Shown in pieces: positions 1 to 64,000 of a stretch of 64,000 nucleotides of DNA. The translations under genes were made by a program, and so were the position numbers. The DNA comes from Paramoeba atlantica (Eukaryota; Protista; Discosea): assembly GCA_977017575.1 (NCBI GenBank), contig CDRNVI010000083.1, positions 124,001-188,000 of the forward strand. Reading direction: 5' to 3'. Each line of letters opens with the position of its first letter. Positions within the stretch are counted from its first letter, which is position 1. The notes below the pieces were generated by a model. That model ran no database searches, was not told the DNA's origin, and saw only the letters and a program-made list of their open reading frames with translations.

Positions 1-78
1 CACCATCACAAGGACCTGGTTTGAACGACGTCCAGGCCCAATCACCAGAGACAATCCTGCGCAACAAGTAAAGTACTA

Positions 79-384
79 CCGTACCCCCCCCCCCCCAGTA
101 AGAGAATGGGTTTTGGGTCGAAATGGCCAAATCTCTCTTACCGGGGGGGGGTATGCTTTTTTGGCCAGTTTCCACTTTTCTCCCAACTTTTTTGACTATT
201 TTTTCTATTTTTTCTTCTGAAAACGTGTTAAAATGCTTCTTTGGGTTACCCCCGAGGCCCCCAACATGCAGACACCCACCCCCTACCCCCCTGAACGCCC
301 CCTGTGGGGCTCCCGATCCAAATCTCTCTTACTGGGGGTCAGCCCAAAAAGGGCCAAATCTCTCTTACTGGGGGGGGTATACGG
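79..384. mobile_element. TA-flanked MITE with poly-C/poly-G TIRs (family C)
   Basis: TA|CCGTACCCCCCC...CAGTAAGAGA at the left end and TCTCTTACTGGGGGGGGTATACGG|TA at the right end. Same TIR type as 23707..24013; internal similarity to 42690..42800. Confidence 0.75.
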
Positions 385-437
385 TACTTAACAAGCAAAG
401 TTGATGCGATCATTGTCGTTTTAGTATCGTTCTCCAA

Positions 438-546
438 TTTTTTAGGCTCTTCGTTAAACGTGGCGGTAGTTTTCAAGGCGAAGCGCGCAGAAGTGGTGTC
501 ATCTAAGTTGAAAACAACCCCCACGTTTAACGAAGAGCCTAAAAAA
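438..546. repeat. 109-bp palindrome, copy 1
   Basis: About 40-bp arms TTTTTTAGGCTCTTCGTTAAAC...TTTTCAA / GTTGAAAA...GTTTAACGAAGAGCCTAAAAAA around an about 29-bp asymmetric spacer. Confidence 0.9.
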
Positions 547-871
547 GAATAAAAAGCGATAGAAAAAAGGGTCACCAAAAACGTAGTAAAAAATGAAGTA
601 TCACAAGGAGCTACTCAATCACCGATCCCGACCGATCCCACCTGATAAGTGGCAGGATCCTCCAGGTTTCAGCCCTCTTAGTAAACGTGACAGATACGAA
701 TTCAAACTGGGTTCTAGTACACCCAAATTCACTTTTCACCAGTTCTATTCCATCCTATCGCCAAGTCGAATACGATTTCGGCTACAGGGATCTACGCGGT
801 TCTCCTTCATCGACACGTAGTGTCATTCTTCATTCGACACGTAGTGTGGTATTACTCTATCCTGTCCTATG

Positions 872-1040
872 TCCGTTGTCATAACTTAAAAAAGGAGATG
901 AACTGAAATCAATGACAGGCTGACAATTTGTTTTAGACAAAAATGCTCGAAAATATTAAAAGTCTAAAAAAGGTAACTACTAAAAAAACTTTATCATTTG
1001 AGAAAACCGCGTTTTGGGACTTTGCCAACTTGGCGCACTG
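872..1040. repeat. Dispersed repeat ending GGCGCACTG (Tc1-like terminus); second copy at 26023..26195
   Basis: Collinear similarity between the two loci (TCCGTTGTCATAA...AAATCAATGACAG...GGTAACTACTAAA...GGGACTTT...GGCGCACTG). The second copy is followed by TA. Confidence 0.7.
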
Positions 1041-1246
1041 TTTCCATGATCTTACAGAGCATCGATAAATTTTATTGCGTATATCAGTGAAAAATGTCGC
1101 AAAGTGTCTTAGAATATCTTAGAATAATGAAAAATCATATTTGACTTTTGTTAGAAAGGTTTTTAAAAGGCTGGTTTCTTAGGGTATTCTCTATGGTGTA
1201 TTTTCACCATACTTGACCCTTTTTTTCTTATTGCATGTGGTATGTC

Positions 1247-1957
1247 TTAAGACAGGTATGCTGGATGCGTACCCGTAATGCACGTCCCAGAGTTCCCATG
1301 TACGTGGAATATACGCGTTCCGGATGGCAGCTCACCGATTGCCACTTTGCCGCGTAGTTGATTGTGGTTAAGATACAGCTCACGAAGATTACGGGGTAAA
1401 TTGGCCAAAGAAAAAGTTCCCACGAATAGATTGTGGTCCAAAGCTAGAATTCGTAGTTCCGCTGGGAGGTCGGTCAAAAGCAAAGTTCCATTGAGGCGGT
1501 TGTAATCCACATAGAGCTCAAGTAACGAGGTGGGGAGAAGATGGAGAGCAACAGATCCATAGAAGCCATCCCGAGTAAATCGAATTTCTTTAAGCCTTTG
1601 TGGAAGCACGGAGAAATTAATACCTTGAGCGAGACGATTGTGTGATAGATTTAAATAAACCAAGGACCAGGGAAGATGCGACCATGTGACATTGCCAACA
1701 AGCTGCTGAGAGTGCCAATCTATTTTTGTTACCTCACGATTCGCGTCACAACGAACCCCATTCCACGTGCAAGCACTTTCAGATGAGTTCCACGACAATT
1801 TCGTTGATTCCACGTTGGCTAAAAAATAACTCAATGTAATTTCGTGAGGCACATCAAGCGCCGAACTTATCTTTCCCCGCCTAGTCAATGTTGATGGGTG
1901 CGGCAAAGACTCGTCTTTAGCGTAAGAAAAAGTGAGAAAACAAGTGCCTCCAAGCAT
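1247..1957 (-). CDS. Leucine-rich repeat protein with LRRNT-like cap
   Basis: WN...ACTWNGVRCD cap followed by LxxLxLxxNxLxG repeats (LVYLNLSHNRL, LRILALDHNLFVG, LRELYLNHNQLRG). Start codon uncertain. Confidence 0.8.
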   Translation of the reverse strand: MLGGTCFLTFSYAKDESLPHPSTLTRRGKISSALDVPHEITLSYFLANVESTKLSWNSSESACTWNGVRCDANREVTKIDWHSQQLVGNVTWSHLPWSLVYLNLSHNRLAQGINFSVLPQRLKEIRFTRDGFYGSVALHLLPTSLLELYVDYNRLNGTLLLTDLPAELRILALDHNLFVGTFSLANLPRNLRELYLNHNQLRGKVAIGELPSGTRIFHVHGNSGTCITGTHPAYLS

Positions 1958-2624
1958 ACAGTATGTACCAACAGAATTTTTTTTTGCAAGAAGTTGTCTA
2001 TGCTAAGAGTAAAATATCTCAAGGTTTTCTTCAAGCATTTTATCATTTTATACAATACCGTGATTATTTCGTTTCTATAATATCGCCCACTCATTTATTC
2101 TACTAATGCTAGGATCATATAGCAACTATGTGACATATCCTAAAATTAGTAAAAGTTATTAGGATCATAATTCTAAACTCACCTTTGAAATTATAAACCA
2201 CAATTTTAGTTACTCAATTTTGTTAAAATATCATGAGCTCCCGAAAGCGACCTTTTGGAACGATGTACAAGTACCTTTTGGAACGACGTATAAGTTCGCA
2301 ACGGTTGGCGGACGGCCCTCTGAGGGGCCTTTGCCCTCTGGGAAAAGAAACGATTGGCATGGTTTGCTAATGTTTTCACATCCGAAGGTCCTGATCCGGC
2401 GGTTTTGGAAAATCATAAGGAAATAATTGCTCAACACTACTCAATTTTTTTTTACAAAATCTTCTCACTTTATCTGCAAACGAAATTGTTGATTCCTTTT
2501 TGAACAAACTCTTGGAGGAGGATGAATGAAACTCTTGGAGGAGAATGTGGCTACGCGTGACGTTTCGTGACAGCCGAGACTTGCAGACTCCCTTGAAAAA
2601 TGAAACAAAAATTCCTTTGATATT

Positions 2625-4466
2625 TCAAGTAAGTGACAGAACAATGGTTTCCTTTTCGTCGGCTTTCTTTCTATTCTCCCCTTTTTTACCGACTTTTCTA
2701 GCTTTTTTTGCGCTTTTTTCGGACGGTATAATATCCTCGTTGCGAGCTGTATTTTTGTGATAACGTTTTTGAAAAAGGGATTTTGATTTGTTGCACGACT
2801 CCTTTCGAGAAGCATTCACACCGACAAACTCAACTTCGGAGTCACTCTCGAGGGAGCACAGCAATATCCCCTCATGTGAAGTGGAGTTCTTCACTTCCTC
2901 AGATGATTTGAAGCGCTCAGATGAAGCCTCAGATGAATTTGGCTTCCTTAACACACTGAACTGTGTAAGAGAACTTTGTTTCAGCTCCTCCGGATTGCTC
3001 GACGTGGTAAAAGTTGCTCTGGAAATATCACTGGATTGAGCCACTTCGGTAGTGAAATCTATTTCCTCGTCCTTCACAGAAAACGCCTGAGGTAGTATAC
3101 TTTGTAGAGATTGTCGTATGGGATGGAGTGTAAGCTTAATTCCTAGTAACCTTAAATCCAACGGAAAGCCCTCTGTCCCTAATAATCGGTACGCACATTG
3201 GTGAATCACCTTTCTATCATTTACTGGAGTAGAAAGTCGGAAGCATCGTTGCTTTGTTTCAAAGGAAGTAAACTTCAGCTTTACGGTGACACATGACAAC
3301 AGGCTCGACTCCACATATTCTCCCAGGTAGTATTCCCACACCTTTGTAAACACTCTTTCGAACTGAGAAAGTAACGCCTCGCGGGTTAGCGGAGGAGGAA
3401 AAGTCCGTTCTTTACTAATGGAATGCTCGGTATCCTCGGTGTGCTTTGAAACGCGCAGAACCCGAGACGGACGTGACAAGGGCTCACCAATTTCACACAA
3501 GGAATCCGGAAAAGAACCACCCCATCCCCGAGCACACGACAGAAAGAACAGGGCCGTCTTTCGTGGCAGTGTGCCCCACAGAACGGCACTATTCGTGTTG
3601 ATATCTCCTAGAGTGTAAATATGCAGCGCATGAAGTTGCTCCTCAGCACGTTTGCCGAGAAACGGCACTTTCCGTACAGGAATCTCTCGCACATAGTCGT
3701 CAAACGCTTCTTGTGTCGTGAACGACAACACGGAGCAGCCATTGGGCTTTTCTTCCTGCGCCGCGAGCTTACTCAGCGAGGGGGTGGGGGCAACCCCGAC
3801 ACTACACGTCAGGGAAGTCAGACGGTACACCTCTGTACGCACCCCCTCTGCCACCTCCGCGGGACTCACCCCATGTGCCTCACAGTACGAAGTGAGATGC
3901 AGTGTGGCCTCATCACACGAGAGGGAGCGAAACTCCGGGTCATACCCCCGCAGCACGGATTGCCGAATCGAATCCCCGATAGCTTCGTATTTCGCAAACT
4001 GGCAGGGGACAATCACCAGGCTGGGGCACAGCTCACGCGCGAGGAACCCTGGCATCCCCGCACGCACACCGTATCTCCGGGCGTGGTAGTTGCTGGTGCT
4101 GAGCATGTAGTCCGAGCCCACGCCAAGGGGGACGTCCCCGAGGGCTGGACAGTCCCGCATCTCGACACTCGCGAAGAAGGCGTCCATGTCCATGTGGAGG
4201 TACGCCTCATGGAGAGGGGGGCGCCGGAGCCCCGCGTAGACCTGCCGCACCTCCTGCCCCCACCGTGCGAGCAAAGCAGGCTGGGACCGAGCATGTCGAA
4301 CTTTCTCAAGCCACAGCTGAATACGCCGTTGTGCCTTTTGGTTTAAAGCCTCCTGGTGTTGGTAGTATTTGGAGGCGCGAGCCCGTGTGCTGTTCAGTAC
4401 GGCATCGGTACGGGTAAGGTCCACCTCCGAGAGCCCGGCTTTGTGAGTGTTCAAGGTGAGGGGCAT
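2625..4466 (-). CDS. POLK: DNA polymerase kappa (Y-family, DinB)
   Basis: HMDMDAFFASVE, STSNYHARRYGVRAGMPGFLA..LCP and SCDEA catalytic motifs; little-finger region (SISKERTF, VTVKLKFTSF); N-clasp-like N-terminus. Confidence 0.95.
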   Translation of the reverse strand: MPLTLNTHKAGLSEVDLTRTDAVLNSTRARASKYYQHQEALNQKAQRRIQLWLEKVRHARSQPALLARWGQEVRQVYAGLRRPPLHEAYLHMDMDAFFASVEMRDCPALGDVPLGVGSDYMLSTSNYHARRYGVRAGMPGFLARELCPSLVIVPCQFAKYEAIGDSIRQSVLRGYDPEFRSLSCDEATLHLTSYCEAHGVSPAEVAEGVRTEVYRLTSLTCSVGVAPTPSLSKLAAQEEKPNGCSVLSFTTQEAFDDYVREIPVRKVPFLGKRAEEQLHALHIYTLGDINTNSAVLWGTLPRKTALFFLSCARGWGGSFPDSLCEIGEPLSRPSRVLRVSKHTEDTEHSISKERTFPPPLTREALLSQFERVFTKVWEYYLGEYVESSLLSCVTVKLKFTSFETKQRCFRLSTPVNDRKVIHQCAYRLLGTEGFPLDLRLLGIKLTLHPIRQSLQSILPQAFSVKDEEIDFTTEVAQSSDISRATFTTSSNPEELKQSSLTQFSVLRKPNSSEASSERFKSSEEVKNSTSHEGILLCSLESDSEVEFVGVNASRKESCNKSKSLFQKRYHKNTARNEDIIPSEKSAKKARKVGKKGENRKKADEKETIVLSLT

Positions 4467-4520
4467 TTAAAAAGAAAGAGAGGAAGAGGGAGACGACGAG
4501 GTGGGGGGCGTTGGGAGTGG
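4467..4520 (-). promoter_or_regulatory. Polypyrimidine tract upstream of POLK (putative trans-splicing signal)
   Basis: Minus strand reads ...CCACCTCGTCGTCTCCCCTCTTCCTCTCTTTCTTTTTAA-ATG. Function is inferred from kinetoplastid biology. Confidence 0.5.
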
Positions 4521-4988
4521 ATGTGCTTTCGTCAAGAAAAGGTTCGAAATCGATGGGTCGTGGCGACGATGAGGGGAAGGTGTAGGAGACAGAAATTCGT
4601 GCTTTTTGTTGAAAATAAGAACAACGACAGTGCTATTAGCAATGGTGCATCATATGGAAAGTGAAAGGTACGTTAAATCCTTAACTAATCGTGATAGCCG
4701 TTATATGGACTTAAGCGCATGCGTTTTGAACAAATCCAATTTCCAATCCAAAAGTTGTAGAAATTGGTACTAGAGCACATACAAATTGAAGACTACACAT
4801 ACACATGACTATACATACAGTAGGTAATAGGAAAAAAGATATTTTCCATAATACATTAGAGAATGTCCCGACCAAGGACCGCGGAGCGTTCGTAGTAATG
4901 AGCGAAAAAGAAGTGTTGGCACCTGGACTCTCAAGTCAATGGCATGTAGGTCCAGGCGTGGTCGACTAAGGAGTTTATGCACGCCTTA

Positions 4989-7769
4989 TTAAATCCCAGT
5001 AGGTTCTCTAAGTGAAGCTTCACTCCCAGTAGGTCCTTTAAGTGATGCCTCAACTGTAGAACTGCCTGTACCCGCTTCAGACTCCGTCCCCAACAATTCG
5101 TCATACACAACGTCATGTACACTGAAGGAGTCTATGAAATCTTGAAACGAGATTTCTCCGTCCTGATCCACATCCACACAATTAAACAACTCCCGCATTT
5201 GAATGTTGTCCAATGGAGAGCTTAGAGCACGATTCAACATGGTCATCCCTTTGACAAAGGCATCGAGGTCCAGCACTCCGGAGCCATCGCGATCCATGGC
5301 ACGGAAGACGTGCTCTAGGCTCATCCGTCCGGAGATGAAAATGCTCTGCAGCTCTTGCATCACCTCTAGCTCCCACAGCGTTTCCTCCTGGGGCTCCGTA
5401 TCAGGATCGGTTTCGGAGAGGGAGTCAAGAATACGGTGGACGGAGAGAAAACCGTCGAAATCACGATCAAAGAATGTAAACAGGTGAAAGATCTCCGCGT
5501 CACGTAGTCCAATCCCAAGGTTGTGTAACAAACTCTCGAATTCGGTGAAAGTCACCACCCGGGCATCGGCGACTTGATGCAGTAATCTCTCCTTTTTGTC
5601 CCGGAGTGCGACACGTAGCTTATGCAGTACCACTCCCTCGAGTTGGTTCATCCAGCACAGCATCAGACGGTTCTGGTAGCGCCACAAGAACTGGGTGTAG
5701 TTTACCCGGTGGGTCTCCGGATCCTCCTCGGCGAGAAAGATGCGCAGGAAGAACCACGGGACCTCCATCGACAGCACCGTGCGCATCGCCTCCACCCACT
5801 CCACCTTCCACACCGAGCCCTTTTTCGTCACGTCCATGGTGTTGAAGTACTTGAGCAACTCGTGTCGCTTCACGTAGATACGCTCGCGAATGTACCGCAG
5901 CACATCCTCTACCGCGGAGGAGTGCGCGGGGTGGGGGGAGAGCCCAGGGTGGGGGTGCCGCGGAGAGTTCCCGTGAATCCCCTCCCCAGGGTGCAGCAGG
6001 GTGAGTTCCTGCATGTCATGGGCGCGGTAGGAGTGATAGCTGGGCTGATCCGCACGGGAGGCATTCACAATGGCATAGCTCGCACGGTTACTGTCCTCCC
6101 CGTCGTAGTTGGAGGCGCTAAAGATAGTGACCACCTTTCCCCCGTGGTGCTCTTCATACCCACGGAGAAAGGGCTCGTGACTACGGAGCAGCAAGCACAG
6201 CTGGTTGCGCTCCAGGAACGCCTCCGTAACGTCCGGGCCAAATAATGTCCCGGCACCGCGCTCGCTCACTCCCAGGCCCTCCTGCTCCCATGGGTCACTC
6301 CATAAGATATCCTGAAAGATGGTGTCCTCGGCACATTGATCGGACTCCGGCATGGGCATTGGGCGAAAGCGGTGAACAGCGTCAATGTGCGCTAGGGTAA
6401 CCCCTGGGAGGCGTGGAAGGCCACCGTGGAGAACCAGTACCTTCCGCGCAATACACGTACAAAGCGGAATAGCATTAAATGTGCGCTGAATGAGGTGGTA
6501 GATCGGCCGGTCATACTTCGTACTCACCTCCACGTCAAACCCGTAGTCCTCATTCATGTAGTACACCTCATGGTTGCCCCTGTTTAAAAACACCCCCTGG
6601 GGGCACGCGAGCATCATGGTGTAGAGCAGCAATAAGATCTCCACACTACTAGCGCCGCGGTCAACGAAATCGCCGTTGAAAACGTAGTACGTCCCCTTGT
6701 AAGGGTCAGGGAGTCCGCACTCGTGCAGGATGTGTACCAAGTCATGAAGCTGACCGTGCAGGTCCCCCACTACGACGATCTTTCCTCCCGCCGTCCAGCG
6801 ACCGTCGTAGCTCCGTGCTCCTTCTGGGGGATCCAGGTGTTGGACATTGGGCAGTGAGCGAAGATGACCCAGTGCCTCCTCACATACCCGCCAGGCGGCG
6901 GCATAGGGTAACCGGCCACCGGAAGTGAAATCCTCCATCATACACGTCGCCACAGACATAGTCAGTGGACTCGTGAGCTCTCGGGGAAAATAATGGTCTA
7001 CGGGAATGTCACTCTTGGTGCATTGTGTCGTCAGCGCCGATCTTTTTCGCGAAGAGTTTGTGAGTTCCCCGTTCCGACCACTTTTGTCGTTCATCGAATG
7101 ATGCTGCGTGACAATGTGGGACTCTCGCGCTAGGGTCATTTCCCGTAGTATCAGTCGGAATATATTTTCCGTTAGAATAGTGCGGCATCGCGCAAGACGA
7201 AGAGTACGCTGGATACGGATTGCAGCGTGCTCCAGTTCGGAGGTACCGTCGGGTGTCGAGCGCTCGACAAGCGCCAAAGGGGTCTCTACGGGAACAACCT
7301 CCCCCCTTTTTGCGCTGTACACCCCTTCTGGACAGTACTTTAGCAGACGTGGCAGAACCACGCGACCACACCCTTCACAACAGACCGGGTGACACCCCAC
7401 CGCGTGGGACTTAATCGTACGTAGAATAAAGCACTGCCCACACTTGAAGCATTCCATCGGCTTCTCCTGCTGACACTGTTGTTGGTGCTCAAAGTAGTTC
7501 TCAGAAGAAATCTCAGACTTGCACCAGGAATGGGTACAGCGACGTGTCGTAGATGTTGCTTTACCGGGGGAAGTAATAGAGGAAAATCTCTCCGAACTTC
7601 CGAACACTGACTCAGCCAGGGCTGCTTGTGCGACCTTCGGGGTGACCAGCGGAGATCTTGGCGCCACCAATGCATACTCTGCGGATAGATGAGATCTCGA
7701 CCCCGATGCATTATCGCACGTTGACGCAGGGCGTAGGTCTTGGCCGGACTTAGAACTAGCACAACCCAT
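4989..7769 (-). CDS. PPEF: Protein phosphatase with EF-hands (PPEF/PP7 family)
   Basis: PPP motifs GDLHGQ, NGDFVDRG, NRGNHE, HGG, RSHE, FSASNY; IQ-like AAIRIQRTLR; C-terminal EF-hands (DRDFDG, DRDGSG, DVDQDGEIS). Start set at MGCASSKS (Gly2/Cys3 acylation motif) rather than the upstream TTG. Confidence 0.93.
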   Translation of the reverse strand: MGCASSKSGQDLRPASTCDNASGSRSHLSAEYALVAPRSPLVTPKVAQAALAESVFGSSERFSSITSPGKATSTTRRCTHSWCKSEISSENYFEHQQQCQQEKPMECFKCGQCFILRTIKSHAVGCHPVCCEGCGRVVLPRLLKYCPEGVYSAKRGEVVPVETPLALVERSTPDGTSELEHAAIRIQRTLRLARCRTILTENIFRLILREMTLARESHIVTQHHSMNDKSGRNGELTNSSRKRSALTTQCTKSDIPVDHYFPRELTSPLTMSVATCMMEDFTSGGRLPYAAAWRVCEEALGHLRSLPNVQHLDPPEGARSYDGRWTAGGKIVVVGDLHGQLHDLVHILHECGLPDPYKGTYYVFNGDFVDRGASSVEILLLLYTMMLACPQGVFLNRGNHEVYYMNEDYGFDVEVSTKYDRPIYHLIQRTFNAIPLCTCIARKVLVLHGGLPRLPGVTLAHIDAVHRFRPMPMPESDQCAEDTIFQDILWSDPWEQEGLGVSERGAGTLFGPDVTEAFLERNQLCLLLRSHEPFLRGYEEHHGGKVVTIFSASNYDGEDSNRASYAIVNASRADQPSYHSYRAHDMQELTLLHPGEGIHGNSPRHPHPGLSPHPAHSSAVEDVLRYIRERIYVKRHELLKYFNTMDVTKKGSVWKVEWVEAMRTVLSMEVPWFFLRIFLAEEDPETHRVNYTQFLWRYQNRLMLCWMNQLEGVVLHKLRVALRDKKERLLHQVADARVVTFTEFESLLHNLGIGLRDAEIFHLFTFFDRDFDGFLSVHRILDSLSETDPDTEPQEETLWELEVMQELQSIFISGRMSLEHVFRAMDRDGSGVLDLDAFVKGMTMLNRALSSPLDNIQMRELFNCVDVDQDGEISFQDFIDSFSVHDVVYDELLGTESEAGTGSSTVEASLKGPTGSEASLREPTGI

Positions 7770-8573
7770 CAAAGCAAACGGATTCAGAACGAACGTCAAG
7801 AAGTCGCCAGATCAATTCAAAAATAATGAGAAAAATCTTATATCACATAAGCATCTTTAAAATACGCGCTGCCATTAATAATGATTGCGGTCGTTGTGTG
7901 ACTACCGCTCTATCCTTGTTTATTGAAAGAAACAGTGAAAATATAAAGAGGAACACAATAATAAACCAGATTGAAAGGGGCGAGGGAGATACGAAGCAAC
8001 AGGCGTGGCAGATTCCCACTGAAAAGAAACGGTATCTCCCCGCACGAGAAAAGCCTTTGCGCTTGCTAGCTCGGAGGAAAGAGTATTTAAATCGTCTAAA
8101 GGAGTTGGGGGTTGTAAAAAGGGATGGAGATATTCGGCTGACGCACGTGAGGCGTCCTGAGCGGGAAGAAAGGCCGAAACGTGAAAAGAGGGGGAAAACT
8201 TCTGCTTCCATGGAAGTACGCTCTGTTATTCAACTATAAGTAGTTCTAAAGTTTTACGTTTTATATTTTATTGGAAGGCCTAAGGGAAGGAAAAGAAAGG
8301 AAGGCCTAAGGGAAGGAAAGGTTCCAAAGTTACAGCATAGGTTAGAAATCAATTAGTTCGGCAAAACATCCTTATTCTATAGATTTTGACTGCATGATTA
8401 ATTTTAAACTTAAATAAATCATAATTTCAATAATTGAAATACAATGTATATTTCAATTTCAATTCTTACTTATCAATAGTTGCTTCTCGAGTGATTAAAC
8501 TTGTTTCTCCTACTATTTTTCCTGGTATGCCTTCTGAGCTCAATCCAAATCCAAATCCAAATCGTTCCGGATT

Positions 8574-8888
8574 GCTCCGGATGGTCACTGGCAAGCCAGA
8601 CCCTTCACAGACAGATTTGGAAGTTCCGAGGCCGACGTCCTCGACCAGTTTCCGCTTGTGCAAAAATAAAGCACCAACGTGCTGTTACCAACACGTTGCG
8701 TCGACGAACTGTACGTCAACACTGCCCACCCAAGAGGTTTAAGCCGGGTAAGGGAGCTGGTTCCCTGAGGGGAGGGTCCGGGACGGTCCTCCGAGTACTG
8801 GGCCTAGTCGGTTCTCAGCCCAGCCTCTTAGAGTGAGGCCGCCGGGAATATTGCGATGAGCGGGTTTCAACTCGCCGTCTGAGCACCA
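8574..8888 (+). ncRNA. Unidentified 315-nt structured RNA-like repeat with tRNA-like termini ending in ACCA (copy 1)
   Basis: 5' GCTC(C)GGATG can pair with 3' CGTCTGAGC, followed by A-CCA. T-arm-like GCGGG-TTTCAA-CTCGC and several internal stems with G.U pairs on this strand. Near-identical copy at 22713..23179. Expression is unproven. Confidence 0.45.
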
Positions 8889-9122
8889 TGTGCTTCAAAC
8901 TTTGAATTCTTGCCACTCCGCCACCTCCGCTCCCACTCCGCCACCTCCGCTCTTTTTTGTTTTAAGCCCCAGCTCCCTTCTCGGGAACCGGGGCCTTCAA
9001 GCGAACTTAGAGTTCGAAGCTTCTCATACCAACAAGGTACAGAAACTGTATCTTTATCGTTAAAGCTCAATGCATATCTGAGCTCAGTGCATGTGGGCTA
9101 ACTCATGCCACCCTTGAATATA

Positions 9123-9861
9123 CACCCATAGACAGAAGTGTGCCCCCGGCCTGGCAAATTTCAATTTTTTTATCCGTTTTTTCTCATTTTTGCAGCATTC
9201 GAGAGATCTCGTTCCCCTAGCGAAGAGCTTTGCCGCCTTTGCTTCATAGGGACCCCCTGGTACCCACTGTTTCCAAAAAACATGTTTTTATTGCCCATTT
9301 TTTTGGAACACAGTCAATTTCTCTAGTATATTATCTTTTTTTCTCCCTGTTTTTTCTTCATGGGGACCCCGCCTCGTATAAATCATAAACGAAACATCGC
9401 TTTGTCGATTTCGGAGCGAACAGAGATAGTCAAACAGCATAAATCCACACAACTTTGTAGTTTTAAGCCACGCAACTATGTAACCCTGACAAAGGCCATA
9501 GAAAAGGCGTTTAATGCTCTAAAACGTGCCCCACATAGACAGAAAGTGTTGAATTCCATCAAATCTGTTCCCAAACGTATGCAAATAGTTATTCAGACCA
9601 ATGGGGAGCATTGCGGATATTGATACTTCTTCCTTTTTTCTCATTTTCTCATTGAAAGGGTGATTTTTTTCTAGATGCCTAATGTACCATTTTTTGTTTT
9701 TGGTCTACTTTGGGGTCACCACCAGAGCACCAGGGGGTCCCTATGAAAAAAAGGCGGCAAGGCTCTTCGCTAGGGGAACGAGATCTCTCGAATGCTGCAA
9801 AAATGAGAAAAAATGGATAAAAAAAATGGCATTTGCCAGGCCGGGGGCACACTTCTGGGTG
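9123..9861 (+). mobile_element. Internally deleted Tc1/mariner element
   Basis: About 140-bp TIRs (CACCC...AGAAGTGTGCCCCCGGCCTGGCAAA) flanked by TA. Internal ORF 9360..9623 ends like a Tc1 C-terminus (LNSIKSVPKRMQIVIQTNGEHCGY). Confidence 0.8.
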
Positions 9862-10197
9862 TATCACACGCTTAGGCTACGACTATGACCTGGTTTTTTC
9901 TTCCTTTCTTTTCTTATACCGGAGGTAAGTACACCACGGTGTCTGATCACATGACGGCAAAATTTGGGCGAGGATGGAGTGAACGAGTGTGCTCAGAGAA
10001 GATCCCAAGCTTTTTTCGTAATTTTTTTTAACTACTCAAAGAAAACTGGTTAACTTTTCGCGACGATTTTCTTTTTCATGAAAACCACAATGCGACTAAT
10101 TTTTTTGATTCAAATGTTCGCATCGCGGTTGACACTGTACATTGACGCTACCCCGGGGTGGTAACAGCCAAAGTACTCTGCACATGCGGCAAAGGCC

Positions 10198-10593
10198 TTG
10201 GTGGCATGTACGCTGACCGGGTACGTGTCTTTTTACGGCGAGACCTTGTACGGGGGTGCATCACATGATACGGTGATACTGGACCACTCTGGTCTCGTCA
10301 ACCACCTTCGAACACACGGGCTTAGGGGCCTTGCAGATGGAACTTTCTCTTCATGCCAAGAACTAATTACGCCCTTTGAAAAGCGTGAAATCTGGCCTTC
10401 AAAATTGTCCGGACAATCTGATGGCAGCTACGAGACTGAAACACATAGTAAGTTGTATTATAATGAATGCATCGCTCATTTCCGGTCTAGGATCGAGCAT
10501 ATGTTTAATCGACGTGCACGGGTCGATGGTGTGCTTTTAAGAATTGGACCAAAAGCCCACAAATGCTTTACTATGCATACGGCTGCGCACTAA
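10198..10593 (+). pseudogene. PIF/Harbinger-like (DDE_Tnp_4-type) transposase fragment
   Basis: GASHDTVILDHSGL...LADGTF...ITPF...YNECIAHFRSRIEHMF matches the HD / AD / R..IE..F pattern. Possible degenerate TIRs near 9875 and 10819. Confidence 0.65.
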
Positions 10594-10852
10594 TAATTCA
10601 CAATGTAGAGAGCTTTAAAAGACATAAACAAAAAGGCAAGTACAAGGCCATAGATCATGCTGAAAAAGTATTACTTGAAGAAAAGTTTACAACCCACACG
10701 TCAATGTCATCTCGATACCCAAGGCCTGGGTCCTCAAATGATCCTACGCAGCTCTTGTTGACAATATTCTTTTCTTCAAACCCATAGGGATAAAAAATTT
10801 TTAAGGGTCGTAATGTGCGCTATGGTATTTTTCTCAAAATTATTAAAAAAAC

Positions 10853-10935
10853 TATCTCCAGGTATCTCCAGATATTTCCAGGTATCTCCATATAAATTTT
10901 ATATATTTTACAAATTTTATCTCCAGGTATCTGCA
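10853..10935. repeat. 10-bp tandem repeat (GGTATCTCCA)n
   Basis: Seen directly. Related inverted units near 11340..11390. Confidence 0.7.
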
Positions 10936-11426
10936 GCTATTGACAGCATACTCTCCATTCCTGGTAGGAATATTAAGAGGGTATAGGAATATTACGAGGT
11001 ATAGGAATATTAAAAAAATAGCAGAAAAGGACCATTTTTTTTTCGCGCCGCTTCGCGACGCGATCTTTGATCCTGTGCTCGTTTTGATCTGTTTTAGACT
11101 TGTGTGTGCGCTGGGCTTGCTACAGTAAATGTCACTATTCTGAGCGTCGCTAAAAATAAGAATTGGGCTGTCAACGTACAAATGGCTAAAATGAGAATGC
11201 ACCTTGAAAAATGAGAATGGAGCTTCGGTCATGTGTCAACGTTCCCTCAATTTTACACTCAAAAATGAGAATTGAAAAAAAAGCTTTCGTTCTCTCACTG
11301 ATCAACTCACTGCTTCATCTTCACTCACTGGAGAGTATGCGAGAGATCAGTGGAGATCACTGGAGATATCGTATACCCCTCATTAATGGACCCCCCCAGT
11401 GGACACTGCAAGTTTATCCTCCCTGT

Positions 11427-11468
11427 GGATGGCACAGGATGGCACGAAATGGCACAGGATGGCACGAC
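11427..11468. repeat. 10-bp minisatellite (GATGGCACAG-type); second array at 12310..12362
   Basis: GGATGGCACAGGATGGCACGAAATGGCACAGGAT is identical at both loci. Confidence 0.75.
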
Positions 11469-13128
11469 GAGTCTAGTTTTAGGAATCTTCATCCTCCTAA
11501 GTAGCAATTTTAAATTGGAGTAAATTTTCGGATGCTCTTTTGTACTGTAGTTTTGCATATTGTTTGATAATTCATAATTTGGAGGTGTATTTACGTCACG
11601 AGTGGGGAGGTAAGTAAGCACAATCTTCCAGCTACCCTAATCTTCTCTCGCGAAAAAAGCGCCGTCGTAGTGATGATGAATTGAAGCAAACTACAGTAAC
11701 TTAGACCATTTCATTGTTTATGATAAGAATTGTACGGAAAGAACAGCTTCTTCTGATTCTCTTCACCTCACTATCCTCGAGCCATGAACTCATTTGAACT
11801 TATGGAAGAGAAGTAACGTAATATAAAAAAATGTTAACCACCGCGTTTAATGGAGCGACTACAAACTTGTACTGATAGTTGTTACTGCTTATGAGTTCCC
11901 CCAATTCTGGTGCGCTTATGAGTTCCTTTTTCTAAGGCGAATATTTTTGTACCCACTTTTCGCGAAGCGATCTTTTTTTTTGCACAGAACCCAAATTCAC
12001 AAAAATCCCAACAAACGTACGTCAGACTGCTCTACAGACTCGCTCACTGAGCGGATAATCATTTTACCGCCAGTATTATTGTCAACGAGAATCCGCGGCG
12101 CTTCGCGCCGCGGGCCCGAATTTTCGCTTTTTTATGGCTCGATTTCTGGTCTCGTACGCTTATGAGCTCCTTTTTCTCAAAACCGGGGAACTCATAAGCA
12201 GGAGGGGTATAGTGCTTGGAACCACCCCGACTCTTCTTGTAAACGGGTACCAAGATCCACATGAAGGCGAGCGCCAAAGGTGGTCATTGTGCCAAAAAAA
12301 ATCGCTTTGGATGGCACAGGATGGCACGAAATGGCACAGGATAGCACCGAATGGCACAGGATAACTGCATAGTGTCCATACAGGAAGGGATATGTCAGTA
12401 CATGGTGCGAGGAGAAACACAGGGGGGAAGACCGAGTACATGCACTTGCCCAGAGGGAAGACTGAAGCAATCGCTGCAAACACCAGTACTTCATTCTTAT
12501 GAACGAAGTAAGGGTGAACGAAACCGATGAAATTCCGAAAAATGAAACTTTTTTGACGTCGGAACTTAGGTGTTGAGGATAAACTAGGTAAGCAAAAGCA
12601 TGTAAAATGGGTGAAAAAACGTTGCAAAGGCACCAGAATATGAATCTGGAGTGAAGAGATGAAAACTATAAAAAAATCAAAAAAATCGATTTTGGGGTAC
12701 ATTTTCGATGGCATTAATACGAAATATTTTTTCGAATTTTTTGCTTTTCGAAATCGAGCGCAGGGAACTGGTAGAGTAGGCCGCGGCGATAATTTTCCAC
12801 CCCCCACCTGGGGGTACCCCCCCTGGTACGCGCAGGAGGGGTCCGACAAGGTCAAAAATTCCGAAATTTTTGGGATGACCAAAACAAATTGTCCAAAAAC
12901 AAAGTAAAAATAATGTTTTTTCAAAATCGACTCCCAAAACGTATTTTAAGAGCTTTTCACCTCAGCCACCATTCTACGACGTTTTTTTCGACAGATTCGC
13001 CTCCTACCCCTACTGGTAAGGTATCAAAAACGGCCCAAATTCGGGGTAAAAATTCGCAATTTTCACCGAAAAATCCAGCTTTTTCATCCAAAATAAGTAG
13101 ATTATTCATGATCTTTTGGCGATTTCTC

Positions 13129-13237
13129 TTTTTTAGGCTCTTCGTTAAACGCGGTGGTAGTTTTCAACGCGAAGCGCTCAGCGTGAGTGACGTCTAAGTT
13201 GAAAACAACCACCGCGTTTAGCGAAGAGCCTAAAAAA
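13129..13237. repeat. 109-bp palindrome, copy 2
   Basis: Same arms and spacer as copy 1. Here the inverted symmetry extends further into the flanks (TTGGCGATTT / AAATCGCCAA). Confidence 0.9.
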
Positions 13238-13344
13238 GTAAAATCGCCAATTAATTGGTCGCCAAAGATTTTGTTCACTTTTTCCCCAAATTTGCCCCGG
13301 ACGTGGCCCGTTTTTTTGCCGATTTTTTTTAACAAAAACAAATA

Positions 13345-13908
13345 CCGTCAAAGTACTTATTAACGGAATAAAAATCATTGGAATAAAAATTAACGGAATA
13401 ATTATTATTTTTAGATTTTCACCAAAATTTTTCAAAAAAGTTTAGTCGGTTGTCGGTCTGTTCATCAACAAAATTCAAAATATTTCTCTCCGGAAGAAAA
13501 AATACGACGTCACCGCGAAAGGAAACGTCACCGCGAATCGATTACGACGTATCCGCATAAGTTACAAGATAGATGTATTGAAAGGTTTTATCCAACCAAA
13601 TCACGTTACTGATATTGACTAAGGTTTCGATATCTTTAAGAACGTTTAGTATGTTTTCATATCATGTTTACTTGGTTTTTTTCCGCTCATTCTTAAGGTT
13701 GGCCTTGTTTTTCCCTCATGTAAACATACGTAATCGGATTTCTTAATATGTTTTGAAGATTTTTTGAAGACCTTTTCATTAATATTCTCTATTGAAGCTT
13801 AAATTTTGCTACGAATTTCGTAAAAATCATTGGAATAATAATTAACGGAATAATTTCCTCCCAAAAAAAATCCGTTAATTATTATTTTGTTAATAAGTAC
13901 TTTGACGG
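13345..13908. mobile_element. TA-flanked MITE
   Basis: TA|CCGTCAAAGTACTTATTAAC ... GTTAATAAGTACTTTGACGG|TA. Confidence 0.8.
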
Positions 13909-14295
13909 TACATTTGATTTTCAAAATTGATTTAGAGGAAGTGGTAGCACACGCCTCGGAGATTATTTTTCACCGACACAGCGGGGGGAAACTCTTCGTT
14001 GTGCTCTCTTCTTCTACTGTATATCAGAAGGTGGCCAGCTGGCCATAAAAAATCGTACTTTTTTTCGCTCATTCGTTATCCCGCCGGCCACTGAAGCAGG
14101 TTTAAAAAACAAATATAAACCCCGTTCCGGGTTAATGTGCCTAGAGCCTGTTATTGTGCATGGGGGACACAATAAGTGGAAACGACCACTATTATTGTGC
14201 CCACCCTCCAAAATATGGCGAAAAAATTTGGAGGGGATGTTTTATTCCCATTTTCTCGAAATTGACTGTTTGTTCAACAACACATCTCTTAAATA

Positions 14296-15009
14296 CAGTC
14301 ACGATTCTCGGAATGCTCAGTTGTACGTTGACACAAAAAAACGGCTTTTTTGTGGTTTTTCGTCACGATTCTCAGAATTGGTCTGTTGAACGTTGACAGG
14401 CACTTTTTCATGAGGTCAAATCATAATTCTCATTTTCAAAAAAAGAAAACGTTTTGCAAGAAAAATGTTAGCAGCGAAGCAACTGGCCGCTTTGGGTGTA
14501 CAAAAATGACCCCCAGAGATCTCCAACTATCTCCTTGGTTTACGGAGTCGCCGCTCTATCAGAAGAACACCGCGCAGTCAAACAGCGCCAGTTTTCCTTT
14601 CGTGTAATAGCGTTTTGTTTTCAGAAAAACAAAGTTTCATTACTCATACACTACCCCACCCCCTTGTTTTCCACGGTGCCCAGGGGGGGGGTATATTGGG
14701 TAACGATTATACCCCCCCCCCCCCCCCGGTATATAAAAGGGTACCCGGTACATTAAGTCGTACCCCCGTTTAGTTGGAGATCTCTAGGGGTCATTTTTGT
14801 GTACCCAAAGCGGCCAGTTGTTCCGCCGCTAACATTTTTCTTGCGAAACGTTTTCTTTTTTAAAAATGAGAATTATGATTTGACCTCATGAAAAAGTGCC
14901 TGTCAAAGTTCAACAGACCAATTCTGAGAATCGTGACGAAAAACGACAAAAAAGCCGTTTTTATGTGTCAACGTACAACTGAGCATTCCGAGAATAGTGA
15001 CGTTTACTG
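14296..15009. mobile_element. Fold-back MITE with about 240-bp TIRs
   Basis: 14296..14530 is the near-perfect reverse complement of 14770..15009; CAGT termini flanked by TA. Related left end near 11122. Confidence 0.85.
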
Positions 15010-15236
15010 TATTTGAATGAAAAAATCGTACAAAAAAGGGAATTTCGAGGGATGAATTTTGTGGATCTCAAATAAAGACAGGGTAGGTGTCAGGGAGAGG
15101 GGGGTAGGAATATTAAGCACCATTAGGACACTTAATATTCCTGGTAGGAATAATACGAGGGTATAGGAATATTAACCTGGACAGTGGTTTAATTACCTTA
15201 ATAAGTGTTTTGACGGTATGCGATACAGAACAAAAC

Positions 15237-15302
15237 TTTTTTAGGCTCTTCGTTAAACACGGTGGTTGTTTTCAACGCGAGGCGCGCAGCATGAATGACT
15301 TC
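15237..15302. repeat. Half copy of the 109-bp palindrome (copy 3, spacer inverted, truncated)
   Basis: Left arm plus most of the spacer, then an abrupt switch into the 38-bp inverted repeat. Confidence 0.85.
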
Positions 15303-15642
15303 CTATTGGAGGTTCGGGGTCTCCTTTAACCTTGCTAAACCGGTCCAAAGCCCGGGGCTATGTAAACAAATACATAGAAAGGTGATGGAAGGACTCTTGT
15401 GAACTTATGAAAATGATTGATGAAAATGATTGCATTCTAGAATCGAGGATTCCCAGTTATTTTTTTGGTTTGTAAAAGATCGCTTTTCCGTAAACCTTTA
15501 TCATTTTTTTTACCTAGCCATTTTCATGTTTTTACAGCGCGGACAATGTATACGTAAAAACAGAGAGGGGGGGAGATGCGTCCGACCCGCGGGCCTTGTC
15601 CCTCGCAGGGTTAAAGGAGACCCCGAACCTCCAATAGGAAGT
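15298..15642. repeat. 345-bp segment bounded by a 38-bp inverted repeat, no TSD
   Basis: ACTTCCTATTGGAGGTTCGGGGTCTCCTTTAACC(T/C)TGC at 15298..15335 and its reverse complement at 15605..15642, one mismatch. Confidence 0.8.
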
Positions 15643-15923
15643 ACCGCGTATGGAGCCGATTGTGCCCATACACTTCGAGCGAGATGCGCACACTTCCTGC
15701 AGAGGGCAGGGGTCGGACGCCTAACCACAAGACACAGCGCGGAGGCTGCCACGTTAAGGCATTAGAATATTTTAGTTTTATTTTATAAGGATGTTTTATA
15801 AAGATGACCGGCATTCATAGCTTGCACCTCAGAAGACACATGGCTCCAAAACATGTACGACTAATAGCTGAGATCCCTAGTTCCACCTCAAATAGTTGTC
15901 CTCAATAGCGTGATCACTGCGGG

Positions 15924-16500
15924 TTAGTAAGTCAATTAATCAATTAGTTAGTCAGTTAGTTAGCTAGTCAGTCAGTCAGTCAGTCAGTTAGTTAGTTAGT
16001 TAGTTAGTTAGTGAGTGAGTGAGTCAATCAGTCAGTCAGTTAGTTAGCTAGTTAGTTAGTTAGTTAAGTTAGTTTTAGTTAATTAGTCAGTCAGTCAGTT
16101 AGTTAGCTAGTTAGTTAGTTAGTTAAGTTAGTTTTAGTTAATTAGTCAGTTAGTCAGTTAGTTAATCAGTTAGTTAGTCAGTGAATCAGTCAGTCAGTTA
16201 GTTGGTCAGTCAGTTCGTTAGTTAATCAGTTAGTCAGTTAGTTAGTTAGTTAGTCAGTCGCTTAGTGAGTTAGTTAGTTAGTTGGTTGGTTAGTTAGTCA
16301 GTTAGTTAGTTAGTTAGTTAGTTACTTGGTCAGTCAGTTCGTTAGTTAATCAGTTAGTCAGTTAGTTAGTTAGTCAGTCGCTTAGTGAGTTAGTGAGTGA
16401 GTTAGTTAGTTGGTTAGTTAGTTAGTCAGTTAGTTAGTTAGTTAGTCATTTAGTTAGTTAGTCTATGGGTAGCTGGGTTAGTTAAGCGATTAGTTGGTTG
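15924..16500. repeat. (TTAG/TCAG)n tetranucleotide satellite with higher-order duplications
   Basis: Seen directly. Block about 16200..16320 is repeated at about 16325..16445. Confidence 0.95.
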
Positions 16501-16742
16501 GTCTATTCTTTAGTCTTCAATCAGTTAATCTTTTGGCCAGTTAATAGTCAGTGGAAAGTTTGTTATTTTTAGAGAAAAGTTTATGAATTGAGGTGCTACT
16601 GAGCTAGTTTAGGCCTAGTTGCTTAATTTCTTCCTGAATATTTCAATACGACCTTACATTGGTATGAACTACGGAGGATTCACTACGATAAACTAACTGC
16701 GTCCTTATTCAGCATATTTTCATCAGCTTTTACTTTTTTGAT

Positions 16743-17879
16743 ATGGTTGACGCCATTCCTGAAGTTGTACCCACTGAAAGTACGCTTTCTGAGGGCCGCG
16801 CTGCGTTTCTTGAGCTGTGCTCCATGAAGCGCATGCGATTGACGATAAAAGAGAAGCTTGTTCAGCTTCTCCCAACCGCCATTGAGTTTGTAAAGTCCTA
16901 CATGTCAGTTACTCCCTTGTTAGAAGAAGCTTCTGCAGTGGCTGGAGATGGAGACACGACACGCGGCGCACAAGTGATCATCCGCACCGTAACTGCTCTC
17001 AAAAGTGGTAACTTTTCTTCGCGTGATGTTTCTCAGCCGGTTCTTGTGGCTTTACGCGATCAGCTATGCGTTCACGAGGGCGCCCTCACTGCCCCTAGTT
17101 CTCAATCTGTAGCTCCCCAAGAAGACGACCAGCGTAAGATGGGCCGCCTGCCCAAGGATATGCAAGAGCCTTTTCGTTCCATTGTAGGAACACGGGAGGA
17201 TCCCCGTTGTTCTGAAGCGTTGCATCAGTGTCTTAACCAAACTGGTTTTAGCGCTGCGACTTGGCTCACGCCACGGGTCAAGGAGGCTGTGCGTAACGCC
17301 GTCGGCACCCTCCCAGACTCAGTTTACTATGCAAAACTGGTCTCCGAATTCCCCCCGGACTCGCGGCTCACCTCCTTGGATTCAGAAGGAGTTCGTCTTG
17401 GAGTTTGGACCCTCCTTTGTAAGCTGGGAGGCGCTCTCCTGTCCTATCAGCTGGCGCACGAAAATGCCCACGTGCCAGCCGAAACCCTGGAGAAACTGAT
17501 GCTCGACGACGCATCAGAACGATCAAACAAGTCGATCGTCTCCTTTCTTGCTGGGCACACGCGAGCGCTCAGTATCATTACTGAGCAGCAGCAAACAAAG
17601 CGAGTCCCCCTTCCGTCTTTCTCTGGTCCCCGCCCTCAGTCTTTCATGCCCCGCTCTCAGTCTTTCGTTCCCCGTCCTCAGTCTATGGCCAGTCAAATTC
17701 CACTGAAAGAGACGAGAGTTAAGAAAACCTGGCATTTTCCAAATGCCCCGGCGGGCACGTGTCGGCATTGCGGAAAGCGGGGGCATCGCATAAGTGACTG
17801 CCGTGTCCCCGAGGCCAGTGTCCTGCGTACTCTCAATCGGGACAAGGGGAAGGTGCGACCCGGAAATAACCAACACTAA
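16743..17879 (+). CDS. Gag-like protein
   Basis: Intact 378-aa ORF with CX2CX4HX4C knuckle CRHCGKRGHRISDC near the C-terminus. Confidence 0.8.
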   Translation: MVDAIPEVVPTESTLSEGRAAFLELCSMKRMRLTIKEKLVQLLPTAIEFVKSYMSVTPLLEEASAVAGDGDTTRGAQVIIRTVTALKSGNFSSRDVSQPVLVALRDQLCVHEGALTAPSSQSVAPQEDDQRKMGRLPKDMQEPFRSIVGTREDPRCSEALHQCLNQTGFSAATWLTPRVKEAVRNAVGTLPDSVYYAKLVSEFPPDSRLTSLDSEGVRLGVWTLLCKLGGALLSYQLAHENAHVPAETLEKLMLDDASERSNKSIVSFLAGHTRALSIITEQQQTKRVPLPSFSGPRPQSFMPRSQSFVPRPQSMASQIPLKETRVKKTWHFPNAPAGTCRHCGKRGHRISDCRVPEASVLRTLNRDKGKVRPGNNQH

Positions 17880-18498
17880 GCTTACAGACGGCCTTTTATT
17901 TTCGACAAAAAGGATGTTTCTTAGTCATTGGCATGCGTTATGATACGATTTGTATGCTCTTTCTAATTGTTTCTCACAGTTTTTAGTTGATGCCAATGTT
18001 TATCGCAAACTAGTTGTTTTTTCGTTTCTTGGTGCATAGTTGTTAAATGAGCAGCGCTTAGTTTTCTTATAGCTTTATTATATGGGCAGTATCTTCGTAC
18101 GCTTACTATTTTTTAATTCATGGGGCATACTCTTACATGGGTTGACATCAGATTTAGGCACGGTTCATTCGATAGGTTGTTCAATTTATTTATACAACAA
18201 GGAGTATTGAAAACTTACATTGGACTCAAAAATAATGTTCAACAAATAGTTTAGTTTTAAAAATCCATATTTAGCAAGAAAAGTCTTCCTACGACGCGAG
18301 AAGAAATATCTACAATAAAAAATTTAGTATAGCATTGTGGAATATAGTGAGTGACGTGGTTTAAGGTATGGTTGGCATTGCAGTCACATGTAGATCTGAG
18401 CTACTTGGACCCATTGACTTAACTCTATTAGCTAAGAATTCAGCGAAGAATTATAGAATTGTTATAGAAAAACATTAGTGAATTTACGCAAAAGAAAA

Positions 18499-19365
18499 AT
18501 GGTGCGACAGAGAAGACAGCGCACGCAAGAGTCAGAAATTCGGGACGCTTACGAACGTTACCTTTCTCTCGATGTCCATCGTCACCTTTCTCAGCTTTTA
18601 CTCCTCAAAGTGCTGCAAGACGAGAGTTCTATTTTGCACGACTAGAAAGTCTTCTACGAGTGCACAGTGTGGCTGAAATATCTGAGGAACAATTTCTAGC
18701 TCTATGTGCAAGTCTGGGGCGCTTTTATAGGCCGTCTACATTAGAATCTTTTCGCGCCGCTCTCGTGTGGCGCCAAATAGAAGATCTTTCCATAGAGGAA
18801 TGCTGGACACAGTCCCTTCGGTTTCGAAGGCGTTTTAACGGCGCACTGAAACTGTGTCTAGATCCCGTGCCCCGAGGATCTATAACGTTCAGTCAGTTGC
18901 GAACGTTAGCGTCGGTGTTCCGAGCGCGGTGAAGTAGCCTATGCAAGGGGCCTTATTGTCGCATTTTATGGGCTGTTACGACACAGTGAAATCACTTCCT
19001 TGAGGCGAAGCGACGTAGAGGTGAGTCGTACAGAAGCCTTGTTGCGCATCCGCGGCGGCAAAGGGCAAAGAAGCAATGTTGTAGACATCGTGGAGGTCCC
19101 AGAAGTTCACGATCTCCTAACTCACTTAACAACTTCTAGCAACCACGAGATGCTCTTCCCACGGTGGAAGAAACATCATGCAAATCTACTAATTAGCAAC
19201 GAAGCAAAGAATCAGCTGTGGAATGTCCATCAGACATGGTCTTTCCATTCGCTGCGTCATGGAGGTGCCGGGCATCTCACCAGACAAGGAATTGATCTCT
19301 CAACTCGTCTCCGACGAGGACGCTGGATGTCTGAACAATCAGCATCCAATTACTCTATGATATAG
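18499..19365 (+). pseudogene. Tyrosine recombinase, disrupted by two frameshifts
   Basis: GLLRHSE (R), IRGGKG (K), HSLRHGGA (HxxR), GRW, SNY (Y). Reading frame shifts near 18590 and near 18915. Confidence 0.85.
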
Positions 19366-19662
19366 TTCATGTATGTCATTCTCAAGTATAGTACACGTGC
19401 ATGTACGGGTACATTTCAGATCATGATCCTCCTTTGAGAGAAAGAAGTAAGTAAGAAGAACAAGTAAGTAAGAAGACAGTTCGATAAGAAGACATATCGA
19501 AGACAGTTCAATTAGCCTTGCATCAGTCTAAAGTTTAGTTTGTGCTATAATATTCAAGAGCTTTTCACTCGGTGTTGACGTTCTTCAAGACCCAACCATT
19601 CACCTTTCTAGCTTGAATACTCATATTTCCCCTTACTTTTCTCCCACTTTCTGGTTACACGG

Positions 19663-21321
19663 ATGGGGTATTTTTCACACGTTGAAAGCACAGAGAGTCA
19701 TGCCGAAGCGAACTACTTCACTCCGCCATGCCAAATCACGCGAAGTCGTGGATCGTACGCCACCGACAAGGATGCGTTATGCCCCCTCGTAAATGTGGGA
19801 GGCATGAAAACCAGTCCTTCACTCTTTAATCATTCCCCCTTTGCGAAACGTGCTTTGAGGCTTTTAGCAATGAATCCCTTTGGATCCGAATATGCGGAGA
19901 GAAAACTGGAGGAGACGCCGAACTCCGAACGTTTCAGATCACATATACGGACCCTGGAGAAAGCGAATGTCCTAGTTCCCGCCTCTTGGGAAGTGCCCCA
20001 CGCTGTAGGGAATTATATGGCAGTACTAAAGGATCAAGTCTACGCTCGAGCAATTTTTGACTTACGATGGACGAACGAGCGAACTATTGTAGAAAATATA
20101 CCGTTTCACGTCTTCGGCACCAGCGAACTAGTAAAAGCTCTTATTTTATTAGGAAATACTGCCGAATCCCGAATTAGATTCCTTCATGGAGACATAAAAA
20201 ATATGTACTATCAAATTCCAATTTCTTCTGCACTTAGTTATGCCTGTTGCATTAGACACGGTGGCAGATTATTACGCCCTACGGTTCTTCCTATGGGCTA
20301 CAAACATGCTTGCTCCATTGCACAGAGCATCATGTGGGCTATTCTGTCATATTGTGAACCCAATGATGTGATCTTGACCAGGGTTCGAGAAATTAATAGT
20401 ATGATAGAAGTGCAGGGCATCGTGTACCTTCCTCAAGGAGGATTCATTGCCCTGCTTTATGATTCGTTTCTTCTTGCTGCAACGAGTAACATGCTTGAGC
20501 GTTGGGAAGCTCGCTTAGTTCGGAATTTCAACGTGTTTAACTTAGTTCCGAAATATATAAAACGTGAATGCAACACGTGCAGCTTTACATTTTGTGGCAT
20601 ACAAATACTGCAAAAAGAGGGAAAAACTTATTGGAAAGTGGATCCCTCAACGCAAAGTATTTGGTTCTCGATGTCACGACAACTACGTCCCAACACCCCC
20701 CGCATTTTGTTTCAGTTTGCCGGCTATCTCCGACATGCCCACACGATACTAGGCATTGCGCCTCGAGATCTCGGACGTATCGGAAAGCTACAAAGTGATC
20801 TGGGGAGTATTGAAAATTGGGACGCAAAAATACTCCCCGATTCTGTATCGACTTTAGTTATTGACAAAGTACAACAAGTTGCGTATGCGAACGAAAGAAC
20901 ACGAGATTCCAAAATGTTTTCCCAGCCCACGCTACATAAAAGAGTCTACTTCGCAGCAGTAGATGCCACAACTATACGATTGGCGATCTGGCCAATGAAA
21001 AATGGGGACGTCTTAAAAGATAAAATTGAGCAGTATCTCTGTAAAATGGATATTATACTAGCGGAAGCCACAGCAATAGCAAATGCTATTCGCTGCGCTC
21101 ATAACAATGGTTTTCAATTTGTTGTAATAGCTAATGATAATACGGCTGCGTGTCACTCTTTTGTGAAAGGATATTCCCCGTTAGATACACTGGATCACAT
21201 AATAAAAGGGTGTGAGTGTTTCAAAGGAAAGCTAGTGCTCTGTGACATACCCAGCGAAAAAAACATCGCTGATGTTGGGACGCGACCAGAGAAAGTGTAC
21301 ACTGAATCAGAATACAACTAA
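19663..21321 (+). CDS. Reverse transcriptase / RNase H (DIRS-type)
   Basis: ARAIFDLR, HGDIKNMYYQIP, LPMG, FCGI; RNase H motifs AVDAT, LAEATA, NDNTAA, NIADVGTR. The YxDD position reads LYDS. Confidence 0.88.
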   Translation: MGYFSHVESTESHAEANYFTPPCQITRSRGSYATDKDALCPLVNVGGMKTSPSLFNHSPFAKRALRLLAMNPFGSEYAERKLEETPNSERFRSHIRTLEKANVLVPASWEVPHAVGNYMAVLKDQVYARAIFDLRWTNERTIVENIPFHVFGTSELVKALILLGNTAESRIRFLHGDIKNMYYQIPISSALSYACCIRHGGRLLRPTVLPMGYKHACSIAQSIMWAILSYCEPNDVILTRVREINSMIEVQGIVYLPQGGFIALLYDSFLLAATSNMLERWEARLVRNFNVFNLVPKYIKRECNTCSFTFCGIQILQKEGKTYWKVDPSTQSIWFSMSRQLRPNTPRILFQFAGYLRHAHTILGIAPRDLGRIGKLQSDLGSIENWDAKILPDSVSTLVIDKVQQVAYANERTRDSKMFSQPTLHKRVYFAAVDATTIRLAIWPMKNGDVLKDKIEQYLCKMDIILAEATAIANAIRCAHNNGFQFVVIANDNTAACHSFVKGYSPLDTLDHIIKGCECFKGKLVLCDIPSEKNIADVGTRPEKVYTESEYN

Positions 21322-21847
21322 AGAAAGTTACAGTCGTGGAATCGACTTTGCCGCGCGTGGGACAATTACAAAAGGTTTGGTACGACAATCGCCAGCCGTG
21401 AAGAATGAATTGAACTATTAAATTTAGTTTACAAATGCTCGTAGTTCTGCATATTCACTAACCTTATCCCCGCTGTTAGCTTACGTACTAAATAATACGC
21501 ATACAGTATAAAACAAAACTAAAACACACATACGCAACGTATTCTCTGTACCTTTAGAATTTACATGTATAATATTTTTACTATTTATGAATATCGCTAA
21601 AAATGCTACTCGTGCTTGATCAGGAACCCTCCCAGTGGGACACATGGTAGGTTAACTACGGAGTGCTCTCTGTCACTGGTGAAGGACCTAGGAAGGCCTT
21701 GCGTTCCCGTAACCGCAATGATGCGGGAGCCGGAGTGGTACTTGCGGCGCTTGCATGTGGGGATTGCAGGCGCTCCCGTACCAAACAAACAAACAAATAC
21801 GGAAATTCAAATACGGAATTTTGACGGTATGCGATACAGAACTAAAC

Positions 21848-21956
21848 TTTTTTAGGCTCTTCGATAAACGCGGTGGTTGTTTTCAACTTAGAAGTCACTC
21901 ATGCTGCGCGCTTCGCGTTGAAAACTACCACCGCGTTTAACGAAGAGCCTAAAAAA
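21848..21956. repeat. 109-bp palindrome, copy 4
   Basis: Complete copy. Shares a 28-bp left flank with copy 3. Confidence 0.9.
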
Positions 21957-21959
21957 GAA

Positions 21960-22617
21960 AAATTGGCTGGGGACGCTGAAGAAAACGGAAGGATTTGAGC
22001 CAAAAATAGCCGATTTTTAGGTAAAAATGGGATGATTTTTAGGCATTTTTGCTCTCAGAGCGCTAAATTCGACATTTGCGTGTGGGAAAACACTCGTAGG
22101 CATGTATTCGAGGCTACAGAACGTATTGGGTAGAGAATGCGACTCCAACCACACCATTCTTCCGACTCAAAAAGACCTCTTTGGGTCCGAAAATCTCGCC
22201 TTTTTTCGTCAAAAATGGGCCATTTTGGGAGGCTTACCACGGCTTTAAAAAGCCACATCTCGCGAAAACAGTGGCGTAGAAAGCGAGAATAGGTCCCAAG
22301 CTATCAAAATAGAATAGGCAAAACGATTTTGGAAATATATTTTTTTTTACCATTTTTTTCGTCAAGTTGAAAATTTTTTCAAAAAAAATATCCGAAAAAA
22401 TCCGAACTTGTCGGACCCGTCCTGCGCATACGCGGGGGGGGGTCACCCCCTGGTAGGGGGATGGAAAATGCGCGCCAAGACCCCGGCTACCGCTTCTGCG
22501 TTTTTTTTCGAACAAAATGTTTTTCAAAAAAAATTCGTGCGGTATGCCTCCCCCCCTGGACCCCCTAAGGGTCCGAATTGTTTTGAAAATTTTTGGACCA
22601 CCGGAGCCCCTTTTATA
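21960..22617. repeat. Dispersed repeat family X attached to the palindrome
   Basis: About 400 bp is the reverse complement of 33860..34260. Diverged relatives at 12660..13128, 24955..25110, 34430..34560 and 43150..43300. Distal end is GGACCACCGGAGC...TTCTTCTAT. Confidence 0.75.
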
Positions 22618-22619
22618 TA

Positions 22620-23429
22620 CTGTACCCCCCCTACTTAATTGTCATCGCTTTTCGGGAAAAAGGACAATTAAATAGGGGGGTGCAAAATTTGAAGAAAGTA
22701 GGGGTAAGAAATTGGTGCTCAGACGGCGAGTTGAAACCCGCTCATCGCAATATTCCCGGCGGCCTCACTCTAAGAGGCTCGGCTGATAACCGACTAGGCC
22801 CAGTACTCGGAGGACCGTCCCGGACCCTCCCCTCAGGGAACCAGCTCCCTTACCCGGCTTACACCTCTTGGGTAAGCCGTGTTGACGTACAGTTCGTCGA
22901 CGCATCTCTAAGCCTCACTCTAAGAGGCTGGGCTGAGAACCGACTAGGCCCAGTACTCGGAGGACCGTCCCGGACCCTCCCCTCAGGGAACCAGCTCCCT
23001 TACCCGGCTTAAACCTCTTGGGTGGGCAGTGTTGACGTACAGTTCGTCGACGCAACGTGTTGGTAACAGCACGTTGGTGCTGTTTTTTTTAGGACAAGCG
23101 GAAACTGGTCGAGGACGTCGGCCTCGGAACTTCCAAATCTGTCTGTGAAGGGTCTCGCTTGCCAGCGACCGTCCAGAGCGATCCGGAATGATTTGTATTT
23201 TTGGATTCTGTTTTGGAAAAAATGAGCCAATATTGTGTAACAAGATGTAATAAGGTGCTCGTAGGTAGGTGCTCATAGGTAGGTGCTCGTATCACATTAC
23301 ACTAGAAAATGAAAAAATGAAAAAAAAAGAATCGGCGCCGCTTCGCGACGCCTCGTGCGCAAGGCTCTGTCAAAAAGGACAATTAAATAGGGGGGGTAGA
23401 GGGGTGACAATTAAGTAGGGGGGGTACAG
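22620..23429. mobile_element. TA-flanked TIR element carrying the structured RNA-like repeat
   Basis: TA|CTGTACCCCCCCTACTTAATTGTCA ... TGACAATTAAGTAGGGGGGGTACAG|TA. Confidence 0.85.
22713..23179 (-). ncRNA. Structured RNA-like repeat, copy 2, with about 150-bp internal tandem duplication
   Basis: Reverse complement of 8574..8888. Homology stops exactly at CCA. Confidence 0.45.
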
Positions 23430-23450
23430 TATTTTTCTTCTGTTATATTA

Positions 23451-23704
23451 CTGTGTTCCTCTTTATATTTTCACTGTTTTTGTTTACTTTTTCAAATATT
23501 ATAGCATCTCAGCGTTAAAGTGGCGCTGCGAAGCGGCGCCGATATTTTTTTTAACGCGCGTGATGGTGAGTATCTTTGTCGTTTACTACCCATGCAACAA
23601 GTAAGTAGTAGATCTATAATTGCGGTGGTTGTATAACTACCGCTCTACCCTCGATTATTGAAAAAAAGTGAACAAAAACAGTGAAAATATAAAGAGAAAC
23701 ACAG
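23451..23704. mobile_element. MITE family A (TIR CTGTGTTCCTCTTTATATTTTCACTGTTTTTG)
   Basis: About 40-bp TIRs with TA flanks. Further ends at 25763, 35976, 43736 and (inverted) about 7930..7960. Confidence 0.85.
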
Positions 23705-23706
23705 TA

Positions 23707-24013
23707 CCGTAGACCCCCCCCAGTAATAGACCCCCCCCAGTAACAAGGATTTGACCCTTTTTCGGCGGACCCCCAGTAACAAGGATTTGGCTCGGGAGGG
23801 CCGTTGGAGGGGGGAGGGGTGTTTGGGCGGGTGGGGGTGTTTGGGGGGGGTGAGGGCGGTTACGAGGGAGCGAATCGCGTGGTTGCGGGGTTGAAAATCA
23901 ACGCACTCATGAGCAAAAAAGGTCCTTTCCCACCCAAAAAGCGTACCCCCCCAGTAACAAGGATTTGACCATTTTGGTCCAAAATTGATTCTATTACTGG
24001 GGGGGGTCTACGG
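23707..24013. mobile_element. MITE family C
   Basis: TA|CCGTAGACCCCCCCCAGTAATAG ... CTATTACTGGGGGGGGTCTACGG|TA. Confidence 0.85.
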
Positions 24014-24015
24014 TA

Positions 24016-24950
24016 ATAAACCCCCGCTCACGAAAAGTGACCCCCCTCTTTTTTTCCGTACAAATGTCCGTTTGAGCTGTTTTTTGTTGCATTTTGCAGA
24101 TCTCAACACAAGGACTTTGCGCGTGCAGAAATGAGACAAAAAGAAACGAATACTCACAATTTAGAGAAGAATTACCATTTTGTCACTTTTTCGCCCTTCA
24201 ATCTTATACACTCCTTAAGTCGAGAATCAAAACTTAATACTGTTTTGTCGATCACTTTTTGAGTTAAAGAAGACCATGCTTTACATACACATCGGATAAG
24301 TGAAGGTTTGTCCGATGGGGTTTGTTCGTCTACCGCCTCTTGGACCATAGACCAGACGTTTTCTATGGGGGAAAGGTCGGGCGAGTTGGGGGGCCAGTTT
24401 CTTAGAACATCACTCATTCAATTCTCAATATACTCTTTGGAGGCACGGGCAGTATGTGCCGTTGCCCCATCCTGTTGAAATACACTATTAGGGGGGAAAT
24501 CTACCTGTTTTAATGTTTCTATGTACGTCTCACTTGTAATAGATGTGTCATTGTAGATGTCTCACTTGTAATAGATGGTCACAGGACTCAAAGTGTATTC
24601 CCCGCTAGATTTTTTTTCGTTCAGATATTTTTTGATTATCCTTCTAGAGACGTTAAAATCACGGGATAATTGTTTTATCGGAACACCTTCTGCCTGTCTC
24701 ATCTTCAAAAGAACCTTACCACTATCCGTAAGCCCCCCTTTTGGGAGCCGATATGGTGATTTGGTAATTTTTGGAAAAAAAAGTTGAAAAACCAATTAAG
24801 TTTTTTGATTAAATTTTAAAATTTTAAAATGAGCTAAAAACAGCGGGAACGTACAGATCTCGAAATTTTGAACGAAAAAGTGATATGATAACCCACCGAC
24901 GCCCCCCTGTGCTAAAAATAAGGGGGGGTCACTTATTCGTGAGCGGGTTT
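24016..24950 (-). mobile_element. Deleted Tc1/IS630-like element with transposase C-terminal remnant
   Basis: Minus strand encodes FQQDGATAHTA...WPPNSPDLSPIENVW...R LKECIRLKG. Imperfect TIRs (AAACCC..GCTCACGAA.AAGTGACCCCCC). Confidence 0.8.
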
Positions 24951-25207
24951 ATAATAGGAGAAAAAAATATAAAAGGGGGCTCCGGTGGTCCAAAACTGAA
25001 GAATCAATTGAAAAAAAGGGGGGTCCATGGGGAGGAGCATACGTCGTTTTTTGAAAATTTCAAAATCTTGATTTTCGAAATCGAGCGCAGGGAAGTGGTA
25101 GAGTAGGCCGCCGTGGGACGAGGGGGGGGTATGCTAAGTGTCGCAGGCCAGAATAACATCCCCCCCCCCCGGTATGTTATCCAAGGTATAGGTATGTTAA
25201 ACGGGTA

Positions 25208-25746
25208 CTGGGAGTTGCATTAATAATTATAAATATATAAAATAAAACTTTTGTATTTATAATTATAAATATAAATAATAATGCAACTGGGCCTCTTGCT
25301 TTTTTACGAATGATACTACATGTACTACTACATAAACACTTATAAAGTTATATTTATAACCGTAAGTGAATATATAAGCGAGGGGGGGATTACTACATGT
25401 CCGCGTTAGTGCCATCAGTGAGGCGGTAGTACCAGGTAAGACAACAAGGAGGTCCCGACCTAGCTTCCCCATCCAGCTTTCCCCTCCATTTTCTAAGCAG
25501 GATGTAAGAAAACGCCGCTTTTTCTCCACCCATCGAGGAGGGGATCGGCCGGATACGCTAGTAAATTGTTCAATACTGCCTACGTTCTGATCTTGTCCCC
25601 TTTTCCCCTTCGGTCGTGACATACGAGTAAAACAAAAAGCTTAAAACCAATTTATAATTATAAAAACACTATGAAAGAATTTTAAACCCTTAATAATTAT
25701 AAGTTTAGGATTTGTGCAAATTTATAATTATTAATGCAATTTACAG
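25208..25746. mobile_element. TA-flanked MITE
   Basis: TA|CTG....TTGCATTAATAATTATAAAT ... ATTTATAATTATTAATGCAA....CAG|TA. Confidence 0.7.
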
Positions 25747-26260
25747 TATGTGGTTTATATTACTGTGTTCCTCTTTATATTTTCACTGTTTTTGGTCACT
25801 TTTTTTCAATAATCGAGGGTAGAGCGGTAGTTTTACAACTACCGACATTCCTTATTATTAGAGACTTCAATTGTGAATAATTCTGCAGCTATGAGTGACG
25901 TCCAAAAGCTTTTCGAAAAGTACCCTCAGATTGTCCCGGTTGAAATGTCAGCGGGTCTTTGTAGGCAACCAGTTTCTCCGGTGTCTTGGACAACGCTTTC
26001 CAATGCAAGTTGTATGCGAATATCCGTTGTCATAATTTAAAAAAAGTAGATGAAATGAAATCAATGACAGTGCGACAATTTCTTTTAGACAAGCATCCTC
26101 GAAAAAGAGAAAAACTCTAAAAAAAGGTAACTACTAAATAGAACTTTACCATTTGGGAAAATCGTTTTTTGGGACTTTATCAACTGGGCGCACTGTAATA
26201 TGTAATGTAATGCAATGAGCGCCTCAAAAAATAAGAATCGTTAGCAAAAATGGCTCATCA

Positions 26261-29200
26261 TTACATTGAACTTAGTTTAGTCTTGTATTTCTGTATGACC
26301 CTGTCGCGAATTTTCAAAGCAATGATTTCTAACTTCTTGCGCTGCTCAGGTTGAAGCAAACAATACGCATCATCACAGGTGGATTCGTATTTTTTCGTAA
26401 TTTTGTACCTGTTTGTCTTTTTACTTTGCGTTAGAAGTTTTGCAAAACAGTTTCTAAACAATTGCACCCCAGAAAGCTGCGTAATATAGAAAGCTTCGTC
26501 TGTAACTCGGGATAATAGTTTCACATTAAATGCTACGAGTTGTAGCACTTTGCCAGATATTTTACGCATAGTAGTTGCCACTTCTTGGAGACGCATCTTT
26601 TCCTCCTCGCACAAAGTAAAGAAAGCGTGTACGGATATATGACGATGCTTTTCATAAAGATGCATGTCACTTAAAAAACGGGATTTGTAAAAACTATTCA
26701 AAAATTTTAGACGTCGAATAACGAAAAGTTTTAGGGCCGCGCGATACTTGAAGGTTACATTTTCTTTCTGTTCTCGTCCGCCCTCCAGATACCTAAAGAG
26801 GATCATATTGTAAAAATTGTGATCTGCCGGACACATCCATTTATCTCCGTAATGCTTCTTGAGCACGGAAAAGAAGGAAGTTTTTTTCGGATCATTATTA
26901 GTAACACTTTCAATGATTTTGAGATTTGGTTGGCTGCCTGGCAAGTAATTTGGATTAGTATACTTGACAGCAGAGCTTGTTGCATCTGTACTATCAGGAT
27001 AGGCAGAATCCTTCGGTTGAAAAGTTTCTTGAACTTTGTTAACACGATATTTAATTTGCTTAATATGAGCAAGCAGAAATTGTCTAACCATGTTGGCAGT
27101 CAATTCAAGCGTCATCTTTTCCCTTTCCGAAAGCTTGTTGTAACATTCCGATAATTCGTGGATACCATCAAGAAGTTGCTCAATAGTCGAGCTTTGCGTT
27201 TTAGATTCAAGCGGAAGATTTACAGCTCGTTGAAAAAGATATAAATGAATGCCTTGTATACCTAAAGCCTGCTGCAAAGTAATATAAGAGTTTGCGCTTC
27301 TTAGAAGATAAATAAAGTTTTTAGAATACTCGCTTACTCTTGCTCGAATCTCGATATCAATATCTGGAGCAGTTTTAAGCCCCGCGATTTCTGAAGAATT
27401 CAAGTAAAAAGGCTTTAGTTTTTCCACTATGTCAAGCAAATTTTGTGAGCACAGACTTAGAAATTCATGCTCGTGACGGTCCGAGAATCCTTCGTCTTGA
27501 AGCAAATTCTGTAGAAAAGGCATATCCAGTGGCGAATACTTTTTTTTAAGCACTTCAGGAGGTAAATATATGTAGGACATGGCCTTCTTTTTTTTCGCTT
27601 CTGCCTCCAGCACAGAGCGCTGTCCCGCAGAAAGAATCCTGTAAGTAGCGTTAACATAGGACTTTGATACCTGCGACCCACCCATTTTATTTCTGTAAAC
27701 GTTGTATGCTTTTGCATGACGATAGCATTTTATGTTTTCTTTATGGTGCTCTGCTAGTCCATTTTGAATCTGACTGATGGCGAAAACACAGGTTCTTCGA
27801 ATTTTATCAGCTGTGAAAGCAAGAACCTCTCGTGCACTCGATGAAAGTAATGAGTATTGGGCTTCTACTTGTGCAGAACAAAGCTGTTCACCAATCCCAA
27901 TGACCGACTGGAATAAATATCTTGATACTTGTTGCTGTTCAAATAGTTTTAGAGCGCTCATTGTTGCACCTCTCAGTAGAGCATCATAGCTTCTCGCGTT
28001 TTTAAGATGTGCCATATAATTATCGAATCCATTCTGCACATGCTGCGCCTGAATTTTGAGCTGTTTCTTTAGGTGAGGAGACTTAGAAAGAATAGATTTA
28101 ACAGTTCGTGATGAAATTTCGTTTTTTGAGTGGAAAGGTTGATTTTCACAAACATTGCTTGTCGTTAGCGTTTTTGAGATTTTGACTTGCCTTGTGGGAA
28201 CAGTTTTAATCTTAGTACGCAAGCTAGGAGCTCGAACCAGTTTAAGAGGAGTTCGATGTAAGAACTGGTTGATTTTTTCGGGCTCCGCCTTTCGAGGCCA
28301 GAGCAATTGAGATATTTCCCGCTCTGAAATAGCTTGCTTTTCATTAGAACTTTCGGTTTGTATGATTCGAAATCTCATAATTTTTAGCGATACTCGGTCG
28401 GGGTTTTCGGATTCTTTAATTTTGTTTTCTGAAAAGGAATCCCGAAAAATTGCATCAGACTTTTTTCCTGACATGAATGATATTGCAGTCTCTCTGTTTC
28501 GACTGACCAGTTGATCTAAAACAGAGCGTTTTTGGTCCGTAAGAATACAGAATTCTCTCACACATCCTATCATGCTGAGCTGCTCTAAAAAATTAGCCTT
28601 GGCAGATGGAGTACATTTCTTCTCCATGCGAAAAAATTGAGGCATCATTCTCTGATAATAATACGCGTACCCATTTTCATAACTACAACGTCGTGCTTCG
28701 TTGGATCTTTCTTCCCGATGAAATAAGTCCCGCATACTGCGCCTGCGTTCTAGGACCGCTAGACGCCTATTCCTTGCTTTGTCTTTAAGTAATCCTTTCT
28801 GACTCGGTGTTAACAACCCAAAAAGTTGCGCACTTTCCTTGAAGAAAACCGGTGTTAGCATTTTCGAATTTTTTCTGCTCCTGTCATTTATTCTAGGCAA
28901 CAAGTTCGGTACCATCTCTTTTCGAAAAAGAGATAGAGCAGTAGTGTGGTGTCCAGTGACTTGTCGCCTGATCACTTCCGCTACCGCAATGTTCTTTGAG
29001 GCTGTCAACGCAGCCTTTTCCTTCTCTTCTTTGGAAAGTAAATCATATTCTTTCTTCACGTAACGCAAATGCTTCCACTCATGGTGATGTCTATTTTTGA
29101 CGCACTTTGTAATCCAATCGGACCAATACACTTGAAGAGGAGTTCGTGGGAGGGTCATATATTTCCACGGACGTGTTATCCATTTCCGAAATCGCTGTAT

Positions 29201-29281
29201 TGATGTGAGATAACCGCGAGCGTAACTCCAATAAAGAGTTGCTTTGTAAGATGTACTAATGCGTGAGCTTACTGTCTGCAT
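26261..29281 (-). CDS. Large basic protein with about 8 degenerate HMG-box-like helix repeats
   Basis: 1006-aa open frame. Recurring [YF]xxL[ST]xx[EQ][KR]xxLxxxA motif. Ser/Thr/Arg-rich N-terminus resembling a mitochondrial presequence. Confidence 0.75.
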   Translation of the reverse strand: MQTVSSRISTSYKATLYWSYARGYLTSIQRFRKWITRPWKYMTLPRTPLQVYWSDWITKCVKNRHHHEWKHLRYVKKEYDLLSKEEKEKAALTASKNIAVAEVIRRQVTGHHTTALSLFRKEMVPNLLPRINDRSRKNSKMLTPVFFKESAQLFGLLTPSQKGLLKDKARNRRLAVLERRRSMRDLFHREERSNEARRCSYENGYAYYYQRMMPQFFRMEKKCTPSAKANFLEQLSMIGCVREFCILTDQKRSVLDQLVSRNRETAISFMSGKKSDAIFRDSFSENKIKESENPDRVSLKIMRFRIIQTESSNEKQAISEREISQLLWPRKAEPEKINQFLHRTPLKLVRAPSLRTKIKTVPTRQVKISKTLTTSNVCENQPFHSKNEISSRTVKSILSKSPHLKKQLKIQAQHVQNGFDNYMAHLKNARSYDALLRGATMSALKLFEQQQVSRYLFQSVIGIGEQLCSAQVEAQYSLLSSSAREVLAFTADKIRRTCVFAISQIQNGLAEHHKENIKCYRHAKAYNVYRNKMGGSQVSKSYVNATYRILSAGQRSVLEAEAKKKKAMSYIYLPPEVLKKKYSPLDMPFLQNLLQDEGFSDRHEHEFLSLCSQNLLDIVEKLKPFYLNSSEIAGLKTAPDIDIEIRARVSEYSKNFIYLLRSANSYITLQQALGIQGIHLYLFQRAVNLPLESKTQSSTIEQLLDGIHELSECYNKLSEREKMTLELTANMVRQFLLAHIKQIKYRVNKVQETFQPKDSAYPDSTDATSSAVKYTNPNYLPGSQPNLKIIESVTNNDPKKTSFFSVLKKHYGDKWMCPADHNFYNMILFRYLEGGREQKENVTFKYRAALKLFVIRRLKFLNSFYKSRFLSDMHLYEKHRHISVHAFFTLCEEEKMRLQEVATTMRKISGKVLQLVAFNVKLLSRVTDEAFYITQLSGVQLFRNCFAKLLTQSKKTNRYKITKKYESTCDDAYCLLQPEQRKKLEIIALKIRDRVIQKYKTKLSSM

Positions 29282-30622
29282 ACACTATTTCCAAAAAGGA
29301 ATAACCCAATATTGTAGAGTATTCTATGCAGTGCAGTATCTAGGCGAAAGGTTCGTGGTATCTATTGTATCATGTGAATCAAATGTGTAAAATGAGTTTC
29401 TAAATATCGAGGCTTCATATTCTTGAACAAAAGTAACCAGGGGAGCGGCACAAATTTAATCTCATTAAACCATGTTCCAGGATAGTACATCTAACAGGTA
29501 TACTAAGTGGGTACGGTATTTAAAATACAAACCCGAGAGAGTTGATCTGCAGATTTCGCGCTTTTCGTATATAACCCCCCCACAGCGAATAAGTCACCCC
29601 CCTCTTTTTTTCGTACAGCGAGGCTTAGGGGGGTTGCGGCACCACTTTGTCGCTCAAAATTTTGAGATCTGCATGTTCCCGCTGTTTTTTGACCTCTTCA
29701 CAAACAAACAAATAAAAACAGTACATAGGAGTCAAAAAAACATATTTTTTCATCATTTTTTTTACAGAGTCATGCCAATATTACCGGAAAAATCAGATGT
29801 TCAGCGGTCAGGGGGGAGAAGGGGGTCAATAAGTGTGGGCATTGCGCTCATTCGTAATCAGAATTGTTGGATTACCTACCTGTGGCTTAGGGAGTTTTGC
29901 TTTAATACAGGGGGTTAAGGGTCCTTCCACGGGATTCGTTGGGTTGAAAAATGTCTGAATTGTATATGAACATGACAAACAATGTGAAACCTGACAAAAT
30001 TACCTAGCTAGATATAGAAAAAAATGACAAAAAGATGACCCCCCCAAAAAATAAGTGCCTCTCCGAGGCGCCCGGTCGGATTTGTCCATAATACCGTGCC
30101 GAACATAATTACGCCCGTACATAGTTACGCCCAACTTACCGGTAGCGCATTTTATAACAATAACATTTATTAACAAAGTTTGCTTCAAAAAATTAACTGC
30201 TTTGTTAACTTATGCTTTGTTAATAAAAGCATTGTTAATTTTTATTTCTGTGTGAGAAAAATTTCCACTAAATTGGAAATCATTTTCTCCTGAATGCCGA
30301 ACTTTCGAGGAAACTGTTGTTGTCTCCAACGCCATTTCCTACCAGTCTGCATGAAAATTATCATACCAGACCGTCCTCCCAGAAAAATAATAATTATTAA
30401 TTATTTTCGGCCAATTTTCAGTAAAAATTAATTACTTTGTTAATTTATGCTTTGTTAATAAAAACATTGTTTATTTTAATTACGCTGTAAAGTGCGCCAC
30501 CAGTAATTACGCCCAAACTTAAATTAATTAAGCCCAAATGGGTTGGTCAGGATGCGAGCGACCCCCCTCCAATGCCTTCACCCTGGAGGGGAGAGGGCAT
30601 CGGAGGGGGATCGCGGAAAATA

Positions 30623-31790
30623 CAGTAACTCAAAAAAGTGTTCGAATGTTTCGACATTTTTTAATGTTTTTATTCTTTACCAAAGAAAATCAGAGGATAA
30701 TGCTGTAGTATATACATAATGCTGTATGTATGGTAGTAATGTAGGCTGGGGTAGTGCTTATATCCCCACGTAATAGCAATCTTTCGTAAATAACTCGGTG
30801 TACTGTGCATAGTAGGACAAAGATCTACAATAGGAGAATAAAACCAAGTTGTTCTATTTACTACATTACTTATGCACAGTGCACCGAGTTATTTACGAAA
30901 GATTGCTATTGAAAAACTTGAAAACGGATCTTCACTTCGTAGAGTGGCCGCCGATTTAAACTTAAGCGTAGGAAATGTCAGCCGTATTAAAAATAAATAT
31001 CTTCCATCACTATCTAGACAACCAACCGGTCGCCCACGTAAGCTGAATGATACTTGCCGTAGGCGCGTCCGCCGTCTTATCACGAGCGGCGCCACAAAAG
31101 ACGCAGTTGCCGCCAGCAAAAGGTTGAGAGACGAGGGTATTGCGGATGTTTGCCCGGAAACCATTCGGGTTTCCCTTCGCAAGCGTATGAAGGGAAAGAA
31201 GAGGGTCAAGAAGCCCTACCTTACGAAACGACACAAGGCTCTACGTCTTGCTTTTGCAAGAAAGTACGAGCATTGGACGCACGCCGACTGGGGCCGTGTA
31301 CTTTTCACGGATGAAACGAAGATCTGCCGTTTCGAGTCGAATGGTAGCCGGTGGGTTTGGGTAGACTTTGGGGAGGAGCTGTCGGAGCGAAACATACAAG
31401 GTACGCTCAGGTATGGTGGCGGCTCCATCATGATATGGGGTTGCAAGATGGAGCCCATCGTTTGAGGGCAGTCATCAGGGCGAAGGGGGGACTTGCTAAG
31501 TATTAAGTCTGAACCATTTTGGTCCATTAAGAGTGAAGCAATAGAACGTTTTCCTATAAAAAAACATGTCCGAAAAAAAGTCAAAAAAATGTTCAAATGT
31601 TGGACTGACATTATATCTTTCATAGTTTTTCGTAGTAAGATCGTTGATGAACTCAAAGTACGTGGGGATATAAGCACTACCCCAGCCTACACTACTACCG
31701 TATACTACAGCATTATCCTCCGATTCTCTTTGGTAAAGAATAAAAACATTAAAAAATGTCGAAGCATTTGAACACTTTTTTGAGTTACTG
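30623..31790 (+). mobile_element. Internally deleted Tc1 element
   Basis: About 150-bp TIRs, TA|CAGTAACTCAAAAAAGTG ... CACTTTTTTGAGTTACTG|TA. Confidence 0.9.
30872..31465 (+). pseudogene. Tc1 transposase, N-terminal half
   Basis: HTH, GRPRKL, KKPYLT..H...RLAFA, W..VLFTDETK and GGGSIMIWGC. Truncated before the second D and the E. Confidence 0.9.
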
Positions 31791-31906
31791 TATGTGGGTA
31801 AAAAATATTTTAGAAAAAATCTATAAGATTTCTGAAAAATCCTCTCATTCCGATAGTATAAGGTTAGGTAGCGTCTGGATATCAATCTCTTCTTCACTTT
31901 AAGAAA

Positions 31907-32050
31907 GTGTTTCGTCTTGACGAAACCTCATCAGGCACTAGGAAGTATTCATGTGCAGTGAGGTCCCATAATGGGAACACACATAATGAGCAGGCTGATG
32001 CGCTTGCCATTTCAGGAACACGCAAGGCTCTTCCTACCTCAGAACCCAAG
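31907..32050 (+). pseudogene. RNase HI C-terminal fragment
   Basis: VRSHNGNTHNEQADALAISG fits the V.xH.G..xNE.AD.LA..G motif. Upstream part is broken. Confidence 0.45.
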
Positions 32051-32503
32051 AGGAGAAAAAAGACGCCAGATGTAGTTCCCAAGGGAGGTGTAAGTTCCGT
32101 GGAACTCCCTTCGGAAGAGAATAAGGACTTGGGTTCTAGTAATACTCATAAGGTCCAAAAGAAACAGCATAAAGGGACCAAAAAAGAACTCAACAGGCAG
32201 AGGAAGAATCTGGTGGGGATAAGGATGAAATTTCTAAAGATTCAAAGTTATTACAACATAAGAAAAGGTTGTTTTCTTAACTGGTTTTAATAACCAGTGT
32301 TTTAGGATAGGATAGGATTGGATCAAGCACTAGCTTTGAAATCGTAAAGTTATCCATAAAAATTGGAAAATTCTTTTTCAAAGGATTTAGAAAACAGTTT
32401 GTCGAATTAAGTTTAGACCAGTAAAGGGGAGGGATACCCCTTGTCCATATTAAAGGGGGGGTCACAGTACAGGAATATTAACCCCGACAGTGGTTTCTTT
32501 TTC

Positions 32504-32612
32504 TTTTTTAGGCTCTTCGTTAAACGCGGTGGTTGTTTTCAACTTAGAAGTCACTCATGCTGCGCGCTTCGCGTTGAAAATTACCTCCGCGTTTAACGAA
32601 GAGCCTAAAAAA
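32504..32612. repeat. 109-bp palindrome, copy 5
   Basis: Complete copy. Right flank GAAAAATCGCCAAAA matches the copy 2 flank. Confidence 0.9.
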
Positions 32613-32939
32613 GAAAAATCGCCAAAACATCGGACACAGTGCAGTCACTCAGTGAAGCTCGTGGCAGTCTGTGAAATTCATGACAGTCTGTGATAGTCAT
32701 GGCAGTCAGTGGGTGAAATTAAAGCAAAATTAGCCTTTGTTATTTCCGATTTCCGTAAAAGTTAAATTGCCTCATTAATCACCTTTTTATAAGATATCTT
32801 GCTTAGCTTAAGTATTTTCGGTATTTTCTAATGCCCTGTGGGGTGTGTGCTCGGTTTTCCTGCCACAAAGAGCTCACTTTGAGCAAGGTTTCTCTGTGGA
32901 CTGAGGAGGATTGTGTGCAGTGACTAGAAAGTCACAAAC

Positions 32940-33401
32940 TAGTCGCTCAAAAAGTCGTGTGCTACAGGAAAATCCACAAAACACCTCAGAGCATGAAGCG
33001 TATTGGTGCAAAGTGGTGGTGCACTAAAAAGTGCAACGGAAGGTACGCCGCACCAGGCCCACTGGTACCAGGTAGAGCCCACAGAAGTGCGAAACAAACG
33101 ACCGACGAGGGCACGGCACAATATTCAACTGGGGAACAATTACCAGTGGAAAAGTGTAAATCACCGTCGAGAGTGGGTGACACAGGAAGGTGTGCACACG
33201 AACACCGTTGAGTGTGCTAACTCAATGGCAAAGAAGCGATTGAAGCCTGAAGGGAGCGTTTTGGGAAGGAAATCAGGTAGAAGAGCAGACAGAGTGCAAG
33301 CAATCGCCGAGAAGTGCAACGGGAGCCTCCGCAAGAATGGAGAAGTGATGCTGCGTGTTCTGCAGAATTTGCAAGAACACTGTATTTGTATTCATTTGTA
33401 G
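32940..33401 (+). pseudogene. Merlin/IS1595-type transposase remnant
   Basis: LGNNYQWKSVNHRREWVTQEGVHTNTVECANSMAKKRLK fits the VNH...G.HTN.[IV]E motif. Cys-rich N-terminal piece is in another frame and the middle is deleted. Confidence 0.7.
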
Positions 33402-34318
33402 ATCAAGTATGTTAAGGAAGCGGTACTTATTAAAGCCGTAAGGATTAAAGGGAAAAAGTTTCGGAAAAAATGATTTGTTTTGTTTGCTTTTTGAAATTTC
33501 AGAAAAAGGCTAAATTTGTTTGAATTTAACCCAGTCAGTGACAGTCAGAAAGGCCAGGCCAGGGAGGGAAAGGGTTTTTCGACCAAACGGCACTATAAGT
33601 GGGGGGGAGTATGTTTCAGTTCGAGGGTAATTTTTTTTCCACCCTCAAAAAAAAAGCGCGCCGCTTCGCGGCGCTATTCTTTCTATCACGAGGTTTTTGT
33701 ATGCCTAAGCGCTCTAAACGGAGTTTATACTCCACTGTTGTGTATGGAGATTGGCTTCTGGAAGGGTGGTGCGTTCGAGATCCTGATGATAAACTCTCTA
33801 GGCTTTGTCCAAAATGCAAGGATTGGGTTTGAAAGCTATAAAGAAGTCAGCAGAACGCTCTCACTCTCTGGATTTTTTCGGATTATTTTTTTTGAAAAAA
33901 ATTTCAACTTGACAAAAAAAATGGTAAAAAAATATTTTTCCAAAATCGTTTCGCCTATTGTATTTTGATAGCTTGGGACCTATTCTAGCTTTCTACGCCA
34001 TTGTTTTCGCGAGATGTGGCTTTTTAAAGCCGTAGGTGAGCCTCCCAAAATGGCCCATTTTTGAAAAAAGTCCAAAAAGTAATTTTCGGACCCAAAGGGA
34101 TCTTTTTGGGTCGGAAGAATGGTGTGGTTGGAGTCGCATCCTCTACCCAGTATGTTTGGTAGCCTCGAATACACGCCTATGAGTGATTTCTCACACGCAA
34201 AAGTCGAATTTAGTGCTCTGAGAGCAAAAATACGCAGAAATGACCACATTTTTACCCGAAAATCGACTACTTTTGGCTATAATATTTCAATTTTCTTCTG
34301 CTTTGCACGCCAATTTTT

Positions 34319-34427
34319 TTATTTAGGCTCTTCGTTAAACGCGGTGGTAGTTTTCAACGCGAAGCGCGCAGCATGAGTGACTTCTAAGTTGAAAACAACC
34401 ACCGCGTTTAACGAAGAGCCTAAAAAA
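34319..34427. repeat. 109-bp palindrome, copy 6
   Basis: Complete copy, flanked on both sides by family-X sequence in opposite orientations. Confidence 0.9.
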
Positions 34428-34799
34428 GTTATTATTATTAATGGCAGGGGGAATACACAGTTTTCGACAAAAAAACATGATTTTCAGGCCAAAAAGGCAA
34501 AATTTTAACCCGAATTTGGGACGTTTTTGAAGCCTTACCAGCAGTTTTTTAGTTCAAAAAACTTTTTTTTAAGACACATTTTTTTAAAGAAAATCCTGCG
34601 TGCATGAAAATAAGTTGATAATTTTTTAAGCGTCTTCACCACATAGAAAGATTTTTTTTAAGATTATCATTATTAATCACAGGGGGAGTAGTTGCCAACA
34701 ACAGACGTACCCCCTTTACAAAAGATAAATGATCACAATGTATGTCATCATACAAAAGGACGAATGATCAAAAAGATCAAAATAAAGAAGTGAAGCACT

Positions 34800-35618
34800 C
34801 TACTGTGTTGCCCAATCCGCGTCCATGCTTAAGTTAATTGCGGCCGGTTTTGTTCTCAGAAGCGCATGATCAAAACTCTCTTTATGACGCTGCTGTAGAA
34901 TCTGTGATTGCAATCGTCTGTTACACTCTACCTCCCTGCGCTCGCGTGTGAAATCTTGGATACAACTTTCTCGAGCTTGCTGGCGCATAGCACGTAGGCT
35001 TTTTACTTGTGAAAGAGCCTGTCTAGTCCGGGTCCCAAGTTGTGTTTTACTCATGGATTCATACGATGTAGCAGAACATTCGTCAGAAACTGAAATAGAA
35101 GACGAATAATTAGACTGAGACATAAAAGGAGGCATACACATGAAACTATTTAGGAGAAATTTCCTTATGTTTGTCGAATCTAGCCCATTTGGACCCCATT
35201 CATTTTCTGTTATGTTGGGCACATCAGGCCTGGAAGAAGTGTTTACTACAACATGTCGAATAATATAACTCGATGTGAAGGAGGAATGGTGAAGGTAGTA
35301 GCAAAGCGGACACGGAATTCGACAGTACCAAAGTTCCTGAAGCGATCTTTTGTTACATAAATTCGCAAAGTATTCATCTTGGATGCGTGGTTCCAAAGTA
35401 AGTAAAATTAGCAAAATCTCCTGTATGGGACACGAGAACAGCTCGCTGACTCCCGAAATAACAAAAACGCTATCAGCTTCCTCCCATACCTTTTCAAGAC
35501 TCTCAAATAGATGCAGAAGCTCAGAAATATGACCTTCCGGAAGATCTAGAAGCACTTGTCGCAAGAGATTCCTTTTACATAATAATTTGAGCTCTGATTT
35601 ACCCAACACTTGCTTCAT
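34800..35618 (-). CDS. Hypothetical protein (272 aa) with C-terminal coiled-coil-like segment
   Basis: Open frame on the host-gene strand with protein-like composition. No recognised motif. Confidence 0.55.
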   Translation of the reverse strand: MKQVLGKSELKLLCKRNLLRQVLLDLPEGHISELLHLFESLEKVWEEADSVFVISGVSELFSCPIQEILLILLTLEPRIQDEYFANLCNKRSLQELWYCRIPCPLCYYLHHSSFTSSYIIRHVVVNTSSRPDVPNITENEWGPNGLDSTNIRKFLLNSFMCMPPFMSQSNYSSSISVSDECSATSYESMSKTQLGTRTRQALSQVKSLRAMRQQARESCIQDFTRERREVECNRRLQSQILQQRHKESFDHALLRTKPAAINLSMDADWATQ

Positions 35619-35790
35619 CTGGTAATAGACAAGCAGAAATATTCATGCATTGTGTTCATTTCCAAAGACTGCAATTTGGAACTCCACATTCCACATGTTG
35701 AAAAGGTTCACAAGAATGAGTTCACAAAAAAGAAAGATGAATATGTGTATTTGGGACCTTATACAGATGAGACCTTACAGTGTAGATTTA

Positions 35791-35968
35791 CTGTCCCTCC
35801 CCCGTTTAAGAGCACTTCGTTTTCCGTGAAAAGTGCGCTTAAACGGGGGGGTCTGAATCACTACATAAAAAAAATTTGGCGCCGCTTCCCGGCGCCGGAG
35901 TCCGCACCTCAACTCTATGTGCGCTTAAACGGGAGGGTCTGACCGGGTGCGCTTAAGGGGGGGGACAG
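35791..35968. mobile_element. TA-flanked MITE with GTGCGCTTAA sub-repeats; partial copy at 46945..47036
   Basis: TA|CTGTCCC.CCCC ... GGGGGGGGACAG|TA. Shared core TTTTCCGTGAAAAGTGCGCTTAAACGGGGGG. Confidence 0.75.
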
Positions 35969-36587
35969 TATATTACTGTGTTCCTTATTACATTTTCACT
36001 TATTATTTTCACTTATTAATCACTTATAATCGAGGGTGGAGCGGTAGTTATACAAAGATTCTTTCTTCCTCTTTCTTCCTATAGGGTTGAAGGGAAGACT
36101 CTCTGCGAGAGCTCTCCAATGCGCTATTATTTTCCAAATTTGGCCAAGTTTTACAAAATTTAGACCCCCACACACAGATGGAAGTTGCCACCCCTGTATG
36201 CTAAACCGGACCCCCATTTAGTAAGTACAGGGGGGTGCACAAAAATATGGGGGGGGTCAAAATTCGTATAACTCGACCAATTTTGCCAACGCCGATGGAC
36301 ATGATAGCGTGCCTAGTGGGCTTTGGTGGCCCCGAGTGGACCCAAAAACCGGAGAGAAATACCTCCGGCGAGGGACAGATTCTAGGCATTGATAATACCC
36401 CACTAAGGAATTCATGAACGATTTTATGAAAACATGACCCAAAAAGCTATAAAAGTGTAAAAGAGATTGTTCGCACTTGTGATCCTGTTTTTGTTTGCAC
36501 GCAAATGTGATGACAAAAATTCTTTTACTACACATTAGTATGCGAATACCTGGGGCATTCATTTTAACATTCATTCAACAACACGCG

Positions 36588-37028
36588 TTACACAAGTTGA
36601 TGTGGCTGAGTGTCTCTCGGAAAAGAATGTGAATACTTCAGTGTTATTCTGCTGAAGAAACTTGTCCATTGGACAACTGATGGGGGAACTGTCTCTGAAT
36701 GAGGCAGTATCAGCCTATTGGTGCGACTGTCATAAAACCTTCCATCCGCACGAGCGCGAAAATTGTGCTTCCCTTGAAGCTCAGGAGCGTGGAGATGGTC
36801 GATGGCACTGGGCAGAAGTCGTTCAGAGTCCTGTGGAGCATTACATAGAGGACAGCAGTTCGTACCTATGATTACAGAGACCCTTTGACATTGGATGCAA
36901 GGATCTTTTGCATCACTATCAATGGTGCATGCACACATTACACACCTTATAGGTTCCCCCAAAGACACGTGGCGGTCCACCTTGCAGCGAGGACAATACG
37001 TTTTTCCCATCACAATAATTACATACAC
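36588..37028 (-). CDS. Small Cys-rich protein with four CxxC pairs (zinc-ribbon-like)
   Basis: CPRC, CVMC, CIQC, CPLC. The ORF start abuts the 37026 MITE, so the 5' end is uncertain. Confidence 0.45.
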   Translation of the reverse strand: MYVIIVMGKTYCPRCKVDRHVSLGEPIRCVMCACTIDSDAKDPCIQCQRVSVIIGTNCCPLCNAPQDSERLLPSAIDHLHAPELQGKHNFRARADGRFYDSRTNRLILPHSETVPPSVVQWTSFFSRITLKYSHSFPRDTQPHQLV

Positions 37029-37801
37029 CCCTGGGCAGCTTCATTTACCCCCCCCCCCCTACAGGTCTTGTATTTTGTTCGATTTCGGAAATATTTGGCA
37101 CGGGACTGTTTTTCGCTACGATCGTCTCGAATCCGCGGTCGTTTTCACTCGAGCGACCTTGATTTGCTCCGAGACCTTAAAATTTTTGTCTAAAAAGTTA
37201 ATTTATTTTTGCCCACCTAGAAAAATCTACTTTTTTTCTGTTTTTTCCTCAATGGTCAAACGATATCGGGCTTCTTCCCTCCCGAATCAGCGTATTTCAC
37301 CAGAAAGGCGAACTTTCATCATATCACGCTACAAGGAACTAAAAACCCTACGTGCTGTAGCTAATGAGCTCAAAATCTCCAGGAATGGAGTAAGATATTG
37401 GGTGCGGCAGGAGTATTATTGGGTGCTTATCAGGAGTACATGTCGATAAATTAAGAAATCCATTTAAAGACTTCCGCAAACGACTTAAATTGGTGGTAGA
37501 AAAGAAAGGTTATCAGATTGGTTATTGAATACGTATTCAGCGTCTTTTTTTCGTTCTCTAAGCATGATTTACATTTTTAAAAACATAAAAAAATATTTAA
37601 AAGCAAGAAATAAATTCAAAAAAAAAGTGTACACCCTCAAAAATTGTCTAGTCATTTTAGTAAAAAAATTTATTCCAATCATGAAAAGGACCGCGGATTC
37701 GAGACGATCGGAGCGAAAAACAGTCCCATACCAAATATTTCCGAAATCGAACAATATGCAAGACCTGTAGGGGGGGGGGTAAATGAAGCTGCCCAGGGGT
37801 G
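37026..37801 (+). mobile_element. Deleted Tc1-like element with HTH remnant
   Basis: About 135-bp TIRs, TA|CACCCCTGGGCAGCTTCATTTACCCC ... |TA. Internal ISPERRTFIISRYKELKTLRAVANELKISRNGVRYW. Related end at about 43040..43150. Confidence 0.8.
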
Positions 37802-38223
37802 TACATACAAAATGGTCAACAAGGACCAGTAGCAGTGGCCCACCATGGCTCCTAGTGGCCCACCGTGGCCCCGAGTGGACCCAGAAAAGACGCCAAGTTG
37901 CAGGGGGTCCAATAGTCACAGCCTAGCAATTAATTATTTAATTAACAGTTAATTAACTAGTTAATTTACCGTGAACTCAGAGTAAGGAACAACACGTGCT
38001 TATGTTTAGCAGCATTCTAATTCAGATATTTTTTGCGTGGCGTGGTTTTCTCGTATCACTCGATCGTCAGATTGCTATTTTGTGACTATTTTGACTACAT
38101 TATCAGTATTTGTACTTTGTTGTTTTCGTGCAGAATTTTACGTGAGACTAGTGGTGGCAATTGATTTACTTTACAATTCAGTTATTTTTTTGGAATTCTG
38201 GGAATTGATAACTTTACAGTTTA

Positions 38224-39215
38224 ATGCCTAGTGCACGTTCTAGACGATCACGCAAATCGCGTAATAGTATTGCAGAAAATGAGCAGACGGCTGATGAATC
38301 TTCGCAGAACGAAGGAGCGGTCCAAAGTGATGACTTGCGAACACGTAAAGCGCACAGGGAAGCTTACGTAGAGCTCGAAGAAAGACTTCGAGAAGCGCCA
38401 ATGCAAGCAGCTGTGCATCAGTCTCAGGCAGAATCTTCACCAGGGAACTCGCATCGAAAGCAGGGTCGAAAATCGCTACTTTTTAACCGCAACGTACAGG
38501 CTTGCTGGGAAGACAAGCTTTGTTCCGTGGAAAATCCTGTGTGTGCACGTTGGATGCGCAAGCACGAGGAATCCGATTTGTGTATGAAAGACAGCATGGT
38601 ACATCACGTGCACTTGATGTGTTTTCGGTGCGGTCACATTACTCATTCCTCGTCACAGTCAGCTCTCTGTGCCCACGCGCGCATATGTACTCAACACACC
38701 GCTTGATTTCGGATAAAATTTTATCTATTGAATACCTTGGAAAGGAATTACCGACGGTAGCGCGCTTTGTGCAGCGTCTCGTGTCTCGTCCTAACAAACT
38801 TCCATCAGCTTCTGTCTTGAAGTGTTACAAAATTTTGAAAGAGCCCGGTTCAATTCAAGCTAAAATTCAAGCAAAAATGGAAGCGACGAATACTTTCTTG
38901 GAAAAAATGCTTCCCCTACGAAATGCCCTTGACCTCTTCTCTGATGATAAGAGAAAACCAATGGCAACTTCGGTGGCTCCTATCTTGGCGCAGTTGAAGG
39001 ACGAAGCAACAAAAAGCAACTCCTTAGAAGACTCATTGCGCTATCACCTGCAACGTCTCGAAAAACAGCATGCCATGAATTTTTTTAGTAATGTAATGTG
39101 GTTGAGTCCACCGTACATCACTTTTCGCGACAAAAGGATTTCTCCCCCATCGGTTGATACTATGAACGACATGCTTGGCAACACCATTCCCATGTTTGCA
39201 CCGCAGAAGCATTGA
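38224..39215 (+). pseudogene. Probable hAT-like transposase remnant (frameshifted)
   Basis: FLEKMLPLRNALDLFS...ATSVAPILAQLK and LRYHLQRL...VMWLSPPY resemble hAT core helices; Cys/His cluster upstream. Weak similarity only. Confidence 0.45.
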
Positions 39216-40946
39216 TATCTACTGTATTATAGATGCCCACTCAAAAATAGGTAGCTTCCCAGTGACTCCTCCGGCTCCGAATTCGCCTTGCAATATAGTC
39301 CGCGAATCGCGCAGCCCCTACGGCACGAACTCTACATTCCATGAGCCCTCTACATTCCATGCGAGTTCCAATGCGTTGCTCTCTCTCAGGGATGACTCGC
39401 TCACTATGCAAATAGCGATGGGGATGAAAGTTAATTTGTTAATTACCGTCCCCCCTTATTTAGTGTTTAGTAGAATTGGGCAAAATTAAACACTAAGTAG
39501 GGGAGAGAAAATATCAATGAAAAATAGGTGAAAAACAGATAAAAAATGAAAAAAGAAATGAAAAAAAACGGCGCCGCTTCGCGGCGCCGTGTCGGTTCAT
39601 GGATGAACTACGAATTATATCCTTTGTGAGGTTTGAAAATGCAATCAAGAATTTGAATTTCTTGTTTAAAGTGTTAAACAATGTTTGATTTCGGCGTTGG
39701 TGCCGTCGATGTTATGGAAGGATGTATTTTACAGAAACTGAGTGTGTTGCTATGCCCTGACCAGCATGTTTATGAACTGACAAGCGTGTTTATGAAGTCA
39801 GTGATGATGTATCTTTATCATTTGAGTCCGTCTCCAACTTTTGTCTAGCCACCAAATGTTCATGCTTGAAGAAGAACGATTTTTACAAGGGAAAAACAAG
39901 GTTAACTCAATTAATGCACGTAAAAAAACCCAAGTAAACGAAAACAAGTATGAATCGATAAAATTGTATTTTATGGTTACTAACATGTATCTATTTGCTG
40001 TTACTGCGCCTCTCATAAGTAATTATAATTATAACTAATATAATTTGCAAAAAAAATATTTTTTGTGTGAAATAATGCTTCACTTTCACCAAACTTTTTC
40101 GAGGATAGGACTTATAAATTATAATTTCGGTGCACAAAATTATAATTTATAAGTACCGTCCCCCCTATTTAGTGTTTAGTAGAATTGGGCAAATTTAAAC
40201 ACTAAGTAGGGGAGAGGAAAGATCAATGAAAAAGATATGAAAAACAGATAAAAAATGAAAAAATGAGCGGAAAAAAACGCTTTGCGGCGCCGTGTTCGTT
40301 GATACCGAAACTACACTCGAAAACTTTCGAAACGAACCAGCTGATGTTCTCCGCGTTTCGGGCTCCATGAAATCCTCCACACTATTTCAAGAGTTCTAAT
40401 CTTTCGTTTAGTCTTGCACAGCTTGTTAAGCAGCCTCTTGATAATTGCATCCTTGGCATTGATTTTTTTTCCAAGGACTTGAATTGTTCGTCACTGAAAT
40501 TAATTGTCATCTGAAATTAATTGTGGAACGGGTGCTTCCTTTTCAGGGGACAAAGAGTCAAGGCTGATATAGTCATCAGCTCCGCGCGATACATCGGAGT
40601 TAAGACCCTTTATTTCCCCTACAGCTTCTAAAAGCTTGGTGTCTAACCCAGGCGACAATGGTCCATTTCCTTGCGCTTCGGCACTATTTTTTCGGTGTTC
40701 TCTGTGGTAATCTGAGTATGCCTAAAAAGAAATAAACTAAAAACGAGTTTCGCAGCTCTTTCAAGGTTGGTCCCATTTTGCGTGAACGGGGTTGTACAAA
40801 AAAATTCGGCGCCGCTTCGCGGCGCCAATTTCTGCGAAGCCTTGAAATTAAACACTAAATAGGGGGGGCAAGGTACTAAATAGTAAATAGGGAGGGGGAC
40901 GGTAATTATAAATACGAATTTCAGGTCTCCAAAGATGAAAATATAA

Positions 40947-41729
40947 TTACTTATGGGAGAAAGAGTATCTCTTTACACTGGGGAATACACTGGAGATATT
41001 TTCTGCTGGTAGGCAAGGTTCCCAGTCCTCACGAAGTTGTTTACGAGTAATTATGCTGCCGCTTACCGCAAAGAGTTCGCGATACAAATTGTTCACGACG
41101 TGAAGCCCACAATTGTTATCACCCGGTACTTGTTGTGGGCACTCTGTATATAAAATCGTAAACGACTGTGGGCGATCATCAACGTATTTCGCGTAGCTCT
41201 CTTTAAACTTGTTCAAATTGTCTTTAGCGGCGCATGTCCCCATCGCTCGAAAACTGTCGAAGACACAAATGTAGTGCCCCACGACCTGTAACAATACAAA
41301 ATGATAAGCGAAGTGGAGGCAAGCGAATATCCTCTTTGGGAAGGATTGCAAACGAGGCAAAACCTCATCCCGCATCAGCTTACCTGTTTTCCACACGCAC
41401 CACAATTCGGTGTCCTCATCCGCCGTCTTGGACTTGTATAGATCAAGCACCTTCGATGTCAAGACGTCAACAGTGTGACCACATATCATTGTCCCGCGTC
41501 GTCGTAGTGGACGCCATCGATCACGTGACGCTTTCTTAGAATCATCGGCCGAAGAAATAACGATTGCAGAATCAGGAGATAAAGCAACCGGAGTATCTTG
41601 GTTCAGGGAAGGTTTTGTAGAATTGATAGCTGGGGAACTTTTAGTGGAGTCGATGGCAGCTTTGAGTAAACTTCTTCCTAGCTCAGGAGTAATCGGCATT
41701 TTCACAGGAACTCTTCGTGGAGGGACCAT
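40947..41729 (-). CDS. Ulp1/SENP-like (clan CE) cysteine protease
   Basis: Ordered catalytic motifs: YHFVLL (His), VFDS (Asp), PQQ (oxyanion Gln), NNCGLHV (Cys). Confidence 0.8.
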   Translation of the reverse strand: MVPPRRVPVKMPITPELGRSLLKAAIDSTKSSPAINSTKPSLNQDTPVALSPDSAIVISSADDSKKASRDRWRPLRRRGTMICGHTVDVLTSKVLDLYKSKTADEDTELWCVWKTGKLMRDEVLPRLQSFPKRIFACLHFAYHFVLLQVVGHYICVFDSFRAMGTCAAKDNLNKFKESYAKYVDDRPQSFTILYTECPQQVPGDNNCGLHVVNNLYRELFAVSGSIITRKQLREDWEPCLPAENISSVFPSVKRYSFSHK

Positions 41730-42295
41730 GCAGTTATCCTGGCGGTTAGATCCGTAGGTGCAATGCAGCGCTTTCTACCAAAGCGCTGCCAAGACCAGCC
41801 AAAGGAGTACTTAAATTTTTTGTATATTCGTTCCTTAGATTTATTAGACAACGGTTTGCCCGAGTCGCTACGAAATACACCTTCTTTGTCCATTAGCTCA
41901 AACAACACGGATTTGGTTTTAGACAAGTGCTCTGACCACAGTCTTTCTAGCTCTTCTTGTACCTTTCGTTCCGCCCCTCTTCTTTCCGAATTAGCGTTCC
42001 TTTCTCTTTTTAGAGAACTCCCACCACGGTTTACTCGTTCTTGATAAACTTGAGAACCGATTCGCTTGATCTGATAAATACACTGCTCTGTCGCTTTATA
42101 CTTCTTTGATAGTGACTTTGCACTCTCGCTCGATCTGCTAATCGTCAGCTTGTCTTGCATTGAAAGACTGGCTTTAGTGTGTGGCAATGCTTCTTCGAGG
42201 AAAGACGTCACATCAACATTTGAGGTAATCTGGTTAGTCAATGAACCAACCCGAGGGAGTGGTTGTCTTGACCTGCACCAGCCAGAAAGGTCCAA
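41702..42295 (-). pseudogene. CENP-B/pogo-like DNA-binding region
   Basis: First HTH-like segment followed by FKYSFGWSWQRFGRK, like the F..S.GW..RF motif. No DDE domain follows. Confidence 0.55.
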
Positions 42296-43302
42296 TCGAC
42301 ATACAAAGAGGAATATATCAAGGAAAAGAAATCTTTTTCACTTCTATTTCGAATGGGTAGATTAAATTAGACGAAATCGAATATTATAGGAAAAAAAAAA
42401 TCGGCGCCGCTTCGCGGGGCCAATCTCTACGAACCTTTGAACACTAAATAGCGGGGGCAAGGTACTAAATAGTAAATAGGGGGGACGGTAATTGTAAATT
42501 AATTGTGGTAATTTATTAATAGTAAATTAATTAATTAACTGCTAAGGTGTGAATAGTGGGTGATTTCCAATAGTGGGTGATTTTTAATTCAGATCACCCA
42601 CTCTTGGACAAAGGGGTTTTACGAACGCATTCAAAATTTCTCTTTTCTCGCAAGTCTTTCGACAAATTGTTCTAGTTTTTCTACTGAAAACCCCCGAAGG
42701 CCCCTGACATGCAGACGCCCACCCCCTACGCCATATACGCCTCCTGTTGAGGCTCCCGAGCTAATCTCTCTTACTGGGGGATCTCTTACTGGGGGTATAA
42801 GGTAGTAGGAAAATCGTTGTGACATTTCTCGTCATCTTCGAAATCGCATGCAAAATGACTTTTGATGTCAGAGTACACTTCTACACCGATATCACATGAG
42901 TTATCACCTAATCCGCGTCTTCTGACTTACCTTACTACTGTCTTTCATCCGAAACATTCGAAAAAAATACACCGAAAAAAGTTGTAATTAGCTTTTTTGA
43001 CCCCTACCTGGCTAGGGGGGGTAGGGGGTTGCTCGAGTGAAAGGGACCTCGGATTCGGAACGGTTGGGTCGAAAAACGGTGGTATACCAAATATTTCCAA
43101 AATTGGAAAAAATACAAGACCTGTAGGGGGGGGGGTAAAGGACGCTGATCACCACTGTAACACTTCCCTGCGCTCGATTTTGAAAAGCAAAAAAGTTGGA
43201 AAAAAATTCGCGACGTATGCCCGCCCCTGGACCCCCCATTTTTCTTAATTTTGTTTTTCAGCTTTGGACCACCGGAGCACCTTTTTTTCTTCTATCTATA
43301 TA

Positions 43303-43704
43303 CCGGTGAAACGGTTATTAAGGATAAAAGTAATTAAGGAAGAACGGATTTAAAAACTAATTATTGCCTTAATTAAAGTGGCGCTGATAAAAGCCGAAAA
43401 CAGTTCTTATTTAAATATTGTCGTTTGTAGCATAAATATCACATTTCTGCTAAAAGTGCTCAATTTCTGATCATTTTTCATGTTTTTCGAACTTTTCTAG
43501 ACGAGCTTCGCCTATTTCGCCAACCTTTACGGTCTTCAACCAGTTCAACGTGTGAGAGAAAAGCTAAAACGATCATTGAAAGGAGAAGTCTGAGACGGAT
43601 TCATGAAATTAATTTTTCCCAATCTTTCCTCCAAAATAACAGAAAATTAATTATTGCCTTAATTAAAGCTGCCTTAATTACCCTTAATTGAAGTTTCTAC
43701 GGGA
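43303..43704. mobile_element. Degenerate TA-flanked MITE
   Basis: Imperfect TIRs (CCGGTGAAAC...TTAAGG / CCTTAA...GTTTCTACGGG) with TTATTGCCTTAATTAAAG sub-repeats. Confidence 0.55.
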
Positions 43705-44103
43705 TATCTTCTTCTATCTATCTATATTTATATTACTGTGTTCCTCTTTATATTTTCACTGTTTTTGTTCTCATGACTCTCGAATACTCATGAGGAGGCG
43801 AATTCAATGCTAAAGTAAAGGTTAGTGTGTGAGGGGGGTTGTTTGGGCAAGTCAGAGTCTTCAAGAAAGGCACGACTCCGATTCATAACTGAGAAGTGTA
43901 ATGGATCATTAGGGGTTCAAGAGCAAATCCCGGTGGTATATGTTCTTTTGGATGTCACATTGTTTTGTGCGGAAACCGTCTTATGTTCGTAGTTTTAATT
44001 TTCTTTGGAATTCGTTGATTTTTAGTTACTTTTAAGATTTTTTTTGAAATGTGCGCAAACTTCGTTCAATCTGACCGAATAATGGATGAGAATAAAAACT
44101 CGC

Positions 44104-45344
44104 TTTCGCGGAAACTTTAATAAAGCAAAATAAACTTTATTTAATAAAGTCTTCTTTTGCGAATAAAGTTACTATACAGTACTTTATTGACTTTATTTTA
44201 CTATGAAACTTTAAAAAACTTTATTTTTTCAAAAAAAGCGACAGAATACGGCTGCCTAGTGGAACAGTGGACTTTACTGACGGGTGGCGTGGTAAAAAAT
44301 CTGGCGGGGCAAAAAGCCATTTTGCGTAGACTTTCCCAAGGTCTAGAATTTCATTTGTGTTGGCCATACGCATGATGGCTCCCATACAAATTTGCAACGA
44401 ATGAACGAAGCAAACGGTGTAGGCGATTCCGTTTTCTTCTGCAGTCATGATCAAGCTCTTCCTTGATTCCTGCTCCGGCATCTGACACTAGGTGCGTAGC
44501 AAAAATTCTCTCGGAACGAAGTTCCACTAAAACTTGTTCAAGTAAACTTTTGAAGGAGGGGGCATCAATGGAGAACATTGGCTTAATAGTCCAACACATT
44601 GATGTGCCTTTGCACACTAGGGTCACGGCACACATTGTACGATGATGGATCGTTGAAGTATCCATACATACGCTCACATCTGAAAATTTGAAACCGAATT
44701 CGATGCATGTCTTTGTTCGCGCTTGCCCCGCGTACTCTATAATTAGGTCGTTCATTTTTTCTCTTCGAGGCGGAGTGGGGCATAAACCTCGCATGATTTT
44801 ATTTCGAAAAAGCGGATGCTCAAGAGCTGAGGTTGGGATCCCACACTGTGATTTCCAGATAACCATATCTTTATGATGAAGCAATCTTATCTACAATGGA
44901 GCATCTCTGACAATGAAGGCAAAGAGTGATCCCAAAGAGTGATCCTCAAAGACAATGAAGCATTTTTGAGATGAAGCAGCCTGTGGCGATATATTAATGG
45001 TTGGGTTTTCACGGCGGCGCTTTTCTTGTTGTTCCCTAGCCCAGACGTCGTAACTTTTACCATGTTTTAGCAGGTGTTTTTCTGGGGCCATATAGTCGGT
45101 CTGCAGACCTCTGGCGATCAAAAAGCGTTTACGTCCACCTTCAGGACACAACTTACACTCTGCTACTTGTTTGCCTCCTTCAGCGCTCTTCATTTCAACG
45201 AAAAATTCCTTGCAGAACTTTCCACGGGTGAGTTTATCCTTAAAAAGTGAAAGGGAAAAATAAAGTAAAATAAAGTTTTTTTTTAAGAAAATAAAGTTAC
45301 TATAAAGTACTTTATTTAAAGTTTTAAAGTTTCCGCGAACCCTG
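44104..45344 (-). mobile_element. hAT element remnant with BED zinc finger
   Basis: BED-like CKLC...HLLKH (44891..45193); VSVCMDTST, LVSDAG and VCFVHSLQ (CxxH). TIR CAGGGTTCGCGGAAACTTTAA at 45344, degenerate at the other end. Confidence 0.7.
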
Positions 45345-45792
45345 CTTTTCCCAACGAATCGTGAAGATTTTAGATGAGTGATCGCTTCTGTACTGTAGGG
45401 TCGAAAAACTAAAAGGGGAGCAACGCAATGTATTTTTTGAGGACTTTAAAGAGTTTTCCAACGCGTGTGAAAATTGTGTTGGAGAAAAAAGTTGGAAATT
45501 GTGGATACTAACTTTTTTTTGTTCCAGAAAAAAAACTTGCCCTTTCTACGGTATTTAGGAAAATGCCTATACCCGGAAACTACGTAAAACGCAATGTCAC
45601 ATGACATGTAGCTCTGCGAGGGCTCTCGAATGCGGTGCTACTTTCCAAAACTGGCTGAGTTTTACGAATTTTGACCCCCCATATTTTCGTGCACCCCTTG
45701 TATAAGAGGAAGTCGTAAAACGGCAATGTAAGTGCGGTCAACAGCCTGGGTGCCATACACTTCAGCAATAAAAATTGAGCAATGCTCTAAAA

Positions 45793-46080
45793 TTATGAAA
45801 TCCCCCTTTCTTCATCCATTTCACGTTGAATTCGCTCTGCTCTCTCTGAGGTCTTTTTCTGATCCTCTGTCATCACGTCGTATGGGTTTCCTCGGAGACG
45901 ATATTTCGGATTGTTCGCATTTAGTTTACATATCACCCAATTTTTGCGTTCCAAAAAGCATTCTGGAGCCGATATACATTCCTCCAGATCTTGCTTCTCT
46001 GTGTAACACTGACTTTGTATGATACATTTCATAAAAGATTCTTTGGCCTTCCAACACGCTCGTTTTGTTTCAGGCATCAA
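45793..46080 (-). CDS. COA5: Cytochrome c oxidase assembly factor COA5/PET191-like
   Basis: Twin Cx9C layout (CWKAKESFMKC ... CFLERKNWVIC), central SQC..ECI and C-terminal RLRGN. Confidence 0.75.
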   Translation of the reverse strand: MMPETKRACWKAKESFMKCIIQSQCYTEKQDLEECISAPECFLERKNWVICKLNANNPKYRLRGNPYDVMTEDQKKTSERAERIQREMDEERGIS

Positions 46081-47378
46081 AGTGAAGGCATGTACAGTAA
46101 AAAGGACTGGACGAATAATTCTTCAGGTTAGTCTATAAAAAAGGGAGTAAAAAAGTAAAAAAATGGTAATTGCCTATTCATATTTTACCTAAAAAAGATA
46201 TTACGTTGGTTGTATAAAGTCATTAGAGTGCTGCTCTACCCTCTATTATGAAAAGAAGTAAAAAACGTAGAAGGTAAAAAAGAAATATAGAAGGTAAAAA
46301 ATGTTAGAAAAACACGCTTTTTTATTAAACTTCGTGGAGGCCCTGCACTGCAGGGAGATAATATTTCTTTTCAAAGAGAATCTGCTACATCTGTTGCTTC
46401 GCATTTTCCTCGCCCCTTTATGCCTGGATTCCATAAAACCAGTTTCGTCATGTCATTCGGTGAAACTCGTGGCCGTCATGGCAGTAATAATCGACCCAAT
46501 CTTGTATGTCAATCTTGCATGGTGTAGCCGAATCTTGCACGGAGCGGGACAGCTGCCCACCTTCTGAAACGAGACAACAGTATGGATTTTCATGCCCAGC
46601 TGGCCACCTCCTGAAAATGTGATCAGCTGACTACCCTACGAAAAAGTAGCCAGTTGACCAACCCCTTGAGAACAAGATGAAGAAGGACACCGGTTGCCCC
46701 AGCTGGCCACTTTTTCAGAGGGTGGTCAGCTGACCACTTTTTCGTGGGGTAGGGCACGAAGCGGAAGTTATTTTGGGCGAAAGTATGAAGGGGAGCGCTA
46801 ATTCATCGTCTGGAGTATAAGGATGACACTACTATCTATTGCTTCACCCACGATTCGATGAATAAGAGCCCGCGTTTGTGAACAGTGCATTTAACCGAGT
46901 AAACTGCCGGTGACCCAAATATTTTTTTTTATTTTTAAAATCATGCCCCCCGCGTTTAAGCGCACCTCGTTTTCCGTGAAAAGTGCGCTTAAACGGGGGG
47001 GGTCTGACCGGGTGCGCTTAAGGGGAGAGGGGACAGTACATCAAAATTAATTGCGAATAACAAAAAAATGCGAGTACTATCCGTACAGTTGGTTTAAGGG
47101 AGTTAGATGCTCACCGTATCTCCACCAATTTAGGTACTGAATCCAAACAAGATAATGATGTGAGACAAGACAACGATGCCCAAATAATCGCAAACAGAGA
47201 AAATAAACTGTTAGAAAATAGTGGATATTCATGAAATTTATTCATATAAACATGTTTTTATGATAAAAACATATTTTCACTCGCGTTTTTATTCGCCAAA
47301 CACTACTCATTAGATATGATGAATCACATCCTTAGATGGCCCCTTTCCCCCAAAATAAAAAGCTTTTTTGAATTAAAC

Positions 47379-48611
47379 TTAACTTGCAGCAGAGTCTTGT
47401 ACCACCGTACGAAGCTGTCGAATCCACTGCTGCAACTGATCCCGTGTACCTTGCAGATCTACCCCGCCGCTGGCTTCAAATCGTCGAGCCACCACCGTTT
47501 TACGCACCTCATCCATACAGTGCGAGCCACGATGAAACACAGCCTCACGTATCACTTTGTGTCCCATCACGGTCTCATATGCCGTGTCAACGGGAATCTC
47601 ACACTTCCCGGTGAGACGCTCAGCAAGCTCCACGACATTCCACTCATTACGCCCACTGGTGCGCAATAATTCCGCCACCCCCAAATCCCGGGCCAACATG
47701 TCCAGCCCGGCTACTGGGAGAAAACCCCAAAGCAGTGCGGGGCGTGAGGGTTTCGCCACGGATTCCAGCCCGGGGCATTCCTCCAGGTAGCGCTCCCACC
47801 CCCCGTAGTCCCCGCACAGGATCATGTGCCGCAGTACCGTGAGCGCGGAGTGCACCCCGTCGTGTGTTGTGTTATTCGTCCCTCCCGCAGGGGTCACACC
47901 CCGACTCACCACCACCTCCGAGGCCCCGGAGTGTACCAACGCGTGGAGTGGGGCCACGGCGAACCGGCGCTGGGTGACGTACTCACGGAGCAACGACGGC
48001 AGCAGCTCACGCAGCACGTGACACAGCAGCCGGTACTCGTCGGTGGTACATCCTGTGAAGAGACCAAGGTGGGGGGTGGGAGGGGTCTCGGTGAGGGGGG
48101 GGAGGGGGTCGTGGGGGGTCTCGGGACTGCGGTAGGGGTTGGCGTGACAGAAGCAACGTAGGTAACTCCAGCACAGCGCCAGGCGTGCTTCGGGTGCCCA
48201 GCGGGGACTGATTGGAGAGGTGGAATTAGGATCGGTGTCGGTTCGAGAGGCTCGGGGGGGAGGGGCCTGGCCTCGTACCTCCCCTTTCAAAAGTGAACTC
48301 AGCCACGCTCGTAGTGCAGGGCGACGTGCAGGGATTGTGTCACATGGTAAGGCTCGAGAAGGGTGAAACAGTGTCGCGGCTAGAGAGTTGCCCGTGGCGT
48401 CGTCGCTTAACAAACTGTTCAACGTGTCTTTATTAAGTAATGCAGGGGGTAGAATTAGAGTAAGCGTTGTTTTGTCTTCCGCCGAGAGGCTTGAGTCTCC
48501 GAGAAGCGTCTGAGTGCGCTTTTGCAGCTGGGTGAAAGGAACACCTTCATGGATTCCTGGAGTGTATTCACAAATAGTTTGCTGCAATTCTGCAAGAAGT
48601 TCAGCAGACAT
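47379..48611 (-). CDS. Hypothetical protein (410 aa)
   Basis: Open frame on the host-gene strand. No family recognised. Confidence 0.7.
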   Translation of the reverse strand: MSAELLAELQQTICEYTPGIHEGVPFTQLQKRTQTLLGDSSLSAEDKTTLTLILPPALLNKDTLNSLLSDDATGNSLAATLFHPSRALPCDTIPARRPALRAWLSSLLKGEVRGQAPPPRASRTDTDPNSTSPISPRWAPEARLALCWSYLRCFCHANPYRSPETPHDPLPPLTETPPTPHLGLFTGCTTDEYRLLCHVLRELLPSLLREYVTQRRFAVAPLHALVHSGASEVVVSRGVTPAGGTNNTTHDGVHSALTVLRHMILCGDYGGWERYLEECPGLESVAKPSRPALLWGFLPVAGLDMLARDLGVAELLRTSGRNEWNVVELAERLTGKCEIPVDTAYETVMGHKVIREAVFHRGSHCMDEVRKTVVARRFEASGGVDLQGTRDQLQQWIRQLRTVVQDSAAS

Positions 48612-49644
48612 TAAAAATTGAACCGTTTATGGTAAATATGCTGTTTAAGAACAATTTAATCCACTGGAAAACTACGAATCCTGCTTCTTGTATCGCCCTG
48701 GCGTTGAACTGTAATAATTCAACGCTAGGCCGACACATAAGTAAAACATAATCATAATTCACCTCCCAGCTTAATTCCCCTTTAAACGAGTTTGAAGCCA
48801 GCGACATCTGTTGCATGCTTGAAGAAAGCACCCCGATAATCACTGAGCCCTCTAGCTGGTTCCCATTAAAAAAATACGCATTCCCTTAGGAAGCGTGTGA
48901 AGGGCAATTTTTCCTGTGAACTGATGGTTTTCCAGGTCCAAAGTTATCAACGAAGGGGGGAGTGAGGTGAGATCCAAATGTCCTTGGAATTTGTTGTAAG
49001 CCACGTTCAGCGCTACCAGTGTCCGGGGCAGCTTCTCTGCCTGTAACGGACCTTCAAGGTGGTTATTATGGAAATCAATATTCTCAGTGCCTTTCGGGAA
49101 AGGTTCCCACGGCACGTCACCGGAGAACCGATTTCGGCCCATTTTCACGAGCTCGAGATTGGGGGGCAATTGTGTTCAGCGAGGCCACCGGCACACCCGT
49201 TTTCCGACACCCGTAACGACCGCAGCGTTCCGGGGAGTACCCCAAATGTGAAGTTTCCCTGCAGCTTGAGATCATCCCACAGAAGTCGTACCACCTGCCG
49301 GTTGGAGTCACAAGAAATGCCTCCCCAACTGCATACGTGAGGCTTTCTCCAGCCAAATCCCCCGCTTTTTGGGTTCATAGATCCAACTTCCGGGACGATT
49401 TTGTACGTGCTCGACAAACCGTTCGAGCATCTCCTGGTGTGAGAGCAACGACTTTGCCACGTCGCAGACGCGAGGAGCGGGGGGCTTGGTCTTCTGCTCC
49501 AGAAAGGAAATAATGAATTTGGAATATGACACTTTGCATTGTAGAAAATAAAGAAAATGTGCTAACTGTGGAACACTGTCTTCTCAAAAGTTTGTTCTTA
49601 GAACTTGTAGTACGGTGAAAACCTGCGAGAGAGGACCAAAACAA
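48601..49644 (-). pseudogene. Frameshifted LRR gene, paralogous to 1247..1957
   Basis: Pieces in successive frames: VCSWGGISCDSNRQV cap, then LRSLRVSEN, IDFHNNHLEG, LNVAYNKFQG and LDLENHQFTG. Confidence 0.75.
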
Positions 49645-49876
49645 CCTTCTTTACAGTTAAACGCTCAAATCGCTGTCATAACAACGCTTGATTCCGAAAT
49701 GAGACTAGAAAAAACAGAACGAAAATACCCTTCAAACAAGCAAACGTCGCGCCAAAAGACGCGCTAGATTTCTAGAAAGATGAAAAAATTGCTCACGTAC
49801 TCGTAACGTGACACATTGGCAAGAAAAAAACTAGCCCGTAGAAGTCCAAAAGAGCTTTCGCTTCAAGAAAAGGTGA

Positions 49877-52429
49877 CTACAAATCAATCATAGAAAAAAT
49901 ACATTGCTGCTCGTGCGGAATAATATCCTCTCGCAGTGGAGAATCATAATTTAATGCTTTATTCGCCCACACCTTCTCACCATTTTCGCCCTCCTCGTCA
50001 GAGATTTCCCTCGTGGGAGACTCTTGCACTGGAACGAAACCTCGAGATGAACGAACGGCCAAACTAGCCTTCGAGATAAGCTCATAGTAATTTCTATCCG
50101 TAGGATTTTTAGTTTCTGGTATTCCGTCAGTTACCTCAGAAAAGGGCTGACGCTTTTTATTCAGGAAATGATCGATACCAGGTTTTCGTCTTCGGCGTTT
50201 CGCGCGAATCTTTCTCGGCGAGGATGGTAAAGGCTTCTGTGATATCAATGTCATCCCAGTCAAAAGATTTTCCCCATGCCTTCCTTCCTGTACTGTGCAG
50301 CGCTTCGTTGCTTTGAGAGGGGACTTTTTTTGAGGGTTAGCTAAGGGAGCCGACAAGCTTTTACGCTCTTCATTCTGAAGAATAGTTTTTGACTCACTTC
50401 TGTTACTAGATGAAGGAAATTGCTCCCATATTCTTGATTTCAATGACTCATTGATGCATTCATTTTCTGTGTCATAAGGAGTAAGGGTTGATGGCACTCG
50501 TTCCGTTGACAATTCAATTACATCACACGCACTCTCGAACACAGGAGTTGTAGGATAAGCTGAGGAGTGGGAAGAGAGCAAGTTTTTCGTAGTACAGTCG
50601 TCGCTCATCTCATCCGAAATTGCGTTCGTTTGAAGATTTGGTACTGGAACATAGTAGGAGTTATACTCGCCGATATTGCAGTGGTAGGGTAAGATATCCT
50701 CATACTCAACGGTCACATCTTCAGTAGTAGAGATTCGATCGGTTTTATGAATCGAGATAGGAGGATTAACTTCGCATGATGGAATCTCAGAAAAATAGAT
50801 TGCCTTGTTCGCCACAGGAAGGTGTAGCAAGACAAGCTTAGATGCTTCAAGACAACCAAGCTCCTTCCACCCTTCCGAGAGAGTACGTACAAATATGGGA
50901 ATCTGTTTGTTTTTAGCCCGAGCTCCCAAGTCCTTATTGCGAGAGGACAACTGTAGTACCGAAGATGCTGATCTGAAGACATTTTTTGCTTCTTTGCTTG
51001 TTCTCTTTTTTCCTTTTTTCGGCCTCATAGCATCTGGACTATGAACGGCGTCAGTGCATCTCAGGCACTCGTGGAAAATACTGTGTTTCGAAGTCACACC
51101 AAAGCTAGTCCCTACTTGACACTTGTACGTCCCTTCCATAGACAAACAAGGACCACTACAACGTATCACTTGCAGAAGATTAATAAAAGATGAATGCTTA
51201 TCTTTAGCAGCTGGTACCACCTCGTGCATTGAAAACGACCTCCACGACGGAACTAAAGCACATGAGTCCGACGAGGAAGGCGGAGACTCTGAAAAAAATC
51301 CGAATTTAGAATAGCAGGTAGCATTTTTTGACGACTTCTTAGGATAAAGTCCACTTATTCTTTTGGGTCTGATACCCGTTGACCACCGTTTGAATAACGA
51401 CATATTCTTATCTAACGATTCTTTGCTACCCGCGCATTCCAGTCTTTCCATTTCATCTGCACTATTCGCTTCATAATTGATTATTTCTTGTTGTAGATCA
51501 GCCCCATGACAGTAACTTGGAGATTTCTCACTCGCACTGGACAGCGCACCGTACGGCTGATTGGCAACGATAAACGATGGAAACGGTTGCGACCCACTTT
51601 CTTGCTGACACTCCCAGTAGTGAAGTGAATAGGGAAGTTTCTCTGTGTCTCTTAATGGGGTCGTTGTGTCGCGCAGTTCTTCTTCGCTGACACGTTTTAG
51701 GGAGAGTTTGGGATAAGATTTATACTCAGTATGCTGTACGTTACGTGACGACCGAATTCCATACCCTTGACTCGTGAGTTGAAGAATACCTTCCTTATTT
51801 TGCGCACGCTGCTCTTTCAAGAGGGATAAAAAGTTATCTATGGAAGAAGTGGTGGGAGTGCCCTCCATTTCAACAGAGTAAGTAGTGTTTTCATATGAAG
51901 AAAATGTACCCAAGGAGGAGTTCACACTTACCTCATCTTTCTCCTTCGCCACAGCTTGTTGATCGGCCTGCTGTGGCATTGCATGTTTCTCAAAGCTCGC
52001 CCAAAGAGCCCCTAGAATCGTTTCCGTTTGATTGACATTGGAGAAGAGAGAATTGGGGCACGGCGACTTTGGCCATCCCTCCCAGTCCAGCGACTCCTCC
52101 TCCGAAGTACCACTGGAAAGATCAAAATCGGAGTCTTTGCTGAAATCCACAATGTGTGCTTCCATGGGTATGGGAGGTGTAGGTGTGGGAGGTCTTAGTG
52201 GTGTCTTTTTCTTTTCATTTCCGTTGGGCGCTCTAGCACTACGAACAGGGACAAAAGTAGGAAAAGAAAAGCCCACGGTCTGTGAGGTTAACTTACTAAT
52301 TTTCCATTGAGTGCTTGCAACAAAAGCCACGAATAGGAGCTGGGAGACAATCTGTGGTAGATAACTTTTCTTCGGTTTGTGTTCGCTCATTAGCATACGA
52401 TTTATCGTATGTGACAGCAACACTCTCAA
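49877..52429 (-). CDS. Ser-rich low-complexity hypothetical protein
   Basis: 850-aa open frame. True start may be the internal MEAHIVDF, which follows a C-rich tract. Confidence 0.7.
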   Translation of the reverse strand: MRVLLSHTINRMLMSEHKPKKSYLPQIVSQLLFVAFVASTQWKISKLTSQTVGFSFPTFVPVRSARAPNGNEKKKTPLRPPTPTPPIPMEAHIVDFSKDSDFDLSSGTSEEESLDWEGWPKSPCPNSLFSNVNQTETILGALWASFEKHAMPQQADQQAVAKEKDEVSVNSSLGTFSSYENTTYSVEMEGTPTTSSIDNFLSLLKEQRAQNKEGILQLTSQGYGIRSSRNVQHTEYKSYPKLSLKRVSEEELRDTTTPLRDTEKLPYSLHYWECQQESGSQPFPSFIVANQPYGALSSASEKSPSYCHGADLQQEIINYEANSADEMERLECAGSKESLDKNMSLFKRWSTGIRPKRISGLYPKKSSKNATCYSKFGFFSESPPSSSDSCALVPSWRSFSMHEVVPAAKDKHSSFINLLQVIRCSGPCLSMEGTYKCQVGTSFGVTSKHSIFHECLRCTDAVHSPDAMRPKKGKKRTSKEAKNVFRSASSVLQLSSRNKDLGARAKNKQIPIFVRTLSEGWKELGCLEASKLVLLHLPVANKAIYFSEIPSCEVNPPISIHKTDRISTTEDVTVEYEDILPYHCNIGEYNSYYVPVPNLQTNAISDEMSDDCTTKNLLSSHSSAYPTTPVFESACDVIELSTERVPSTLTPYDTENECINESLKSRIWEQFPSSSNRSESKTILQNEERKSLSAPLANPQKKSPLKATKRCTVQEGRHGENLLTGMTLISQKPLPSSPRKIRAKRRRRKPGIDHFLNKKRQPFSEVTDGIPETKNPTDRNYYELISKASLAVRSSRGFVPVQESPTREISDEEGENGEKVWANKALNYDSPLREDIIPHEQQCIFSMIDL

Positions 52430-52826
52430 TGGATGTGAAGAGGTGTTAGCAAACGTGCGGAAAAAGCAATTTTTAGTTTGAGTACCTTTAGAAAATGAAG
52501 CTGGTTTCTAAGCCTCTAGAGATAAATAATTTGTATGTACTTTTTTGAACAGTTTGTTAAAATTACTGGATGCGCAATAAAACCCTATCAATAGTACTTT
52601 TTCATGACCCAATTATGGTTCTCCATTAACTGATTTCTTCTTTTTTCAAACAGTTCATGAAATACCTTCGGGAATTATGGTGCAGTCGTAACACGTAACT
52701 TATCTACGGATTTTACACTTACAGTAGTTGTTTCGTATTTCAAACTTTCTATTTTCTCACGACGTTTTTAGTGAGATTAGAATACTAATTTTCAGAGTAG
52801 ATCAGAGTACTAATTTTCGTTTAAAA

Positions 52827-54692
52827 CTATCGCTTCGTCATACAACGTGGTAACGGAAGCTTTGGTAAAATTCGACCCGAAGTGCCTTTCTCTACATTTT
52901 TATTTTCCTTTGACAACTCAGGTAAACTTGTGGGCGATTGTATCACATATTGCACTGCAGCCTCCAACTCCCACATATTTTGAGCAGGAAACGGGATCCA
53001 CCTCGCTAAGTCGTGTAAATCACTGAAAAACGCGTAAGCAGGATGGTAGGAGGCACGGAAGGAACGATCTGGATTATAGAGCTCCGGATCTATAGCCTCT
53101 CCCCTGGCCTGAGCTTGTTGCATGGCTTCTGTGACGCGAGTCCGGTGTCGTGCCTCGTCACTGGTAAAGTTGTGAAACGCCATACGAACAAAATCCAGCA
53201 ACAACACCCCCAGCCATGTCATATCCCGGAGAGGGGTCTTTCCCTCACTCGAGGCCTTGGACACCGTAGGAAGCGCTGCCTTTAACGCGAGGATGACTTG
53301 ACAAAGATACCCGGCAAAATCCGGGTGCGCCGCGCCCTGTTGTTTAATCTGATTGTGAACCCACGCAATTTGGTTCGACGGTGGCATTTGTGGTACACTG
53401 GGAAGTGCAATCGCGGAGGAGTGTTGTTGGATCGCCTCAGAGGCAAGGTGTAGACGCCCCAGCCCCTGGGTAGACTCCACGCCCTCCCCCGTACTCATCT
53501 CCCCATGTTCCATTGTGGACGCTGCGTTGGATAGCAACGTCCCACGCTGTCGAACCCACTGCGGGGCTACGGGGGCTGTGATGGGAAACTGCTGCCGTAC
53601 GCTTCGGAGGTCCGGAAAGTGTACGGAGGTGCGGAGCTCACGTTCCAGCTCATTCCGTGGCGCGCGCTGGAGGATACGAACCCGGTAGGCCGCACTTCGC
53701 TCGTTTAGGTAATCCTCCAGTGGGGTGTGGGCGAAGTATTCCACCCAGTGGCGGGTGGCAGCGTGCGTATCGCAGGGGTCGTACCCGAATTGGGCGGAGA
53801 ACACGTCGAATCGGGGATCACTGGGGGGAGTTAACACGGGGTAGCCCCCGGGGCGGGTTCGTGTCCCTGGGGTGTGGTGAACCGCCCGGTACTGCGGCTT
53901 CTCCCCGGGACAGTAGTAACACCGACGGCGGAAATGACGGTTGAGTGTGGCACAGTGGGGACAGCGCCAGTCCCCTGGGCGGGCCTCCGGAGGCAGCGTA
54001 CCTTCCTCCCCCGCGGGGTGCAGTCTTGGGCACGGATTCTCCTCGCACTTCCCGGCGAGATAGCGAAAGCACGGCATGGCGTACTCGTCCAGGCCTTCTG
54101 CCTCAGTGGCCTCGGCGGCGGAGAGTGCCCAGAGCGTCTCCTCCCGGGCTTGTCGCTCGGCGTACTCCGCAGGGTGGGCGTGACGCCAGAGACGCTTCCG
54201 ACGGGCCGCGTTGACGTTGGTCAGCACGTCCGGGTCAAACACCCCCACCCAGCGATCCACAAGGAGCTCGTACTTGGGGGACTCCGTGTCGTGCTCCCAG
54301 GGGATCGCCTCCAGGGCAAGTTCTGGGAGGTCGGCCTGGAGAAACACCTTGAACTCCGCGCCGTGCTGCTTGGAGAGGTAGTCCAGCACGTACCACAGCG
54401 CACGGGTTCGGTCGAGGGAGACAAGGGGGCGGGTGTCCTCCGTAGAGGGTACGGCCGCAGGGGGTGGGGTATCTCCCGAGGGGCAGGACTCCTTGAGATG
54501 TCGTTTTAAGGCCGCGGAGGCGAGCTCCGGGTTGTGTACCTCGATGGCGTTCTGGGCGACAGTGACAATATCTTGTTGTGAGGGCCATGAGAGCTGGTGC
54601 AGGACTTGACAAAAAAGGCATAACCGACGTAGGGTGTCGTTGTCATACTCCTGTGGTGGGGTAAAGTACTCGGAACCGCCGAAGACTTGCAT
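52827..54692 (-). CDS. CID-like + CCCH + RanBP2 zinc-finger protein (likely RNA-binding)
   Basis: LWYVLDYLSK (CID-like), CFRYLAGKCEENPCPRLH (CCCH) and GDWRCPHCATLN...RRCYYC (RanBP2). Confidence 0.8.
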   Translation of the reverse strand: MQVFGGSEYFTPPQEYDNDTLRRLCLFCQVLHQLSWPSQQDIVTVAQNAIEVHNPELASAALKRHLKESCPSGDTPPPAAVPSTEDTRPLVSLDRTRALWYVLDYLSKQHGAEFKVFLQADLPELALEAIPWEHDTESPKYELLVDRWVGVFDPDVLTNVNAARRKRLWRHAHPAEYAERQAREETLWALSAAEATEAEGLDEYAMPCFRYLAGKCEENPCPRLHPAGEEGTLPPEARPGDWRCPHCATLNRHFRRRCYYCPGEKPQYRAVHHTPGTRTRPGGYPVLTPPSDPRFDVFSAQFGYDPCDTHAATRHWVEYFAHTPLEDYLNERSAAYRVRILQRAPRNELERELRTSVHFPDLRSVRQQFPITAPVAPQWVRQRGTLLSNAASTMEHGEMSTGEGVESTQGLGRLHLASEAIQQHSSAIALPSVPQMPPSNQIAWVHNQIKQQGAAHPDFAGYLCQVILALKAALPTVSKASSEGKTPLRDMTWLGVLLLDFVRMAFHNFTSDEARHRTRVTEAMQQAQARGEAIDPELYNPDRSFRASYHPAYAFFSDLHDLARWIPFPAQNMWELEAAVQYVIQSPTSLPELSKENKNVEKGTSGRILPKLPLPRCMTKR

Positions 54693-55252
54693 GGAAAAGT
54701 ATGGATGTAGAAAAATGGATGTCTAGTGGTGAAATAAGAGGTGAGTGCATCCAAAAACCTAACATACACATTTCTTTTTATATTGTCGTACCAATTAAAG
54801 CGATTAAACTCTATTTTATGGAGTGTAATAAACCATACTTTGGGCAAACTTCTTCTCTTCGAATGCCCTGGTATACATTGTATATCACAGTGAAAAAGCG
54901 GACGAGAATCGCATGAAGTGAAATACTCTGGAATTCGACTTGGCAACATTTCTAAACGCGATTCCATCTATTCACAGTATGCTTTTCCACCTCGTCTATG
55001 CGTGTTCTGGGTGGCTCACTATGTATAGTATCGTATAGGCTCAAAAATCAAGCCGTAAATCAAACAGTAAAAAATACGGATCACATTGCCGTGAACCTAT
55101 GTATAGCCAATCCCATACCTATGTATATCCATCACTTCCTTTTTTTTCCAAATCTGCCATGCATATAAAAAATCTATTCATAAATGACCGAAAAAACAAA
55201 AACGAACACGCAAACCGTTATTCCCTTTCTGAATTTTAGCCCTGTCTAACAA

Positions 55253-57349
55253 TCACATCTTCTTTCGACGCACGTCATGGACACTCGCGTCCCCCTCCAC
55301 CTTACGACTCTTCGGGGGGTGCCGCGTGGGGTATCCGAACGCACTCGCGAACCCGGCGGCCCAGGACTGGGCAGGTGGCGGGGCACTCACACTGGGAGGA
55401 GGGGAGGCCTCTGCCTTTCTCTTGCCATTGTACCCACCGCCGAGGAGATCCGTGGCCAACGGGTCGAACGCAAAGCTAGGAGGTGCCGCGGGAAACGGTC
55501 TCGGGGCGCTCGGAGTCTTTTGAGTGCTGGGCCGTCGGTATTGCGGCGCCTTACTCCCTTTCGGCACAAACAGACTCCCATGGGGGGTACGATACAACAT
55601 GGAGCTCTCGTAGATCTGCGGCATGGAGGGGAACGCGGGGCTGGCAAACCCCGCCTCCTCCTCCTCCCGACACGGGTCCAATGCGTCCATTAGCCAATGC
55701 TCGTAGTACGGCACATCCCCCGGGGAGTTGTATGGCGGGGTGGTGTTACTCAACCCCCCACCCCCTTTCGCGGGACTCTCTGCCAAATCTGGGCTGCTAT
55801 CCAAACAGAACCCATCCGTCGGGGTACTCACCCCACCCGCATCCCCCGCACACGTACGACAACTCACCGCCCCCGGGGTCCCCACGGGGTGAATCCCACG
55901 ACCCGTGCCATGACACTCCGGACACCGTGCCACCATCGGAGGGGTGTGATACGAGGTCGCGGGGAGACTACTCAAATCACGGGGTTCATCCCGTGGGGGA
56001 TCTCCACCCCCTATCGGGAACAACCCCGTGCCGCGGATACCCCTCCCCCCCCTCTCCCCCTGCTCCTCCCGCCCCCTAGCGCCTCGTTTCGCACCCCGCT
56101 GGGACAGCGCGGGGAGTCCCCCTTCCCCCTCCTCCTCATTGTGGTTCGGGGTCACGGGGGTGTCCGAGCCCTCCTGCCCGCTGCAGGAGGAGCCCTCCAT
56201 CGAGGCGTCGCTCTCGCTGAGGGGGGAGAGCGAGGCGGTGTCGTCGGTGTCGTACAGCGCGGTGTCCCCCATCGGGATCCCCCGCCCCGGGAGCTCCTCC
56301 CAGGACATGCGGAGGGACTGGGGGGAGAGGGAGCGGGAGCGCAGGAGCTCATGGTGGGTGGAGGGGCTCGAGGAAGCAGCAGCAGTAGAAGTCGAGGAGG
56401 AGACCCCGGGGGGCTGGAGCCATGGGAGACCATGACGGGTCTCCCCGACGTGGGGACGTTGGGGTCCCCAGGTCCGATCGAGCTCGGGGTGGGGGAGGGT
56501 GAGACCCTCCACGGAGGGGTGGTCGGACATGGGACTGTTCCAGACCCCTTCCATGGCGAGGGCGCGTTCGGAGTCGGAGGGGGTGGTGCTCCCGGCGCTG
56601 GCCTCGAGAGAGGTGTGGAGGTAGGCGGGGGTGTCGGGGAAGAGGCGTGGGGGGGAGGGGAGCTCGGTCTCGGTGTCGACACGACGGAGCTTGCCTTGGC
56701 GGACGAGCTGGAGGACGGGGCCGGCGCCGTGGTGGCGTTCGTTACGCTCGGGGGTGTCGTAGGTGCTTCGCTCTCGTGGGGGTGGGGGGAGGGTTCTTGG
56801 GGAGGCGGGGTGGGGGCGGTGGCTGTGCTGGGAGGGGTAGGCGGGACCCCGACCCCACTCCCCCTCCACCACCTCTGGGGTCTCCTCTCCGAGACCCGCT
56901 ACGCTGGGGTGTTCCCGCAGAGGGCTGTTCCAGACGTCGTTCAGTGCGCGGGCTCGTTCGGCTGCTGCGGGGTCGGAGGTGTCATAGCGTACCGGACGTA
57001 CGGGGAAAGCACGGGGCGGGGAGGGCTGGTGGGGGTGGGGGGGACGTGGCACCGGGACGTCGGTGAGCGGGGAGGGGGTGTCGGTGTCTTCCCGGGGGTT
57101 ACCCACCCGCGGGTCATGCTCCAGCACGTCGTCCTCGTCATCCAGGGCGTGCGAGGGATCGAACCGGGTGGGGGGAGTCCATCGGGTGGGGGAGGGGACG
57201 TCATATCCCCCAAGGACGTGGAGCAAAGTGAGTAGAAAAACACCGAGGAGTGTCGGAGACGAGAAAGACGAGCGCGCGGGACGACGTAGGAGTAATGTGA
57301 CATGCTGACTCACGCAGTAGGGGGGAAGAACATCCTTCATGTGCGCCAC
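55253..57349 (-). CDS. Pro/Ser-rich disordered hypothetical protein
   Basis: 698-aa open frame. Hydrophobic segment near the N-terminus; CPECHGTG...CRTCAGDAG pair. Confidence 0.65.
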   Translation of the reverse strand: MAHMKDVLPPYCVSQHVTLLLRRPARSSFSSPTLLGVFLLTLLHVLGGYDVPSPTRWTPPTRFDPSHALDDEDDVLEHDPRVGNPREDTDTPSPLTDVPVPRPPHPHQPSPPRAFPVRPVRYDTSDPAAAERARALNDVWNSPLREHPSVAGLGEETPEVVEGEWGRGPAYPSQHSHRPHPASPRTLPPPPRERSTYDTPERNERHHGAGPVLQLVRQGKLRRVDTETELPSPPRLFPDTPAYLHTSLEASAGSTTPSDSERALAMEGVWNSPMSDHPSVEGLTLPHPELDRTWGPQRPHVGETRHGLPWLQPPGVSSSTSTAAASSSPSTHHELLRSRSLSPQSLRMSWEELPGRGIPMGDTALYDTDDTASLSPLSESDASMEGSSCSGQEGSDTPVTPNHNEEEGEGGLPALSQRGAKRGARGREEQGERGGRGIRGTGLFPIGGGDPPRDEPRDLSSLPATSYHTPPMVARCPECHGTGRGIHPVGTPGAVSCRTCAGDAGGVSTPTDGFCLDSSPDLAESPAKGGGGLSNTTPPYNSPGDVPYYEHWLMDALDPCREEEEAGFASPAFPSMPQIYESSMLYRTPHGSLFVPKGSKAPQYRRPSTQKTPSAPRPFPAAPPSFAFDPLATDLLGGGYNGKRKAEASPPPSVSAPPPAQSWAAGFASAFGYPTRHPPKSRKVEGDASVHDVRRKKM

Positions 57350-57814
57350 AAGAGAAGTACGAGAGAGTGGTGAGGGTGGGTGTGGGAAAGATGTTGCCGA
57401 AGAAATTTTCCTGTATGCCGTGGTTCTGGTTTCACGACCGATGGCTTGCGCTTAGTAGAAAATAACAAGAAAAATGTTTCTAAAAAAGGAAAAAATAATT
57501 CGTGATTCAAGGTTGATAGAGAACGCTCACATGAAGTCATATATGCCTAGACATGTATGATCCACCCCTATGGCTTCCTCAAAGAAAAGCAACTAAGAAA
57601 GCGCCCCGAGGCGATGCAAGATAAATTATCAGAATTAGATATGAAAATTTGGTTAAGAGTACAAAAATAAGCAAGAAAAAGATTGTGCAAGAGACTAAAA
57701 GAACATTACAACCGAAGAAAACTAAAAACGAGTTGATGCAAGGAGTGTGATCGCCGAAAACTCCGATAATAAATCAAATTTTGTATGTACTGCCCATGCT
57801 AATCAGAAGTTCTT

Positions 57815-59287
57815 TTAAAAGTGAACTGCGCTACGAGCCGCTTTGAAAAATGTTTGAAAAGAATAAGAAGACAGGTGCAATTTTCCTTCTGTCACGACCG
57901 CCGCATCGTAGATTACGTCGAAAACAGACCGATTAAAAGTGCAACTCAGATCAGCTCGCTTATGCCATTTATGCAACATCCATGTTGAAACATATGGTAA
58001 TATCATTGGAATTTTGAATGCTTCAATTACTTCTTCACCGACGACTGATGCGTCTACTTGTACGTTTGTTTCCAGGAAATCAAGAGCTCTGTTTTTCCCA
58101 ATGAAGGGACAACGTTCAAGCAACAGATAATCTTTTAGACGATTCGACGGAATATTAAATCCTTCCTCCAGATCCGACGTCCGAAAAAGAGAGCGATGAA
58201 TTGGATCATATAGTACTACAGAAACGTTCAATGAGGGATAGTCCTCGTTGCTGTAAGAGGTGAGCCATGCCATAACTCTTTGAGAGAAAGAGGCAAGCAC
58301 AACGTGAACCTTCATATTCTGAACTGCGCACTGCATTGCTGAGTAAAGCACGTCTTTCCGATTTCTACAATCCTTCATTTCTTTGACTCCAATTGTGTGA
58401 AAACCAAAAACGAAAGCGATCTTTTCAACCAGATGATAACACTCTTGATAAATATCATGTATTTTACCTCTATCATTCCACAGATTTGTTCCTTTTGAGA
58501 AATTCTCCGCGCTTTCCTTCGAACTAAGATCTGAAACGTTGCACGTGTGCTTCGGACGGTTCTGCGTTGCCCATGGCCCTTCGTTGAACACACCTTCGAG
58601 TGAGCCCATGACAATGTACACACGACGCATATGCAGCTGTATAGCGTATGATCGCAATATTTCAAGACATAAGTAAGTGAATCGACAAACAAATGATTCA
58701 GCAGGGTGCTTTCGAAGCATGACAACGTGAATCGAGGCATAAAACCAACGTTTCATTATACTCGGATAATCTATGAGTAAGATGGTACCCAACTCGTTTT
58801 TCATCAATTTTGCAGGGTCTGCTCCTAAAGGAGAAACTTTTGTATCATTTACATTCCACGAGAAAGCGTTGTTAGCAAGATTGGTCTTGCGCAACTCGTG
58901 TTCGACGGAAGAAGGAAATTGCTGAAGGAAGGACTGTATGTTTAGTGGAACATAAATGGGAGGCGACGCTTGGAAATGTAACACGTGGGGCGTAGGTGGC
59001 ATTGGGTTTTCTTTTTGAGAATCTCGATTTTTGAGATTTGCTGTTGGTTCAGTAAAAGAACTGGATTTATCCGAAGTATGTTTTGCCCTTCGTGAGTCTC
59101 GACGCAATACTTTTCGAATTGAACGATGCAATATCGTCCGAGCAACTTTTTGACGCACATGGAGTTCGTTGTGCTGAGAACCATCAACGTTCTGTTCCAC
59201 GCGCGTCTTTGATATCGAATCCACGTATTCCCCACAAAGTGAAGTAGAAAAGCCTCCCGATCTTCCTAATACACAGCGAAAATACAT
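57815..59287 (-). CDS. Degenerate PolI-type 5'-3' exonuclease (PIN/H3TH)-like protein
   Basis: ILLIDYPSIMKRWFY PIN-like start and late F.IPSNRLKDYLLL...IGKNRA H3TH-like segment. Most acidic catalytic motifs are missing. Confidence 0.55.
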   Translation of the reverse strand: MYFRCVLGRSGGFSTSLCGEYVDSISKTRVEQNVDGSQHNELHVRQKVARTILHRSIRKVLRRDSRRAKHTSDKSSSFTEPTANLKNRDSQKENPMPPTPHVLHFQASPPIYVPLNIQSFLQQFPSSVEHELRKTNLANNAFSWNVNDTKVSPLGADPAKLMKNELGTILLIDYPSIMKRWFYASIHVVMLRKHPAESFVCRFTYLCLEILRSYAIQLHMRRVYIVMGSLEGVFNEGPWATQNRPKHTCNVSDLSSKESAENFSKGTNLWNDRGKIHDIYQECYHLVEKIAFVFGFHTIGVKEMKDCRNRKDVLYSAMQCAVQNMKVHVVLASFSQRVMAWLTSYSNEDYPSLNVSVVLYDPIHRSLFRTSDLEEGFNIPSNRLKDYLLLERCPFIGKNRALDFLETNVQVDASVVGEEVIEAFKIPMILPYVSTWMLHKWHKRADLSCTFNRSVFDVIYDAAVVTEGKLHLSSYSFQTFFKAARSAVHF

Positions 59288-59817
59288 TGTACGTAAAAGC
59301 TACAGCAACGACTAATTACGTAATAGGTTCGGGTCTCACGAAATTTTACCTTTATCTTACGGGATAAACCTACCTAGATAATTTTCCTGTTTTCAAAAGT
59401 ATACAAGCAAAGGACTCTTTCAAAATATACAGTATCTCTCTCTTAAAAACAAAATTTTCGTTTCAGAGGACATGTACGCACAACAAAAAAATGAAAACAT
59501 GAATGAGAGAAGTATAAGATAAAAGACAGAAGCAACAAAAAGCAGGCACACCTTACTCAAAAGGAAAACAGAGGAAAGCAAAATCACAAGCTTTGATTGT
59601 AACGAATAAAATTGCATGGAGAAAGTTAGTCACACTCGAAATTTTACAATATCAAATTAATCTGTGTAAAATTTTTAGACTCATACCACGAACTATTGCA
59701 ACTAATGCAATTGATAGGCAAGAAAATAAAGTGAAAAGCAAGCAAACAAAAAATTATACTCATCAGCAAGTGTTACATCTCCATCAGTGCGCACATACGG
59801 TAAAAGCAAGCCAGTTT

Positions 59818-60231
59818 TCAAAAAATGGTGCGCTTCTCTTGTTCTGCATAGCGACGGTTACAAACTTGCATAAGTTTGTTTAAAGAGGAAATACGCTTCT
59901 TTTCTTCATTGTATGTTTTCATCATGGTCTGATGACGAAACCTTGCTTGAAGGGTATCTCGAAGCGTTACGTTGTGCGGTTTAGTCATATCTAGACCTGT
60001 CTTAGAAGAACGGTTATCGAGACCTTTTGGATACTTGTGAAGAAAAAGAGCAGAAATTGCATTAATCAAAGCTTTGCGCTCGGCATGATTTGATCTATGC
60101 GGGGTAGCGAAGTATAATTTCACAGCCTGTTGTGCGGCTTTTTGGAGAGATTTGAAAGGAACAATCATGCTGCTTTGTGAACTATATACTAGTAAATAAT
60201 CTACGTGAGTAGGTAAGAATATGAGAGGCAT
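59818..60231 (-). CDS. Small basic hypothetical protein
   Basis: Open frame on the host-gene strand within AT-rich surroundings. Start may be MIVPF. Confidence 0.45.
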   Translation of the reverse strand: MPLIFLPTHVDYLLVYSSQSSMIVPFKSLQKAAQQAVKLYFATPHRSNHAERKALINAISALFLHKYPKGLDNRSSKTGLDMTKPHNVTLRDTLQARFRHQTMMKTYNEEKKRISSLNKLMQVCNRRYAEQEKRTIF

Positions 60232-60552
60232 ACCTCGTATTATAATCCGTTCGTAAACATTTCGCCATGTTTTTTAGAAATAGCTGTCATACCTTGTACA
60301 AACCATTAGAATAAAATCTGGTTGTATCTAAAACCTTGCCACTCATTATTGCAGATATTATTTGTAGATAACTAAAAAATAACATTGGGAGGGGGGGAAA
60401 ACATTAGACGTCTAAACAAGAAAACTGCGAATCGAATGATGTTTCAAATGTGACAGAAAAAAGGAATTGTTTCCACACGAAAAAAAATATTTCAAAAAAT
60501 TCATAACCATCTTCTCCTACTTTGAGCCTTTCAGCTTTCACACCACCGTTTC

Positions 60553-61662
60553 TCACTTCGCAGAGGTTTTCTTGTCTCGCTTTGCCTTCACCTCATGTCG
60601 TCGTCGCTGGTGACGCCCCAACTTGCTCTTTCGCAGCGCACGCTCTGCGACCATGCGGTTATGTTGGCGAACACCGGCATAGGGACTCAACGCCTTCAGA
60701 CTCTTCTTGGGCGCCACCTTCTTCTTTGCCGCCTTCACCTCTTCCTTCTTCGGCTTCAGTACCTCACGAATCTTCACGTTCTCCATCACCCGCTGGATAT
60801 CCCGCTCCGTCACCAACGGCATCGGAAGCTTCCACCCCTTCTTCACCTCACTCTCCGTCTCCCGGGTACCGTAAATCGCATTCAGCCGCGCAAACGCACT
60901 CTGTGTCCAAATCACAAACCGCCCCAAATGCCCCCCTGGCGCCAGCTGCAACAAATTCAAACTCTCCACATTCGCCACCTCCACCCCTCGAATATTCCCA
61001 AACCCCCTACACCCCCCCGCGTTCGCATGCGTCACCAGCAGCGGCCCCCGTCGCGCCACATACCGCCGGTTTCGCCACTTCCCCTTCGTCGGCCGCACGT
61101 GCCGCGACGCCTCCACCTTCTCCACATCGGGGTACGCCCCCACGGCCCTGAGGAACCCCACCGCGTCCCGCGTCCTCCCCAGCCCCCCCACCGCGTCGGA
61201 GACCACCAGCGGGAGCTCCGGGACCCCCTCGACGCGGTGCCCCCGGGAGAGGACCAGCGCGGGGACGGCGGTGGCGGCGAGGGCGCTGCACACCGCGAGC
61301 CGGCGCTGGGCCCGGTTGACGTGGCGGTGCCACCGGCGGAGGGTCTTGGTCGCGGCGAACATGTGGCCCCCGCGGCACATGTTGCCGTGGGCGCCCTGGC
61401 CGCTGCGGTTGGTGCCGCCGCCCCCGGCGCGGGGGATGCGGGCGACGGCGCGGCCGGTGCCCCAGGAGGCGGCGGTGGTGCGGTGGCCCTGGCGCCGGGT
61501 GACGCCGTAGGCCTGGCGGCGGTTCTTCGCGACGTTCGTGTGGACGAAGCGGATGAGGTCGTCGCGGAGGGGGGTGGAAAGGACGGCGGGGGTGGGGGCG
61601 GCGGCGAGGATGGTGGGGGGCGTGGTGGTGTCGAAGACGTGGACGGTGGGGCGGGTGGTCAT
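60553..61662 (-). CDS. RPL4: 60S ribosomal protein L4 (uL4)
   Basis: SWGTGRAVARIPR, GNMCRGGHMFA, RRWHR, RRYVARRGPL and LNLLQLAPGGHLGRFVIWT. Start set at MTTRPTV. Confidence 0.97.
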   Translation of the reverse strand: MTTRPTVHVFDTTTPPTILAAAPTPAVLSTPLRDDLIRFVHTNVAKNRRQAYGVTRRQGHRTTAASWGTGRAVARIPRAGGGGTNRSGQGAHGNMCRGGHMFAATKTLRRWHRHVNRAQRRLAVCSALAATAVPALVLSRGHRVEGVPELPLVVSDAVGGLGRTRDAVGFLRAVGAYPDVEKVEASRHVRPTKGKWRNRRYVARRGPLLVTHANAGGCRGFGNIRGVEVANVESLNLLQLAPGGHLGRFVIWTQSAFARLNAIYGTRETESEVKKGWKLPMPLVTERDIQRVMENVKIREVLKPKKEEVKAAKKKVAPKKSLKALSPYAGVRQHNRMVAERALRKSKLGRHQRRRHEVKAKRDKKTSAK

Positions 61663-61805
61663 GGAAGGGGAGAGAGAGAGAGAGAGAGAGAAAGAGAAAG
61701 AGGTGGAGGAAAGAGAGGAAGGGTGGAGGGAGAGGAGAGGAAGGTGGGGTAGGGGTAGGGGGGTGGGGGTGAAGGAGGGGGGTGGGAAGAAGGGGGGTAA
61801 AGGAA
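61663..61805 (-). promoter_or_regulatory. About 140-nt polypyrimidine tract upstream of RPL4
   Basis: Nearly pure C/T (with a few A) on the minus strand, including (CT)n. Putative trans-splicing signal. Confidence 0.6.
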
Positions 61806-62163
61806 ATGAAAGAAGTGTGAAATTAGGGTTTTGAGAAAATTCTGTGGATGAGGTTTTAGGGTTCAAGCAGAAGAATAAAACGTTACTTTATATGATTTTA
61901 TGAACCTCCACACAATAAAGAATGAATCAAGAGTGAAGATTACCTAAAACAGGTTTGATGGCATAAATCCATTTTATTTGGATCAGATCTGTCGACTTAG
62001 AATGATAAGAAGCCGAACATAAATCACGTATCTGGTGCAATTCACGGAGAATGGTGCGTATGATATGGTTTCAAGAATCGAGGCGTGGATAAAACGATTT
62101 GTATGACATCCCTTGATGAGAGGACATCCACGGTCCTAGTTTGCGTTACTTGATTTCTTGCTT

Positions 62164-63381
62164 TCATAGAGTTTTTGGGATATTCTTTTCCAAGGACTTC
62201 TTTTTACGAAGATCTTTCGTACGATTTTGAGCGCCGTGAGTGCGCCTCGTTGCCCCTCGTACTGTCCGAAGTAAATGACAATAACGGACCAAATCGACAT
62301 CGGTGAGCTTTTTCACCTTTCGAAGCACAGCGGGGCTCACACACGGATAGGTAAGGTGCCGGAAAATGGAGTCCTGTTTGCCACGCGCTCCATGTTGCAT
62401 AAGAATTCGTAAGAAGTTCTTTTCGTCAATGGTTTTTGACTTCCTTGCCTTTCGCACAAAATCGGGAACAGGGCAGAATCTCTCGTTTTTGAATAGCGGA
62501 AATTCCTCATGTAGAGTGGAAAGAAGAACGTTATCACGGAATCGCTTATCCATGACATAACGCTCAGGCGACCCGGAACGTACTTCCTTGCTGCATCTCG
62601 GGAGATTGTCCGTTGGATCTCCTTTGAGCGCTTGACATTCGTTCAATCGATCCACCGGCCAGTTGAATGCACGTTCCACCTCGGAACGATTTACAAACCA
62701 CTCGCGATCTCCAGGGCGATAGAGCGCCGTGTTTCGACTTGTAGGAAACAGAGCAAAAACTTGGAATAGATCCTTATCAGTGGAGAACACGGTGGCGTGT
62801 ACTTTTGGACCCAGTCGAGAACGTACCGTATAGATCACATCATCCCCCTCTGCCTGTTTTTTGCCATTCTCAGGGAAAACATTTATCTTCAACGCTTGAC
62901 ACATTTCACGAGCCAGCGCTTGTGCTTGCTGGATGAGCCTTTTATGTTTCTTGCTGCGGGGCTTCTTTTCAAACTTGTATTTTTTGTGAATACCCAAGCG
63001 CCATGGAGCAGGACCCACCTGGTCTAAAGTCACCACCACTTTGTTTAATTTTGCCGATTCCCTATTCCCTGCGGTAAGTTTTTTGGTCACGCACTGTTCG
63101 TGGGGAGGATGTAGTGTGCTCGATTTAAGAAGGAGGATACCAAAGAGAGAAAGTGCGTTGCGTAAATCGCCTGTAGCATACACGTAGCGATGAAGTAGAT
63201 TACTGCCATCTATAATCACAACCCGCTTTTCCGGAATCTTTTTGGGTGTTAGACTAGGTACATCTTTTCGGGGTACACGAATGTGTTGACCAACCCACCT
63301 GGGCGCTGATGTGAAAAGACCACCCTTTGGCTTCAACGAGGGTAAAACCGTGATGTGAGGAAGAAAGGATCGGTTAAGCAT
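62164..63381 (-). CDS. PolI-type 5'-3' exonuclease / flap endonuclease (SSE1-like), probably mitochondrial
   Basis: VIIDGSNLLHR, VTLD, WR...KKYK, EGDDVI, STDKDLFQ and ALKGDPTDN. Basic presequence-like N-terminus. Confidence 0.85.
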   Translation of the reverse strand: MLNRSFLPHITVLPSLKPKGGLFTSAPRWVGQHIRVPRKDVPSLTPKKIPEKRVVIIDGSNLLHRYVYATGDLRNALSLFGILLLKSSTLHPPHEQCVTKKLTAGNRESAKLNKVVVTLDQVGPAPWRLGIHKKYKFEKKPRSKKHKRLIQQAQALAREMCQALKINVFPENGKKQAEGDDVIYTVRSRLGPKVHATVFSTDKDLFQVFALFPTSRNTALYRPGDREWFVNRSEVERAFNWPVDRLNECQALKGDPTDNLPRCSKEVRSGSPERYVMDKRFRDNVLLSTLHEEFPLFKNERFCPVPDFVRKARKSKTIDEKNFLRILMQHGARGKQDSIFRHLTYPCVSPAVLRKVKKLTDVDLVRYCHLLRTVRGATRRTHGAQNRTKDLRKKKSLEKNIPKTL

Positions 63382-63687
63382 AAAAATATTTTTCCGTATT
63401 TATGGTAATTTGTGTAAAAAGGTTTTCTATTTTTTGTGTTTCTACGCCCCCTAATTTTTCTAAGTGAGCATAAATAAGTACAACATAAATGTAAATTTAG
63501 ACTTACATGTAATTATTGTGTAGTCGCCGTGCACGAGTGTGATATGCATTCTGCAGTCAAAATATTTGCATTGTGTTTGTTCACACGCATTCGTTGCTTT
63601 TCCTTATCCACAAACAATGATGTATCAATGAGCAATGAGAGCCCCACCTTATGTCACATAAGGTGGAGTGTCTTGTGACATAAATAT

Positions 63688-64000
63688 TCATCCTCCGTGC
63701 AGCGTGGAAATAAATGTTACTTTTCCTACACCTTGAGAGATTTCGGCATCCAACCCGCCTACAATTTCCCAATCTACATCGTCAAGAAGTACAAGAATGC
63801 CGGGACGAACAGTGTAAGGGTACGAGTGAACTTTGCTCGTTGTCTTCGAATCCTCAACGTGAGGAACTGCAAACAAATCTCTCTTGGCTTCAAGCCGCTC
63901 TTGTGTAAGCCATGCGATCAGATGACCTACGGTGATTTTTTGAACCGGTTCTTGCAGATTCATTTGTTTTGAAGACACGCAAGAATCAGGTAATAACTGC
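63688..64000 (-). CDS. URM1: Ubiquitin-related modifier 1; 5' end lies beyond the window
   Basis: VRPGILVLLDDVDWEI and VTFISTLHGG-stop. The frame stays open to the window edge. Confidence 0.92.
   Translation of the reverse strand, partial: QLLPDSCVSSKQMNLQEPVQKITVGHLIAWLTQERLEAKRDLFAVPHVEDSKTTSKVHSYPYTVRPGILVLLDDVDWEIVGGLDAEISQGVGKVTFISTLHGG

Follow-up and report, generated by a model that had tools for sequence, protein, structure and literature searches.

Family membership and boundaries of the repeat

The structured repeat at positions 8574-8888 of the 64,000-nt stretch of DNA analysed here (the window) raises the question of whether it encodes an RNA with tRNA-like ends that finishes at CCA, as the original prediction held, or is part of an element with other ends and another sense. 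The 45.7-Mb assembly (248 contigs) was searched with window positions 8550-8888 as query, which led to 484 first-look candidates. Forty of them were scored, and among these nearly all were full-length, spread over many contigs and 93-95% identical to the window copy. Thirty-two distinct copies were aligned together with their flanks. With a probability of about 0.88, the repeat belongs, as one copy, to a young and dispersed family of tRNA-related SINEs, the functional strand of which is opposite to the one originally read. This reading is carried by family membership, boundaries, strand, tRNA relatedness, target-site duplications, an empty site and low divergence.

Two near-identical copies do occur in the window, as first reported. 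Positions 8548-8839 are 95.3% identical to 23207-22912, and 8697-8888 are 96.9% identical to 22904-22713. The homology between these two copies sets in ~26 nt ahead of 8574 and its last position is 8888, the end of CCA, so the limits first described hold for the pair but not for the family. Of 32 other copies, 31 stay homologous for 42 nt (TGTGCTTCAAACTTTGAATTCTTGCCACTCCGCCACCTCCGC) beyond CCA, to ...GCCACTCCGCCACCTCCGC, and the same 42-nt extension is present in the first window copy itself (copy 1), at 8889-8930. The statement that nothing is conserved past CCA is thus specific to the second window copy (copy 2), whose truncation at consensus position 43 is the sole reason why the homology of copies 1 and 2 stops there. 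The CCA at 8886-8888 is the complement of TGG at positions 43-45 of the element. Since the ends of the SINE do not coincide with CCA, the repeat is not a CCA-terminated template. The original prediction itself named copies with ends elsewhere than at CCA as refuting evidence, and such copies are what was found.

The model of a plus-strand structured non-coding RNA with tRNA-like ends and a CCA terminus, whether a Mauriceville-like template for reverse transcriptase (RT), a tmRNA-like or a viral tRNA-like molecule, was drawn from real features. The hairpin GCGGG-TTTCAA-CTCGC and the internal stems listed with it are present. Like the RNAs named, the plus strand carries a T-arm-like hairpin that precedes ACCA, and in the fold of the 315-nt excerpt this hairpin appears together with a GCUC/GAGC closure, and the alignment of the two window copies breaks off right after CCA. 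Unlike in those RNAs, CCA is here internal to the element, and the T-arm-like hairpin corresponds, on the other strand, to the degenerate T arm (B box) located in the head of the SINE. The acceptor-like pairing of the ends comes down to the four Watson-Crick pairs of GCUC/GAGC, and the excerpt is no more stable than its shuffles (z -1.0; 16 of 100 shuffles as stable). No tRNA similarity was found on the plus strand (z -0.9 to 1.5), and ARAGORN reported neither a tRNA nor a tmRNA in the window. Rfam gave no match for the whole window at gathering thresholds, and only chance matches in relaxed searches of 701 nt and 101 nt. Read in this sense, the element would also have to open with a variable oligo-A/(AAATCC)n run, unlike any known 5' end. 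Given these results, we attach a very small probability to the CCA-ended molecule. The accompanying idea of a non-autonomous RT template survives, as a SINE; its strand, end and mechanism had to be abandoned, the tRNA likeness being on the opposite strand and at the 5' end.

Element architecture

The SINE consensus has a length of 379 nt and four modules, namely head, body, 3' domain and tail. The span conserved in the 32 aligned copies runs from GCGGAGG... to ...GATTTGGA and is followed by a variable tail. On the SINE strand the element starts with GCGGAGGTGGCGGAGTGGCAAG and ends with ...TCCGGAGCAATCCGGAATGATTTGGA, after which T runs or (TTTGGA)n follow; on the strand originally read, one end of each aligned copy passes into a variable stretch of oligo-A/(AAATCC)n. 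Judging from the variable simple-repeat tail and the target-site duplications, the 3' end of the element is the one opposite to the tRNA-like part. The head comprises ~80 nt and the GC-rich, structured body ~270 nt; Rfam gave no match for the body at E-values up to 10. In the 3' domain of the minimum-free-energy fold, TCCAAATC pairs with GATTTGGA around two hairpins, and the last 3' hairpin (TCCGGA-GCAA-TCCGGA) is followed by ATGA. The tail varies among copies (T6-T18, (TTTGGA)n and mixtures of the two) and immediately precedes the duplicated target. An oligo-T tail is unusual among SINEs and counts against the SINE reading.

The first 15-24 nt of the head are tandemly reiterated two to five times in 9 of the 32 copies. 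Such reiterated heads were located at window positions 8913-8952 and in loci L005, L006, L009, L016, L017/L018, L027 and L030 (near position 1860). Within a single copy the units mostly agree at 100%, but their borders differ among copies. The flanks of the SINE copies hold many unrelated tandem repeats of 17-20 nt. The element contains no convincing ORF, as the longest stop-free stretch covers 109 codons and is situated in GC-rich sequence. Any reading frame would in addition be broken by the 143-nt duplication of copy 2.

Strand of the element

Six independent observations back the SINE strand: tRNA similarity, promoter-like boxes, folding, substitutions, the ends of resident LINEs and a fusion with spliced-leader RNA. 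Concerning folding, the minimum free energy of the consensus is -158.8 kcal/mol on the SINE strand vs. -138.9 kcal/mol on the strand originally read. The window copy reaches -151.2 kcal/mol on the SINE strand (z -3.0, with 0 of 100 shuffles as stable) and -132.2 kcal/mol on the other (z -1.4, with 11 of 100 as stable). Concerning substitutions, pairs are retained by one-sided changes among copies in 69 of 124 cells on the SINE strand vs. 24 of 93 on the opposite one, although inherited variants inflate such counts and the evidence that they provide for the strand is therefore mild. Both comparisons run against the proposal that wobble pairs favor the plus strand. No compensatory double changes were detected among the copies, whose divergence of ~1% is too low for statistical power. 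The ORFs of the resident LINE copies L063 and L065 fix the sense of these elements, both of which close with a hairpin, TG and a T/G-rich microsatellite. Finally, copy 1 is fused to a spliced-leader RNA copy whose sense agrees with that of the SINE.

tRNA relatedness of the head

Local alignment of the head with the tRNA-Leu(UAG) of this genome showed a 67.9% identity over 81 columns. For the first 80 nt, 59 columns were identical to this tRNA, with a z of 7.2 against shuffles, while the other five class II tRNAs compared (Leu, Ser) gave z values of 3.8-5.8. The reverse complement of the head behaved like shuffled sequence against class II tRNAs, with the z range of -0.9 to 1.5 given above. 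When three variants of the head were compared with the six class II tRNAs, five of these gave identities of 62-69%. SINEBase defines SINEs as short and interspersed, with at least 100 copies and at least 60% tRNA identity over at least 60 nt (PMC3531059), and the similarity of the head lies above that last threshold.

The head also harbors two promoter-like boxes. The A box TGGCGGAGTGG, at consensus positions 8-18, fits TRGCNNAGTGG exactly. The B box GAGTTCAAACC, at positions 58-68, has one mismatch, and its variant GGGTTCAAACC in L031/L032 is exact. According to SINEBase, A and B boxes count as an indication only (PMC3531059). A functional tRNA gene was considered for the head and rejected, because its cloverleaf is recognised neither by ARAGORN nor by the Rfam tRNA model. 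Specifically, RF00005 gave no match at E-values up to 10 in the 701-nt and 101-nt searches, and ARAGORN returned 0 tRNAs in the window and in the SINE loci. As the tRNA detectors make no call on the head, its descent is argued from pairwise similarity and the boxes, and on these grounds the head appears to derive from a class II tRNA, the closest one here being tRNA-Leu(UAG).

Contigs C143, C144, C149, C164, C170, C177 and C108-C133 stand apart from the rest: among them are contigs with dense tRNA genes distinct from those of the SINE-bearing contigs, and AT-rich repeated contigs with organelle-like tRNAs. The tRNA-dense and AT-rich contigs are probably co-assembled bacteria or organelle DNA.

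Copy number, age and mobility

The 20-mer TCCGGAGCAATCCGGAATGA at the 3' end of the SINE has 270 exact matches in the genome and 0 in a reversed control, well over the 100 copies of the SINEBase definition. In agreement with the remainder of that definition, the 379-nt consensus is shorter than 1 kb and the copies are interspersed and non-tandem, lying on many contigs with differing flanks. The 20-mer of the head has 143 exact matches. Comparison of the two counts reveals no clear excess of 5'-truncated copies when the head polymorphism (GAATTC vs. GAGTTC) is allowed for, and this polymorphism, together with array variants, is the reason why head and tail counts cannot gauge 5' truncation. The copies diverge from the consensus by 0.3-3.4% (median 1.15%), and copy 1 of the window by 4.3%. 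Such low divergence indicates a young family, which is probably still active.

At least 17 of 31 copies lie between target-site duplications, which measure 8-30 bp. An empty site was also identified: the paralogous locus L073 lacks the element that is present in L006, with flanks 99-100% identical, and comparison of the two revealed a clean insert of 406 nt with an 11-bp duplication (GGTGACATGAT). The SINE therefore displays both marks by which retroposition is recognised, namely variable duplications and filled vs. empty sites. Many of the duplications start with G, GA or GGA and so overlap the tail unit, a pattern compatible with annealing of the tail to the nicked target. In L006 (880-1500, minus strand) the SINE is inserted in a repeated, protein-coding-looking sequence with at least 13 copies in the genome. 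This coding-like repeat contains GTGACCAATACGGAATGTGATTTGGATTTGGA, which resembles the 3' end of the SINE, either by coincidence or through target preference.

A minority of the copies ride as passengers in tandem arrays. A ~3.96-kb array of at least 31 units occupies C10:200-28000 and C105:3400-96200 (L071 represents one unit), and each unit contains one full SINE, 95% identical to the consensus, together with older fragments of 84-88%. Evenly spaced matches were also found on C12 (6,485-bp spacing) and C21 (~1,995-bp spacing). Taken by themselves, these arrays on C10, C105, C12, and C21 would be in line with an immobile sequence, either a cellular RNA gene in many copies or a product of segmental duplication. 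Such an origin is, however, very improbable in view of the dispersed copies with different flanks and individual target duplications, the empty paralogous site in L073, and the occurrence of 5'-truncated copies. The most extreme of the latter measures just ~34 nt and consists of the terminal hairpin and the tail alone (L066 1523-1556, C3:45413-45456; a duplicate is at C30:618630).

The two copies of the window

The surroundings of the two window copies had been described as unrelated; each copy is an insertion, and copy 1 is bounded by a 10-bp target-site duplication at 8533-8542 (3'-side) and 9077-9086 (5'-side). The duplicated 10-mer is TCTGAGCTCA on the plus strand and TGAGCTCAGA in element orientation, and by our estimate the chance expectation of such a match in windows of this size is ~0.001. 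Next to the 3'-side duplication lies the tail of copy 1, (TTTGGA)3 T, on the minus strand at 8543-8561, its length and composition being among those that vary between copies. The 3' terminal hairpin (8566-8581 in the minimum-free-energy fold) and ACGA (consensus ATGA) occupy 8562-8581 on the minus strand. The GC-rich body with its several hairpins extends over 8582-8850 (minus strand; fold z -3.0, as above) and aligns to consensus 81-350. The tRNA-related head (consensus 1-80) covers 8851-8930 on the minus strand, with the A box at 8913-8923 and the B box at 8863-8873. A second tandem unit of the first 18-20 nt of the head follows at 8931-8952 (minus strand), and TRF reported this reiteration at 8913-8952 with a period of 20, 2.0 copies and a 100% match.

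Beyond the reiterated head, positions 8953-9076 (minus strand) contain, besides an A-rich linker, 103 nt copied from the spliced-leader RNA (8963-9065) and a further 11 nt (9066-9076). Read in element sense, copy 1 thus consists of the 11 nt, the spliced-leader copy (9065-8963), the A-rich linker, two 20-nt head units and the SINE. The spliced-leader copy comprises the exon and part of the intron. It is 99-100% identical to units of ~2.56-kb tandem arrays on C97 and C107, and the homology is confined to the 103 nt. It holds the core CAGTTTCTGTAC, followed by GTATGAGAAGC, and the same arrangement of the core is found in published kinetoplastid leaders (PMC3795323). On the basis of this spliced-leader sequence the host is called kinetoplastid-type.

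A single pair of duplications surrounds the spliced-leader copy and the SINE together, which argues for one retroposition event. The arrangement suggests that the reverse transcriptase changed template in copy 1, leaving the SINE RNA at its 5' end for the spliced-leader RNA. In mammals, chimeric U6-L1 retrocopies are made by template switching of the LINE reverse transcriptase. Copy 1 resembles them in that a retroposon and, attached at its 5' end, a small nuclear-type RNA copy (103 nt) of the same sense share one duplication pair, but its acceptor is the spliced-leader RNA and its donor a SINE. One clean spliced-leader chimera (copy 1) and one mosaic (L082) were seen. The latter (C11:274060-274330) is a mosaic of small RNAs composed of the spliced-leader exon with 11 nt of intron, TAAAAAGG, and a shortened SINE head that runs to the B box, after which another tRNA-like piece with GGTTCGATTCC is present.

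Copy 2 (22713-23225, plus strand) is a 5'-truncated SINE that begins with TGGTGCTCAG... at consensus position 43 and has a degenerate tail. Positions 22713-22904 align to consensus 43-234 and positions 22912-23202 to consensus 92-377. The overlap reflects an internal tandem duplication of 143 nt that matches window 8697-8839 and does not figure in the original prediction. A weak candidate pair for its target duplication is GTAAGAAAT / GGAAAAAAT. Both window copies have a T-rich replacement of consensus CCGCCTTGG.

The two SINE copies of the window fall between ORFs. The neighboring ORFs (minus strand, 2625-4466 and 4989-7799) code for a Y-family DNA polymerase (impB/mucB/samB family) and a calcineurin-like phosphatase that has EF hands, and the other eight window ORFs scanned had no Pfam match.

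Relationship to resident LINEs and proposed mechanism

Resident LINEs are very abundant in this genome, with 1851 RT candidates. The partner LINE was sought by BLAST with the consensus and its last 150 nt against 20 RT loci, three LINE 3' regions and the window, and no match other than SINEs was obtained. Four genome-wide patterns, built on 3' hairpins or tail anchors and each with a position that excludes the SINE base, likewise revealed no partner; they returned only mutated SINE copies, the 34-nt truncated copy of L066 (C3:45413), microsatellite sequence and the coding repeat of L006 with TGATTTGGATTTGGA. A motif scan of the sampled sequence for the hairpin, TGA and a T run produced no LINE candidate. 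One LINE end that stands beside a SINE, in L030, was considered as the partner and rejected, as it belongs to an interrupted LINE and the tail of that RT and RNase H family is (ATAGG)n.

All of the LINE 3' ends sampled have tails unlike that of the SINE. The tails of the LINE families in L044-L049, L048, L062, L063, L065, and L078/L080 are (ATC)n, (CAA)n, (AAAT)n, (TTG/TTTG)n, (TTGG)n, and (ATAGG)n, and several resident families possess a hairpin just upstream of the tail. The 3' plan of the SINE, that is a hairpin, TG(A) and a T/G-rich repeat, resembles the LINE ends of L063 and L065, although no LINE of the same sequence was found. L050 ends with ATCTC, a hairpin and TGA directly before spliced-leader sequence, as a site-specific CRE-like element would.

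Four clades of retroelements have been described in kinetoplastids (ingi, CRE, VIPER and TATE), with RIME, NARTc and SIDER as short forms (PMC12278014; PMC4728078). RIME, NARTc and SIDER are non-autonomous derivatives of ingi/L1Tc in trypanosomatids (PMC12278014). The present family could accordingly be regarded as a deletion derivative of a LINE of this kind, expressed by read-through or from a LINE-type promoter, in which case the tRNA likeness would be incidental. In favor of this reading, no short retroposons other than such derivatives have been described from kinetoplastids to date (PMC12278014), the head escapes the tRNA covariance model, and resident LINEs abound. The SINE also shares with RIME, NARTc and SIDER a short, non-coding retroposon nature, dependence on a LINE enzyme and target duplications. 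However, those elements are deletion derivatives with LINE ends in common and poly(A) tails, whereas the SINE has a tRNA-like head, a T-rich tail and no sequence in common with the LINEs examined; neither of its ends recurs in the 20 RT loci, the three LINE 3' regions or the pattern matches. The identity of the head to tRNA, above the SINEBase threshold, and its exact A-box consensus further oppose a LINE origin. Since it has no poly(A) and no end in common with the LINEs examined, the element is not of RIME/NARTc/SIDER type, and we regard derivation from a LINE as improbable.

For the tRNA-related SINE preferred here, the following mechanism is proposed. RNA polymerase III would transcribe a master copy from its internal boxes, and the T run may act as terminator. 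The 3' hairpin and tail of the SINE RNA would be recognised by a resident LINE's reverse transcriptase, and target-primed reverse transcription would then insert a DNA copy and generate the 8-30-bp duplications. Variation in tail length may arise by slippage. Upon reaching the 5' end of the RNA, the enzyme would in some cases stop early (as in copy 2, at position 43), in others re-copy the first 15-24 nt and leave reiterated heads, and in others switch to a different RNA, as in the spliced-leader fusion of copy 1.

Comparison with known elements and significance

The family has in common with SINEs its head, body and tail modules, its A and B boxes, a tRNA identity of at least 60%, more than 100 copies and target-site duplications. 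SINEs of the "stringent" type carry a 3' stem-loop and short tail repeats that are recognised by the reverse transcriptase of their partner LINE, UnaSINE1/UnaL2 of the eel being an example. The present element resembles these in its 3' hairpin beside a short repeated tail and in an occasional internal duplication, as in the quasi-dimeric copy 2. It differs from the SINEs compared in its TTTGGA/oligo-T tail, which is not A-rich, and in the frequent reiteration of its first 15-24 nt.

A literature search found no paper on tRNA-derived SINEs in kinetoplastids. It is conceivable, if doubtful, that the family represents the first polymerase III-type SINE of Kinetoplastea and that its hairpin and oligo(U) end are used by a bodonid LINE, the reverse transcriptase of which habitually re-copies ~18 nt and switches to spliced-leader RNA. 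If this were true, re-copying and spliced-leader switching would constitute a 5'-end chemistry of a distinctive kind that has not been described in other pairs of LINE and SINE.

The analysis removes a false lead, as there is no CCA-ended tRNA-like RNA at 8574-8888, and it documents a young tRNA-related SINE in a group for which the literature searched gives only LINE-derived short elements. Recognition of the family helps the annotation of this genome, in which its copies would otherwise be labeled as structured RNAs or as repeats of unknown kind, and individual copies are usable as insertion markers of strains. The features most deserving attention are the reiterated 5' heads and the spliced-leader chimera, which are natural reporters of how the resident reverse transcriptase behaves at the 5' end of its template.
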